A stretch of 64,000 nucleotides of DNA, taken from Trichosphaerium sp. ATCC 40318. Taxonomy: Eukaryota; Protista; Tubulinea. Position numbers and translations under genes: made by a program. The first letter of the stretch is position 1, and every line of letters starts with the position of its first letter. The stretch is from positions 558,001-622,000 of the forward strand of contig JALMLS010000064.1 in NCBI GenBank assembly GCA_038496445.1, written 5' to 3'. Under the pieces are notes generated by a model that made no database searches, was not told where the DNA came from, and saw only the letters and a list, made by a program, of their open reading frames with translations. This document shows, piece by piece, positions 1 to 64,000 of the stretch.

Positions 1-880
1 GCACTCCTCGTTCGTTAATGGTAAATGTTCGTCAAGGTATTCCTGATGATGAGGTTGATTTTTTTCCTACGCCTCATGATTCACGGGAAGAGAGATCGGT
101 ACGAAGGCTTTATATTCACTCAATTGTTTTTCATTACAGACTGTTCTTGATTGACTTCTTTTTTCAAGGGCAAAAAATATGAGACTGTTGATACAAGTGG
201 TGTTTTTGGTAATCAGTTGAATTCTCCGTTGGCTGTAGAAAATCAAGATATATATTATGGAGGAGATGACGTTATACCATTATCAACGCAAAATGGTGCG
301 CAGCGAGAGTATGGTACGATATGTTTTCCGGCGAATGGTTTAAAGAAAAAACCAAGTTAACAAAAAAACATGAATTTTAATTTTATTTCCTTAGACAATC
401 AGCAAGATAATCAGCTCTACCTCAATGACCAAGCTATTGATGCACCACTACCTTTGATAACAGGACTTCAGCCTAATAGTGGTATGTCACAAGGTTACCA
501 TAGAGAAAAAAACCTGCACAGAGCGGAAAAACATTTTTACATGTAGCAACAACTAATTTTCCTTTAGGTTACAGTGATAGTGCCAGACTGATCTTAATAA
601 GTGGCGAGAACTTTAAACCTACACATCGTATTTGTTTTGGTGGCGTTGCAGCGCAAACAGCGCTTGAATATGGCGCTAGACGATTATGGGTATGATTTAC
701 TGCACAAAAAAAACTAAACCAACATTTTGTAATGATCAAGTTCACTAACTCTCCTATTTATAGGCTGTACTACCTCGTTGTGATAAAATAGGACCTGTTA
801 GAGTTTCTCTTATTGATCCTAATGGTATAGCTCTTATAGAACCCGACGCAGAGCCAACGTTTACTTATTTACGACGATGA
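1..880 (+). CDS. IPT/TIG-domain protein, 3' part (5'-truncated by the window), multi-exon
   Basis: Spliced translation ...PLPLITGLQPNSG/YSDSARLILISGENFKPTHRICFGGVAAQ...AVLPRCDKIGPVRVSLIDPNG...PTFTYLRR* fits the IPT/TIG pattern; TGA at 878-880. Confidence 0.7.
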
Positions 881-1817
881 GAATACATTACGTGTTGATG
901 TACGTAAACGACATCGTAGAACCCTTTTATGAAATCATTATAGTGCTAAACCTTCATAGTTAACAGATATTGTCATTGCGCAATGTTTGGGGTTTTTTGT
1001 GGAATGTCTAAGAAGTTTTTGGAACAAACAGTGTTCCTTATGGCCTTGTGGTTGTTTGATATTATTGGTGATGTCCGGACGAAGAGCCCCGGTTTTTTAT
1101 TATATTAGTTTAACTCAATTTTTCTATTGTTGATTGGATTAGTAGTTTATTTATTGTATTGTGATTGTAATATAGTGTATATATGTTAGACGTTGTCTAT
1201 TGTTGAATTAAATATGAGGAGTAGGGCTCTACCTATTTTTGTTATAACTGCGCTTTGTTATGAATTCTTGTAGCACGTGATAGTGAACGACATCAAGTGT
1301 GTGAGTCCGCGGAGAACGTTATCGTATAAACTCGTGCAGGTAGCATGTGTAGCTTTTAGATTTTGCAAGTTTCTTTTTGTGAATTAAATAGCCTAGAGCC
1401 TTAAAAGAGTCCTCTCAGATGGTCTATCCTTGTTCGGGTTTTATGAACCTCCGCTGATTTAAATGAAAAAACTAACGGAACTTTTTCTCAGTTACAAGGT
1501 GACGATTGTCCTTATCTACATCTTGTGGATATGGGTTTTATTTATGACGTGATTGTTGTAATATTTATGGCGCTAGTTTTCATCGGATGTGACGAGATCA
1601 ACAAAAAAAAAAGGCGTGAGATAGCCTTGTTTAAGACTATGTCGGTGTCTCCTTACAAAGAACTTCATTTACGTAAATGCTTCGTCACAATCTCCACTTC
1701 GTAGGTGCAGTTTTCACATGAGAATGATTCAATAATAGGATAGTGATGATGCCGACAATTTCATCACAAAAAAGAATTGGAATGACATTAATTTTTTTCG
1801 TATATTTTGTTTTGTAT

Positions 1818-2858
1818 TTACATTATTAATTTTACAGTACATGGTTGAGCACCTCTTGTTGTATCTTCAACGTATGAGTGTCTTAGTTTATGTTTGTGTT
1901 GTTTTTGTACATAGTATTTTTCAGTTTTTTTACAGTTGTAGAACGGCGTTATTGCCAGGAATTTTTCGTGAGCTTCTAAAGAGAAATGAGTCAATATTTT
2001 TGTAAGGTAAAAAAAAATAACTATTGCTTTTACAACGAGATAGTTATTGTTCACTGTCGTTCATGAATGACGTACCATCAAAAAGATCGGCCGAAGGATT
2101 TTCTAATTCTTGTAGAATACGCTATGAATAAAGTCAGCAAAAAGGAGAGACGTGAAGTAGAAAGAAAAGCCAAAAAGTAAAAACCAGAAGACTTCAAAAA
2201 AAAAGAGAAATGAGAGAAGCGTACATAGTGCATGTCCTCAGATATATACAAAGGTTGAGGAGCAGTGTCATCGTTTAAATACATGTTATAAATACGAACG
2301 GAGCTCTTTTTTCTTTGTTCGAGTCCGGATAACTCTCGGTAAAGCTCTGAAAATGTTGTTAGTTGAGGTTACTTTAAACATACAAAACCGTCAAAGCATC
2401 TTCAAACGTACCAACTTCAGAGAGAAATTCACATCTATTAGGCCAATCTACATATTCGTCTCTAACGTCTTGGCTTGCGTCTTCATTGGGATTTGTTAAA
2501 GGGTCGAAGCTTGCGCTACTTTGGCTCATACTACAGTTTTTTAATGGTGATCCCACAATTGGAACTTTTTTTTTTTGTTTTTTGATTCACCCGGATTACT
2601 TTGGGTTTACCTTTTAGTTGATGACTTGTCTGGTGGTATATATGTTATTTCTGAACGTGATTTTTTATAAAACATGCGCGGTTGGCTATGTTTCTTTCGT
2701 CTCGGAGATAAAATACCTTTCTTTCGCCAGCCTGTAGAACCGGGTTAATACGTCTTTGTGAAAAAAAAGGATTGAAGACCAACGTTTTCAAAACGTTGGA
2801 ATTACGTTTTCTTTGTCTAAAGAGGTGACATACGTTTCAAGCGGCAGAAAAGGTCCAT
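1818..2858 (-). CDS. RGS (regulator of G-protein signalling) domain protein, multi-exon
   Basis: Exons give LYRELSGLEQRKKSSVRIYNMYLNDDTAPQPLYISED...RILQELENPSADLFD/EAHEKFL, matching the RGS IY..Y...AP..+.I and P...LFD.A motifs. Probable ATG at 2858 (MDLFCRLK). Confidence 0.7.
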
Positions 2859-3696
2859 GAGATGCGTTTTAGTAAAGGGAGTGTGAGTTATTATTGTCTT
2901 AGACTTGCGCTTAAGATGTGGCTAAGCAGCCTGTTGTGTGCACTGTTTAGGACTATATTACTGCACTAAAAATCTAATAAAGCAGGACATGTCTTGTAGC
3001 CGGAGACTTGTGCATTTTGAACTCCTGCACCTGTTTTGAGAGAAACAATAACAGACGGATCTATTTTTTTAAGAGTGTAGTTTTAAGAGACTAACTTCCT
3101 GCAATTATTTCACAATCACGTTTAGTTTGTTGGTCACTTTTGTATCACGACAATATTGGTCTTAACCAACCAGAAACGATTATGTCGTTACAATATAGGA
3201 CGGATGGTTGGTTATGTCGTTAAACAAGTATTACTGCGAAGGAATGAAGGGAGATTTGTTTATTCGAGCAATTTTATTTAGTGCTAGCAACTTGACACAC
3301 TGCTTGAATTTTACAATTATCACGTGATAAATAAACTAAGCAATGATACGTTAAATCGATATCACAGTTTACTTTTTTGTTAACTGTTGTAACCTAACGA
3401 AGTTCTTTTTGTCTTTGTGTTAACCATATACAACATTTGCCATGCCGGAGTTCTTACAGCCAAAAACTTGTAGAATAATCCATTGGCTTGGGTCTATAGT
3501 GGCTCCGCGAACATTCTTTATAGAGTTGTTATTATAACAACATACATGCATAGGCTATTTTTAACGTTGTCCACTAGAATTCACGTGGCGTGACAAATGA
3601 CATAAGCTATAAAAACCGTTAGGCGGAACAAAAAATTAAGCGGCCTTTTTTGGTATTGTTAAGTGATATTGATGGCGCTCTTTCTTAACTATATTA

Positions 3697-3713
3697 TTCA
3701 AATTTCCCGCGCC
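3697..3713 (-). promoter_or_regulatory. CDE/CHR (DREAM/MuvB)-like element overlapping an E2F site
   Basis: Minus strand GG-CGCGG-GAAA-TTTGAA = CDE + 4-nt spacer + CHR. The plus strand has TTTCCCGC (E2F consensus) at 3703-3710, about 80 nt upstream of the ATG at 3790. Confidence 0.55.
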
Positions 3714-3789
3714 TTGCATTAAATAACAAGACAAAGCCTGTACATACACACAATACCTTTCTGTAAACTACTACATTGTCACAACAGCC

Positions 3790-6700
3790 ATGCAAGCTAC
3801 TACAAACGCTGAATCGCTCAAAATTAAGACCGCAATGGTAAGAAACCCTTTAAACATTCTAATATACTCGTGTAAATACAAACAAGGCTATTTGACGCAG
3901 TGACACGCTGTTGTTCGTTACTTCAAGTTAGCCGTTATTCTCTTTTTGCTTACAGTGCTCATATCGCATTCTTACACCTGTTGTAGGTCATTAAAAGACT
4001 AAGAGAAATAAAACAACTTTTTGTGGAGGGAAAAAATCCAGACAAATGGGAAAGCAACGTTAAAGCCTTACAAGGTACGGACATACGACGAAAGAATGTC
4101 ACCGAGGAAAAAACGGTTAAAAGTTTTTGGAATTGGAAATAAAAAGTTCTAAAACGTTTGAATAGGTATTACTGAGCTCGCCCAAACATATGATGGACAA
4201 CCACCTGCAGAACAGCTGATTAAAGTCATTAGAAAACTTTTACTTGTTTCTATCGCTAAAAACGTACAATCAAGACGTTCAACTATCGTAAAGGAGACAT
4301 GCATCGTACGTTTACATTTCTAACCGCTAAAAAACCGATTTGTTCAAAACAAAAAAACCGAAAAATCTGAACTTGTAGATTTCTTATTTGCTCTCTAGTG
4401 TATTACTGCTATTGTCACAGCCTTCAAAGAACTATCGAGCTCATTAATTGCCGTGGTATGTTACCTTATAAAGCTGTAGAGCTTCTTTAACGAATCTCGC
4501 CTCTTACTTTTTATCGTACCTTTAGCTCCTTCCTGCTATTCAAAATAACCTTATGCGCGCTAAATCAGTGTTTTACCAACCTGCTAATCAGTGTATGCTT
4601 TCTATTCTCAAGAACATACCATTCACTGCAATCGCACCTGCTATCACAAACGGTGTTGTACACAAACACCCAAAACTCCGAACTTTGTATGTTTTAACAT
4701 TTTTTTTTCTTTTTTATTTCCGATCTATCAAACGCTTTTGTTCTATTTCTGACGCAAACGTAAAGCTCCACATTGTATCTATTCTATGGCCTTCGTATGG
4801 TAGCAAAGGAAAACGTAGAAAACCTTGAGCATGTAGTTGAAGTTGAGCTTCTAGAAGACGCAATAGCGACTGCTCTCGGCGATAAAGACCCGAAAGTTCG
4901 GTATGTGTGAACCTTTTTTTTTTGAGATATTTCTTTTTATTTTTTTATGTGTTTTCTCAATCTCCTTGAAATCTAAGTTCCCTTGTATCTTGCTGACCCT
5001 TTTTATAGACAAAATGCTCGTAATTGCTTCACTACATATAAGAGCCTTGCTCCTCATCGTCTTGAGTCTCTACAACAAAAGATTTCGCCAGCAACTTGGC
5101 ATCAGGTCCGTCTTTATTTTTTGTTTCTTTTCTGGTTTTTTTTTTGGTTGTTCTTCGTTTAAAATGAGTTATGATGAAAATTTAACCCTCTAGCATAATT
5201 CTCCGTGTTGACAGAGTGCTACTGATGCTTAATTTTATCGATTTTTTTGAGTTTTCTTCTTCTGCCACCTCATTGTGAGATGATCGCTGATAGACTATTT
5301 TTAGATGAATAAACCTGAAAAACCAGCAGAACGTGAAACAATCGCTCAATTGAGGCGCAAAAAGATTGCTGAACAAAAGGCTGCATCTGCTGCTTTGTCA
5401 ACACCTAAAAAGAGTCTCACTTCTGGTAACACTAGAACACCTAGAAGGACACCTCGTAGAACACCAAGTAGAACACCAAGACGTACACTACAACAAACAC
5501 CAAGAAGGACACCTAGCAAGGCTGTTGTTAGAACACCAAACAAGTCTTCTCGCACACCTACAAGAACACCTTCACGTAATGCTCCTAACAGAACTACACC
5601 GGGCCGTAAGCCCCGAACACCTAAAAGAACTCCAAAAAGAACTCCACAAAGAAAGCCAAACGTAAGTCAAAGACGTCATCATTTTATTCAACCAATATTT
5701 ACTTTTTCTTTTAGACTGCTGTGGCTCCTGCTAGCGTAGAAGCTTCTACTACACTGCAACCTGTTATTGTACCTGTTGCTGCACCTGTTGAGCAACCTGT
5801 CGTTGTACCTGCCGCTCAACAAGGACCACTCATCGACTTTGCTGCACAATCTCCTGCACCAAAATCAACACCTCAAATACCTCCTTCAGCAGATATTGCT
5901 TCCGAGACTTTGGTTCCGCAACCTTTTGAAGTACCTCCTGTATTTGACGAGCCAACCACTGTACCACCAGTATTTGACGTCCCAAGCGTAACCGAAGAAA
6001 TCGTTGTGCCAGAAGTATTTGACGCGCCTATTACTCCATCTTGTGTCACCGAAGACTACTCTCAAATCGTCGTTCCTCCAGTCTTTGACGAACCACAACA
6101 AGCTCCTTCACCTCAAGAACCAGCTAAAGTACCTCAAGAGCCTGTAGTCGAGCCAGAAACAGTCGCACCTACACCTCAAGAGCCTGTTGTTACATACAAG
6201 GCCATCGATGAAGATTTGGCTCTCGAGATTGCTCAAGGCATTCCACTACGCAACAAGCTCGCTGACTTGCCTGTAATGAACTCACCAATATCACGTGATA
6301 TTTCAAAAGGCGTTGAGCTCAAGAGCAAGTTCGCTGGTATGCCTCGTATTGGTAGCCCAGTAGCTCGTGATATCTCTAAAGGAGTTTCCTTAAAAAGCAA
6401 GTTTGATTCTTTGCTCGTCCAACCTAAAGGTACTTAACTGATTTTTTTGTGATGAAGCAAGTTCTGTTTTTTTTTTCGCATTTTTTTCTTACTGTCTTTT
6501 TTTTTAAAGGTCTCTTGACTGAAGTCAATGCTGGTGTCGAGTTGAAGAGTAAATTTGCTGATATGAAAGTATTGGAATCACCTATTTCTCGTAATATTAA
6601 AGAAGGTGTTGAACTCAAGAGTAAGTTCGCTGAGTACCCAGTACTCGCAACACGTACGTTTTCTTCTTTCTTTCTCCTTTTTTATTAGAAATATTACTAA

Positions 6701-9700
6701 ACTGACGGCTTTATTAGCTATGAAAGCAGCTGTAAGAGATGGCGTCGAGTTGAAGAGTAAATTCGCTGATATGAAAGTATTGGGTTCTCCTATCGCTCGC
6801 GACATTTCACAAGGCGTTGAACTCAAGAGCAAGTTCGCTGACTATCCAGCACTCGCTACACGTAAGTTTTGCTCTTATTTTCTTATTATCAATTGCAAGC
6901 TACTCTTTTGACACTTTTTTAATCTAGCAATGAAAGCAGCTGTAAGAGGTGGTGTTGAGTTGAAGAGTAAATACGCTGATATGAAAGTATTGGAATCACC
7001 TGTTGCTCATAATATCAGACGAGGAGTTGAACTTAAGAGCAAGTTCGCTGGATACAAAACACAACCATCACGTAAGTTAATTTACAACGACCTTGTTCTT
7101 CACTTAAAAACTGCATTATCAAACGCTTATACTCTTGTTTTAGACCTTGTCCGTCAGTTAGCTACTGGTGTTGAGTTGAAGAGTAAATTCGCTGGATTAC
7201 CTACCCTTAATACACGTACGTACCGGTAAAGCTAATGTTCTCTTTCGTGAAGATTACATAGTCTTACTTTTTTGCTTTAGCTATGAAGAAGGCTGTGAAA
7301 GGCGGTGTTCAGTTGACAAGCAAGTTTGCTGATCTTCCTACACTTCAAACACGTACGTACTCTATCTCTGACATACTCTTTGACTCACCTTTTATTAGCA
7401 ATGAAGAAAGCTGTACAAGGCGGTGTTCAATTGAAAAGCAAATTCTCTGATTTACCTACACTTGCTACACGTACGTGCTAAACTAGTTGTAATCTTATCT
7501 GTAATATTCTTTGAGCACAATTCGTCTAATCATTCTTTGCTTAGCAATGAAGAAAGCAGTCCAAGATGGCGTCCAATTGACAAGTAAATTCGCTGATCTC
7601 CCAACCCTTCAAACACGTGAGTACTTGTATTCTGTTTTGTTTGTTGCAGAGGCGTTTGTCTGACTTTCTTTTCTAGCTATGAAACAAGCTGTTCAACAAG
7701 GTGTTCAATTGACAAGCAAGTTCGCAGGTCTTCCTACACTTGATACACGTAAGCACTAAATTCGTGTTTGTTCTGTATTGCACATCGGTCTAACTTCACC
7801 TCGTAGCAATGAAAAGAGCTGTCCAAGATGGTGTTCAATTGACCAGTAAATTCGCTGGCCTTCCAACCCTTCAAACACGTGAGTATTGTATTCCTATTTG
7901 GTTATTGTAACCTTAGTCTTACTTTCGTTTAGCAATGAAGAAAGCTGTACAAGAAGGCGTTCAATTGACGAGCAAGTTCGCTAGTCTTCCTACTCTTAAC
8001 CAAGAGCTTAAGGATAGCGTACACCAAGGCACCTCGCTTAAACCTGTTCCTGTTCAAGAGGAGCCAGTTGTTGAGCAACAAGAAACAGAAACAACACAAG
8101 ATGCTGCTGAAGAAGGTTCGTGATATATATTTTTTTTTTGCTTTCGATTTCTTTTTCTTTTGTTTCGAGGACTATTGCTGTTTCCTTTGTTCTTTTGATG
8201 AGTTAGCATACGCTTACTAATTACTAGATGCTGAACTTGTCAATTTCGCAGAGGAGCCTAAACAAGAGATGGATACTGAGGTTATTGAGTCTCAAGAAAT
8301 CGAAGAATTTTCTCCTGTCGATGAAATTGATTTTGTTCATGATGCTGTTTCTGTTGTTGATGAAACACCTGAGATGGATGAGATTGAAATGATGTCTGTT
8401 TTTGATGACGAGGACGTGGAAGGAATTGAAGATTTCATCGATGAGATCCTTGACTCTGATGATGAAGCCGAGTTGGCTGATTCTTCTCTTGATGTGAACC
8501 TTAGTGATATTGAGGACGAAGATGAGGATGTATATGCTTCTTTATACTCTGTAGATGATGTTGAAAGCGTCATTGAAGAGTTGTCTGTTGCTATCCAAGT
8601 TGTTGAAGAAGCATCAACTGAACTTGTCGAAGAAGAAGAAATCATACATGATGTTGTTGAAGACGTTACCGAAGACCTTGACACTGCTGAAGAAGTTGCC
8701 GAAGACGTTGCTGATATTACCGAAGCCCTTGTTGAAAGTGTTGTTGAAGACGTTGCTGAGGATGTTGTCGAAGACATTGTTGAAGACACTATTGAAGACG
8801 TTGTTGAAGACGCTGCTGAAGACGCTGCTGAAGACATCACCGACGAGGTTGCTGAAGACATTGCTGAAGACGTTGTTGAAGATGTTGAAGATGTCGTTGA
8901 AGATGTTATTGAAGACATTGCCGAAGACGCTGCTGAAGACAATGTCGAAGAGGTTGCTGAAGACATTGCTGAAGACGTTGCTGAAGACATTGTTGAAGAC
9001 ATTGCTGAAGACGTTGTTGAAGATGGTGTTGAAGACGCTGCTGAAGACGTTGAGGATGTTGTTGAAGACGCTGCTGAAGACGTTGTAGAGGACATTGTTG
9101 AAGTTGCTGGTGAAGAAAACGAAGAGGTTATTGTGGAACAAGACATTGCTGAAGCGATTGAAGCTACTGAGGTGGTTGAACCACAAGAAGAAGCATGTGC
9201 TGAAATCGAAGATTCTGTTGAAGATGCTAGCCCTATTCTTGACGAACCTGCAGCAGAAATCCAAGAAGCAGTTGTCTCCGAACCAGAAGAAGAACCAGAA
9301 CAAGAAATTGAAATCGAAGAAACCAGGACGATCGAACCTGAAGCTCTTGCTGAAGATACTGCTGAACATGGAGCCGAATTCGATGAGGTTGAAGAAGAAC
9401 CACAACAACAAGAAGTCATTGACGTTGAGCCAGAAGAGGAAGTAGCTGAAGATAATCCTGTCGAAGAAGACGAAGAAGCAGAAGCTTCCTCTGGAAGCGA
9501 AAGCGGATCTAGTCAAGAAAATGACGAAGAACCTGTTGAACCTGAGGTTACTCCTATACCATCAGAGGAAACTAACGATGTCGACCCTGACGTTGAAGAG
9601 AAGAACGTTGCTGAAGATGAAACAGAAGAACCTGTACGTCCTTTTTTTTTGAAGTCTTTGAAACAAAGATTTTCTGACTTGTTTTTCTAGAAACGTGTTC

Positions 9701-10164
9701 CTCGTAGACTCGTCAAGATTCGCCGTAAGAAGAAGGTAATCATCAAGCAGAAGCACTCTAGAGTTGTAGAACCTGAAGTTGCAGCACCTGTAGAACCAGA
9801 ACAACAAGAACCAGAGCCTCAACAGCAAGCTGTTGCTGAGCCTGAAGAGGTTGAAAAAGAACAAGTTGAAGAAAAAGTTGAGGAGGTAAAGCCAGCTAAA
9901 AAGACGAAGAAGAAGAGGAGAGCTATTCGTATTAAGAAGACAACAAGGAAAACACGCTCTAAAGCAGCAAAAGCCACTCCTGTTGTTGTTATTGACGATG
10001 AAGATGACAAGGAAAACGACCAAAACGCTGAAAACGAAGAAGCCAGTACCCCACCTCCTAAAAAGACTGTAACAAGACGTGTACGTGGTTCAAGAAAAGC
10101 ACCATCTGCATCTCCTATCGCTGGACGTACTAGAAGACGTAGACCTATCAACTATACCGAGTAA
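3790..10164 (+). CDS. Large CLASP-like TOG/HEAT protein with TP-rich basic region, 17 tandem WH2-like repeats, long acidic region and basic tail
   Basis: N-terminal exons (NPDKWESNVKALQGI...SRRSTIVKETCI...GVVHKHPKLR...LGDKDPKVRQNARNCF) match CLASP_N HEAT repeats. They are followed by TPRR/TPKR repeats, PPVFD repeats, GV(E/Q)L(K/T)SKF repeats and ED(V/I/A)(V/A) repeats; the protein ends ...RRRPINYTE* (TAA 10162-10164). About 20 GT-AG introns. Confidence 0.8.
6208..8048 (+). repeat. Array of 17 approximately 24-aa coding repeats, many on individual 72-nt exons
   Basis: Unit (T/S)PMKKAVQxGVQLTSKFAxLPTL; e.g. exon 7281-7352 is 72 nt. Introns recur at the same phase-1 position (ACA C|gt...ag|CA ATG). 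Confidence 0.9.
8650..9110 (+). repeat. Degenerate 12-nt coding repeat (GAAGAC-RYT-GYT) giving EDVV/EDIA/EDAA tetrapeptides
   Basis: Directly visible; it also explains the long antisense and alternative-frame ORFs here. Confidence 0.9.
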
Positions 10165-10548
10165 TTCTATGGTTTGGTTGTGTATGTAAAATCTTGTATT
10201 TCTAATTTTTTGTCTCATTGACGTCAGCACCTAAACCACCTTTTGTACATAAAAAAATAAAGTTGTTTGACCATAAAATACCAAGCCTTCACAATGCTCT
10301 CAATGTTCTCGTACGCTCCTTTAGTGCAATAAAAGGGGTGCTAGTACTCTAAACATACAACAATCTACCAGCTTACCTGTCGATGCCTAGAAGCTTTCTG
10401 ATGTCCATCAAGTTTCTTGCCTGTTGAAATGGCTTTTTAACAAAGAAAATAGCTGGTTTATAAAATGGTTGCCAAACTTGACTGAAGCGGACAATAGTTC
10501 ACAAATATCTGGATAATCTAGGATATCCCAGATATCTAAGCGCCTCTA

Positions 10549-11520
10549 ATGGGTGCAGCTCAACCTAAAGAGGAACGCGTTCTGGAACGCAGTATACTTC
10601 CGTTCGTGCCACCAGAGATACTGACAGATATTCTGCGTTATTTAAACAAAAAACAGCGTATTGAAGCTTCAGTGGTATCTCATCAATTTAATGACATCAT
10701 ACGTGGCCGTATTGGCATTTATTATTTAGAGTTAGAAGAATCATCAGATTGTCGTGTTTTAAAAGGCAGTCCATTGCTTAAAAACACTATTATTTCATTC
10801 CCAATGATTGTTACTGGCTTAATTAATGCTTCAATTTCAATATCGAAAAGCGACTTTGCTTGTCTTTATGGTGTCCACACGATAGATCTTTCATGGGTTA
10901 AGGTTGACTTTCGACCGATTGATGATGAAGCTATCCTCTTATTACTGGAAAAGACTACAAGGAACTATACTGGTTTTTTAGGTAAGAGAGAAATACCTAA
11001 GTCAGTAAAAGATGGACAACCTAAAATTGATCGTAAATGGTATGGATTGTTTTCTGATGTTTCTGAAAAACACACAATCCATACCATTATTTTTTGTAGT
11101 GCTCTTATTACAGATAAAGGTGCTAAATCATTGGCTGGCGTACACACAATAAAGTTGCGACAGTGTCCTAAAATAACAGATGAGGGTATTATGGCGTTGT
11201 CTGGTGTACACACTATAGAGTTGCATCGTTGTGCTAAAGTAACAGATGAGGGCATTATAGCATTGTCTGGCGTACACACAATAACATTGATCGACTGTAC
11301 AATAACGGATAAGGGTATTATGGCGTTGGCTGGTGTACACAGAATAAAGTTGGTCAGTTGCCATAAAATAACAGATGAGGGTATTATGGCGTTGTCTGGT
11401 GTACACACAATAGAATTGCTTCTTTGTCATGAAATAACAGCTGATGGTGTTAAGGCATTAAAAGATAAAAGAAGATTCACTCACAGTGATGAACAACTAA
11501 GGGCAGTACATAGAAATTAA
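10549..11520 (+). CDS. Intronless F-box + LRR protein (ITDEGIxALxGVHTI repeats)
   Basis: F-box LPFVPPEILTDILRYL...; five to six 22-23-aa LRRs; 323-aa uninterrupted ORF. Confidence 0.85.
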   Translation: MGAAQPKEERVLERSILPFVPPEILTDILRYLNKKQRIEASVVSHQFNDIIRGRIGIYYLELEESSDCRVLKGSPLLKNTIISFPMIVTGLINASISISKSDFACLYGVHTIDLSWVKVDFRPIDDEAILLLLEKTTRNYTGFLGKREIPKSVKDGQPKIDRKWYGLFSDVSEKHTIHTIIFCSALITDKGAKSLAGVHTIKLRQCPKITDEGIMALSGVHTIELHRCAKVTDEGIIALSGVHTITLIDCTITDKGIMALAGVHRIKLVSCHKITDEGIMALSGVHTIELLLCHEITADGVKALKDKRRFTHSDEQLRAVHRN

Positions 11521-11823
11521 CAAGCAAAATCCTTTCAAAAGAATTTTGTTCTTTTGTTCACAATAAAACTCTAGAACGGTACTTTTGTTTGTTCATTTGA
11601 TAAAATTGGACATTCTTTTTCGTATTCTCAGCAAGGTACAGATTAACAGAGGTTTGTTGCATGTAAAGCTTGCAAATAAGCTGTGTAGTTGTTAAGCAAC
11701 GCACAGTCTTAGCCCTACACAAATAGTTAAAAACTTTTCAACTTCCAGCAACAGTATACAAGACGCCATGAAGTTTATTGTGTTTTTCTTATATCACAGT
11801 ATTCATTGTCGCAGTGATGAAAT

Positions 11824-11895
11824 GTCTCCGTGGTATATTGGAAGTACGTTCGACTGCAGATCGAAAGGTAGGGGGTTCGATTCCCCCCGGATTCA
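11824..11895 (+). tRNA. tRNA-Cys(GCA)-like gene with a mismatched acceptor stem
   Basis: D arm GTAT/GTAC, anticodon arm TTCGA-CTGCAGA-TCGAA, T arm GGGGG-TTCGATT-CCCCC, followed by TATTTT. Acceptor GTCTCCG/CGGATTC has mismatches at 2:71 and 3:70. Confidence 0.8.
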
Positions 11896-12109
11896 TATTT
11901 TGCGCAGCCATGAGTGACAACGAAACCAGTTCTTAAAACCTTTTCTGGACTGCTGAGATGGCAACAGACTGGCTAGAGCTGTTGCAGAAAAAGGCAGTAG
12001 TATAATATTGACTCTACTACTATCACGGACAATGGCAAAGAGCCGATAATCTCAGCGATAGGTGTTATTATAACGTTTAGTATTAGTACAAAGTACCCGC
12101 AATTATTTT

Positions 12110-13510
12110 TTATTCATTTACATTTTTTTGCTGCTGTCGAAGAAGTTGCTTTTTTACTTTTCTTTTTGCGAATACTACTTCATGTGACTCTTCTGATGGA
12201 TTATCTTCTTTGAATTTTTTGTAGTTTGTGGCAAGTTTACAGTAGCTATCTATATCTACTGCATCTGGCCTTGTTTCAGGACTAATACCTGCTTCTTCTA
12301 GAAAGTCATTTGTCAATCTTGAGTCTATAAGTTTAAGAGAGTTTCTTATTTTTTTCCTCCTTTGTGTGAACGTTTGTTGACAAATGTATTCTAGTTCCTT
12401 AATAGGCGATGTTATATCAATATTTTTAGGTTGTATAATAACAGCTGAAGCATCTACTTTTGGTGGAGGCACAAACACGGAACCAGGTACATCAAAAAGA
12501 AGCTAACACAGCAAAGTCAAAAAAAACCCAAGTCAAATAGCAAAAAATGTGTTCGTACTTTTGCATCACAACAGTGTTGCACCATTACTGATAACCTTGA
12601 GTATTCCCTTGTATTTGGTTTTGCTACAATACGCTATTGGTTATGTTAGTAATTAAAAACATGAATCGTAGTTAAAGCACCTCAGCCACTTCCTAAATGC
12701 ACGTGATTAGTTGTATACAAAAAAAAAAGTTTCAAGTAGTAAATTGTACCTTCTGGAACATTAACACGAACGGTATTCTTCCATATTTAAACATCTGTTC
12801 TCTCTTCGGAACTAACCGAATCCATTTTAACAATAGAGCAGTACTAACACTGAATGGAAGATTTCCAACAATAACAGCATCAGGATCATCTACAAAAACA
12901 CCTGTTAACCACGTGGTTTTTTTTTTTCTCATTATTTTACCATCATACCACTCCTTCATTTGAGTGTGCTCTTTTGCAAATAATAAAGCTTCATTTACTT
13001 TCATCACATCATTATATTCTATACTCAGTCTATCCACTGCAGCTCTGTGACATGAGCGTTAATTTTTTTTTTTGACATTATACCGTTCTTACCTCTGTAA
13101 TATGTCCAAGACGGGCTTGAATCGTGTATCTTTTTCGACTACAATTAGTTTCTTGCATCCTCTGTTTAAAATTGAACGTGTTAGACTCCCAGGCCCTATG
13201 AAAGCGTAAATGCGCGAATAAGGTGCGTTTAAGCAGTAATTACATACCTGGGCCTACTTCTAAGACTGTTTTTCCTTCAAGGGCTCCTGCAGCGCGTACG
13301 ACGCGGTCTATATACTCTTAGAATACTATCACGCTGTTTACTTGCCTGTAACATTGAGATCAAGAATGAAATTTTGTGAAAGCTGCTGTTTAGCTCTGTC
13401 TACGCGTTAGATAGTCGAATTAGGCCATAAATACCGTACGTCAGTCTAAACAACTTAATAAGCTCCCTTGCGCTTGGTAAGGGCGGAAGCTTCAATAAAC
13501 TTGATGCCAT
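12110..13510 (-). CDS. TFB1M: Mitochondrial rRNA adenine dimethyltransferase (KsgA/Dim1 family, TFB1M-like)
   Basis: MASSLLKLPPLPSARELIKLFRL...AKQQLSQNFILDLNVT...VLEVGPG/PGSLTRSIL...IVGNLPFSVST...LMFQKEVA...FVPPPKVDASAV...FTQRRKKIRNSL. Confidence 0.9.
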
Positions 13511-13607
13511 ACTATTGAATTCACCCGTTTACAGCTTTACTGTACGTTTGCAGGTACAATGCCTTAACAACCATTGCTTAAAGTTGATTAGTTTTTTTAT
13601 TCTTCAG

Positions 13608-14916
13608 TTGACAGGCGATATTGTGGCTATCAGGGGATCTTTACACCATAACGATAAACACTACTCAAATATAATTGATTTAAAGCCATTCCAGAACGAA
13701 CACATGCTTAAATACATTAAAAGCTTTGTTAAAGGTGACATGTTTTATGTACGAACTCAACTATCATAGCATGTTAAAACATGTGAGAGTAATGCGTATA
13801 CGGATTGTTGATTCTGAGTCACTATCCATACCTCAATTTTGTACACAGATCACACAGGAGTTACTAGGCTCCTAAATAAATTAACTAATTTTCCTGGAGC
13901 AGCAAAAAATCAATGATAGCAGGAACCAATTGATGCTTTTTTTTTCCTTCAAACGTTTGACTAACTTCTATGTTAAGCGTGTGAGGGAGTGCAATGAAAC
14001 TCGTTCAGTTTGTGATATTGCAAAAGGAGGATTGTCTTGAATGAAGGGCAAATAGCTAGAATACTGTATGGTGTTGTCAAAGCATTAGTATATGTTCATG
14101 AGAAGGACTTAGTACACTTTAATGTGCGAGGAAGTAAGTTCATTTAGATACTTTCAAAGTTTACTGATCTACACAAAGGAAATATATTCATAGATAAAGA
14201 CGGTAATCCTAAACTTGGTGAGCTATTTAAGCAGTTTTTTTTGTCCAGACAAAAAATAAAAGGCTCAACATTGATTGCTTTTAGGTGTACCTAATTTGGT
14301 TAAACAACATACTGTGGTACGATAACAGAATGCATTTGTTAACATATATGCTCAATGTTATAAAAAACAATTAGATTCAGAATTACCCCCTTTGGTGTGC
14401 TCCAGAAACTCTTCTCAATCGTCGCAGTAGTGTACTTTTTTTATTGTATAAGCCATCTGCTTACTTTCCAAGAAAAAACAAGATATGTGGGCATTGGGCA
14501 TTGTTGCATTAGAACTAGCTGACAGGATAGTACAATGGAAACTAACTGCAGTACGTAAAACTTCTTATGGGTGGGTTTTTAGTGAACCAGAAACTTAGTT
14601 GAGACAGGTAAGAAACAACATTTTGTGTGGTACTCCACCATGGTTGCTGCATAAAGAGTTTTGGACCAGTAACTTTACATCCTTCATTGAAAGATGTTTG
14701 TGTAAGGATAGAAAGACGAGATACTCCTCAAAGGAAGCGCTAAATGTAAACAACAAAATAACATACAGAACGATGCTAACTTATTATTAGGATAGATTTT
14801 TGAGCATGTGTAAGCACCAAGGAACACAAAATTTAACGACTATCCTACCAAAACTGAGTGGTATTGATTGGGATGCGTCTTATGAATGCAATCCTTATCC
14901 TTTGTGCTATAAGTAA
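13608..14916 (+). CDS. STE20-like pseudokinase (5' end unresolved)
   Basis: Exons: IVAIR..., LNEGQIARILYGVVKALVYVHEKDLVHFNVRG.NIFIDKDGNPKLG, WCAPE, DMWALGIVALELA, FTSFIERCLCKDRKTRYSSKEAL. Catalytic residues are altered. Confidence 0.7.
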
Positions 14917-15035
14917 GCTGTTAGCCAATTGAAATTAGCTGTGTAGGAATCTCAGTCTCGAGATGTAAAAAACACGTGTTTTTCTTTCTTTTTATTGTTA
15001 TTATATTTAAAAATACATTTTTCGAAAAAACAGTT

Positions 15036-17941
15036 TTACAACACTTGTTTTGCAAGGTAGTCAGGTATACTATGAAGAGCCACTCTATGGCGTACTTCTT
15101 CAGCATTAGGTCTTGCAATAGGATCAAAAGAGGTACATCTATCAAGTAACTTTGATAGAACAGGATAAGGTTCAATAAGATGCTCACAGTCTGGCTTTTT
15201 ACCAGCCATAATTTCAGCTGCGATATCAAACCGTGATAACGTCTGATAAGGTCTTTCAAGGCTCATCATTTCATATAGAACCATTCCAAAAGACCATATA
15301 TCAGCAGATAATGAATAACTCCCTATTTTCTTTGTATTGTACACTTCAGGTGCAATGAACGCTGGCGTCCCTTATTGTTTGGTTAATGAGCTAAAATGTA
15401 AAATGAAGGATTTGGCTTATAAAGTTATACCTAAGACATCAGTTGGTTCATGCTCTTTGGTATGAATTATTACAGCAGCGTCAAAGTCTGCTATAGAAAT
15501 TCGTATAATTTTATCTTGGTAGTCAATAACTACAAGCATATCTGTGAGCTGTTAAAAAAAACGTGGCATAAAGAAAGAAGTTTAAAAATCTTGAAGAAAT
15601 ATCTTCAGACTTATAAGGTAGGATACTGTCGCTCTTTAAATCTCGATGCAATATCTACGTTTTTTTTTATTAGAATAATGTTAATAGGCCAGAACTTAAA
15701 ACGGAGAACAAAAACAAACGAACATTGTGGCTATGTAAAAATTCCAATCCTGTCGCAATATGTAACGTCCAACTTAACAGTGTAATTTCTGTGTATGCTA
15801 TCGTATCTCCTATATATTTTGTTAGTGAGTTATAATAAACAGGTTTGTAAAGCTCAGTAAAATATAAACGTTTAAAGATTTTTATGAAGAGTTTTGCAAT
15901 TCGATTCAAAAAAAATCACGTGAAAAACAATTTTGTTAAATATACCTTCATCAAGAGATTTTTTATGGTCACATAGTATATTATGAAGTGAGTTTGAGTA
16001 AAGTGTCATATACAGACAAATTTTCTCATCTGTTATTTCATGATGCAAGTACTGACCTACAAAAAGATAAGGTAAGGAAATTAATATTAAACAACAAAAA
16101 ACCGTGCATATATTAGGATGAGAGTACTCCTTCAATATCGCTATTTCGTTTTTGACGCCATCAGTATCAAAGGCACCTATTACATGTTAACTAATACTAG
16201 TGATGCGCTTGGTTTGTAGAATTATTGAAGAAAAAAAACTCCTCAGCATACTTTCAACGTTTATTTCCTTTAATGCACACCTAACGTAATTAGTAAACTA
16301 ATTATCATAAAGAGGAAATACTCACATCCATCCATTGACTAAACAAGAATATATTTGTGTTCCAGAACCACCTACAAAGAAGAATTTTAGACCCAAAAAA
16401 AAAGGTAAAATCTTTTATCACGTGATAAACTAAAAACAATTTGTACCTTGTGCCAACTTTTTACATTTTACAATTTCTTTATCGTCTATACTAGAATCTT
16501 TTGGCTTACGTCTAGCACTCTTTTCAGCCAGCTTGGTCCTCCACCGTTTAAAAGTTTGTGTAAAATCTGACTTTGAATTTACAGATTCTCGTAAGGTATC
16601 ATTCTTATTGTTTGACTTACTTTTCTTGGCTCTACAAGATTTGTTACAAAACGGCAACTTGTGGTTAAATAGTATATCGATATAAAGAACGTACGCAATA
16701 TCTTTTGAAGACGGTTTTGTGGATGAACGTGAAAAAAGCTGACTTGAAAAGAAAGACCTTTTTGCTTCAGTTGGAGAAGTAGGGCCACTTGCTACATTGG
16801 TTTTAGGGATCTCATCCTCTTCTTTATCTACGTCATCTGTATCACTTGATAAAAACATTTCCCATTCTTTTTCGAACATGTCAGGGTCACTCTCAGCTGA
16901 ATCACTTGCAGGTGTCTTAATCCAAAATTAATATAAGTGCCAAAACAACACGAAAACCCTTCAAACAAGACTTCAAACAATGTGAGGGTATATCTTACGC
17001 TTGGTAGAGGCCTTGCACAACTAGCATCGCTTGGTCTTGGTAACGCTCTGCTTGCAGGAGCCAAATCAATGTCAAATCTCGCTGTTTTATCTTTGACATC
17101 ATCTTTTTTCTCTTCTTTTAGAACAGAGTGTGTTGATAGTGGCGGATCTAATGGTGCACTATCCTCTTCATCAGTGATACTACATTCATTGTAAGCAATT
17201 AATGCGAACCAATAACAAGAGTGTACTATTTATCAACATCTTTTAGAGTTTCTTTGAGTTCATCCTCTTGACGTATTTTCTTGAAATGTGGCAAACAATA
17301 AGGATTACCTACACCGCCATAGTGAGCAAAAAAATACTTGTCAGTCGATATACCCTCGTATTCTACAAATTCTTGGCCAGTGAGACAATCGCCACACGAA
17401 AAACAAACAAAATGACGTGAGTGCCATGTCTTTGACTAAAAAGGCCAATATAAGCTTTCAAAACGTCATGTAACGGTAAGCACCAGAGCTTGAACCACTT
17501 TGCCTCCAATAATGTAATCGCTACGCCGAAATGAGTTTTTACGAACGAAATGTAGCCTTTACGCACTTGCAACCTGCACAGATGGAGAGAAAAGGCTGAA
17601 TACAAACCCAGCAGAATACTTTCCCTAAAAACCTGTTAAATCAGATCGCCGTGCGTATTTAACCTTCTCGTGAGAATTTCCGACCTATTGTCAATTAACA
17701 TGTTACAAACAACGGGATATTACAATACCAGTTATTAACGCGCTACATTGTGAGCATTGACATGGTGTGCCACGGCTACGTCGAGAAGGAGCTTATTTAT
17801 CTGTAAATAAATAAAAACTACTCAAGAAACGCACGAATGTCCCTTTTCGCTTCCATAGCATACTACCTCAGCATCAATAGTTTCTTTTAACGTTAATTTA
17901 CCAAATTAGACTGCAGAAGCACCACATCACATACATTCCAT
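15036..17941 (-). CDS. LIM-domain-containing protein kinase
   Basis: N-terminal CSQC...FCWVC...ICAGCKDYI...TWHSRHFVCFSCGDCL...PYCLPH (LIM). Kinase motifs GGSGTQIY, CALKE, HRDLKSDN, DFD, TPAFIAPE, ADIWSFG. Start approximate. Confidence 0.8.
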
Positions 17942-18017
17942 ACTTGCGTGCAAGAAACATACTTATGAGTAAACTTGGCAGCCTAATTGCTCAATATGTC
18001 TCGATTTAGTGTTTTAA

Positions 18018-19668
18018 TTACAACCTCACAATTATTTTTAAGGAAGGGTTTTTTTGTCTCATTTGTTCTATATGTGATCCGTGTAACATTGGTCTGATTA
18101 ACTCAAGAGTACGTAAATTTGGTAACTCACATATCCTACCCACGTTATTAATAACCGTTGAACACATGTCACGTAGTGACGTTCAATGAAACTGTCAAAA
18201 AAAAACTCAAACGTACTTATGAACAATATTCTCATGCATCGGGAACAGCAATGAGATATCTTGTAAGTTTACTAACCAACTTGCTATACAATTCAAGACT
18301 CTTGACCTATTTCCATGATACCGTGAACCGAACTAGAATAGTTATGTTTAGCAAGAGATTAAACAGTCATCAGCTAAGTAAGGATGATATTACGTACGCG
18401 AAGGTTAAGATACGTGAGTTGAGTCATTTGTTTTAATTGAGAAACAATACAATGTTTGCTATTAATAAGCACAGAAAGAGATTTCAAGTATGTCAATGTT
18501 TCCAAGTTCGAAATATGACATGAACTTAAACTAAGAGACGAAATATCGAGTGTATTCAAAGGAGCCAAATCAATTACATTCACATTATAACCAGAAACGA
18601 TATTGACATCCTACATACAAAAGAAAAGTAAGTTCCTCACCTACAAAATAAATGCCAAGGGTTGTACCATTTGATGAGATACAGGAGTAATCTGACGTAT
18701 AAAACAAGGTGGAATGATGACTTCTCCAGGGCTCAGTATATTGTAGTCTTCTGGTGATGATATAGCTATAGCCATCCTGTTAAGGTTCGGTAGGTTCTCT
18801 AAGTATAGTGGAACATCGGCAGGAACCCAAGCGGTAGAACATTGAAGTGATTCAAGTGTAGTAAAACGGCATAGATGTTCAAGTTCCTCATAATGTACAG
18901 ATGAAATACTGAGTTCTTTTAAACTAGGAAGATTTGGAAATGTACTGATTCTATTAGAAGCAATCCGTAATCGTGTCAAGTTAGGTGCGGCAGGAATATA
19001 TTCACAAGATTTTGTAGAAATTTCCAAACTGTGCAATCCAGTTAATAAACGTAATTCTGGTGGTACAGGTAGCCCATTGGTTATAGATAAGTGTCTTAAT
19101 GACTTTACTAGGTTACAATACTTAGGTATAAGTACTGGTGTTTGTAATCTAAACCTCTGAAAGTGAGAAAAAAGAAATGGATTGAAAAGCACATCCAAAA
19201 AAAAATTGCGTGCCGTTTCAAGTTTGGTTTACTCCGCAATAAAGCTTCTACAAGATATCTAGATAACTCAAATCCCATGCCATGAACTGATATAGATATT
19301 ATAGAGTGTTCATTGACAAATTGCTTGGTCTTAGCGAGTACAGGAGATGAAAAATTCTCAACTTGACCGTAATGAATTGCAAAGTTGGGTGTAATATGAA
19401 TTGAAAGCTCTTGTAAGTGACGGAAAATGCGACTGGGTATGATAGTTTGATGAGCTAACTTAATAGCGAGAGCTTTAACGTGTTTATCCGTTATTTTAAG
19501 CCATCTTCTTGAAACAGCGCTCAAACATCTACGTAGCGTTGGCGGTACCCGTTCTATTATTTCTGATAGTGTTTCGTTGGGTAATGTCGAGAAAAACGTA
19601 TTTGGCGTTGAAATAATTGGTAACGCCTCCTTTGCGCGTCGCGCTCCCATTGTATTATGCATAAACAT
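18018..19668 (-). CDS. F-box + LRR protein, multi-exon
   Basis: FSTLPNETLSEIIERV...LSAVSRRW F-box; LxxLxL repeats; last exon ICELPNLRTLEL...IIVRL*. Confidence 0.75.
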
Positions 19669-19878
19669 ATTAAATATCTGTTTTCCGTTTATTTAGTCAA
19701 AGTAGCCATATACGTATCCACTGCAGCAAACCACCTATCTACAAAAGCGAGGTATTAAGTAAACAACTTCAGATGGCTTAAGAAATCCACACGTGACCAA
19801 TTACAACTTGTACCAAGGAGGTTGAAATAAAAACCAAAAAACCGTGTTTTTACAAAATTTTTATTTTTTTTCTTATTG

Positions 19879-22451
19879 TCAAATTACAAAGTCGTTAACG
19901 TCCAAGTCTGACCACATATCATCTCCAAAAGGAAGTGGTAAAGAGGAATTACCATCAACCTGGTCAAAATCTATGTCATGCTCAACACAACTTTGTTGTG
20001 AATCTGGTGAACGCTCTTCTATTCGAGGTGAATATTGTCGTGGAGTTTCTGCTTTATCAAGCACACCAGATTGTAATGTGAGTAATTCCTTTGTGCCAGT
20101 ACCCGTCATTGATTCACGAATACTTGATAAAAGTGTAAGAACTAACTCAGAATCGTTTATAGCGCACATTTCTCCAAGTGTTGTTGGATAATTTTGACGA
20201 ATGTCAGCAATAATATTTTCAAATTGTGTTGTGTTCAATCCAGCATCCGTTGCTCGGTCATATATATGTCTAAATAGTAAAATTGGCATGAATTAATAGT
20301 ATTATTCTAACGTACGATACGTAAATGTAGTGACTATTCCACATCGCTGCAGTAGAAAGCATGCCATTAAACGCCTTTAAAATTTTTTAATAAATAATTA
20401 TACAAAATGTGTTGCTGTACGTACCTCTGAAAATAGCTTATTGTCACTGTTTTTTATAGCTACAGTACAACAAATAGTTAAAATACAAACAGATATTTGT
20501 ATATAAAGGCTACTAGATCGACTTTTGTAGTCCCTCCAAGCGCTCCATGCAATCTAGTAAACGACAAAATAAATAAACAAAGAAATTATAACATTTGTTA
20601 TTACTTGTAATGCCATATTATCAGCGGATATAGATAAGGTTACCAAAGCCCTCGCAGCTTTTATCATTGTAGATAATATAAATCTAGTCAATGGAGTAGT
20701 ATTTGAAAGCTCAGTTTTAAGCACTTCAACTGCCAAGTCCAATTGACTCATACATATCTTATACTGAGCTGGCGTCTGTATATGTTACTTCGTGATACAA
20801 TTACGTAAAAAGCGTACCAAGTTAACCACAGAAGCTTTCTCTTTCCCCCAGATACAAGCATACCATGGCATGTCTCCAAGAGACACGAAAACCTTTTTTT
20901 TAATTAACTTGAAAAACTGTCAGTTTTTTTTTTTCGTTGTACCACACCAATCATCGCCCACAACTTTTGTAATGTCTCCACTTCTTCTACACGTTCTATA
21001 TTTCTTCTTTCAAGAGTGCACGCAGTCAGATTCTCTATCACAATGTTGTACGCTTTAACTAATGCTTCTCTAAAGTTATATTTAATTTTTTTATCAAAAA
21101 AGTAATAAAAAACCTTCGTTTGACACTAACCTATTGGGTGGGAATACCAATTCATTTTGAAACTTGTAACTACGTATCAAGCTATCAACTCGCCACATAT
21201 CAGGTGAACACTTGAGTTTTTTATCTTGTGATACACGTTTAGCCATGCCTAGTCAATTGTTAAAGTATATACTAAAAATTTGTTAGTACTTGTTGCTATC
21301 TCCATGTAATAGCGACCAGTTGTGCCATCACCGAACGCTCTTTCGTATATCCCAATATTATATGTACCACCTATAGTTGACAATTAGTATTTGTAATTTA
21401 AGAGGAGGTGAGCCGTACAGGTTACAGCAATACTCTTTGTATCGAATAAATTTCTGACTATTTGTCTTGCCATGTTAACAAATGCATCAGCATGCTCTTT
21501 ACTTCCACTCATACGAGCCCCACATGCTAAACAACCCAAAATTTCTAACATAGAAGGGTCCACCATCCACGCTAAACAGTACTGTAAGACGATAAACTCA
21601 TCAATAAAACCAAGAAGGAGCAATATAAATAACATTTTGTGTGGCTTTTGCGTACTTTCATTAGTTTTCAAGTTATCTAATACGCGAACTGGTGTCCAGT
21701 TAGTAGATATGAAGCTCTAATAAATTTCAGTAAGACCGAAAAACGAAAATCACGTGTCACGCTATTAACGTGATGCACGAAGGTAAACTATGATCACGTG
21801 ATTAACGTAACAAACGTGACAAACGTGATACTCGTAAAAAAAAATTAACGGGATAAACCAAAATACTAACCCGCCACGGGCGAACAGTTTCCCTGTATAA
21901 TACCAAATAGCTAGCAATGGAAGATGATAAACCAAAATGACACGAAAGAGTCCATAAATCAGTCTAAAAAATAACATTAAAAAAAATCAGATAAAATTCG
22001 CGTTTACATGTACATCACGTGGTTGGAACGCGAAAAAAAAAATTGCTAAAAGAAAAATACAAAAAAAGTGGGGAAGAGTTTTCCCCTGTCAGTAAAAAGC
22101 AAAATTGTACTCCTTGCGCGCGAACCTTTGCTTGTGTAGCATTCTCATAAAGACGTTTCCATCTAGCCACTTCTTTCTTTTGCCTTTCAAGTTCTTGCGT
22201 TACTTCTTGTAACTCAGCTTTGGTATTTTCCCTCTGACCTTGGATTAACGTAAGTAAAGTTAAAACGAAGGAGAAACGGAAATGATACCTTTTGTAGGTC
22301 CTCTTTTTTTTGGTTCAGAGTAGTAGCAAGTCATTTTACGATTCCTACAACGACCACAGGGGGTTTCGCCATCACATTTAACATGTTTAATACGGCATAA
22401 CTCACAAGCTCTCTTTGTAGCCCCTATCCGCCTCTTCTTGCGTTGTCTCAT
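19879..22451 (-). CDS. Zn(II)2Cys6 binuclear-cluster transcription factor
   Basis: ACELCRIKHVKCDGETPCGRCRNRKMTC.Y...KKRGP, followed by helical middle-homology-like exons and an acidic C-terminus. Confidence 0.85.
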
Positions 22452-23276
22452 TTAAATCTACTGTAATATTCCTCAAGGAGTGACTTTTCTACTTGCTATC
22501 GTAAAACATACGCATTTGATGTTTTCGTGACTTAAACTCCTGTTTTTCTTTAGAGCTGTGTCTTTATTCCGTCAGTATTATATTGTTGGTTTTAGATAAG
22601 AGTTAGGACTTACTATCCTAATATAATCAAGTGATATACTTTTCGGTCTCCAAATGTCGTTTGTAAACATCACTCTCGGTGTACTGGCGCTAGCCACTCC
22701 GCTAAAGGTTGAAAAAAATCACGTGGGTTAAAAAATCTCGAAGTGTTTTTTAACTCACTTCCAACGTGGAATTTTCGTAGAATCATGGTTGTGGGCATGC
22801 ACGCAAGCGAAAAAAACTAGAAACGACAAGTACCGCTGTCATTATCCATATTTGTGGTTTTGCGAAGATAACGCAGAAGGGTAAGCTTCGAGCTAACGAC
22901 GTGCATTAGCATTGTTGCAAGCAGTGTTCAACTTTAAATTGGTTGAGAAACTAAGTCTCTGTTGTATCTAAAGGAGCGCGAACTGTGCTGTCTGTTGTTC
23001 GAATAAACGCAAGTGTTTCTTTCTGTCAAACTCGGCTTACAGATTAGCTTTGGGTTTTCTCTACACTTCGAGAAATTAGGCGGCATTCTATTTCTTCAAA
23101 ATCCGTTCAATTGGTAAGCCTTTTGTACAACATTTTTACATAAAACAGCGCATTTTATAGTCAACTGTAGCTCTAATCAATTTCGTGAATGCAAACTTTA
23201 TTTAAAACTCGACATCAACAACATATGTAGAAAAGTTCTGAACTTTTTTGGAGAAGCTTCTTTTTTCCAGTCAAAA

Positions 23277-25695
23277 ATGAGCAACGTTCACATGGGCAAC
23301 GCAATACGTTCAAAAAAACGACAAAAGAGGACTAATTTGTTTACAACTGTTGCTGTTGAAATACTAGACCTTCTACTAACTGATCTCGATGTATCTTCGC
23401 TTGCATCGTACGTTTTTTTGTATTTTTAAAATTATCTATTCAACTAACCTTTAAACAGCTGTTGTTGCGTCTCAAAGCTCTTTTACAGCATAGCCAAGCG
23501 TATCTTACTTAAAAACAAATGTGAGGTCCGTTAACGTCTCTAACAGACATTGAGACTCTTACCAAACGCCTATAGATAACACCTGACATTATAAAAGAGT
23601 GTGTAGAGTCATGGAGGAACGAAGGAACGGACACTCGTTACAAAGAGAGCGAAAAAGCTCCTCATTTCAAAGCATTGTTCTTCCACAACAAGCTTACCAT
23701 CAGCCAGTATTCCAACTTAGATCACTTGCTTGCTAGGACAGACTTTCAAGTACAGATAAAACCACGTGTTCAGTTTAACCAATACCACGTGTCCAGGTTT
23801 TTGGTGCAAGAATGTGTAATGGCGTTGACAAATTAACTGATTGGTTAAAACAAATGCCACTTACGCACCTTCACATCGCATCTTTTTATCAAAATATGTT
23901 TGGATCTTCTGGAGATATTAGTACGTATTACAGCAGCCATTTTCAGACCTTGACTTGTCTCTAGATTTAACAGAGTTGTTCGAAATGATTGCAAGTAAAA
24001 ACACACTTAGAGAACTTTTTCTTGGTGTGAGCAATCCTTGCATCTTTTCACACCAATACCTATCCGATGAGTTCGATGTTATAGCTGAACCTTCTCTTAT
24101 TGTTCGACCTGACGTAATGCAAGACCTTATACCCTTGATTCAGAACCACAAAGCGCGCCGTTTTGCACTTGGTGTAGTGTTAAACAACCCGAAAGGATCA
24201 GAGCTTGTTAGAATTATTGAAGTGCGTGCCTCTGTTTCTTAATCTTTACTAATGTTACACGTAAGGCTTGCTTATCTAATAGAACTACGCCTCTGAGAGA
24301 GTTTCACCTTCAAGTTGATACTCGCATAGATGGCGTAGTTGTAAACAGAACCGAATGTGGAAAAAAAGGTGTTCCATGTAATATCCAAAATCCTTTTATA
24401 TCCTTGGGTGACATTACCCAACTCACCGTTCTTCGGGTATTTTCCAAATCTCCCCAATGCATTTCTGCATTTGTTACAGTATTAGATGCTCTATCAGAAA
24501 AGCTATCACTTGTGGATCTCGGTCTATGGATAGACGCCAAGGAAACAAAATTCTCAATGGAAAACTTTGAAAAAATTGAATCAGCTGTCAACAAAATGAA
24601 CTTCTTAGAGCGTTTGAGCTTTGTACGCATCAACTTTCGCTTGGCTTTTTTAAACTAACTATGCGAAGGAATTCTCTAGAATAGACCAATTCGATAACAA
24701 TCCTCTCGCAACTATGACTATGTTCCTTAAACCAAAGCACTTAACTCATTTACGCATTAAGTCAGAGCGACCTTTACAGTTTTCAACGGATATTCCTACC
24801 TTGCGATACCTAAACTTAGAATGCTCTAGTTCTATATCCGGGTTAGAACACTTTGCTGGGCTGGAAAAATTGCACTTGGACTGCGATAAACTAAGTCAAT
24901 TCCCTCAACAAGCTGCTCTTGCCTTCAGGAATCTGAGGCAAGTGTTTCGTTATCTTTGTGTAGCACTTCAACTTAACATCAAACTTGTAGGCAGTTATAT
25001 ATTAAAGCTCCACTGACATCAATTCCTCCTGAGCTATTCGGAATTAACTCACCTTTGGAGAAGCTTACTCTTTCTCGTTGTAAATGCGCAAGGTACCCAA
25101 AAAACCAAAAGTCAAACAAAATTGCTGATTGTTAATCTTTACTGCATAGCGTACCTGATTCCCTGTGGGCGCTTAAACACTTGAAGGCTCTTAATATTGG
25201 CGAAAACCAGTTTAGATTAAGAGATCTACCACCCACGTGCTTCAAAAACTTTACAGAAATTGAAGACCTCAGTGAGTTAAAAACAACTATATTTCTTGGT
25301 TTTTTTTCTTATGGTAAGTAGACCTCGACCGCTGTGGCATTAAAACTATACCTTGCCTTTCATATATGGTAAAATTGGAGTGCTTATCAATCAGGAGTCA
25401 ATACTGTCGTTTCTCTGAAGAGTACCCAGATGACTTTGCCCCTCTGGCCAACCTGAAGGTACTCGATGTTGTTGATACTTCAGTAAGCAAAATACCGCCA
25501 TCTTTGGTAAAGTGTAGAAATTTGGAACAACTCCTCATCAGTTCCACTGGTATTTATAAACTCACCAAAGAGTTTATTGCTACATTATTGAAGCTACGAA
25601 AGTTGGAATACTTGAGATGGGACAGAGCAGGCGCAAGGTTCAATATGGTTAATTTTACAGGTGATGATTTGAGTAGGTTACTACGAGAATACTGA
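23277..25695 (+). CDS. F-box + LRR protein, multi-exon
   Basis: LFTTVAVEILDLLLTDLDVSSLA.CCCVSKLF F-box-like segment; LRRs such as LANLKVLDV..IPPSLVKCRNLEQLLI. Confidence 0.75.
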
Positions 25696-25871
25696 ACTCG
25701 TTTGCCCATCTAATAAAACCTATTTTCCTACTTCCCATGCGATAGCTAATTAATAACATTGTCACTGATTGCTGTATCACGTGATCATGTTACACTGAAT
25801 GAAAACACGTACCAATAAAATCGAAACGTTTTTATTTTTGGTACACCTTTTTGCTTACAAAGCTTTTAACT

Positions 25872-26100
25872 TTATCCCAGTACCTTAACCTGGGCTTGTA
25901 TCAGTTGCAATCGACCTTGTTGTGTTATACTTGTTCCTGACAGTCTGACATAATGCGAATCCATAAGATACTTTACGCTCTTATCAGTCACTCCTACACA
26001 GTTGTGTATGCTTATTAAGTGAACACCTCTAAGAGAGATAACACCCTCATCTGTTATACCTTCACAATTGTTAAGCTCTATATCAAATATACCTTTGAGT
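25872..26100 (-). pseudogene. Orphan C-terminal fragment of the ITDEG/GVH-type LRR family
   Basis: Reads LKGIFDIELNNCEGITDEGVISLRGVHLISIHNCVGVTDKSVKYL...VKVLG*; no upstream start or F-box before the Rac 3' end. Confidence 0.6.
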
Positions 26101-26299
26101 GTTTAATTCCTTCAATGTTTTCTCGGCTGATACAATGCTTCTCTTTAAAGCACTAGAGCGTCGCTATGGTACATCGATCTATAGGAACAGACAAACAAGA
26201 AACAGACGTCATTGTAATATAAGAACTGAGATTGTTTTTATTTTTATTATTTACATCTTTTACTTACATGTTTATTTACACTGTTACTTTCTTAGTTCA

Positions 26300-27015
26300 C
26301 TACAGCAGCCCGCATAATTGTTTGTGTTTTTTTCTCTTTTTTTTCTCGCCTGCAGGATGAATTACAGTACGTATGGCTTCATCAAATACTTCTTTCAAAC
26401 CTTCTTGTGTAATTGAGGAACATTCCATGTATTTTTGAGCGCCAATATTGTCTGCCATTTCAACACCTTGCTCATGTGAAATTGGAGCTTGTTTCTTTGC
26501 AGCAAGCCTAGTCAAAGCTCTTTGGTCATTCCGTAGATCCTTTTTGGTACCAACCAAAATTTTAGGGGCATATGGACAATGATGCGATATCTCTGGAAAC
26601 CACTAAACATGATTTATGAGAAACACAAAGCTCAAACTAGTTGTACCTTTTCTCTAACGTTCAGAAATGACGAAGGAGCAATAATAGAAAAACAAACGAT
26701 AAATACATCAGTTGATGTGTATGATAGAGGACGTAATCTATCATACTCCTCCTGTCCTGCTGTATCCCATAACCCAATACTAATTGGTTTACCGTCTACT
26801 AGTGTGTTCGCACTGTAATTATCAAAAACCTGTAAGAAGTCAGTCTTTTTTTTAGTTGAGAATGTTGATGAAGCCATTCGATGAATTGCTATTTATTTTA
26901 TTATTCTTACTGTGGGTACGTAGTCTCCTGGAATAGAATTTGTCGTGTATGAGATTAGCATGCTTGTTTTACCGACGGCACCATCTCCAACTGTAACTGC
27001 TTTAATCTGATGCAT
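26300..27015 (-). CDS. rac: Rac/Rho-family small GTPase (3 exons)
   Basis: [42 protein letters not shown], polybasic tail plus CAAX (CGLL). Confidence 0.95.
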
Positions 27016-27698
27016 GTGGAATATACCGGAATGTATGTTGTATGTAGGTAGAACTTGTTAAATGAAGATTTAGATTTCGTTTAGGCTGACTTAATTATAT
27101 GTTTTCACCTAAAAAACCGTGATGTGTCGTGTATAACTTATGTGAATGGACTCAGGGTTTATGGCTTGTAGCACACCATGTAATACCAATACGCTCGCTG
27201 ATATTTATAGCTTGGATTTATATTGCGTGATTAATAACGAAGATCACGTTTTTGAACACATATTCACGTGGCTGGCACTTAGTGAGCAAGATCTTAAGTT
27301 TTGGGAAAGAGGCAACCACGTGCTATGATTATCAAAGTGGACCAATTGGCAGTGTCGGGCGTTATTAATTATACTTCTGTTGTTCCTCCCGATTTCGTGA
27401 GAATTAGTGGAAAGCTCATATTGTCTCATATCGCGCGTTACTCAGCTGCTGTACATGGGTAGAAACTCAAAGTATTTTACAAGTTTTAAATACCACGCAA
27501 AAGGTTACGCGCCTTGCTTACAGAATACTGATCTTATGCTGATTATTCAACTACTTCGTCACTACAACGCAAAGGAAAGCCTTAATAATGCCCAGTTTTA
27601 CTACGAGGAGATGGTGAAAAACGCGAAAATTAGAGAAGTTTCACTCCTAGTGCAGTTGAGACAAAATTAACAAACACACCAGCTGCTTTGGACTGATA

Positions 27699-29024
27699 AT
27701 GGTAGAAATTACTACAATATTAATGCTAAACCTTGTAATCTTCGCAAATATCCCAATAAGTGTGTTCTGTCAACGTTTCATCGTAGACCCCTTCACAGAC
27801 CCCGCAACAGCCAATACCGCAACGCCTGTAGTTCAAGAAAGCCTCTCAACCGTTTTTGGCGGAGGAAGGACACTCACCGCACAAACCAATAGCAATCCAG
27901 ATTCAGCCCCAGACCCTATCACGTGCACGATAGAAAATGGCAAACTTGTATTATCCGCCACACCAAACGCTGTAGGACGATGTATTGTACGCTACGAAGA
28001 CCCTATATTAGGCAATAACGGTCCTTCCACGGAAACATCGCAACTTGAAGCAGGGAGTACGCATTTTCTTTTGCATTTTCTTGCCTGTTTAATGTTAATT
28101 AGATTGCTATCTATATCGCATCACCTCATCTCAAATGGCTGGTCCTGTTGATATAGAGGTAACAGTTGCATTTGGTAATATTGCCGACAGATCCACTGCT
28201 CCTCTTGACGTACTCGGAGACAATACTGAGACGGTGCTGTGTTTGAGGTTGCAGATAGACGAGTTTAATCGAATTGATACAAGGCTTATCTACACAGGGA
28301 TAGACGCAGCTGTGGATATTACTCTAGAGCCTACTTGCTGGAGTCCACAAACACTCTGTACTCATGAGTTTTTTGATTCGTCTGGCGCAGCTATTCCCAG
28401 CACTGAAGGTGTTAGAAGTGGTACCTTACAACTCCAACTTTTTCTGAAATAGCATCCTACCTTAACAAGGTCTGTAGGTGAACTCGTTCATGTGGTCTTG
28501 ACATGTACAGATATACCACATTTCGCAAGGAGAGACTACGATATTAATTTTGAAATACCTTTGGAAGTTGGGACAGTTGTGCCGTCTTCATTAATGTGTT
28601 CAAGGGTAATTTGGTCTGTTTTCTCGAATTTAATATTACTAACACTCTTTTAGAGTATTCCTAGAAGTACTGCAAATGGATTACAAACAAGAGTGGAGAG
28701 TTTGAGAGATGGTGGTGTAAGTCAAGTTTGCGAATTTGACTTTACAACAAGATTAAAGTAAGAAAACAAAGTAACTCCTTTTATTGACTTTGGTAACTTT
28801 TAGCGGCGTTATTATCCCTCTGTCGGCAGACATCTTATTACCAGGTTTGCCAAGGTATACTACACACTCTGGAAATGCACCCCTGTAAGTATACTTGTTT
28901 TAGTACTTTAGCTTACATATATGTCCACAGAGGCTTATGTGAGTCACCACAACCCATGATGTTCAACGGTTGTTTTCCCAGTAATATCGATTCTGAACTA
29001 CGTAGAATGCTCCTACGTTCCTAA
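27699..29024 (+). CDS. Predicted secreted beta-rich hypothetical protein, multi-exon
   Basis: Hydrophobic N-terminal signal-like segment; consistent GT-AG exon chain; Cys- and beta-strand-rich. No family recognised. Confidence 0.55.
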
Positions 29025-29234
29025 CAAAAATGTACTTTGCAATAAAATGAATAACCAAGTGCGTATCAAATTAGCTTGTACAGAAATCTTACACTAGCAT
29101 TGAGAAAATACTGATTGCAGTAGATCTAGGCACGTGCTTTCTGACTTAAAGTAAAAACAGTAGTGCTTGCCGGCAATTAGTTTGAACACAATAACTTTAT
29201 TCTACTCTATGTACAAGCAACCGTATCTTGTTGT

Positions 29235-31958
29235 TTATTTATCTTTTCTACCTTCAAAAGCAGTAGTAGAACCACTAGTGCCATGAGATGGAGCATGACG
29301 TGATCTTACAGTATCATTAGAGGCTTCATTTTTTCTAGGATTTCCAAACGTTTCGATGGATAGATTTACATCACTTGGTGTAAAGTACATATTACTGTTT
29401 CCTTTCGACAATGTGCTATAAAAAAAGTTAAGTCAGACTTGCAAAGACATCATTGTTTTACACCTACCTCAAAGAATCGAGCTTTCTTAGAGTATTCCAC
29501 ATTTGTAATTTAGTCTCCATATCTATACCCTCAAGTCCATCAAGGTAGTTCTTAATTTGATCTGCTTCAGCTTCACCTGTAAAACAAGCAGTTAATATGA
29601 ATTCCTTTTTTTGTCTATTAATAACAACATACCTTCCATTGTAGCTTCTGCGACATGGTGAGAGTGACGTATTTTTAGAAGTTCTCCATGTAATTTCTCT
29701 TGTTCGATATCTCCTTTCATTGTATAAAGTTTGACTTCGTTCTCTGACTGAACTTGTTGTAATCTGTTCAGTCTATCGGTTGTTTCTACAAATAAGTAAG
29801 CTCAGGAAGTTATTCCAAACACGTGCCTTTTATAATCGCTTGAAGTGTCCTCTCAGTTTCTTGGTCTTTACAATGGTAAGATAGTACTTCTACGGAATGA
29901 ACGATACACCCACGGTCACGATAAAAAGAGTCATCGCTACAGCAAATTGTTAGCCTTTTTTTCAGAAAAAAACTACAAGCTCTTTCTTACGTTTCTAGGA
30001 CGTATTGTTTGATGAGTTGATTGAACTCTTGCATGAACTTTTCCAGTGTAACACGCGATACGCGCTCTATAACAATAGATCTAGCATGTTGGCAAATATC
30101 TCCCCTATATAAAGCTTAGTATAAGATCAGCGCTTTTGAAGACTTACTTTGGATCTTGAGTGAACTCAATCATCGTTTTGACGTCAGTAACTTGCCAGAA
30201 GAATGTCAATTCAAGGATCTAAATAATGTGTTGGTGCGGGCACAATAATATTATATTGCTGTATCGTACAAGTTCTACATTATCGCATGTCCTACACATG
30301 AACTGGTAGTTAAGATAGCGAGGTCTTCTATCTATTTTCCAAACTTGGTTTTTTCTGCTTTTTGTTATACCCCCACTTGTACTTGACCACTGCAATTTAA
30401 CAAGCTTGACGATAATCAAGTTAGTGCATAATCATAGTGTTTAATAAATCATTACCTCGCAGTAAGGTGGTAAGAAGAAAGCACGTTCATACTCATCTTC
30501 TAGCATTTGATGAGTGAGTTCGTCAGAATCTTGGAACTCTTGAAATTGAATAAGTTTTTCCTATTACGCTCGGGTTAGATCAAAACGTCTTTCTAGTAAG
30601 ATGACTTTACCTTTTGCGACTTCGCTGTTTGTGGAGAAACCTTCTTTCTAGGTTGTTTCTGAGGCATTGGTTTTCCACCTAAAACAGCACTTTAACATCT
30701 AAAAGGTTTTGACTAACTTACCATGTTTAAAGTGGAAGCAACCATCCTTGTCTTTAATAATTATAGTCTCATGATCTTCTAACAATATCTTCTTTCTTAC
30801 TTCTTCTACTTCTTCATGAGCAGCAGGTATGTATAATTGCTGCGTTGTTTCCAATCTCAATTGACCAGTATGTGTATTTCTGACCAATACAGCGGTATGC
30901 TAAATAATTCCTTTAGAAATACACGTGACGCTCATTGTAATCTCACCTCATCAATATTGATTGCAGATTTCACACCTTGGTTTGATCCCGCGTCCAGAAT
31001 TTTCTCCATAGGATCAAGATATATCAAGTCTACGCAAAATTTAGTAACATTCAAGTGGAGTTCACTTGTTAAGTGCTTAGCTTACTTTGTCCTTTCTCGA
31101 CTCGAACTTTTCCTGTTTGTTTATTCATAATTCTGATGTACTCAAAGTGCTTTAACGGTATAGCTTCAAGAGTCTCTTCGACTCTGTCATAGGGACCTAG
31201 TTCTTGTTTAAAAAGCGCATAGTTTTTACGAGTTTACACACCTGGTACGAATAGTGTAGGTCCTATGATTTGCCTTACTTGCCCCGTCTTTTCATGTGAA
31301 ACAATCAAATACGCTGTAGGACCAAGTTGTATGGCATTTTTCTTGCCGTGATCGACCATCCTCTCTTTAGTGTCTAAAAGAGCAAAAAAAGTCAAAATCT
31401 CATTTCAGTAACATCACGTGATGGATATAACAACCTACGAAAAAAATCTGTAGTCATGGCGCACCTAGGAAGTATAGTCTTGGACCCCTGACAACTTGTA
31501 TTGCTCCACTACACTATAAGTCAAACCAGGGTTTTTTTTTAACTGAACAAAGGCCATTTTTAACGCACGTTAAGCTGTCTACTGTTTTAACATATTCAGT
31601 CTCTGACAGAGTAATACCTTGCTGATGCTGTTTGCTGATACAACACCCAACACAAAAAGCTAAAAAATACGTTGTCAACTCCGGAACAGAACCAAAAAAC
31701 TGTTGAAGAAAAAAACGGTTAGTAAACTCACTCTTAGGCCCTTGGATTACACGTTTCTAATTTAGCAAAAATTAGAAAAATTACGTTAATATTGTATAAT
31801 TAGCGTACAGGACCACACCCAGATAGTATAATTTGCTCTCCTTCATCGACGTGTCTGATAGCTGGCAAACTTTGAACATAAACGTCAAAACAACAGTACA
31901 CCGAAAATACAAACGCATGAAGTGGTTTTTATTACACGTACCAAAATAAGAAAGACAT
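29235..31958 (-). CDS. Major-vault-protein-repeat + SPFH/band-7 domain protein
   Basis: Repeats such as ITLSETEYVK, QVVRGPRLYLP, TGQVRQIIGPTLFVP, TGKVRVERG, TGQLRL...LYIP; SPFH core CRTCDNVEL.LELTFFWQVTD...GDICQHAR...RGCIVHSVEV; C-terminal helix. Start approximate. Confidence 0.7.
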
Positions 31959-32837
31959 GTGGTTTCTAGTGTTTAGTTTTGAATTTTTGAATACACAGAT
32001 AGCGTTTAAGCCAACCTTTAATGGTATGTTTTTAACAACATTTTGTTCATTGAAAAAACTAATATTAATAAAATATTAGCTAATTTCGTTCAATCTCATT
32101 TTCCTTAATATTTACTAGTGCGAAATTCTGTCTTTTTTAAACATGGTTGCAAGTAATTTAGCAGCAAACACAAAAAAAATAAGAAAAGTGTAGGAACATA
32201 TTTGTCTTTGTGTAGCTACTCTAATTGGTACCAAAACAAAAGCAACCGCAAGATTAGCACAGAAATCAGAAAGAAGTACAAAGCAAGTGATAAATATAAA
32301 CTCCGGCGAATCTTCTCATGTAGCATAATATTCAAATAAACCTTAACTTCAAAGAAAATCTACAAGGCAAGCTAGCTTTGCAGTTTGTGATACGTGGAAA
32401 TATCACATAGGAGCGTGCTGATAATGAAGGGCTTAAAACGAGACTTTTTGATGCTATCAATGTCTTATATTGCGCTGTTTCCTTCTTGAATTATCAAGAA
32501 ACAAGATTAGCTAAAAAGCGGATCATGTCAAGTATTTTTCTAGCACTGTTGTATGTTTTAGAACTCGACAAATGCCGGCTACCTGTAAATCGCCGTTGGA
32601 GACTCAACGAGCGACACTAAGGCGCTCTACAAGGTTTGAACAAAAAGGAGACGGCTAAAAACACCGAGACGCTCAGGTACGACAAAGTTACATTTCATTT
32701 TTTTGGGAACAGTACGGTTGTGCTTTCTCTTCAAGAACTTGGACTGGTGTTTAAACTGATTTTTATTGATTTACTCTAATAGGGAAGAAGGCGTTAATAA
32801 CACTAATCAAGATTACCAACTGCCACACCTTTATCTA

Positions 32838-33959
32838 TCAAAAGAAACTGAAGCGTTCTATATTCGTCTTTTTACCATTGACATAGACACACTTCTCCTT
32901 CAATCCACCAGTTTTACGCCACCTCTTGTACTCTCCTTCTCGTTCTCCATTAACAAAATAGTACTGCTCTTTTAATTGCCCATTTCTATGCCAAGTCTTA
33001 CCCTCACCTTCTAATTTACGATTGACACAATAGTACTGCTGTTCTAATTGCCCATTGTCATACCACGCCTTGTACTCTCCTACTTGTTCGCCATTAACAA
33101 AATAGTACTGCTCTATTAAATGCCCGTTTTCATTCCAATACTTGTACTCTCCATCTCGTTTACCATTTACATAATAGTACTGCTCCTTCAATTGATTGTT
33201 GTCATGCCATAGCTTACACTCTCCATGATTCAAATCATTGACATAATATTCCCGACTTGCTAATTCCCCAGTATCTATGTTATAGAGTTCGCATACTCCA
33301 TTTTTTTTATCAGTAGTGTAGTAACACTTGCTCCATAATTTGCCGTTGTCATAGTAATCCTTGTATTCACCTTCTTTGTTGCCATTCTTGTAGTTAATTT
33401 GTTCTTTAAGTTTACCGTTGTAAGCCCAGATAGTACATTCTCCATGTAGCTCCCCATGTACATAATAACTATCCTCTCGTATTTGTCCGCCTGAATACCA
33501 ACCTTGATACTTTCCGTGTTTCTTGCCGTTGACATAGTTGCACTTTTCGTTTATTGCACCATCTAGATACCATCTCACGTACGATCCTTCTTTTTTACCT
33601 TTGACACAATAATACTGTTTGTGCAATTTACGGCGGCAATAGATGTTTTGTTCTCCTTCCCGCAACCCACCAACGTAAAAGTGTTGCTTCTGCAGTTTGC
33701 CAGTATAGCTCCACAACTTGTGTTCTCCGTCTTGTACACCGTTTTTCCAATGTACTTGCTCTATCACAAGGTCGTATTTGCTTTTTTTATTCCACTTCCC
33801 ATGTTTGTTCATCTCGCTATCAAACCTTGTGGTTATTGCCGCTTCTTTAGATAAAAGAGGCCAAATTAAATATGCTCTAAAGTCTAGGTCGATTATGTAA
33901 AGCTGTATCTCCTTTGGAAGGATCAATAAGCCATTACTGTACTCTGTTGAAGTATTCAT
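32838..33959 (-). CDS. Intronless F-box-like + MORN-variant (MORN_2) repeat protein
   Basis: LLILPKEIQLYIIDLD N-terminus, then about 12 24-aa repeats of type GEYKxWYDNGQLxEQYYYVNGK. Confidence 0.85.
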   Translation of the reverse strand: MNTSTEYSNGLLILPKEIQLYIIDLDFRAYLIWPLLSKEAAITTRFDSEMNKHGKWNKKSKYDLVIEQVHWKNGVQDGEHKLWSYTGKLQKQHFYVGGLREGEQNIYCRRKLHKQYYCVKGKKEGSYVRWYLDGAINEKCNYVNGKKHGKYQGWYSGGQIREDSYYVHGELHGECTIWAYNGKLKEQINYKNGNKEGEYKDYYDNGKLWSKCYYTTDKKNGVCELYNIDTGELASREYYVNDLNHGECKLWHDNNQLKEQYYYVNGKRDGEYKYWNENGHLIEQYYFVNGEQVGEYKAWYDNGQLEQQYYCVNRKLEGEGKTWHRNGQLKEQYYFVNGEREGEYKRWRKTGGLKEKCVYVNGKKTNIERFSFF

Positions 33960-34560
33960 CTATTGCTTTATGTAAGCAAAATTGCTGACATATTTCTTGG
34001 TACCTTTAGTGTTTGGGTAGCGGGTTTGTAGTTCACGTATGCGGGTGATCAATGAAGTTTGAGTGCTTGTTGCTGCTTGGTTGTAAGCGATGCCGTTTAA
34101 TACCTTTGGAAGGCGCTCGCATTGTGTACTGTTCACATAACAGTTTGCCGACTTCATGAGGTTAGCCAACCGTTCTTGTATTGTACCCTAGCGCACAATA
34201 TCGTGGACCCTTCGCCTAAGGTTACAGTTTCATTGTTTGCCCGCTGTACCTGCGGCAATGGACGTAAGAGGTACTTTTCTAAGAATGAGGCTGCGAAGAA
34301 CGCAGGAAAGTGAAGTTCTCTCGAAATTCAACAAATCCAAGAATGTTCCAGGCGCCGATTGATTACATGATCGCTTCACTCTCCCGCTTTTGACCGAGCA
34401 AAAATGATGCGTTCCCGAAGTCATTTGGAATTTCCATAACTTTCTTGAGAAGTTCGGCATATTTCTGTCCGCTGCTTTCCTGGGCCTTGCAGTCTTTTTT
34501 TTAATTCTATGCGCCGTTTCTCGCAAGAATAATTAATCTCATACACTTGCAGGCCTCCAA
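33934..34560 (-). CDS. Hypothetical spliced gene whose last exon would overlap the MORN ORF start (5' end unresolved)
   Basis: Plausible exons KYAELLKKVMEIPNDFGNASFLLG / ELHFPAFFAASFLEKYLLRPLPQ / GTIQERLANLMKSANCY...YPNTK bounded by GT/AG. Confidence 0.35.
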
Positions 34561-35312
34561 AGCCTTCAATAAAGTGAGTTAATCCAATTTAAAAAAGTTG
34601 AATTTTGATTAACAAAATCAAAAATTAAGGTTTTGTTCACATAATAGCACGTGAATATGTCAGAAGGCCGTTGGCGTGAAAGGTGCCATCACGTGAAATA
34701 GGCGGAAGAGTTTAAGCGTATGCCATCGTTTAACTTTATGTGGCACAAAACAAAGAGCTACTTACCAAGCAAACTCTTTCTTGCTATTAGGGATTTCCCA
34801 TTGTCTTTCGTTGTTTCTGGAAGGTACTTTATCAAAAAGCTGGTTTTTTTATTTTCCTTTGTGTGTACGTGCTTTTGTTAAGTGTAAATTGACACTTTTA
34901 GCGTTGATATGATGCTGTTTTACGTATAATTTTGTTTTTCTTCTTTATTTTTTTTTATTCAAACAACCAAGCTTTGACAGTGATCACAATTTAGAGATTC
35001 AAGTTGCAGTGTTGAATCATAAACAAACCTGTTTCATTTTCCTATCAATCTTATAACAGGTGTGCTTTAAATCAAAGTTGCAACTTTAAGTTGATACAAT
35101 TAGCTTGTAACCATCCCTTGGCGTTGGAGTGCTTGATTTTTGTACAATAATCGCCAAGTGTCGTGATTGAGTAAATAAAATTAGTTCACTTTGTAACTAC
35201 AAGGTTTTGTGCAAGTAAATAACAACGCCATTTTAGAAAGTTAAAGTCCGTTAGAAGTCTTTATTTGGCTCAAGCTTTCTATTTTAGTAACTCGTTTAGG
35301 TAACGTGGTACA

Positions 35313-35576
35313 TTAACACCAACGATTTCTAGCCCAGCAGGATCCTTTACAAACCTGAAGATCAAGCCTGCATTCGTTTATTTTATCTTGGTACACAAGA
35401 TCATAGAGATGTGGGCGGAATCTTTTGTTGCGTAGTTTGTTGTTTGCGCATCTCGATAGTGACATAGAACCGCATTTACGCCGTAGACAACTACGATAGC
35501 GACGTTCAGCGCACCTAGCCATAGCACAGCATGTAAACAAAGCCAATAGTACAAACAAGGCGTAGTGCGCGTGCAT
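35313..35576 (-). CDS. Small secreted, cationic, Cys-rich peptide
   Basis: Signal-like MHAHYALFVLLALFTCCAMA, then an Arg/Lys-rich mature part with 8 Cys; intronless. Confidence 0.7.
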   Translation of the reverse strand: MHAHYALFVLLALFTCCAMARCAERRYRSCLRRKCGSMSLSRCANNKLRNKRFRPHLYDLVYQDKINECRLDLQVCKGSCWARNRWC

Positions 35577-35791
35577 GGCTAGTATGAAATTATGAACTGA
35601 ATGCTAACTTAGCCCAGTTAAGGTATGTTGCACTCAGCTAACTTTACGGGACTACCTAAGTATCCTGTTTTTGCGAGCTAACGTCCTTATAATCATTCGA
35701 CGGTAAAAGGGTGTCAAAAAGTCAACTACAACCTTTGTACAAAAGTGACAAGTGAAAGGAACACAAAAAATGTTTTGGACTTTTCGTTTAT

Positions 35792-38700
35792 TTACTTCTT
35801 CTGATTAGCAGCATTCTGATTAAAATTAGTAGCAGGTGGTCTAACAACTTGAATCCTTTGAACAGGTTGTACACCCAAAGGTACTGCATAATTACTATCA
35901 GACATTGAAGCATCACCTGGCGCTTGTTGTGTCTTTTGTATAACAGGCGGACGATAATAAACCTATTTAACAAAAAATCAAAAACAACTGTAGAGCTACT
36001 TTCAAGCTGTTTTTTGTTTACCTGAGGTTGAGTTGTAGTTCTAAATGTAGGCATCTTTGGAGCAAAGTATTGTTGTGGTACATGCATACGCTGTATTTGA
36101 GGCATTTGCTGACGCTGAATAGGCGCATGCCTCACTTGAGGCATCTGTTGTCTTATAACTTGCTGTGGTTGAACACGTTGTATATGTTGTTGAATAACTG
36201 GTTGAGCAATAGGTTGACTAGCAGCAATATGTTGCATATGAGCTTGTTGAGGTGTTAATAAACGTTTTTGAGGCATAGGTATAGGTTGATGAGTTTGTTG
36301 TGATGTAACAGCATTAGCAGCTTTAGTTGTCTGTCTCCTCGTATCAGAAGAACGCATAGAGTACCGTGACGTAGTAGTCCTCGGTGGTGGTGCATTTATG
36401 GCCTCTGTAAGAAATTATTAATAAAAAAATTGAGCAGATGCTCTAGCATTAGGTGTTGTACCGAAATCTGAGATTTTACGTGTTCTGTGTAGGTATAGCC
36501 ATAATTTTTTATCTTGGTCATAATACACGCATGGATCAGCTTCACCTTGAAGCCTAAAGATGATTTTAATAGCCAATCAATAGCGAAAAATCAAATTGCT
36601 GACAATCGCGATTGTGTACCTATCCAGAGTACCACTGACTACAGATTTTAGTTTATTTCCATCATAAGTATCCTTGACATATCTTGAAATTGTTAAAGAG
36701 AAATAATGATGTTATCACGTGACGCAAAAAATATTTTAAATGAAACAGTAGCAAGTTGGATACTGGCTGTCTTGGAAAAGTAATATAACATCTGGACGAG
36801 TTCCGACTCCACCTAGGGTATAGAGTGAACTTTGTGTTTGGTGTAAATGCGTCAGTACCTGGAAGCCTGGATGCAGCGTCTCTCACAAGCGAAATAACAT
36901 TAACCTGGGCTGGTCTTTGAGGTTTTAACGCAGGATGAGACTTAGGTTTCAGTGATGGGTTAATAAGCTAAGACATTTATGAGATAAACGAAATCAATAT
37001 AATGTATCAATCAACACTAATTGCATTACCTTTAAAGGACCAGTAACTGACTACGAGAAGAACAACGTAAGTTGATATGCGAATTAAAAAAAACGGAAAA
37101 AACAAAAAGAAAGCATTCTTACTTTAAACTTGGAAGAAGAGTACATAAATGGCACTGTTGGATTATTATATCGTTGTTGCTCCTTTAAATAACGTAAGAT
37201 TAAAATCCTTGATAAGGTTATTATTACTTGTATATGAAACGCTCTTTTGTCTTCCTCGCTTGTTTTTTCTAAAGTTAGCATACTCTTGTTTTGTCGTAAC
37301 CTTAATAAGGAAATTAATTACTATAACATTCATCTATTAATATGCTTACTTATCACGATCTACAGCTGTGCCATTTTGTGCTATTAGATTTCTTGATACA
37401 GCAAAATAAAAGTACGCTTCTAAACTCTCAAGTACATCACCTAATAAATGATTGAATAATATGAACAAAAAAAACTTTAACAAATCAAACATTACCTCCT
37501 CCACTATTCCATTTCTCAATCCAACGCCACTTGTTTTTATTCGCATCATATTGTACAAAAGCATCAACCTACATTGATATTAAAATACATGTATTAGCCG
37601 GCTAAAACTGTTGAATAAACTCACCTTGGTGTCTGTCTTATTAGCTGGTTTTGTTGGTAAATCAAAAGGATTGCTCAAGAATTCTAAAGCCAACTTTACA
37701 AACTTCTCTGGTGTGACAAACGTAGGCATGATGAACATTAAACGTTCATCTTTCTAAAAACACCATTATTAGAGCTTCAGCTACATCTCCAAATCATAAA
37801 CCAAAAAGAAACTAAAACTGATTTCAACGTACTTTTAACTTATCTACAAGATTTTCAATGGTAGTAACCATGCCATTACTTAAAAATACAAGCTTCAACA
37901 TGTTGAAGTATCTAAACACTGCAACTGGTGCAAGCACTGCAGTCTTTTTCTTCTCAGCTTCTTCTCTAATAATACACGTTAAACCCAAAAAAAAAGAAAC
38001 AATGAACATCAGAAACAATAAAATTTTTTCAAATGACAAACGCACTTTGTTTTACGCCTTTTACTAGCAGCCGAACGTGATGAACCAGCTTTACGCTTTC
38101 TTGAAGAAGCTCTTGTGGTCATACCAGTATCAAGAATAAATTCTTCATCGTCAAGTTCAGAGTCTGAACCTAAATCAAAGTTATACAATAACGGCATGAC
38201 AATCTATTTTTTTTTCAATTACCATCTGACTCTGATTCAATACCAGGCCAAAAATCACGACGCCCAACTGATATTGCTTTGCGTATAGCCATTTCACGCT
38301 TCGAAGTATATTTTTGATTCATACGCTTATTGATAGCCTTAAATAAAACATTTTTAGAATAACATCAAACAAAGGCTGAACAAGTGTAAAAAACAGTAAC
38401 ATACCTTTATGAGTTTTAATTCTTTTTTATCCTTATTATTGACATTATTATGGTACAACTTGTATAGTTGCATATCAACTTCGAATCCCATTTTACGCTT
38501 GTATTCAAGGATATGTGCAAGTGACTTGTTGTGGTTCTAGAAAAAAACCATTTTAATATTGACACGATATCTTAACGTGTTGCGTGAAAAACAAATCCTT
38601 CGTTATGTACCTCACGAACATTTAAAGCGTGGTGCCGTTTTTGTACACATTGCAATTTTTGTCTATATTTGACAACCTCTGTATGACATAGACCCTCTTA

Positions 38701-39315
38701 TTGATGTTTTGTTAGCGCACATGGAACGTTGTTGGTCTTAATATTAAGAAAAAAAGGCGCACTTTTGAATTTGTCAACTAATTGCTCTACTGGGTTTCCA
38801 AAGAAGAAATTGACTCCATTAAATAAATCAGAGAGCGTGTTGTCTATGTTGGTATCATCTTGAGAAGGTAAAAATCGCTGTGTTGCAAATTAGTTTTAAG
38901 GTCACTGTAGATGATCTGCATGCCTTCAAATTATCCCGTTCCGCGTCGGAGAGGCTGTTCCATGTTTCTTTATTCAAAATTGAAGACCAATCCGCCAAAG
39001 TCGCTAAAGAGCTTGGGAGTGTAATAACCTGGCCCGATACAGTGCAAGGTTCCCATTCATCGTTGTTCTACGATTATTTAAAAAAAACAGGCGCGACATA
39101 AACAATTAACGCGCTACTACGCTAAAACAACGCAATAGTTAACGTACAACAGGTAACGGGTTTTCTTTTACATGATCTAGCTTTATTGATACTGAAGGTT
39201 CCTGAGGAAGCGTTGTATCTTCTTTAAACCCGAGAGTCTTCAAAGTAGCTTCCCTGCGCTCTTCAGTATCACCAACGTTGAGATCAACAGTATTTGTTGC
39301 CTGTACGCTCGTCAT
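35792..39315 (-). CDS. NFRKB: NFRKB/INO80G-like chromatin-remodeller subunit
   Basis: DEUBAD-like ILNKETWNSLSDAER...FLP...LFNGVNFFFGNP; EQQRYNNPTVPFMY; RPAQVNVISLVRDAASRLP; VSGTLDRL.GEADPCVYYD...WLYLHR. Confidence 0.85.
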
Positions 39316-39424
39316 ACAGCAATACAGGTGTGTACTTTTAAGTTTGCTTCTTTCTCTGTAAACTTAACACCACAAACGCCACAAACCGTTCCAAAGTCAA
39401 CGTTAACGCCCTTGTTCGTTGGTT

Positions 39425-42133
39425 ATGAGTCTTTTGAACAGTATGGACCTAACAATGGACACTGATGGTTTGGACCCTAGTCTGGTGTTCAACTTCATGG
39501 ACGGTGATCCTAGGTTAGTAGTTTTCGTGTAAATTGTTTCTAATTACGTTCAAGTATGCAAAACTTCGATTCTATGGGTGTATTCAATCCTATGGGCACC
39601 CCTGACGTTACTACAGATCCATTTATACATACACCGAACGAAGTAACATAATTATCCCTTTTCACAGTCTGATCGCTCCGTAGATAACAATACCCGTTGT
39701 AACAGTATCAAATCTCCCTCCAACTCAAACAGCTATGCCTGTGGGAGGCTTTTTCAATGATGTAAAACAAGAGCCTACGTTCCCACAACCTGCTGGTATG
39801 TACGCTACCCTGTATTATAATACTAAAATACAGAAGGAACATTTAGCTCCTTTGGAAACTCCAACGGCATGCCAGGTCAATTCTTTAACAACACGACGCC
39901 GCCAAAATCTGTACAGCACATTGACGTTGTTTTCACAAAAGGTACAGTCTGTTTTCGGTTTTTAACTTTTTTTTTTTTCATCTCAGTACATATCTAACTA
40001 TCCATAAAGCACAACACCAAGTTCACCCGCAAGTAATGCAAATAAAAAATCAACTGCCAACTTTTGTGGAAGTATTACAACAACACAAGCAAGTAATCTT
40101 CAAAGAACGCATAAATTCGCTTATACGTAACATGATAGGCAACACCAAGCTGGTTATTTAACAAATAGAAATCAGGACTTTCAACAATTGCAACAAAATC
40201 TTGCTAATATAAAGCAACAGCTAGCAAACGCTCATTCAATACTGTAAGATACAGTTTAAACTATTTTCTATCGAATTCAGAGGTTTAATTATTTTTTCAT
40301 GTAGGATGGCGTTAATGAGAACAGAAATCCTAGCTCCAATATCTCTACACGCGCTAGAAGACATTCAATTAGAGCTAGAGGCATTAAATACACAAGCTGA
40401 CATTTTTTTGGCTGAACTTCAACCCGGAGCCACACAATGGTAACTACAGGCTTTAAATTATTATTGGTGTTGCTAACGCACCAACAGTGCAACTGCCATC
40501 GCAGTTACAAAGTCACCTTTCCCAAATGTTTACATGCAAAAGCGTAATTTACCTGATGAGGACGCCTTAGGTGTCAGGTAACGTTATTACTTTACAAAAT
40601 ACTAGTGCTAATGTATTAACGCTTTTTTTGTAGAGTACTTACAGGTAGCAATCTACAAATACATAAACTATCAACCGTTAAAGCAAATGTTAAATGCCAT
40701 ACACCGTACACATCCAAGGTACAAAAAACAATCAATCTGCCAAAAAAATTGCTTTAACAAAACTCTCGTAAAACCAAACCGAATATATTTACTTATATTC
40801 CTTCTAGACGCGAGCACCTAAGCCTCCTCTAAAGAAGGATAATGCTCCAACAGATGCTGCTGGCAACGCAGTATTTAAATTCAACTTTGCCGAAGTGCGT
40901 TGTTGTATTTACCTCTGACAACCGACAACCTAGTGAAAAAACCCAAAATTAACAGGAAAAAATCTAGGGCACACGTAAGGATATCGCTCAAATGCAATTT
41001 GGTGTTCAGGTACTTTTTCTTCAGTGAATACTTTTATAATAACGGCTCTTTATTTTTGTTGACCGGTTTTTGAAGGTTGTGACGAGTAGTGGTGGAAAAG
41101 GACCATCTACAGCGTCTATTGAGAGTAGGAATTCTAAGCCATTTATTGTTATTACAAATGAAGTACAGTACAGTGCGGCTATGGGTATTCTCATGAAAAA
41201 GTTTTTGTATTCTTTACAGTCTGTACGTATTTTTTGTTTTTCTCGATATTTTGAGAAGTGATTTATCGCTAATTGTTGTTTTTAAACAGGTTGATGTTTT
41301 GCCTTGGCCTTATGTGGCAAATCAACTTCAAGAGTTTTTTATTAAAGCAACACGACAGGTATGATTTTAAAATAAGCTTTTTGGTTTTTTTTATCTTCGA
41401 TGCTGTTTCATTAATTGAGCTTTTTAGCAACTTCATGCTCCTGATAGATCGTTAAGTATGGCTGATTTAAATTATATGCATCAAGTTTTTTTTCATAATG
41501 AACAAGCTATTACGTTACAGGTATGACGGAATACAATAGAGCTGGTTTTATGTGGTTTTAATTTTTTTTTTTTTTTTTCAGATGTTCGAAAAGTTTTGGC
41601 GCTGGTGTGGCATTGTTTTTGCAAATATTCGACATAAGAAACATATGAATGTTTTATGGTGTACAGGTCTACTTTATGGATTTCTGGGAAAGGCACAAGT
41701 CAACCAAATAGTTAGTCAACAAGTTGAGGTAAGCTTCCAAATGAAGCATATTTTTTCTGACTTTTTGTCTATAATTAGGGTTCATTTTTATTACGATTCA
41801 GTGAGTCTAATCCTGGAACTATTGCCGTTGCTTATCGTACAAATACTGCACGTGGAGGTGTAAAGAACTTTCTTGTTACTGCTGATGATATTGGTACGAT
41901 AACACTGTTTTTTTTTCAGCGACGAAAACTGACAATAAACAATAGGTCCAAATAAGTCCGTTTGTGACTTTGTCAAAAAATGTAAGCACTTCCATTACAT
42001 TTTGCACTTTACTGGAAAATACAATGAACACAATAATACACCATGCTTCCAACTATATGATAAACAAGCAGTGCTTGGTAAATACTATACAGCTGAGAAA
42101 CATATCAATAGAGAAGGTTATGAAGAACTTTGA
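39425..42133 (+). CDS. STAT: Dictyostelium-type STAT transcription factor
   Basis: GTRK, SKPFIVITNE, FEKFWRW, LWCTGLLYGFL, SH2 GSFLLRFSES, C-terminal tyrosine motif GYEEL* (TGA 42131-42133). Confidence 0.9.
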
Positions 42134-42461
42134 AAAAAAGGTTGGGGAAAAAAAAAAGAGGAAATATTGGCTTGGATGTTGTTAGGCTTCTCCTTCTCTT
42201 TTTTTTTTTTGGGTATTTGTAATTTTAGTTTTTTCTGTCTTTTTTGTTTCTCTTTCTCCTCTCTATTCGCTTCTCTGCTGGTGCTAAACCATAAAACGTA
42301 AGAAAACAATGGTTAACCAAAAAAAAAAAAAATACAAACCAACAAAAGTGGCAGTGAGAGAAAGAGAAGATGAAGGACAGAATAAAGAAAAGATAAAAAA
42401 AAAGGCTTGTGGTTGGATTCTATTATTTCCAACATAAATAAAAAGTTGACAAAAAAAATTA

Positions 42462-44641
42462 TTACTTAAAGTCTGCCTGAGTTAAGGATGAAAGAACAAA
42501 AAAAAATTCCGTACTTTTTGGTCGTACACGACCTCTACTTGCTGTATTTTCTCCTGCTTTTGCTTCTTTGAATTTCTTTTCTGCTGATTTTTGTGCTGCC
42601 ATAGCAACGTCCCCAAATTTTGCCCCGACAGGTTTCGTCTTGGCATCTTGGTTTGGGCTATATTGTGGCGGTTCTGTGTGAAGTGCTGGGCCTTGATTAT
42701 AAAGTCAGTGTACACCGTTACATTTTTTTGTCTTGTGTGCCTTGAGGCTTTGAACCCTCTGTGCCATCGTCCCATCGTGTTACACCAAATTTATCACGGA
42801 TCTGCAAGTATCAATATTAGGATTTGAGGTTGGTTCGTTTTGTTTTGTGAATTAAAAAACCCAATATTCTTCATCTCTATTAAAATATGACTTACTTTAT
42901 TGTTCCTCAATGCAAGTTGCACAGTAAGCATAGATAAATTATTTGCTGTCCAGTAAAGATGAAGAGCCTATAAAGAAAAAAAATCAGTTACCAAAGAAAG
43001 AGCAGGGAGCATAAAACAAGAAAATATGACTTGATTTGCAAGTGAAAAAACCCCTGGATTATTATCCTTCTACGTACAGCAGGAAACCATGACATTGCAA
43101 TACCAGCAAGACCAGCAACAGCTTTAATAAAAATAGGTGTGAGTTTATAAATCTTTTCGTATTATTGCATACCAGGCATAACATATTTTACAGGTGAAGG
43201 TTTCTTCCACGCAGGTTGCATTGATGCAGTTGCCTTTAAATAAAAATGTTATTATCATAGCTATAAAATAATGAAATGCGAAAAATTACGTACTACTACC
43301 ATAGCCATCATTGTAACAGCACTGAGTGCAGGTAGTATAAAAGTTGGATCGGCAATGGAAAGATTATGGAACCACAAAATACCGCCTATAATTTTGTTAA
43401 CATGACTACTTCGAGAGCCGTTTTAGGTACCTTGGTCGAATCCCTCAACTACATTACCCATACCCCTGATAGCAAGAAACATGGGTAATACAAAAATAAC
43501 ATTGGGAAGCCAAATTTTTAATGCCATCTCCTTAAAATCTACACCCTACGAAAAAAACAAGAAATGTAAATAACAAAGAACTTGTTGACATTCTGACTTA
43601 CATTTGCTTTGTTTAGCGCATTAATTTCTTCACGAATTTTGGTACGAGCTTCATTATCCTTTGCTTTCATAACTCTTTTATTTAATGCCTATTGGGATGA
43701 CAACATCAACACAAATAGATATGTAATAAAAACATCAAAAAAAAAAAAAAGAACCAGAGAACGTACAGTCGTTTGTGGATGTATCTTTGCCATCCTTGCT
43801 GAAATATCGGTTTGTTTAATAGTTGATGGTAAAAGAGCAGATCGAAGCTATCACGTGATTAAAAATTAGTTCACGTGGGAGTAAAATAAAGAAACTAATA
43901 GGAAAACGAAAAAAAGAAAAACATACTCCAACTGAACAAATAATTACAATAGCCCAATACGGTAAACCAATCCCCAAGTGCATCTACAAAGTGCATATTA
44001 ATTAACAAAACCCAAAAACACGTTTTCAATAGTATACGCGAAAGAGAGGCGTCACGGTACCATTTCAAGTAGAGATTGTCCTGGAAGTGCGATTATTTCC
44101 CACCAAGCGAATTCACCGCTTATTAATCGATGAAAAGGTACATTATAAGGTGCTAAGTATCAATTAGGATTGTTGAATTAAAGAAAGTTGTTTCTCACCG
44201 TGCTCAACAACAATTTCTGACGTGGTTGCTGTAGTACTCGCTACAAAGTCTGCAAAGGTTGGTGTGGCGTCGACTACGCTTGTTTCAACGCTTGTAACTG
44301 CGTCTGCGCTTAGGCTTGCTTTGTCGATTACTTGGGTGCTGTCTAACGTATCTACTATGCTTGTGGCCACTTCTGGGTCGGTTTTGTCACTACATATTTC
44401 AGGGAAGTGTAAAAAAGAACGCCTACGCACACAGTGGCCGTATTTGTAGATGCGGCACGACTAGACAACAAAACACCTTGATGTGCTGTTCTCAGATTAT
44501 TTCCTATTGTAAATACGCTTATATTGGCTCTTTTACCTAGTATCGGTGAGAAAATGAGCAAAGATGAGTATTTTTTTTTGTTAACTCACACCGCTTCGTT
44601 TGAGCAACTGAAACTGTGTAACGAGGCGCTAATCTCAGCAT
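42462..44641 (-). CDS. OXA1: Mitochondrial inner-membrane insertase OXA1/YidC
   Basis: Presequence-like MLRLAPRY...; GLPYWAIV; GGILWFHNLSIADPTFILPAL; AMSWFPA; LFIYWTANNLSMLTVQ. 3' end approximate. Confidence 0.85.
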
Positions 44642-44722
44642 TATTGTTGTCTTGCGTCTGTTTTTATTTAATTTCTGTACGGAGTGCCTTAATTGTTTTA
44701 ACAGTTCAGCAGAACGTTTGAG

Positions 44723-47700
44723 ATGTGGACCATACCGAGGGAAACAACCCCAGGGTATCTATGGAAAACGTTAAAATCAAACAAGTACGTCAAACGGTTG
44801 CAAATGGTAGTTGACCACTCAAGGTTTTGCGAAATGCTCGAATACAACAATTCTGGTCTCGTTATGCGCCTCGTTACTACAGTGAGAACTGTAAATCCGT
44901 ATGATTCAAACCCGACGCAATACAGGTATTAAAGTCGCTTTTACATAGCCCGTTATTGATAAGAGCGCTCCAGGATCGTTTTGAAAGCACCACAAAGCAG
45001 ATATTATGTACTAGCAGTTGCGAATCAGCAACACGCCATCGAAGATAGCTGGAAGTATCTAGAGGAAAAAGTACGCGATATTTTGTTATTTTCACATTTC
45101 GCGAACAACCGAAAAGAACTGACGACGTTTAATCAAGCTTATTCCTGCTGCGAGTATGATAGAGGAGCATGACGACGCGATAAACTTTATTAAAACTAAA
45201 ATACACGCAATGTCAACAAATTCCGAGGGCGAAGAGGTACAAAAAAAAATCTCTTTTGTAGTTTTTCTTTTAAACTGCTGTTTTCATTTAACCATTCATG
45301 TGAAAATTACGTTACTTTGAATCAATAGACTGAGTACTGATACTTTTTGAAAAAAAAAAGGGTAAAACATCACGTGTTAGCGAGTTTCATGCGTTATTTG
45401 AGGATATAAAAGGAGAAAAGTTACTTACATGTACGTTTGGTTTTTTGTTCTTTCTATCTCGTTCACGCCTAAATTTCTTGGATGGTATAGATTATGAAGC
45501 TGCTATATGGACAAAAAAGTATATTGCACCTGTTCCTGTTACGATATATATCACAGGTCATTTCATTTGTATTCATCCTAGTGGAAGCCCAAGCAGTAAA
45601 CAAGCTATTAATTTTCGGGTACGTTACTGATGACTTTGCCTTTAATTTACTTTGTTGACATGCCATTAATAGGATATCACTGCGTTAAGGAAAGAAACAG
45701 CACTTGGCGTTATAAATAATGCCATTAAAATCAAAACAAAGGAACAAGAAGTAAGTACTTTTGTTTTTTTCAGGGTTTTCTTTTGTTTCACTTGATTTAT
45801 TCAATGTTAACTTCAAATCAAGCTATGGCTATTATTACTAAGTAGAGACGCGGCATATACACTTTTAGAACGATTATGGTCACAGGTAAAGCTACAAAAG
45901 TGGCATTAAACTTTATTTTTCTTCTATTTCTTCTATTACTTTACAGCTCTAACTTTCGTCTTGATAGACGCTAAAGCGGTGGCACCATACACTAAGTGAC
46001 GCTAATTGGATCGAAGAAGTAAAACAGGATTTAGATCCTCAGTCAAAAGCACATATTGATCAACAACGTAATGCTAATTAGCATTTGGTTGAAAGTTTTG
46101 TTAATCTCATACTAGGACTAAATACTGAGTTGTGCAAAACGTTTAGAATTCCTCCTTCTGCACAGCTCCTGAAGCAATATTGGTGTTCTCTATATCGTCT
46201 AAAGCATATAGTGGGAATGATATACTTTTTTGATGGGTTTTTGTGCTATACTTCATCACCTACGCTTGCTTCAAAGGATGTCAAGTGAGTTTGTTTTTCG
46301 AAAAAAACTTGCTTAGTTTTCTCGCTTTAATGAACTCCTTGTTTAGGTTTGCTATTGCTTGGCATCATATAACAAGCGTACAGAAGAAGAGTATGATACT
46401 TGGCATAGTTCAGAACGCTATTACTATAAGGACAGATACACACAATGAAATCTTTTTGGCTTTTGTTCAGAATAGAGATGAGATTTATGATGATATTGTA
46501 ACAACTTGGAAAGCAAGGACACAATACTGGCAAAAGAAAACAGCTGGTCAAAAGTAGGTGTTTTGTTGTAATTTGGGGTTAATGGGGTGCTTAGGATAGA
46601 AGGCAATCAGTCTGCCTGGACTAAAGAACAAAGTCTTTACGAAGACGTGTCATTTAAGGACGACGAGGTAAAAAAAATTGATTGATTTTGTAAAAAAGAA
46701 AAAGACTAAATTTTTTGAAGCATCGACGGTTACTACAATGGTCGAGTTATTTTAAAAAGAACGGACAACCACCAAATCATTTATGGACACCTGAATTCGC
46801 AACATTAGTTGGTATGGGTATACCTAATATATACAGAGGTACAATACATTGACTTTGTTTTTCTACCAATATTAATGATGTCACGTGTGTGAATAGGCAC
46901 TATATGGCAGCTAATAAGTGGGTCTCTACGTAAACTAGAACAACGTCCAGGGTATTACATAGAATGCTTGCAAAAACCAATACCAGAGGAAACAACAGAC
47001 GAAATTGAAAAAGTTAGTTTTTAAGTGCACTACTAATTGTCTCAAACTTTTAATTAGGACGTCCGACGTGCTCTTCCTGATCATCCTCATTACACAACAG
47101 ATGAAGCAATAGCTTCATTAAGAAGGGTGTTACATGCATATGCCGTAAGAAACCCAAGCATTGGTTACTGTCAAGTAAGATCTAAAATCAAAGAAAAAAA
47201 GCCTTCCTTTATGTTAATTTTCTTTTTAAGGCAATGAACATTGTTGCTGCACTTTTACTTCTATATTGTAATGAAGAAGAAGCCTTTTGGCTTCTCACAA
47301 CGCTATGTGAAGATATAGCACCTGATTACTATGGAAAAGAGCTATTAGGTTCCATTGTAGACCAACAGCTGTTTGCGAAACTTGTTGATAAATATTTACC
47401 AACTGTCAGTAATCATTTCACAGAGGTATGTATTTAATCTTCATCGTTTTGGAAACCACAAAGGTTACATTGTATTGACAACTGTAGTTGGGTTTATCTG
47501 TTGAATTATTGAGTTTACAATGGTTCATGTTGTTTTTTATTGGTACAATGCCTTGGCGTGTTGCTCTAAGGATAATGGACCTCGTGTTCCTTAATGGAAC
47601 AGATATTTTATTTCAGATGGGTTTAACATTATTGTATATACTTCGGGTTCGTACTAAACTTAAGTTGTTACTCAAATTTTAACGTTACTAACAATGCTGT

Positions 47701-48873
47701 CAAGGATGATTTACTCCTTGCTGATGACCCAGCTGTAGTACCTTCTACAATTAAACAGAACGCCAAGCTAAGAGAAGAAGATGTCTTCAGGGTATGACAA
47801 TATTCTTTTTTTTTCCTTCAAAAATGATACGCTTCTTGCTCATGTTTCTCTTTAGATTGCTATGGAGAGATACACATTATCTTCTGTAAAAATTGCTCAG
47901 TACAGGAACGAAGAAAAGGTGGAGCAATTAGCGCGCCTCCAAAGTACCACTAGGCCTGATTTTACAGCTATAAAAAAGAGATGCAACGACTTGGGTACAC
48001 GTGCTTACGCAAATAAACCAGTTTGTCTAACTATTTTTTTGAAGTGTCTCAAGAAGAACTTGAAAGCATGTACACAAAATTTGAAGGTCTAGCTGGTGGT
48101 TCTAATATAAAAGGTTTTGCAATCAATGCGGAGAGCTTTGAGCAACTTGGTATTGAATTAAAAAAATATGACTTTAATGGTTTCTTACTTTTTTCTTCTT
48201 TAGCTAGTTACTATGTGCCTGGTGTAACTCACCCTGAAATTGATTCACATGAGTTCATTGATAGAGTTTTTAGGGTATGATATATTCTATTTTATTAACA
48301 TAGACTTTCACTAACACTTTGTTCTGTAGACTGTAGATAGTTCAAATCAACAACAAATAAGTTTCGAAGAATTTGTTGCTTGTATTACAATTTTAAAGCA
48401 TGGCTCTGCTGAGATGAAGCTTAACTGTGCGTAATAGGTTTATTGTTAAGAACTCAGATACTTATGTTTATTTTATAGTATTTCTTACACTGTACTTTGA
48501 ACGTGGTGAAAAGATAACAGAAGCAGAATTCGCTTTACTTCTACATAAAATGTATAGGTAACAACTTTCTGAACAACCTTGATGTTTATGTTACAACCTA
48601 ACCTACTCAAACTTTAGAGTTACAATGGCAAGACATATTGACCATATCACAAACATGAAGAAGATAAGAGTAAGTTCTTTGCGGCTTTTTTTTGACTTTT
48701 TTGTGAACTTGGTTTTTTTTGACGATCTGAAGGTGTTTGCGTTCAACATTTTCGAAAACAAAGACAGTATGAGTATGGAGGAACTCCATGAGAAGTTACT
48801 TAAACAGAGTAATATAGTGTCGCTATGGAATTCACTTGTAGTCACAGATCCAGATACAGCACCGTCAGAATAG
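44723..48873 (+). CDS. TBC1D9: TBC1D8/TBC1D9-like Rab-GAP (GRAM-GRAM-TBC-EF-hand)
   Basis: MWTIP..LW N-terminus, GRAM-like exons, [43 protein letters not shown]-hand-like ISFEEFV. Confidence 0.85.
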
Positions 48874-49174
48874 TAACTTTTAAAAAAAAACAAACCAATA
48901 AATTATTTGTAAAATGTTTCCACGTCGTTGTACCTCTGTTGTGTGGGTATTAAATAGATATACCTCACAACCATTGGTAGCTATCGATTTGAATGTACAG
49001 ACTTGCAGTGGGTACGAACCTTGTTTGTCAATTACTACCTGCTCCTATGACATCTCATTGGCATCCTTAGAAGGCAGCCGTGGTAGATTGTTGAGATATA
49101 GAATGACAACATTCTTATATCAAAGTATTGTTTTATTCGAATCAACCCTAGCTCTCTACATTTTTGAATAATGT

Positions 49175-50526
49175 TCAATTTAAAGATATTTTGTCCATAT
49201 CACTTTCAAGGGAGAGTTCCTTGATGAAGGGCATATACTTGAGTTTGCGAAATGGAGACCCCTCCAAAAACTGTTCGACAGCCTCCCAAGATTGGTTTTC
49301 TCTGCGTTCATACCAGAACTAGTGTACTTGTAAATATGGTTCAATCACCACCTGAATTACCTTTCTTATTGCCTCTTTTGCGAAATCTCTTTCCATTGCA
49401 GTTTGCTCCTTCATGTTTGGCTTAGGTACGTCGCCAGGCTCAAATAGTCGTTCGTTAAATTTGATGCAATTGTTGACAAAACCAGTTGCATGTTTCCACA
49501 TACATCTTTTCATTTCCTTTAATCCCTGCGTGTGAAGTATTAGAAATATGTTTATAAAGAAAACATGAAATCACCTTTAGATGTTTGGTGATAAAAACAA
49601 GATGATAGCGCAAGTTGTTGCCTTTGTCAATGATGGCGAATTTGGTAGTGAAAATCGGAAGAAAACAATCTTCTTTTACTCTCTTCAAAAATATCTCTGC
49701 CAACTTATTAATGCGCTCTTTTGGAGTTTGCTCATCTAGGTATTCATCCAGGAAAGGTAGTTTCTCTGGGGCCGTTTCGGGGTTTCGGTACAGTAGTCTC
49801 ACTAAGGATTGTTTCTAGGGTTGTTATTTTGGACCAAGAAAAGTTGGTATCACATTTACCTTATTTTCCTCTTTGCGGAATCTATTTATGAATCCAGACA
49901 TAAGGTTGATAAGAACATCTGAGCTCTTGTGACTTTCCAAAATTTTGCAAACGAGGTCCATTGAAATTTGCGACCATCCAAATGGATCCAAGAAAACAAA
50001 ACGGGGAAGGTCTTCCAACTTTTTGTGATTAACCAGAGTAGCAACTTTGTCTTCACAAGTTCCTTGAATTAATTTGACCTACGTATGTTATTTGTTAGTC
50101 AATCAATACTATACGAATACGTACTTGAATATTTATTGTATGATCTTTTTTGTTGGGCTTGCTTTCTAACTTCCAAGTGCGCGGTTTGCCATTCGAAGTA
50201 TCACTCTTGGCCGGCGCTGCCTTTCGTAGCACAGTTTCAAGCTTCGTAATTACCTTGCTGTCCTTCTCAATCAGAAAAAAGAGAATAGTGTCAATGTTGG
50301 TATAAAATTTATTCTGTTGAGCGACGTTAACGGCTTCAACAGCAGCGCCTGGAATTATTATGTTGTTGTACTCGAATTCGCCTGCACCAGCGAACCCATC
50401 AATATATATGACTCCTTTAGAATAGCTACCGAGGATAGGGAAAAAAGCGCCACAGTAGTCACGAATAATATGACCCTTAACTATTTGTCGTATTTTTACG
50501 CTACGGTTGTCTTTCTTTTCGGCCAT
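49175..50526 (-). CDS. tcmP: TcmP (three-Cys-motif partner)/GMT-wHTH-like SAM-dependent methyltransferase with spliceosomal introns
   Basis: VKGHIIRDY, YIDGFAGAG, FFLIEKD, FVFLDPFGW, DVLINLMSGFINRF, YHLVFITKH.KG..EMKRCMWK and a wHTH-like SPFRK..Y..IKEL. At least four GT-AG introns; 3' end uncertain. Confidence 0.8.
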
Positions 50527-50947
50527 TTGTAAATTATGAATATTAAGGACCTGTAGCGAGGAACTGAACGCGTGTTGACAATTACTTTTCTGTTAACGGC
50601 AAAATCAGTGAAATTGATTAGAGCCTTGATTGACTAAAAAATGTGCTTAGACCTATGCGCAGTATGGTTTTGCGCTACTGTTCGGCAACGTTGAATTGAA
50701 CTTGAATAGAGCACGATTGGCTAAACAATGCTGTTTTCTGTAAAAATGTTGTACAAAAGGCTTCCAATAACAACAGATTTCTAAGAAATAACAGGCACCT
50801 AATTTTGCGAACTGAGCGCAAACCTGGCCATTCACGTTGCATTACCGTTTACAAAACTTCAATCATAGCTCCTTTATTTTCTATTGCGTACCATTCGAAC
50901 TACGTTTTTTGTCCAGAAAAACAAATTGGAATATGTTAAGGTATTCA

Positions 50948-52451
50948 TTAGAGGTAAGGTATACCTATGCGATACTGACCCAAAGAGTATTCAATAAGAT
51001 AGTCCAGGTAATCAACACAACGAGCATGTAAACAACCGTCAGCAGTCTCATAATGCTCCCTATGAGGAGGGATGCATTTTTCAACAGCATAAAGGTTTTT
51101 CAATGATAGAATAGCTTCATCTGTAATTTGGTCACAGTTTTTAAGACCAATTGTATGAACACCTGATAATGCTTTGACACCTTCATCTGTCACTGAGGTA
51201 CTATCAAGATTAATAGCGTAGACACCTGCAAGTACTTTAATACCTTCATCTGTCACTGAAGTATGAGCAAGATCAATAGCATGCACACCTGTGAGTGCTT
51301 TAATACCTTCATCTGTCACTGCAGTATCACCAAGGTGAATAGTGTGAACGCCCTTTAACCATTTTATACCTTCATCTGTAACTGATGTAGTTTTAAGAAA
51401 TACAATATGAGCACCTGTTAATGCTTTGATACCTTCATCTGTCACTGCAGTTCTATCAAGATAAATAGTATGAACTCCTTCCAGTTCTTTTACGCCCTCA
51501 TCTGTCACAGGAGTGTCAGTGAGATTAATAGTATGAACACCCTTTAATGACTTGATACCTTCATCAGTAATATTCATACAATTGCTTAGGTCAATAGTAT
51601 GAACTCCTGCAAGTGCTTTGAGTCCGTTATCTGTCACCAATGTGTATGTAAGATCAATTTTATGTACACCTTTCAATGCCTTGATACCTTCATCTGTGAT
51701 TGAAGTACAACGATAAAGACAAATAGAATGTACTCCTGCAAGTGATTTCAGATCACGATCATTGATAACTCCAGATACACGATATAGCTTTGGGTTTCTT
51801 TTGAAAGAAGTATCAATGTATCTACAGCCAGATAACAATGAATACAAAGTATTATTTTGAACATTCATAACAATGACACTGTTGTTCATGATACCATTGT
51901 ACTGTCTGATCTTTAGAATATCTGGAATATCATAAATGTACACTCTTTGATATCCAACAATGTCATGGATGATATCAGCCATCAAACGACATGATTGAGC
52001 AACAGCGAATCTTGATTTCGCTTCTGTATGACTTAGAATTGTTGATATCACTTCTGGTGGGAAATTGATGATATTAACTACCTTGTGTGGACTCAACTCT
52101 GTCCTGTGTTATTGTTAATAAACATATCTTTGTACTTTATTGGACGTACTTTCTCATTTGCTTGTGTTTTGGAACCGATATGTCCTCAGGTTGCGTCATG
52201 GGCTTGTTGGATGACTCTACTGCAATAGAATCCATTGTGGGCTGTTTCGCCAAGATAGAGCCTGTTCCAGTACTTTTGAAGAGGTATTGGTCGAGTTGTT
52301 GTAAAAGGGTCTTGTTTGCAACGTTTAAGATATTTTTCAGTTGATCTATGAACACTTGGCGTTGTTTTGTACTTATTCTACTGAACTCTTCTCTGTGGCT
52401 GTTACGATAGTATGTGACTGCTTGCTCGACTGAAACACCTGGTAGATTCAT
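50948..52451 (-). CDS. F-box + LRR protein (VTDEGIKALxGVHTI repeats), paralog of 10549-11520
   Basis: ORF 52137-52451 joins the LRR ORF through intron 52104-52149 (GTACGT...ACAG, phase 2). F-box FPPEVISTILSH; about 10 LRRs in one exon. Confidence 0.85.
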
Positions 52452-52886
52452 TGTTTAAAGCGTTTGGTTGCTAAAAAGACGCACCACAAAAGTCAAGTTT
52501 CACTGTTAAGTTCGTGAGTTAGTATATCAGATCTCTTTCAAACGCTCGTAAAGTACACATTTGTGAAAGCGTAGTAACAGGAATAGGTGTCAAAGAATGG
52601 CTAAGCGGGGTTCATATACAGTACACATACAGTACACTCAGGATTTTTAGTAACTTCATAAATGTTTAATATAGTTTTTGTTATCTTGAGCCGTATATTT
52701 CTACCATCGCTGTTGCCAGGCACATAACCCTTTAGGATTATTTTCTTAACTGGAAGAGGAGCAAGGAAATGAGGATTTGTACATAGAACACCTCTTATAA
52801 TTTTCCTTGGCTAAAACCCTTACTTAAAGTTTGATTTGGAACGAAAAAAAGAAACATATGCTTGCAAGTGGTTCATTGACAAAGAA

Positions 52887-54432
52887 TTAAAGTTTACTGC
52901 CGTAAATGCCATGCATTAGAGGTTGAACCTAGAAGACATGTTAGAGTTCTAGTATACCATTTGTTCTCTTTAGTATACATACCTTTTTCCTGCTACATTT
53001 GATATTTGTCTGATTAAAGAACTTGAACAATGGAGCCTTGTACGATGCCGAAACATCTGATGAGTACTTTTCAAGTCCAAGCTCTGATTGTTCCAGAGGA
53101 ACCAAGTCATCTCCAAGCTCTTTCTTTGGTGCATATATGATAAGCTGACGTGTGAATTTACCATCCTTATCAGAGAATGCGTGCATTACTACAAGAATAT
53201 CACAAGTCTTCAGTAACCGATGCGCCTAGAAAATAATATTAGACAGAAAAGTTTTGAGACGAAAGTCTTGGTTTTTTTTCTCTGTTTACCTCCAAGTCAG
53301 AAACAAGGTCACTTGTTGTTTTGATAAAGTCATCTATAGGTAATAATACAGAGCTTATACCATATCTAACGTTTCCTTGTGACCATTGTTTAAAATCTTT
53401 ACGTAGTAGATCTTTACAGGATAATCCTGTTGAGTCAAATTTTGCTTTTTGAATTTGTGCAAATAATTCTTCCTGATTAATTGAAGAACCTTTCAACCAT
53501 CAGTACATCAAATGAAAGAGTTCTAATCGAATACCTTTCATTAAATCTGTAGCTACAGCAATATCCTTATCCTTCACACGTCCCATCTTTGGGTCAAGGT
53601 TTGCTGTATCAAGTAGAATTGTTCCAAGAAGAAGTGTACGCAAAGGCTCTGTAATCTTGATCTGTCCTGCCTTTTCAGCTTCTAGAATGTGGCCTAGAAT
53701 ATCGTCAAACACGTGACGTTTTATGGCGACTTCTTACTAGCAACAAGGGTCGATGCAGATCCAACCATTTCAATCAGTTTCTTACACCTGTTTAAAAACA
53801 ATCATTAACAAAAAATCATCCATTGTTGGACTTTCTTACTCAGTAAACTGCTTCAAATCTTCGTGGTGATCAATGATTTCGGTTACACAAGGTGCTAGTA
53901 ACGCTATTAGAACTATTGGTAATCATTTTAAGCGTACCGAGTCGAGTATAATCTCCGTCAAGGGCGTTATGGTCTACAAGGATGATTGACAGTTTTTTTT
54001 CATTCGCTAGACGCTCTAAATCCTGCCAATATGTTATTGAGAATCGTTAGAAAATGTTTTTACCGATGTTGGTACACTATCTCTGAAGATAAGGTCTTTT
54101 GGAGCTAAACCGATCTTATTGAAGAGAAATTTAGCTTCTGTGCGTAAAGGGAAGTCTTTTTGAACGATTGGAATGAGAGGAAGTGTTAAATCAGTCCTAC
54201 AATGAGTTGACATCCACTAATTTTAGTTTCGCGTACTCGCTTTGAGTCTGTGAGCGAAGGTACGCCAAAGTAACACTAGATACCATAGTATCCAAATCAC
54301 AAGCCTCAAACAATTAAAACAAAGTTATGACAGCCCTAGTACCTCATTTCCCTTTACTACAGTGATTTTTGAGAAGCTACCAGCTTTATACTTTTTTAAT
54401 GCGTTATTCAAGAAGCTAGTAAGTGCAGACAT
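52887..54432 (-). CDS. PPX1: Exopolyphosphatase PPX1/PRUNE (DHH family)
   Basis: GNEACDLD, ILVDHN, EIIDHH, VGSASTLV, TILLDT.NL, LLRKDFKQ, SRKKVQP; ends GSKL*. Confidence 0.9.
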
Positions 54433-54512
54433 GGTGTTAACTCTTTAACGACAAAACAAACAAAAAAGAACCGTTACGATTAAAACGCGAAAAGGTCAGA
54501 CTTTTTTTATTC

Positions 54513-56301
54513 TTATTTTGTTGTTTTAAGGTTTTTGATGCCAGCAAGTAATCCTCCAGCCATATTCATTCTACCTTGTGAAGGCAGCTTATCAAGCCTG
54601 AATACAAAAACTGTTAGTACGACAAGATTCAAAAGAACTTTAAAGTTCTTTTACCATGGTGTTAAGACACGGTCATGCATCTCTTTAATGATCTCCGGCA
54701 CAGCATCACTACCCAATTTTTTATTGAATTCAGGAATGATATTAGCTATAGCAGCCTACATAGCTAGTGTTAGTCGCCGTGATGAATTCTTACTTTTTTC
54801 TTACCTTCGCTGTTTTCTTGTCCCTGTAGCGTTTTGGACCGGGTTGTAGGCATCTCAGTACAGGCTAAACAATTAGTAACAAGTAAATAAAATTATAACG
54901 TACAGCTACTATCTCTTCACTTTTACACAGAGATGTGTACTGTTTCATGTAAGCCGCAGTAGGTTCATATTTCTTCTCAAATTTTCCATTTTTAGGTAAA
55001 GCTTTAGACATTAAATACAACTCGTTGGTAGCAGCTTCAATGTAAGTCTTAAATGATATCTTATCTCTCCATTCCTTTGGAATACTTTCGAGGCCATAAA
55101 AAGCACCTGCAAGTTGCCCATAAACTGTAAAGAAAAACCGTTAACATAAAGACTTCCAAAAAAACACTTACTAGCTGTGGTTGTATCAGTATCATTTCCA
55201 ATATTGGCTAACATCAGTGCACCTTCTTTATAACTATCAGTCTTATTAAAGGCCCAAAGAACGCTCTCAAGAGTCTTTACAACATATCCGGAACCGACAA
55301 TTTCTGGAGGTTCCTTAGACTTGTATGAACCCTCAACTATTTCTTTAATCTCAGGATGAATTGTGCTCACATCTATAGCATTTTCACACTTCTTGGCGAT
55401 ATAGTCCTTACTCAAGATGTCCTCCTTAGAGTCTCCCTTTAGTGCTCCTACAACCATCAATGCATATACAGAGCATGCATCGCGGCACTGGGGCGCGCCA
55501 TGTGTTGTCCTTCAAGAATGTTAATCTGGAAAGAAAAAATTAGTTCATACTTTGAGCTTTTCTGAGCATTTTCTACGATAACACTGTAATCACAATTGGC
55601 GTATAGTATAGGAATAGGTGCCAAGCGCATCAACGAACTACATACTGAATTCAGAAAAGAGAAGAGTAAAATCCTAGCCAAGGCTCACCCATTTCCTGCA
55701 CGTTTTTGCCAATCCATACCAGGGTACAAATTTGTGTTGTCCTTCTCGTGGCGTATGATTGCTTCACGTGTTTGTATTCCAATGTCAAAACAGAGCTCTG
55801 TAGCAGGGAACCAGGTCAATATAATACAATATTAATCACTACTTACGAGTTGGTGACATGTGTCCTTTACGATACCAAGAAAGATATAATTGCTAAACGG
55901 TTTTTTGTAAACATCGACAACTTTGAAACAACATACAATTTGATCAGCAGGATCCATTTCGCCCTTGTTTATAGCGCTTTCAGCAAGACATAGCGCCTTT
56001 TTCCCGTTTTACAAGGTTTTTAATGAATAGTTATTTTAGGCGTACCATTGATGTGTCGTCCGTAAACTGGCCCGCAATAAGTTTAAACGGACCTCCGCCG
56101 CTGTTTCTCGTTAATTATACTCATAAAAATTAGGCGTACACCATATCTGTTAACGGCTCGGTAATTGGCGGTTTTTTAAACTCTAGTGTAGTTCCTGAAG
56201 GTATATAAGCTTGCTTACACTAATACGCTGTATTCCAGCATACCAAGGGCGTCACCGCATGCAGCGCCAAAAAAGCATCCAAGAGAGCGACTTACAGCCA
56301 T
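54513..56301 (-). CDS. ADP-ribosylglycohydrolase (DraG/ARH family) with C-terminal extension
   Basis: GAACGDALG, GGPFKL.AGQFTDDTSMAL, CFDIG, GNG.LMRLAPIP, TTHG, GSGYVVKTLE, GNDTDTT...YGQLAGAFYG. Confidence 0.9.
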
Positions 56302-56485
56302 ATTTATTTGTTTTGTCCCTTTTTTGTTTGTGAAAGTCAAGATTTTAGGCGAAATTCAATGTATGAGTCAAATTCAACAAAGTTTCTGACAATATCAAGA
56401 AGGACCTATTGAATCTGGTTTCCATCATGACACTGGTAAGATTATAATTTAACGAAATGTCGTTTTCTAGTTATTTACAATGTAT

Positions 56486-58063
56486 CATTTACACAAGAAG
56501 AAGAGATACCATTTTTTGGGTTCAACATAATCAAGATACAAACTTTCTATTTTGTACTAACAAGACATTAACAGGGTTTCCATACAGTGGTTTGATTGAT
56601 TCACGTACGTTCAAATGATCCTCCTTTAGACGGTATATATTTGACATTTGTCTTCTTTGGCTTTTCCGAAATATATTTATACAAAGCGAGAGCGCAAGCC
56701 TAAAATAGAGTCAAAATCATTTTAAAGACAAAGTTGTTTTTCGTACATCTTTTTTCGCGTCAACTAGTTTATAAGCTGTTTTTTGTGCTATTAACACATC
56801 ATAGTGATAAACACCACATGTATTCATATCTGGTACACCACTTTGTATACTTGTCCTAAAGTACTTTGAGCAAACAACTGACAAAAAACGCCATTACCTA
56901 AATCGTGGATTCATATCATTAGAACGAAAATATGCGAGCATTCTGGGCACAATGTCATCAGTATGCAGAAGCACGTGATGTATGTTATCAATATTTTGTT
57001 TATAGAAATGCTCGAACAGAAATTTCTTAGCCACTTCAGGTGTCTAGCATGCGTACAGTTAGCTTTGGCTGGAAGAAAAAAAGACATACATGTTCTTGCA
57101 CCAACAGACCATAAAATGAGTAAAACACGTTATCAAGAACACGTGCTCTATTCTTTTGTTTTTGTGGAAAAGCATCAAGAATGTTCTAAAGTGCTATGAG
57201 CAATCAGAGGGTTAGATGGTAACGTACACCTCTAGGATATACACGAATGTGTTCACCGAAACCCATGTCCAATACATTCTTGGCTCTTAATACATCATCT
57301 TGCAGCACGTGCAACACGTGGCTAGTCAAGGCTCTGTCGATACTGGGATATGTAAATTTTAGTAAATCAGGCATTGTTGATCTCCAGAATGTCTGACCTG
57401 GTAAATAACGAAAGTAAGCAAAACGGGGTTGCTGTGATACAAAAAGAGTGTACCTTGAGCATACAGTGCTTTATCCTTGGCATCACAAGCACGTCCAATC
57501 ACAACACTTGTAAAAGCATTCTCAAGCAAGTCGTTACGCATAAAATCAATGTTGTACTTGCTTTGGAAGAGGTTTGTTAAAGGTGTCAAATCGTCATCTT
57601 CTGGAGTATGGCGTTGTACATGCTCAAAGCTTGCTAGAGCATCTTGATCATCTCTTGAAAGTCGTAGCTTTGTTTGAGATAAATCAAAATCTGATTTTAA
57701 TTGTTTTCGCTTTGTAACGTCTGTGAAGCGTGGAGGTGCAGTTTTAACCTTTTCTTCGGTGGTTTCAACCTCTTTAAACAAATCTATTTCACCACATTCT
57801 TCTTGCTCTTCTGCGTCTTGTTTTTTGGCCAAATTCACGATTTGACGCTTCGATGGCGTTAATTGTTTTTGTACAGCTATTCTTTCAGCCCTTGCGGATT
57901 GTGACTTCGAAATTCGTCTGGTCGGTTTTTTCTTCGCTTTCTTTAGGCATACTTGAGTATTGTGAAAGGTACGGTTTGTATTTAACATGGCAATGCGAGA
58001 TACACGCTTACTACGCGTATGGCAGTACCCTGAGCGTCCAAGTAGAATCCTCGCGTTGAGCAT
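56486..58063 (-). CDS. MRPL44: Mitoribosomal protein mL44-like (degenerate RNase III + dsRBD)
   Basis: Presequence-like Arg-rich N-terminus; LLENAFT, YPSID, dsRBD-like YTCGVYHYDVLIAQKTAYKLVDAKK..CALAL. 3' end approximate. Confidence 0.6.
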
Positions 58064-58167
58064 TGTACTAGGTGTAAGTTTGACGCGCGAACATTAAAAG
58101 AAGCGGTCAAACCAAGTTTAAATTATTCTGTCTGGCTTGTTATTGCGTAACCGCACGCTCTTGGAGC

Positions 58168-60445
58168 ATGTCGTTCTTTGACGACAGTTACAACAATCAA
58201 AGCCAAGGAGTGAAAAGGAAACGTGGTGATGAGCCCTTTCAAGAGTCGAAACGACCGAATCTGAACGAGTCAACTGGCATGGAGGGTTTTGATGTTAATT
58301 GCTTCTTAGACACTGAAGAGGTAGCCGCCATAGCAAACGACGAAGCCGTAGAAGAAGGTAACCTATTGAATAAACGTTAAAAGAAGTTAATACGCATTAG
58401 GCATCCTAAAAGAAATGGAACAACCAGTAATTAGCGATACACAACCACAACCAAGGTTTTAGTTTGTTTTAGGATTTGTTTCACGTATTTACGCGTCAAA
58501 TAGTTACATAACGCCAACCGACACAGACGCCGTTCGACCATGCACAGTTGTAAAAGAAGAGTTTGTAAGTGTTTGACACTTTAGTATACAACTCTTTTCT
58601 AGGCACTCACTCATTTATGATAGTGGGGAGCAAAAGTAAAACAAAGAGATGCTGCACCTAGAGAATTAGAAGCAACGAATAAGATAAAATTCCAAACGGT
58701 TTGAAAGTTTTTTCTTATTCTCACAGAACTAAATTCGTGATGTAGGTTGAAAACGATGGAAGTGGCTTGGCTATGAAGAGATTATCTGTTTTGAAGAACA
58801 TATTCTCTAAACAATTACCAAAGATGCCGAAAGAGTATATTACAAGGTACTACACGCTTAACCAAAGGAGGAAAATCAATCAACATTTTAGAAACAAAAA
58901 TAAAAAAGGATAAAAAAAAGTTAATTTCCCGTTTTTTTGTAAATTTTTTTTACTTGTTGTCTTACACATGGTACTAGGCTAGTATATGATAAAAAACACA
59001 GGTCACTATGTATTCTAAAAGATGACCAAACAGTTGTCGGCGGTACAACGTTCCGATTGTTTCCAACACAAAACTTTTGTGAAATTGTTTTTTGCGCTGT
59101 TAGAACAGAAAATCAAGTTAGGGTGCGTAACTACACATACGTTTTAAATTTCACTTCCTCATACTCATTAATTACAATTAGGGGTTTGGTACACGATTGA
59201 TGGTTCATTTAAAGGAAGAGGTTAAGAGAAGTGGAGTTTATAACTTGTTGACTTATGCTGATAATTTCGCTATTGGATACTTTAAAAAACAAGGTTTTAC
59301 AATAGAAGTTCGATTAGAAACAAAGTATTGGAGAGGTTATATAAAGGATTACGAAGGTGGAACACTTATGCATTGTAAACTTGATAAAAAAATAGATTAT
59401 CTTGAAGCACCACGTCATGTTCATAAACAGAGAATGGTACACCAGATTACCTTATTTGGGGGTTTTTTTTCGGCATTTTCGGCTAATCATTTCTTTTTTT
59501 GTAGAAACTTTACGAAATCTTAAAGCAATATTGTAACCAGCATTTCATATATGAAGGATTGGAATGTTTTAAAAACCCGCGTGTTACAAGCATAAAAGCT
59601 GATAGGCTTGAATCATTGAGTACGTAATCGTACTTTTGTTGAAAGAAAAAAAAACGGAAGAGCAAATTTGTTTTTGCTTTTTCATTTAAATGATTGTCTG
59701 TTAATCTCGTGTTTTTTCTGTTATTTTGTTTAACATTTTATGCAGTAAAAGTGGGATGGAACCCAGATGAGTATAGAAAACAACTGGATGGAGAGAATCA
59801 AGTTCGCATAAAGAAGAAAATGACTCAACTTATGGATGTTATATGGAAAGACGAAACCGCTGCTTGGTGTTTTCGCGAGCCTGTTGATACATCAGCGGTT
59901 ACTGACTACCTCAAGGTTATCAGTGATCCTATGGGTGCGGCCATAAGCCTTTATTTGATTTTAATTTTAAAGCCTCAATTGCTTACTTGTTTTTGACTTC
60001 CTAGATTTGGCAACCATTAAACAACGTGTACAGCAAGGCTTCTACATTACGGAAGAAATGCTATTTTCTGATTTACAACGCGTTTGTGATAATTGCAAAA
60101 AATTCAACCCAGAGGTAAACCGAAGAAGAAAAGAAACTATTTTTCTTCTCTATTAATTTTTTTTATTTTAAACAAAACGCCCAAGAACTCAACTTGTTGC
60201 TTTCCTTTTTATTCCTCACACTCGCGAATAATACCTTCAATGGTTCTACTCAATGATTTTCATTTTGTTTTTGATCATTCTTTACCCTGCGGGTCGTCTT
60301 ACAGTGTTTTTTCGAATAGGGTAGTATTTGGTTTGCTGCTGCAAAAGAACTTGAGAATAAGTACTTAAAGCCAAAGAGACCAAAGAGTACCCATGCTTGG
60401 CATAAAATAAAAGAAAAGGAAAAGAAAGAAAAAGCTAATAAGTGA
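58168..60445 (+). CDS. GCN5: Histone acetyltransferase GCN5 (HAT + bromodomain)
   Basis: [58 protein letters not shown], bromodomain WCFREPVD...[12 protein letters not shown]. Confidence 0.95.
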
Positions 60446-60859
60446 CATCTCGTCAAAATTGTAAAAAAAAACCCAACTTGTACAGTTCAGTAAAATCAAA
60501 TGAAAGAAAGCTTGTAAAAACAAAAAAATAGATTTTTAGTTCATTAATGAACTAGTATGTATAAACAGCTTTTGTATACCGTGGTTGTTGTTAATTTCTT
60601 TGGTATTTAATCAGTGAATATCGTAAAACGAAACGAAAAGAATGAACATTCGAAAATTTGACATTTGACACATGTCATTTGTTTTTGTACCTATTATCCG
60701 TAAAAACATATCATTGTAGCGTTTGGAACAATATTTGTGCCGTACAAAAAAAATAGTCAATTATTGTCTGAGATAATAATAATTTAGCAAAATAAAATAA
60801 CTTGTTCGTTCTACTGGATAAATCCTCACTTCCGTTCCTTTGTGTTCGTCTTTACTAGA

Positions 60860-62099
60860 ATGCTTACCAATACGCTATGGAGATCTAGTTTAGCGCGTAA
60901 TACGCTTACTAGTAGAGTAAATAGACAAAAATTATCTGTAAAGCGTTGTTATTGGGATAAAACGCCTAAATTTATGGAAGAAGGCATGAAGGGAACGAAA
61001 CAGAATACAATAAAGTACAACAAAAAAATAAGGGGCCTAATACGCTCTTCATCGTACGTAAAAATCATTGACACGCTATCGCGAATGTTATTGGAAGGTA
61101 AGCGCCTGTTGCAAAATTGTTTGTAGTCCTAACCTCTGTGTAGAAACAAAACCCGATAAGCACACTTGCGGCACTCTAGTTACTTGTCTCGTTTCATTTG
61201 GAAGGTAAACAAAATGGTGAGTTTCTTGTTTCTCACAAAACGTTGTTTTCAGGTATGAGATGGCGTTGGATCTGTTCAATTTTATTAAAAAAAAGCGCCC
61301 AGATTTTATGCACGGCGTTCTTTATGTACCTCTTATCACTGGATTATGCAGACAAGACAATAATCTTGCTGGAGCGAAACGAGCTTTCAAAGAAATGGTT
61401 GCTGCTGGATATGAACCTAATATAAAGATTCTCACGGCTCTTTCTGTTTGCGCTTTTAGGCATTGTGAGCCACAGGAGGTGAAGACATTTCTAGAAGATA
61501 TGGAGAAACTCAAAATACAGCCTGACAAAGCATTTTATGAAAAGTTGATTGTTGGTTACCAACGATCAGGTCCTAAGTATGCTAAAGAATTATATGATGC
61601 TATTGATAGACATCATAATGACTTTGGTTCTGTTGCTGTCAGTATATTAAATACTTCACTACATTCACTGGCAGAATCAAAAAAACCTACACTTGCAATG
61701 AAACTTTTCCGTTTCACACAAGAATATTATTCAACTGTTACTCTTGGTGATGAATGTACTAATGCGTTGCTACAATGTCTATTGGGTACTAATAAGATGG
61801 GGGATGCCAAAATTATCGCTGAATATATGGAACAAGCAGGCCTTGAAGTATCACATGACACTGTAGAATTAATAAGGAAACTTGGCGTTGAGATTTTTGA
61901 TAATCAAGCACGTGCAACTGTTATAACAGTTTTTTTGTTTTCCTGTTTAAGTTTGTTGTCGTTGTAGTAGAACTAACCATAGCTCTTTAGTCTGATATTC
62001 TAGCTGCAGACGCAGAGATGAGAGATAATCCAGGTACTCTTCGCTTAGACTGGTTCTTATTGTTGCTTACGTTAATCAATAGCCGCACTGTTTTTGTAA
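60860..62099 (+). CDS. Pentatricopeptide-repeat (PPR) protein, probably mitochondrial
   Basis: LYVPLITGLCRQ...AKRAFKEMVAAGYEPN; FLEDMEKLKIQPDKAFYEKLI; presequence-like N-terminus. Confidence 0.8.
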
Positions 62100-62460
62100 A
62101 AAGAGATGCCTCAAAAAATATGCTCGAAACATTGGCTGGTTCATGTAATTAATGCTGTAGCGAAAAAAGCGTTGGTCACGTTTTATTATGCTCCGCTGTT
62201 GTACGCGCAAAAACAACATTAGTTGAACAAAACGAAATAAAACATCAGAATTTATATCTCGTGTGCTGCACTGCGCCTGTATAGTGCCATTCTGGTGGAT
62301 ATGCCAGGCCTTAAGGCGTGTCTCTAGTTTGTGAAATAAAAAGGTCGTCAACTGTTTTTTTAAATAGCTTGACTTTTTCCAGTAACAACTACGTCAGTTT
62401 CAGTGAGACAAATGGTTTAACAACATCATCTGGCATAAACCACCGTAAACCTTACGGAAA

Positions 62461-64000
62461 ATGAAACGCACCAACACACAAAAACTTGAGAGGGATGCTA
62501 TTAAACAAAACGGCATATTGCCTAATAATGTAAGTTAATAGCGTTTGGCGTTAAATTAGATAATTTTGTACTAGGCTCGCCGAAAACGCGTTGGTTTGAC
62601 AACACAGATCCGTAAACAGCAGCGCCAGGCCACTATCTCTAAAAGACGAAACCCAGCAGCTGTAAAAAGCCACGAGAAGGCTGACAAAACGTGGCGTCTT
62701 CTCACCAAAAACGTACTTTAACGCTCGTATGCTTATGCTAAGTACTCAAATAGCTCGAAGCATTTATGCGGTACCTTAATTCTGATGACAGCAGAAAGCA
62801 AATTCAATCAGCTCACATGTTTCGTTTGGTGCTCAGTAAAAGTAAGTTACCGCCTAAACGTCAATTATCTCTAATTTTTTTTTCCCGCGAAGAGGAAAAT
62901 CCTCCTATCGATGAAATACTCGGCTTTGGGTGTATAAAGCGCATCATAGAATTACTAGACGACCCTGGGCGAAACATTGCGTTACAGGTACACAGAGTGG
63001 AAACTTTTTTTTTTTCTAAACGAACGCGTGTAGATGGAACTACTATGGATTCTCTGCAACATTGCCGTTGGCACAACAGCACACGTGAAGTTCCTCTTAG
63101 ACTTGAACGCACTGCCTAGAATTCTCTCTCGTGTTGCTTCAGACCATCCATCTCTCAGGTAGACAGCATTTCACCTTTTTTGTTCAAAAAAAAAAATGAT
63201 CAAATTCTGACTCTGCTTCCTTCTTTTTAGATCACAGGCTTTGTGGACGTTGGCAAATATTGCAGGTGATTGTCCAGAGATTAGAGATGAAGTTCTAAGA
63301 GCTGGTGTTATTCCACACTTGAAGAAAATCTTTTCCTCTATTGAAGACGTTGATACAAAGCGTCAACTTGCTTGGTTAGTATTAAATCTTGTTCGTGGCA
63401 AGCCATCCCCTGATTGGGCTTACGTTGGTGTACGTTTATTGGCATCTACGCGCATCAAAGAAAAGAGTGCAGACCTGTTAACGAACCGGCTGTGCAATGA
63501 AGTTTCTTTGATTTCGTTTTTTTATGACTTTTTTTTTGCTAACAGTGTGTAAGGAATTGGTTGGCCTCCTAGAGTCTCTCATTACTGTCGAAGACATCGA
63601 AGCCCTCAAGGATGTTGCTTGGGCTTTCTCTTTTGTGACAGATAGGAACGGACCACCACTACGTGCTTTGGTATCTAAATCGACGCTGGTTGGCCAAGCC
63701 ATCAATTTAATAAGGTTAGTGTAACATCTCTAGGTCGTTTTTAGTTCAGCATCGTTCTTTGCTCTTGCTGTCGCTTACATTATTGTCTATTAGAACTGTT
63801 GACGACGAAGACTTAATATTCACCTTGATGCGTGGTGTCGTTAACGTTTTGGCTGGTGACGAACAGGTTGTAGAGGCTGTGATAGGCAAAGGTATTCTTG
63901 GTGTTGTTCATGCGTGTTTGGGTCACACAAGTGAGAAAGTTAGAAAGCAAGGTACGCTTTTTTGTCTTTTTTATTTTTCTTCTCGCTAATTTTCTTTCGT
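62461..64000 (+). CDS. KPNA: Importin alpha (karyopherin alpha), 3'-truncated by the window
   Basis: IBB-like ARRKR...IRKQQR...SKRR; ENPPIDE; ARM repeats WILCNIA, QALWTLANIAGD, LAWLVLNLVRGKPSP, DVAWAFSF. Confidence 0.9.

Follow-up and report, generated by a model that had tools for sequence, protein, structure and literature searches.

The window analysed here, 64,000 nucleotides of a Trichosphaerium sp. contig, carries on its forward strand a gene which we modelled from the start of a TOG domain to the stop codon behind a mixed tail with basic clusters (Table 1). The frame is open across the whole 21-exon model and every intron runs from GT to AG, as checked exon by exon. Twelve introns are confirmed by spliced RNA contigs coming from two studies; all six internal introns of the TOG part are confirmed in this way, as is the intron 9634-9690, whose splicing removes an in-frame stop. 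The junction 8115>8252, upstream of the acidic exon, is putative. We consider it established that the gene exists and is expressed and spliced, together with the anatomy of its repeats and the sequence resemblances described below.

Table 1. Features of the TOG-repeat gene, in positions of the window
Feature	Position	Strand	Evidence
Gene model, 21 exons, 1,566 codons	3790-10164	+	
N-terminal TOG domain, 242 residues, seven exons	3790..5105	+	RNA, Pfam, protein atlas
TOG exons	3790-3837, 3987-4074, 4166-4305, 4399-4455, 4526-4686, 4766-4900, 5009-5105	+	
Putative 199-nt intron linking the TOG exons to the remainder of the gene	5106..5304	+	in-frame fit, contig end
Basic Thr-Pro-rich exon, 119 codons, net charge +32	5305..5661	+	contigs 5303-5481, 5380-5632
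Acidic proline-rich spacer	5715..6215	+	translation
17 tandem 24-residue WH2-like units, mostly TP/SP-capped	6216..8075	+	
Units 1-3	exon 5715-6429	+	
Two units each	exons 6510-6653, 6718-6861, 6928-7071	+	
One unit each	exons 7144-7215, 7281-7352, 7399-7470, 7545-7616, 7677-7748, 7807-7878	+	
Units 16-17	exon 7933-8115	+	
Acidic exon, about 460 codons	8252..9633	+	contigs over 8536-8834 and 9040-9633
Last exon, mixed tail with basic Lys/Arg clusters, then stop codon	9691..10164	+	

The TOG part and its junction

The first-pass annotation had proposed a CLASP-type TOG domain fused to the repeats and had placed the whole at 6208-8048. The TOG part lies upstream of, and outside, these coordinates; the domain itself is supported exon by exon. 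Among the TOG families considered (PF12348 CLASP_N and PF21041), CLASP_N matches the last two TOG exons in a collinear way, over 163-193 and 188-225 of its 227 profile positions, with E-values of 0.035 and 0.03. Scanned singly, each of these exons reaches 14 bits, against a gathering cut-off of 27 bits. The chance of the second one matching the same family at such a score is about 0.035/24,736. A third exon, at about 4526-4686 (queried as 4526-4684), has neighbours in the protein atlas which carry XMAP215_CLASP_TOG and CLASP_N, with scores of 0.94-0.95. Two TOG exons, used as queries against the sequences of the PDB, gave no match. In TOG domains, a conserved Trp of the first intra-HEAT loop contacts tubulin; exon 2, which reads in part NPDKWESNVKAL, contains a 'DKWESNVKAL' stretch which fits this Trp. 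The length of 242 codons also fits a TOG paddle of about 220-250 residues, which is made of six HEAT repeats.

Our data hint that the TOG exons are joined to the repeat exons in one transcript, by the putative intron 5106..5304. Its donor, GTCCGT, is the weakest of the model and its acceptor reads TTTTAG. None of the RNA contigs listed bridges 5105>5305. With an ATG lying exactly at 5305, and with a 199-nt gap which would be the longest intron, these facts agree with another reading, in which a small stand-alone TOG protein ends just after 5105 and a second gene, starting at the ATG, encodes the basic region, the repeat array and the acidic block. We regard two genes as unlikely. Only some 150-200 nt would be left in the gap to hold a 3'UTR together with the promoter and 5'UTR of the second gene; by contrast, the open frame of the next gene begins 376 nt beyond the stop of our model. 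Read-through past 5105 yields 19 hydrophobic junk codons and then a stop. The 5105 and 5305 sides are both in phase 0 and in frame, and just before 5305 come a CTGAT resembling a branch point, a stretch of pyrimidines and an AG. The second record of contig X1 loses its match to the genome at 5303: the 15 letters of the contig in front of this position are unaligned, and the 2-nt overhang AG is identical to the AG with which exon 7 ends. Finally, proteins of this kind are usually designed with a basic region behind the TOG domain (PMC5999394).

Between the basic exon and the array, the acidic spacer contains four copies of the motif (V/I)(P/V)P(V/E)VFD(E/V/A)P and has no match to any Pfam family. 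Downstream of the array, the acidic exon carries a (V/A)(A/V/E)ED repeat with a 12/36-nt periodicity at about 8685-9138, and a Pfam scan of the last exon returned no family match.

The repeat array and its resemblance to WH2

The pattern hydrophobic-x3-hydrophobic-x2-G-[VIT]-x-L-[KRT]-x-[KTV], searched in the six frames of the whole 64-kb window, has exactly 17 matches, all of them within 6216-8075 of the + strand. This is the number of repeats, at a 24-aa period, which had been read from the letters at first, and the last unit is as then stated: LKDSVHQGTSLKPV. The 17 units align without gaps on the consensus M-K-x-x-V-x-x-G-V-x-L-K-S-K-F-A-x-L-P-x-L, where G8 and L11 are invariant and F15 is found in 15 units; the linkers between units are about 9 residues long. 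Inside exons, neighbouring G codons are 72 nt (24 aa) apart, and six units each occupy their own 72-nt phase-1 exon. The net charge is 0 to +6 per repeat exon, the first and last repeat-bearing exons excepted. With a pN/pS of 0.22 and a pS of 0.55 over units 11-16, the array is old and under purifying selection.

An S/T-P precedes 13 of the 17 units. Eight of these caps read T-P-M-K, with the Pro codon split by an intron (C|CA or C|CT), and five read S-P-(I/V)-x-(R/H). Five of the eight TP junctions are seen in RNA contigs, four as joints and the fifth, 6861>6928, as a loose contig end matching the end of the preceding exon. The basic exon 5305..5661 adds 14 [ST]-P-x-[KR] sites, which is the full CDK consensus. 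The initial proposal that most units are headed by S/T-P and basic residues, forming CDK-type sites, is supported by the sequence for the array (by its eight TPMK) and extends to the basic exon.

The proposal that the repeats are WH2-like is also supported by the sequence, through the PDB but not through Pfam. When the profile of the 17 units was compared with the PDB (177,635 sequences), all four matches at E<=10 were N-WASP WH2 motifs, aligned on LDQIRQGIQLKSV, the best one with an E-value of 6e-4. The Pfam WH2 family (PF02205, gathering cut-off 23.1 bits) has no match at E<=10 in ten exon-wise pieces, scanned one by one, which cover 15 of the 17 units, with unit 15 left out and unit 9 present only in part. 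WH2 motifs bind the actin monomer in a cleft formed by its subdomains 1 and 3. The helix of WH2 is anchored by hydrophobic residues at P1, P4, P5 and P8 (PMC13364712). In our units P4 and P8 are hydrophobic in all 17 cases, P5 is mostly K, S or A (most often Lys), P1 is variable, and a Pro at P3 in 13 units shortens the helix. The LKKT/V-type segment is present: L11 is followed by K, T or R, then mostly by S, then by K in 16 of the 17 units, and in five units a Thr stands at the place of the first Lys of LKKT. The F-A-x-L-P half of the unit is conserved but lies outside WH2.

Compared to the second WH2 of N-WASP, the core hydrophobic-x3-(I/V)-x2-G-(V/I)-(Q/E)-L-K-S is nearly identical. The unit differs from the WH2 of WASP, N-WASP and WIP by its Pro-shortened helix, by a Lys in place of the second Leu of 'LL' and by the added F-A-x-L-P; the protein differs from N-WASP by its scanned exons falling below the Pfam threshold and by having 17 units spaced 24 residues apart where N-WASP has two copies 28 residues apart. 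As the period is shorter than that of N-WASP, neighbouring units may not all bind actin simultaneously. The AlphaFold model of a double unit has a pLDDT of 61 and helices of only 4-7 residues, and such short, low-confidence helices are expected of a linear motif.

Relatives of the unit and rival readings

When the profile was run against 1.84 billion representative proteins, it gave 17 matches, among which the TOG-repeat protein itself does not figure and 15 of which are convincing relatives. These are FHA / PP1_bind / SAP proteins, named Ki-67-like at NCBI, from sponges and from one choanoflagellate (for instance Oscarella XP_065828196.1, Corticium XP_062509487.1 and Mylnosiga EP00047_P024096), and 13 of the 15 carry an FHA and/or a PP1-binding domain (PF15276). 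The match of the unit to the Ki-67-like units has an hmmsearch value of 1.6e-14, to be read with the reserve that E-values for tandem arrays are inflated in this search, as seen from its two periodicity false positives, P0003 (bacterial DUF285) and P0013 (EF-hand), which we rejected because they fail the profile-profile controls. With hhalign, the probability for the Ki-67-like units is 95.7% (E 9e-9), against 17% and 51% for the false-positive controls. No relative combining a TOG with the repeat was found among the 1.84 billion proteins, metagenomes scanned with the repeat yielded no relative either, and no scanned exon of the TOG-repeat gene matched FHA or PP1_bind.

Both kinds of array are built head to tail, at a period of 21-24 residues in the Ki-67-like proteins and of 24 here, on L-x-T-P-(M/L/V)-(K/R)-x-x-(I/V)-x-x-G-x-x-L-(K/R). 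They differ in the end of the unit, T-K-K in the Ki-67-like proteins versus S-K-F-A-x-L-P here, and in the accompanying domains, FHA, PP1-binding and SAP/HeH there versus TOG here. Of Ki-67-like proteins one would expect a role at chromosomes and not on actin, and these being the closest relatives of the unit, a reading without actin is opened. The unit would then be a CDK-switched multivalent module, such as a phospho-regulated charged brush or a docking array for a partner other than actin, at mitotic chromosomes or the spindle; its likeness to WH2 would be a convergence on a short helix-G-x-x-L-K pattern, and the TOG protein a mitotic microtubule-associated protein bearing the same regulatory array. 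Besides the fact that no other convincing relatives exist in that search, this is favoured by the L-x-T-P-hydrophobic-basic stretch which the relatives share in the same register beyond the WH2 core, by the T and P of the cap being 90-100% conserved in them, by the scanned array exons missing Pfam WH2, and by the basic and acidic blocks of the TOG-repeat protein. However, both unit profiles, searched independently in the PDB, retrieve peptides of WH2-actin complexes and little else that recurs, that of the Ki-67-like units finding N-WASP, MIM, VopL, INF2 and Spire. Moreover, 6 of 50 Ki-67-like units match Pfam WH2, with no other family recurring, and one relative, P0017, exceeds the cut-off of this family (31.3 versus 23.1 bits). 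We found no partner but actin with a known motif of such form, and no paper in the literature which describes a Ki-67 with WH2 or the repeats of Ki-67 orthologues as such units. We hold the reading without actin to be rather unlikely.

The other two readings are much weaker. The L-K-S-K-F-A half could bind the side of filaments in the style of Lifeact and ITPKA, instead of binding monomers as WH2 does. Its L-x-x-x-F spacing is that of P4-P8 in the short filament-binding motif VxxLxxxFE (PMC13364712), the Phe is nearly constant (see above), and AlphaFold places a short helix, at low confidence, on K-S-K-F-A. But P1 and P8 are essential in this motif (PMC13364712) and P1 is here Gly instead of Val, while P9 is Ala instead of Glu, and the Phe is absent from the Ki-67-like relatives. 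With only the P4 Leu and the P8 Phe fitting, we rejected a formal match, and filament-side binding seems improbable to us. Still more improbable are additional repeats binding tubulin or the microtubule lattice in the manner of tau and other MAPs: the units do adjoin a TOG and a basic region and most are net positive, but this charge is modest when compared to the dedicated basic exon, PDB and family searches with the array matched no microtubule-binding repeat, and the relatives of the unit are not microtubule-associated proteins.

Proposed working and significance

The reading which we prefer, and hold tentatively, is that this one expressed gene encodes a mostly disordered cytoskeletal linker combining a TOG with a WH2-like array. 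The chain would begin with a single TOG, followed by a strongly basic Thr-Pro stretch and an acidic proline-rich spacer. Each unit would then run from L-x-(T/S)-P through a two-turn amphipathic helix to G-V-(E/Q)-L-(K/T)-S-K and end in F-A-x-L-P. Behind the array would come a long acidic block and, last, a tail bearing basic clusters. We infer from the sequence, besides the junction of the TOG, that the protein would bind both tubulin and actin under a kinase switch. The TOG and the basic region would keep it on tubulin or microtubules, while the WH2-like units would bind actin monomers at many sites, so that the array might sequester, deliver or nucleate actin beside microtubules. In mitosis, both interactions might be loosened when CDK phosphorylates the T/S-P of the helix N-caps and the 14 sites of the basic region. 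The architecture is real and probably new, and the function proposed is plausible.

Known proteins resemble this one in parts. Spire, Cordon-bleu and VopL/VopF have 3-4 WH2 motifs; they share with our protein, as known here from its sequence, several WH2-type motifs with short linkers, but it has 17 units and they lack a tubulin-binding domain. Spectraplakins, GAS2-like proteins, APC and WHAMM unite in one polypeptide a microtubule-binding part and a part which binds or assembles actin. WHAMM has a microtubule-binding coiled coil and two WH2 motifs; for Arp2/3 it also has C and A motifs, and of these we see none here. To our knowledge, none of these linkers pairs a TOG with a long WH2-type array, and this array would be by far the longest of WH2 type in such a protein. 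We found no description of a TOG-WH2 fusion in the literature. Tandem-WH2 arrays sequester, nucleate and sever actin (PMC13364712). In Stu2/XMAP215 the TOG adjoins a basic, lattice-binding disordered region (PMC5999394), and our protein, like these and CLASP, passes directly from TOG to basic region. They have no WH2-like array. Our protein has only one TOG, and we see no coiled coil in it; polymerase activity requires at least two TOGs (PMC5999394).

A broader reading, which we find doubtful when its parts are taken jointly, is that the TP-capped WH2-like unit of 21-24 residues is an old actin-binding module, switched off by CDK at the helix cap and coupling mitotic structures to actin. This module would be common to amoeba-type protists, choanoflagellates and sponges, and early Ki-67-type chromosome proteins and the TOG protein would both tie mitotic structures (chromosome surface, microtubules) to actin under cell-cycle control. 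The actin link of Ki-67 orthologues would then be so far unrecognised, and the TOG fusion an undescribed architecture.

Cross-talk between microtubules and actin usually passes through large spectraplakins, complexes of formins with +TIPs, or WHAMM. If our preferred reading is true, a single chain with a tubulin-binding TOG and 17 motifs of actin-monomer type would be a very direct and easily dissected coupler. The Ki-67-like arrays of TP-capped WH2-like units may matter even more than the TOG fusion, as they would offer a lead on the binding partner of the repeats of early Ki-67 orthologues and on their control by CDK.

Gene model and transcripts

The gene lies in eukaryotic DNA of 35-45% G+C with short GT..AG introns. 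Our model, whose frame was checked exon by exon, has 21 exons and 1,566 codons on the + strand, with no internal stop and with every intron of the GT..AG type. Contigs from three public RNA runs (X1, X2 and X3, from two studies) align to it with introns skipped, which means that they represent RNA; one of the introns that they join across, the last in the table, contains an in-frame stop which splicing takes out. The joints 5105>5305, 5661>5715, 6429>6510, 6653>6718 and 8115>8252 (exon end > exon start) were not seen in the contigs of the three runs. Contigs of X3 are identical to the window while those of X1 and X2 are a few letters off, for example T>A at 7678 (where a split Pro codon is preserved) and a 3-letter deletion at 9547; these differences look like those between strains of one species.

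Features of the gene and its surroundings (window positions)
Feature	Position	Strand	Remark
Start ATG	3790	+	
Introns shown as contig joints	3838-3986, 4075-4165, 4306-4398, 4456-4525, 4687-4765, 4901-5008	+	
T-rich run	5113-5145	+	inside putative intron 5106-5304
Motif copies in acidic proline-rich spacer	5900-6100	+	spacer lies just 5' of the repeats
Repeat units 1-17	6216-8075	+	
Intron	6862-6927	+	contig loose end identical to end of preceding exon
Introns shown as contig joints	7072-7143, 7216-7280, 7617-7676, 7749-7806, 7879-7932, 9634-9690	+	
Periodic repeat in long acidic exon	8685-9138	+	
Stop	10162-10164	+	
F-box protein with LRR_6 leucine-rich repeats, GVHTI(E/K)L inside the repeats	10540-11517	+	next gene downstream, one open frame, 326 codons
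rRNA adenine dimethylase exons	12113-13058	-	Pfam RrnaAD, E 1.7e-11

The acidic spacer carries four short motif copies (VPPVFDEP, VPPVFDVP, VPEVFDAP, VPPVFDEP), for which no family match was found and which may be a docking motif. The long acidic exon contains a 12/36-nt periodic repeat of about 35 (V/A)(A/V/E)ED-type tetrapeptides; weak Pfam matches on it (Prominin and others) appear compositional.

The repeat array and its resemblance to WH2

The first-pass annotation had read 17 tandem WH2-like repeats here, most of them starting with S/T-P and basic residues. The number stands: in the six frames of the 64 kb the motif pattern matches 17 times, always in this single array, and the 17 units align without gaps, with G8 and L11 invariant. 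Units 10-15 occupy one 72-nt phase-1 exon each and units 4-9 lie two to a 144-nt exon; the array has therefore grown by exon duplication. The starts were also borne out: at 8 junctions a split Pro codon (C|CA or C|CT), with Thr before it and Met-Lys after it, yields T-P-M-K, a complete S/T-P-x-K/R site, and 5 more units begin with S-P-(I/V)-x-(R/H). Among units 11-16 pS is 0.55 (near saturation at synonymous sites) and pN 0.12, and the repeat copies are 78% alike in exons and about 60% alike in introns; the array is old and its peptide is under selection.

The likeness to WH2 was upheld by one search but not by the other. A profile of the 17 units, compared with 177,635 distinct PDB sequences, gives four matches at E<=10, all of them N-WASP (best E 6e-4) and aligned on its WH2 core LDQIRQGIQLKSV, whereas exon-wise pieces of the array have no match to Pfam WH2 at E<=10. 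Canonical WH2 peptides are anchored at P1, P4, P5 and P8 and by a basic tail (PMC13364712). Our units keep P4, P8, Gly, Leu and Lys of this scheme and depart from it at P5, which is Lys, and at P3, which is Pro; the helix can therefore span only about two turns. The predicted fold of a double unit, of low confidence, shows short helices only. A Lifeact-type filament motif finds only two of its four anchors in the unit.

Relatives among Ki-67-like proteins

With double units as the profile, a search among 1.84 billion representative proteins yielded only 17 matches. Two of these are spurious and owed to periodicity: one is a bacterial DUF285 protein, P0003, and the other an EF-hand protein, and their probabilities in the profile-profile controls are 17% and 51%. 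P0003, which has 3513 aa and is of the DUF285 / Por-secretion-tail type, owes its E of 9e-13 solely to the similar period of its WDVSKGTxF units, and E-values of tandem arrays in this search need caution. In the other 15 the unit L-x-T-P-(M/L/V)-(K/R)-x-x-I-x-x-G-x-x-L-(K/R)-x-T-K-K is repeated in arrays, at a period of 21-24 residues; 11 have a Ki-67/RepoMan-type PP1-binding domain, 5 an FHA domain and 3 a SAP domain. NCBI applies the name Ki-67-like to two sponge proteins (Oscarella lobularis, Corticium candelabrum), and one protein comes from the choanoflagellate Mylnosiga. The proteins P0001, P0004, P0009, P0012 and others (from sponges, the choanoflagellate and other eukaryotes, with FHA, PP1-binding and in some cases SAP/HeH domains) hold up to 22 head-to-tail units, frequently with an exact 21-residue period of L-x-T-P-x-R-x-x-I-x-x-G-x-x-L-R-x-T-K-K, and some of these units pass as Pfam WH2.

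These domain companies suit the main rival explanation, according to which the unit forms a phospho-regulated array of the Ki-67 type with another partner and its WH2 look is convergent. The relatives' units themselves, however, lead back to WH2: their profile matches in the PDB the WH2 peptides of N-WASP, MIM, VopL, INF2 and Spire, 6 of 50 units match Pfam WH2 while no second family recurs, and one relative exceeds the Pfam WH2 cut-off. These units and ours match in the same register (probability 95.7%, E 9e-9). Our unit is thus a member of a TP-capped, WH2-like class which early Ki-67 orthologues also have. Our literature search found no description of such units in Ki-67 orthologues.

The TOG domain and its probable junction with the repeats

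The claim of a TOG domain fused to the repeats held for the domain, but no contig joint was found at 5105>5305. Together the seven upstream exons have 242 codons, which is the length of a single TOG domain. The last two match Pfam CLASP_N at collinear profile positions (one at 163-193, the other at 188-225, out of 227), each with E about 0.03, and that two adjoining exons should do so by chance is, by our own estimate, very unlikely. Another of the seven exons has protein-atlas neighbours with XMAP215_CLASP_TOG and CLASP_N, and exon 2 contains a DKW motif, which we take to be expected for the first loop of a TOG domain. A PDB sequence search with two TOG exons singly found nothing.

We consider it likely, though short of certain, that TOG and repeats are fused in one gene. 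The junction is in frame, with phase 0 on both sides; its acceptor is preceded by a branch-point-like CTGAT and a run of pyrimidines; reading through the end of exon 7, the last TOG exon, would add 19 hydrophobic codons and then a stop; and one RNA contig leaves the genome match at 5303 with 15 other letters ahead, its 2-nt overhang AG being the end of exon 7. Against this, the donor GTCCGT is weak, there is an ATG at 5305, and no contig of the three runs was seen to bridge the junction. Unrelated high-depth contigs are drawn to the T-rich run inside the putative intron (depth 82 in X1), and RNA coverage is masked there.

The exon after TOG has 119 codons, a net charge of +32 and 14 [ST]Px[KR] sites which, together with T-P-M-K in the array, confirm the CDK-type sites first noted. 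In Stu2/XMAP215 a basic lattice-binding region directly follows TOG (PMC5999394), as the basic exon does here across the putative junction. Microtubule polymerase activity needs two TOGs (PMC5999394), so that the present protein, with a single one, is unlikely to be a polymerase on its own. On the likeliest reading, in which the units bind actin, the protein would sit on tubulin or microtubules by its TOG domain and basic region and would take up actin monomers at many sites through its 17 WH2-like units; phosphorylation by CDK, both at the helix caps and within the basic region, would undo the two interactions.

No paper on TOG joined to WH2 was found in the literature search, and none of the proteins matched among the 1.84 billion has both TOG and repeat units. 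Judged from sequence resemblance only, a TOG domain with a WH2-like array would be of real interest to researchers of the cytoskeleton and of mitosis.

Follow-up and report, generated by a model that had tools for sequence, protein, structure and literature searches.

The gene on the minus strand at 50526..49175 of the 64-kb window (the whole stretch of DNA that was analysed) is an expressed nuclear gene of the amoeba Trichosphaerium and is spliced at least at its last intron. By its sequence, the gene product belongs to the TcmP family (NCBIfam TIGR04474) and has diverged strongly within it; the gene is a eukaryotic, divergent addition to this known but uncharacterised family. The reading that is considered likely is that of an expressed nuclear TcmP gene that came by horizontal transfer from a prokaryote or from a virus of prokaryotes.

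The end points 49175 and 50526 that were proposed in the preliminary description are exact: the gene starts on the minus strand with the ATG at 50526 and ends with the TGA stop at positions 49177–49175. At least four GT-AG introns had been noticed, and there are exactly four. All are phase 0, with lengths of 42–49 nt and GC contents of 29–36%. Three introns contain in-frame stops, and retention of the 49-nt intron 3 would shift the frame. The five exons joined are 1170 nt and form an intact ORF of 389 aa, i.e., all 389 codons are open after splicing. The parts of the gene are the following.

50125..50526, minus strand: exon 1, 134 codons; TIGR04474 match of 50 bits (profile positions 5–99) and PADLOC PDC-M41A match (1.1e-09)
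50079..50124, minus strand: intron 1, 46 nt, GT..AG, phase 0, with an in-frame stop; placed by homology and splice signals
49860..50078, minus strand: exon 2, 73 codons; TIGR04474 match of 44.1 bits (profile positions 104–174) and PADLOC PDC-M30A match (1.6e-09)
49815..49859, minus strand: intron 2, 45 nt, GT..AG, phase 0, with in-frame stops; homology picks up again past the junction
49575..49814, minus strand: exon 3, 80 codons; TIGR04474 match of 13.9 bits (profile positions 200–249) and family HMM match of 34 bits
49526..49574, minus strand: intron 3, 49 nt, GT..AG, phase 0; not a multiple of 3
49361..49525, minus strand: exon 4, 55 codons; family HMM match of 16 bits; contigs of run X1 cover 49361–49488 with 0 mismatches
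49319..49360, minus strand: intron 4, 42 nt, GT..AG, phase 0, with an in-frame stop; removal observed in run contigs
49175..49318, minus strand: exon 5, 47 codons and the TGA; contigs cover 49199–49318 (run X1) and 49125–49318 (run X2)
49125..49174, minus strand: 3' UTR, at least 50 nt; the X2 contig continues unspliced to 49125

Exon 1 contains the start ATG, the N-terminal helix with the invariant K17, the SAM-binding motif I (YIDGFAGAG) and IEKD, and ends before intron 1 with a loop insert of about 24 aa that is rich in Lys, Ala and Pro. Exon 2 contains motif IV, FVFLDPFG, with the catalytic-type D-P-F-G, and LINLMSGFINRF. Exon 3 starts with an insert of about 12 aa; it comprises the helical insert region and, after it, the strand YHLVFITKHLK. 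The helix GLKEMKRCMWK is in exon 4 together with a linker that leads to the C-terminal domain. The helical portion of the wHTH-like domain at the C-terminus is encoded by exon 5, which is without the last ~20 residues of the family (R.R...YP.G..I.F). The motif series listed in the preliminary description is present in full (K17..I..Y24, YIDGFAGAG, IEKD, FLDPFG, INRF and YHLVFITKHLKGLKEMKRCMW), and YHLVFITKHLKGLKEMKRCMW is whole only after removal of intron 3.

Alignment to the family consensus shows that all four junctions bring back collinear homology. The intron 1 junction NIQ/VKLIQG aligns with the family strand NFKIEVING, and the intron 3 junction KHLK/GLKEMKRCMWK aligns with the consensus NLKGLEKMKEAMWK. 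The donor at 50125/50124 was preferred to a strong alternative, AAG/GTAATT at 50254/50253, because use of the latter would remove the conserved helix VITKLETVL, including the invariant L96.

The TIGR04474 profile matches exons 1, 2 and 3 collinearly with 50, 44.1 and 13.9 bits; the curated cut-off of 53 bits is for the whole protein, and the single exons are each below it while their sum is ~108 bits. A further HMM was built from 142 family members, prokaryotic and viral, with the amoeba protein excluded; against it the spliced protein reaches 194.9 bits (E 1.2e-61) in a single domain that spans HMM positions 16–317. The assignment to TcmP that had been made from the motifs is borne out by these two profiles. 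A search of the six-frame 64-kb window with the family HMM finds matches in these exons only, and this restriction together with the collinear TIGR04474 matches excludes chance. No TcmP paralogues are found in the 64-kb window by tblastn and HMM. PADLOC models PDC-M41A and PDC-M30A, which match exons 1 and 2, belong to candidate anti-phage defence systems. Pfam shows no match to the five exons. PHROGs gives chance-level matches only, and so do PDB sequence searches, whether run with exon 1 or the family profile. Exons 4 and 5 have no match to the Pfam GMT-like wHTH (PF22560) at E values up to 1. This Pfam domain is patchy among the homologues: P0117 and P0088 reach 30 bits (cut-off 27), P0061 and P0022 are below the cut-off, and P0002 and P0007 are without a match. 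The amoeba C-terminus aligns with the helical part of the wHTH-like domain, and the final strand with ~20 surrounding residues is missing.

Expression and splicing were analyzed by aligning contigs of four public runs to positions 48600–51200. A contig from run X1 (2015) has 49199–49318 joined straight to 49361–49488, and one from run X2 (2023, a different study from X1) has 49125–49318 joined to 49361–49394, both with 0 mismatches. The joint 49318/49361 (CT..AC on the plus strand) is the exact loss of the 42-nt intron 4 and is present in one contig each of X1 and X2, where the record type of X1 as RNA is a guess and X2 is unclassified. A 63-nt GT..AG intron of the neighbouring plus-strand gene is removed in both X1 and X2, and no unspliced copy of 48600–51200 is present among the contigs of the four runs. 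The simplest reading of intron-less contigs at two adjacent genes is cDNA. Contig depth is low and coverage consists of exons 4–5 and the 3' UTR only. Of the splicing proposed in the preliminary description, the removal of intron 4 is seen in the X1 and X2 contigs, and introns 1–3 are placed from homology and splice signals only.

Relatives of the protein were searched for in several libraries. An exhaustive phmmer search of 1.84 billion cluster representatives with exon 1 gives 109 hits at E <=1e-3. The best true match is P0002, from a Cenarchaeum MAG, with 41% identity over residues 17–107. The top match in the list, P0001, is a repeat protein that matches the low-complexity loop only, 28 times, and was rejected as it is not kin. 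Identities of 50–57% are found only in two short fragments (69 and 98 aa), over the conserved residues 16–55 only. Neither a close relative nor the amoeba protein itself is found by phmmer with exon 1 among the 1.84 billion representatives. Over the full length, the identity to the best relatives is ~30% (30–31%). Those cluster members that have names are TcmP proteins of bacteria, namely Desulfofundulus and Thermoanaerobacter. A scan of 185,579 species genomes with two peptide patterns yields 560 stretches that were confirmed as relatives of the query. In IMG/VR there are 20 loci on contigs of 10–102 kb with <=38% identity over most of exon 1, and two 50% matches that are limited to residues 16–49. 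A tblastn search of GenBank phages with exon 1 finds nothing. All named or placed relatives in the libraries searched are archaeal, bacterial or viral. A horizontal origin had been suggested beforehand, and it is supported by relatives that are all prokaryotic or viral and by an identity of about 30%.

A maximum likelihood tree of 61 rows was constructed (LG+C20+F+G4 PMSF). The amoeba protein pairs with the metagenomic sequence P0061, an intronless ORF on a 1.3-kb metagenomic contig, with a support of 88/96. Both are inside a supported (99/96) set of 30 rows, 16 of which are archaeal, 1 bacterial and 13 unlabelled; this set is mainly Nitrososphaerota and Bathyarchaeota, plus viral contigs. The terminal branch of the amoeba protein is 3.5 compared with a median of 0.59, i.e., ~6x longer. 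The tree points weakly to a TcmP subclade dominated by Nitrososphaerota, Bathyarchaeota and their viruses as the best-supported source, and this placement is tentative because of the long branch and because similarity to an archaeal query determined how the genome loci were ranked.

Movement of the TcmP family among domains and viruses is also visible in this tree: a Woeseiaceae sequence groups as sister to Nitrosopumilus, and a Bathyarchaeota gene has near-identical counterparts on some viral contigs.

Many prokaryotic TcmP genes have a DUF5131 (PF07505, Gp37/Gp68) gene as a neighbour. DUF5131 is present in the fetched flanks of 44 of 80 genome loci, which had been ordered by similarity to an archaeal query, and of 14 of 20 viral loci; the adjacency is therefore common but not universal, and this gives figures to the usual pairing of which the preliminary description spoke. 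DUF5131 adjoins P0002 and P0066, and P0117 is in an integrative element without it. The partner had also been reported as missing from the window. None is found in the 64-kb window by tblastn (best E 0.25), and none in the six-frame window with an unfiltered HMM (--max) of 60 partner proteins (best E 0.44).

The fold comparison is based on an AlphaFold model of the homologue P0002, made with a 13-sequence alignment, and not on the amoeba protein. The model has a pLDDT of 84 and a pTM of 0.83. It displays a long N-terminal helix, a Rossmann methyltransferase core, and then a C-terminal domain of three helices and two strands. The first-ranked Foldseek matches are E. coli RlmJ and the homologue of RlmJ from Legionella. 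VIA-align of the model with the RlmJ family gives Z values of 16.7 and 16.0 over 208–212 residues (rmsd 3.1–3.4), and the alignment runs end to end, i.e., model residues 2–279 against chain residues 1–277. In comparison, Trm1 has Z values of 13.8–14.5 over 220–228 residues and generic class-I methyltransferases 13–14, so RlmJ is only ~2 Z units over the generic class-I methyltransferases. At the sequence level, hhalign with RlmJ aligns motif I only, VVYIDGFAGPGVY against FLYLDTHAGAGRY, with a probability of 5.6%.

These comparisons are consistent with a possible chemistry for TcmP. The family would be a class-I Rossmann SAM methyltransferase with a fold nearest to that of the rRNA m6A methyltransferase RlmJ. 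Its motif I, Y-I-D-G-F-A-G-x-G-x-Y, appears to resemble RlmJ Y-L-D-T-H-A-G-A-G-R-Y. RlmJ requires K18 of helix 1 and the Asp of D164-P-P-Y for its activity; these residues place the adenine N6 in position and deprotonate it (PMC3814359). By sequence order, the invariant Lys of TcmP (in the helix-1 motif H-T-x-A-K-H) and D-P-F-G may correspond to RlmJ K18 and D164-P-P-Y, and residues of this type would activate an exocyclic amino group. The amoeba protein would then bind SAM and methylate an exocyclic amino nitrogen (adenine N6 type) of an RNA or DNA base, and would work without the three-Cys partner DUF5131, which accompanies over half of the prokaryotic relatives. Since the helix-1 Lys, motif I and D-P-F-G are retained, the amoeba copy is probably still active. 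That it is an active amino-group methyltransferase on nucleic acid, a proposal based on conserved motifs, a homologue model and analogy to RlmJ, is given a little less than an even chance. The altered residues beside the Lys and the shortened C-terminal domain leave room for an impaired or a retargeted activity. No experiments on TcmP activity, cofactor binding or substrate are found in the searched literature, which refers to TcmP only as a neighbour of the Hna defence gene and as a prophage component.

A residue comparison of the amoeba protein with 142 members (143 aligned rows) shows which positions are maintained. Six columns are 100% conserved (K17, D43, G47, L96, D165 and G168), and all six are kept in the amoeba protein. 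In terms of motifs, it retains the helix-1 Lys, DGFAGxG, E87 of IEKD, DPFG and the Y.L.F.T....G...MK..M block. In the 52 columns that are >=85% conserved, 31 residues are matched, the third-lowest count among the 143 rows, and 21 are replaced. Near-invariant residues (94–99%) that are replaced are H13R, T14Q, H18G, W28F, Y51F, S61A, P62A and E188D, and further replacements include L21I, P48A and F142C. The matched fraction, 31/52, is about twice the overall identity, which argues for selection on the catalytic core. The substrate or the mode of recognition may have changed, as the altered residues of helix 1 and the shortening of the C-terminal domain suggest.

The same replacements, the missing ~20 C-terminal residues and the ~6x branch could also mean that the protein is catalytically impaired or drifting. 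In its strongest form, the gene would be a transcribed but decaying relic, or would encode an enzymatically dead, binding-only protein, with the partner and the original role lost and the ORF open fortuitously. The changes affect the His/Thr/His that surround the key Lys as well as the near-invariant G-S-P, there are two loop inserts in addition to the truncation, and the terminal branch (3.5 against a median of 0.59) is long. The window has no DUF5131, contig depth is low and only the 3' part of the gene is assembled from RNA. However, 389 codons are open in a gene of 37–40% GC despite the time needed for the gain of four introns and for divergence to ~30% identity, and all four splice sites are canonical. 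The six invariant columns and the SAM and catalytic motifs are kept at a level well above the overall identity, and prokaryotic members without the partner are themselves common (36 of 80 loci). A relic or dead protein is thus considered unlikely, although it keeps an appreciable share of the probability.

A second alternative concerns the route and not the nature of the gene: it may have arrived by the insertion of a giant virus (Nucleocytoviricota), within a virus-derived block, and not directly from a prokaryote. F-box/LRR and MORN genes dominate the window, which also has PPR genes and one tRNA-Cys, and the F-box/LRR and MORN genes of Trichosphaerium have been attributed mostly to giant viruses (PMC10521059). 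TcmP is also present on viral contigs. But all 20 of the IMG/VR matches have <=38% identity over most of exon 1, the 50% matches spanning residues 16–49 only, and their contig sizes of 10–102 kb are typical of phages or archaeal viruses, some with genes near-identical to those of Bathyarchaeota. The GenBank phage search is negative, and there is no hallmark giant-virus gene beside the locus. This route is very improbable.

The TcmP gene is 420 nt downstream of an F-box/LRR gene (50948–52096), the flanking F-box/LRR genes are intron-bearing, and the gene GC of 0.40 is inside the window range (window GC ~0.37; the published draft genome has a GC of 37.69%, PMC10521059). The window also resembles that draft genome in its abundance of F-box and MORN genes and in having short introns. 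Contamination with bacterial or archaeal DNA or a misassembled prokaryotic fragment, for which only the exclusively prokaryotic or viral relatives speak, is dismissed because four spliceosomal introns break the reading frame and intron 4 is removed in two independent runs, in a gene that has a GC content within the range of the window and lies close to an F-box/LRR gene and next to another spliced gene. The introns, the intron-bearing F-box/LRR neighbours and the spliced form in two runs support the host nuclear gene that had been proposed at the outset. A putatively domesticated gene is a reasonable description of the horizontally acquired TcmP gene, given that it has introns, an open frame, a spliced product and a conserved core.

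A comparison with known systems places the gene among methyltransferases. The prokaryotic and viral TcmP proteins, known as three-Cys-motif partner proteins (e.g., P0002, and WP_121450795.1 from Desulfofundulus salinus), are of similar length, ~365 aa compared with 389 aa. They have in common with the amoeba protein the invariant Lys of the N-terminal helix, DGFAGxG, DPFG, the Y.L.F.T....GL..MK.AMWK block and, in the C-terminal domain, the helical part. The amoeba gene differs in its four introns, its ~6x branch, the two loop inserts, the missing ~20 C-terminal residues, the replacement of H13, T14, H18, W28, S61 and P62, and in having no adjoining DUF5131. RlmJ (E. coli 23S rRNA m6A2030; PF04378; PDB 4blv and 2oo3) is the top structural match of the P0002 model and has a similar motif I, and the nearest Pfam-bearing cluster by Atlas features is RlmJ as well (0.79, a lead only). 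There is no Pfam PF04378 or PDB-profile match, so the likeness is at the level of fold and motif only; TcmP has DPFG and not DPPY, and an extra C-terminal wHTH-like domain. Trm1 (tRNA m2,2G26; PDB 3axs and 2ejt) is a class-I fold match with a Z value below that of RlmJ, no sequence match and a different C-terminal domain. Motif IV of Trm1 is also D-P-F-G, and Trm1 also methylates an exocyclic amino group. N4CMT of bdelloid rotifers is a bacterial N4-cytosine methyltransferase that was domesticated by a eukaryote. The amoeba gene is similar to it in that a prokaryotic or viral nucleic-acid methyltransferase family has become an intron-bearing, expressed nuclear gene. Compared with the domesticated bacterial DNA methyltransferases, it is without a chromatin-reader fusion, and its source family is itself uncharacterised.

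In the Trichosphaerium genome, 26% of gene models have non-eukaryotic best matches (PMC10521059), so one more transfer is unsurprising in itself. Candidates for LGT from archaea number only 19 in this genome, and the TACK group accounts for 47% of these (PMC10521059); the supplements of this study have no mention of TcmP or DUF5131. TcmP is widespread in prokaryotes and viruses, as the 560 stretches across 185,579 species genomes show, and has no studied function in the searched literature. A eukaryotic copy that is open, intronised and expressed without DUF5131 is a natural experiment, and it indicates that a TcmP methyltransferase may be useful on its own. A more far-reaching proposal is that the amoeba has recruited one part of a conflict module of prokaryotes or viruses (TcmP with DUF5131) as a stand-alone m6A-like writer that acts on the nucleic acid of the amoeba or of an invading giant virus. 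This is speculative and rather improbable. If true, it would represent a new eukaryotic base-modification or antiviral activity, with substrate recognition retuned through the altered N-terminal helix and the shortened wHTH-like domain. The amoeba TcmP offers a simple, single-protein target for learning what the family methylates, and for the amoeba it is a further candidate, of foreign origin, for the writing of nucleic-acid marks.

The small plus-strand gene beside the TcmP methyltransferase gene is expressed and spliced.

Features of the window around and beyond the TcmP gene
8269-9690, 473-aa ORF in a part with GC 0.42, weak Prominin match below the cut-off
10549-11520, 18641-19668, 32838-33959 and 50948-52096, several F-box/LRR genes and one MORN-repeat gene
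48615-48905, plus strand, small gene directly downstream of the TcmP gene, in contigs of X1 and X2
50655-50759, X2 contig match upstream of the TcmP start

Contigs of two public sequencing runs, X1 (2015, presumed to be RNA) and X2 (2023, unclassified), lack a 63-nt GT..AG intron of the small gene and join positions 48669 and 48733. The match upstream of the TcmP start has 8 mismatches and 1 gap, and the flanks of the X2 contig do not resemble the window sequence. A dispersed repeat may lie here, or else an intergenic element with paralogous copies.

The presence of several F-box/LRR genes plus a MORN-repeat gene within 64 kb is consistent with a published report that F-box and MORN genes have expanded in Trichosphaerium (PMC10521059). 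The 473-aa ORF coincides with the GC maximum of the window, and the opposite strand also has long ORFs that overlap it.

P0001, a 1731-aa repeat protein and the top phmmer match of TcmP exon 1, aligns with exon 1 residues 83–121 in 28 stretches (E 4.8e-31). These residues form a helix and a Lys/Ala/Pro-rich loop; P0001 is taken as a low-complexity or repeat match rather than as a relative.

In the maximum likelihood tree of the TcmP family, a Woeseiaceae bacterium sequence is sister to one from a Nitrosopumilus archaeon (L037/L038, support 100/99), and the sequences of three IMG/VR viral contigs are almost identical to a Bathyarchaeota gene (L005–L007/L030). Together these relationships point to recent transfer of TcmP genes between domains and between viruses and hosts.
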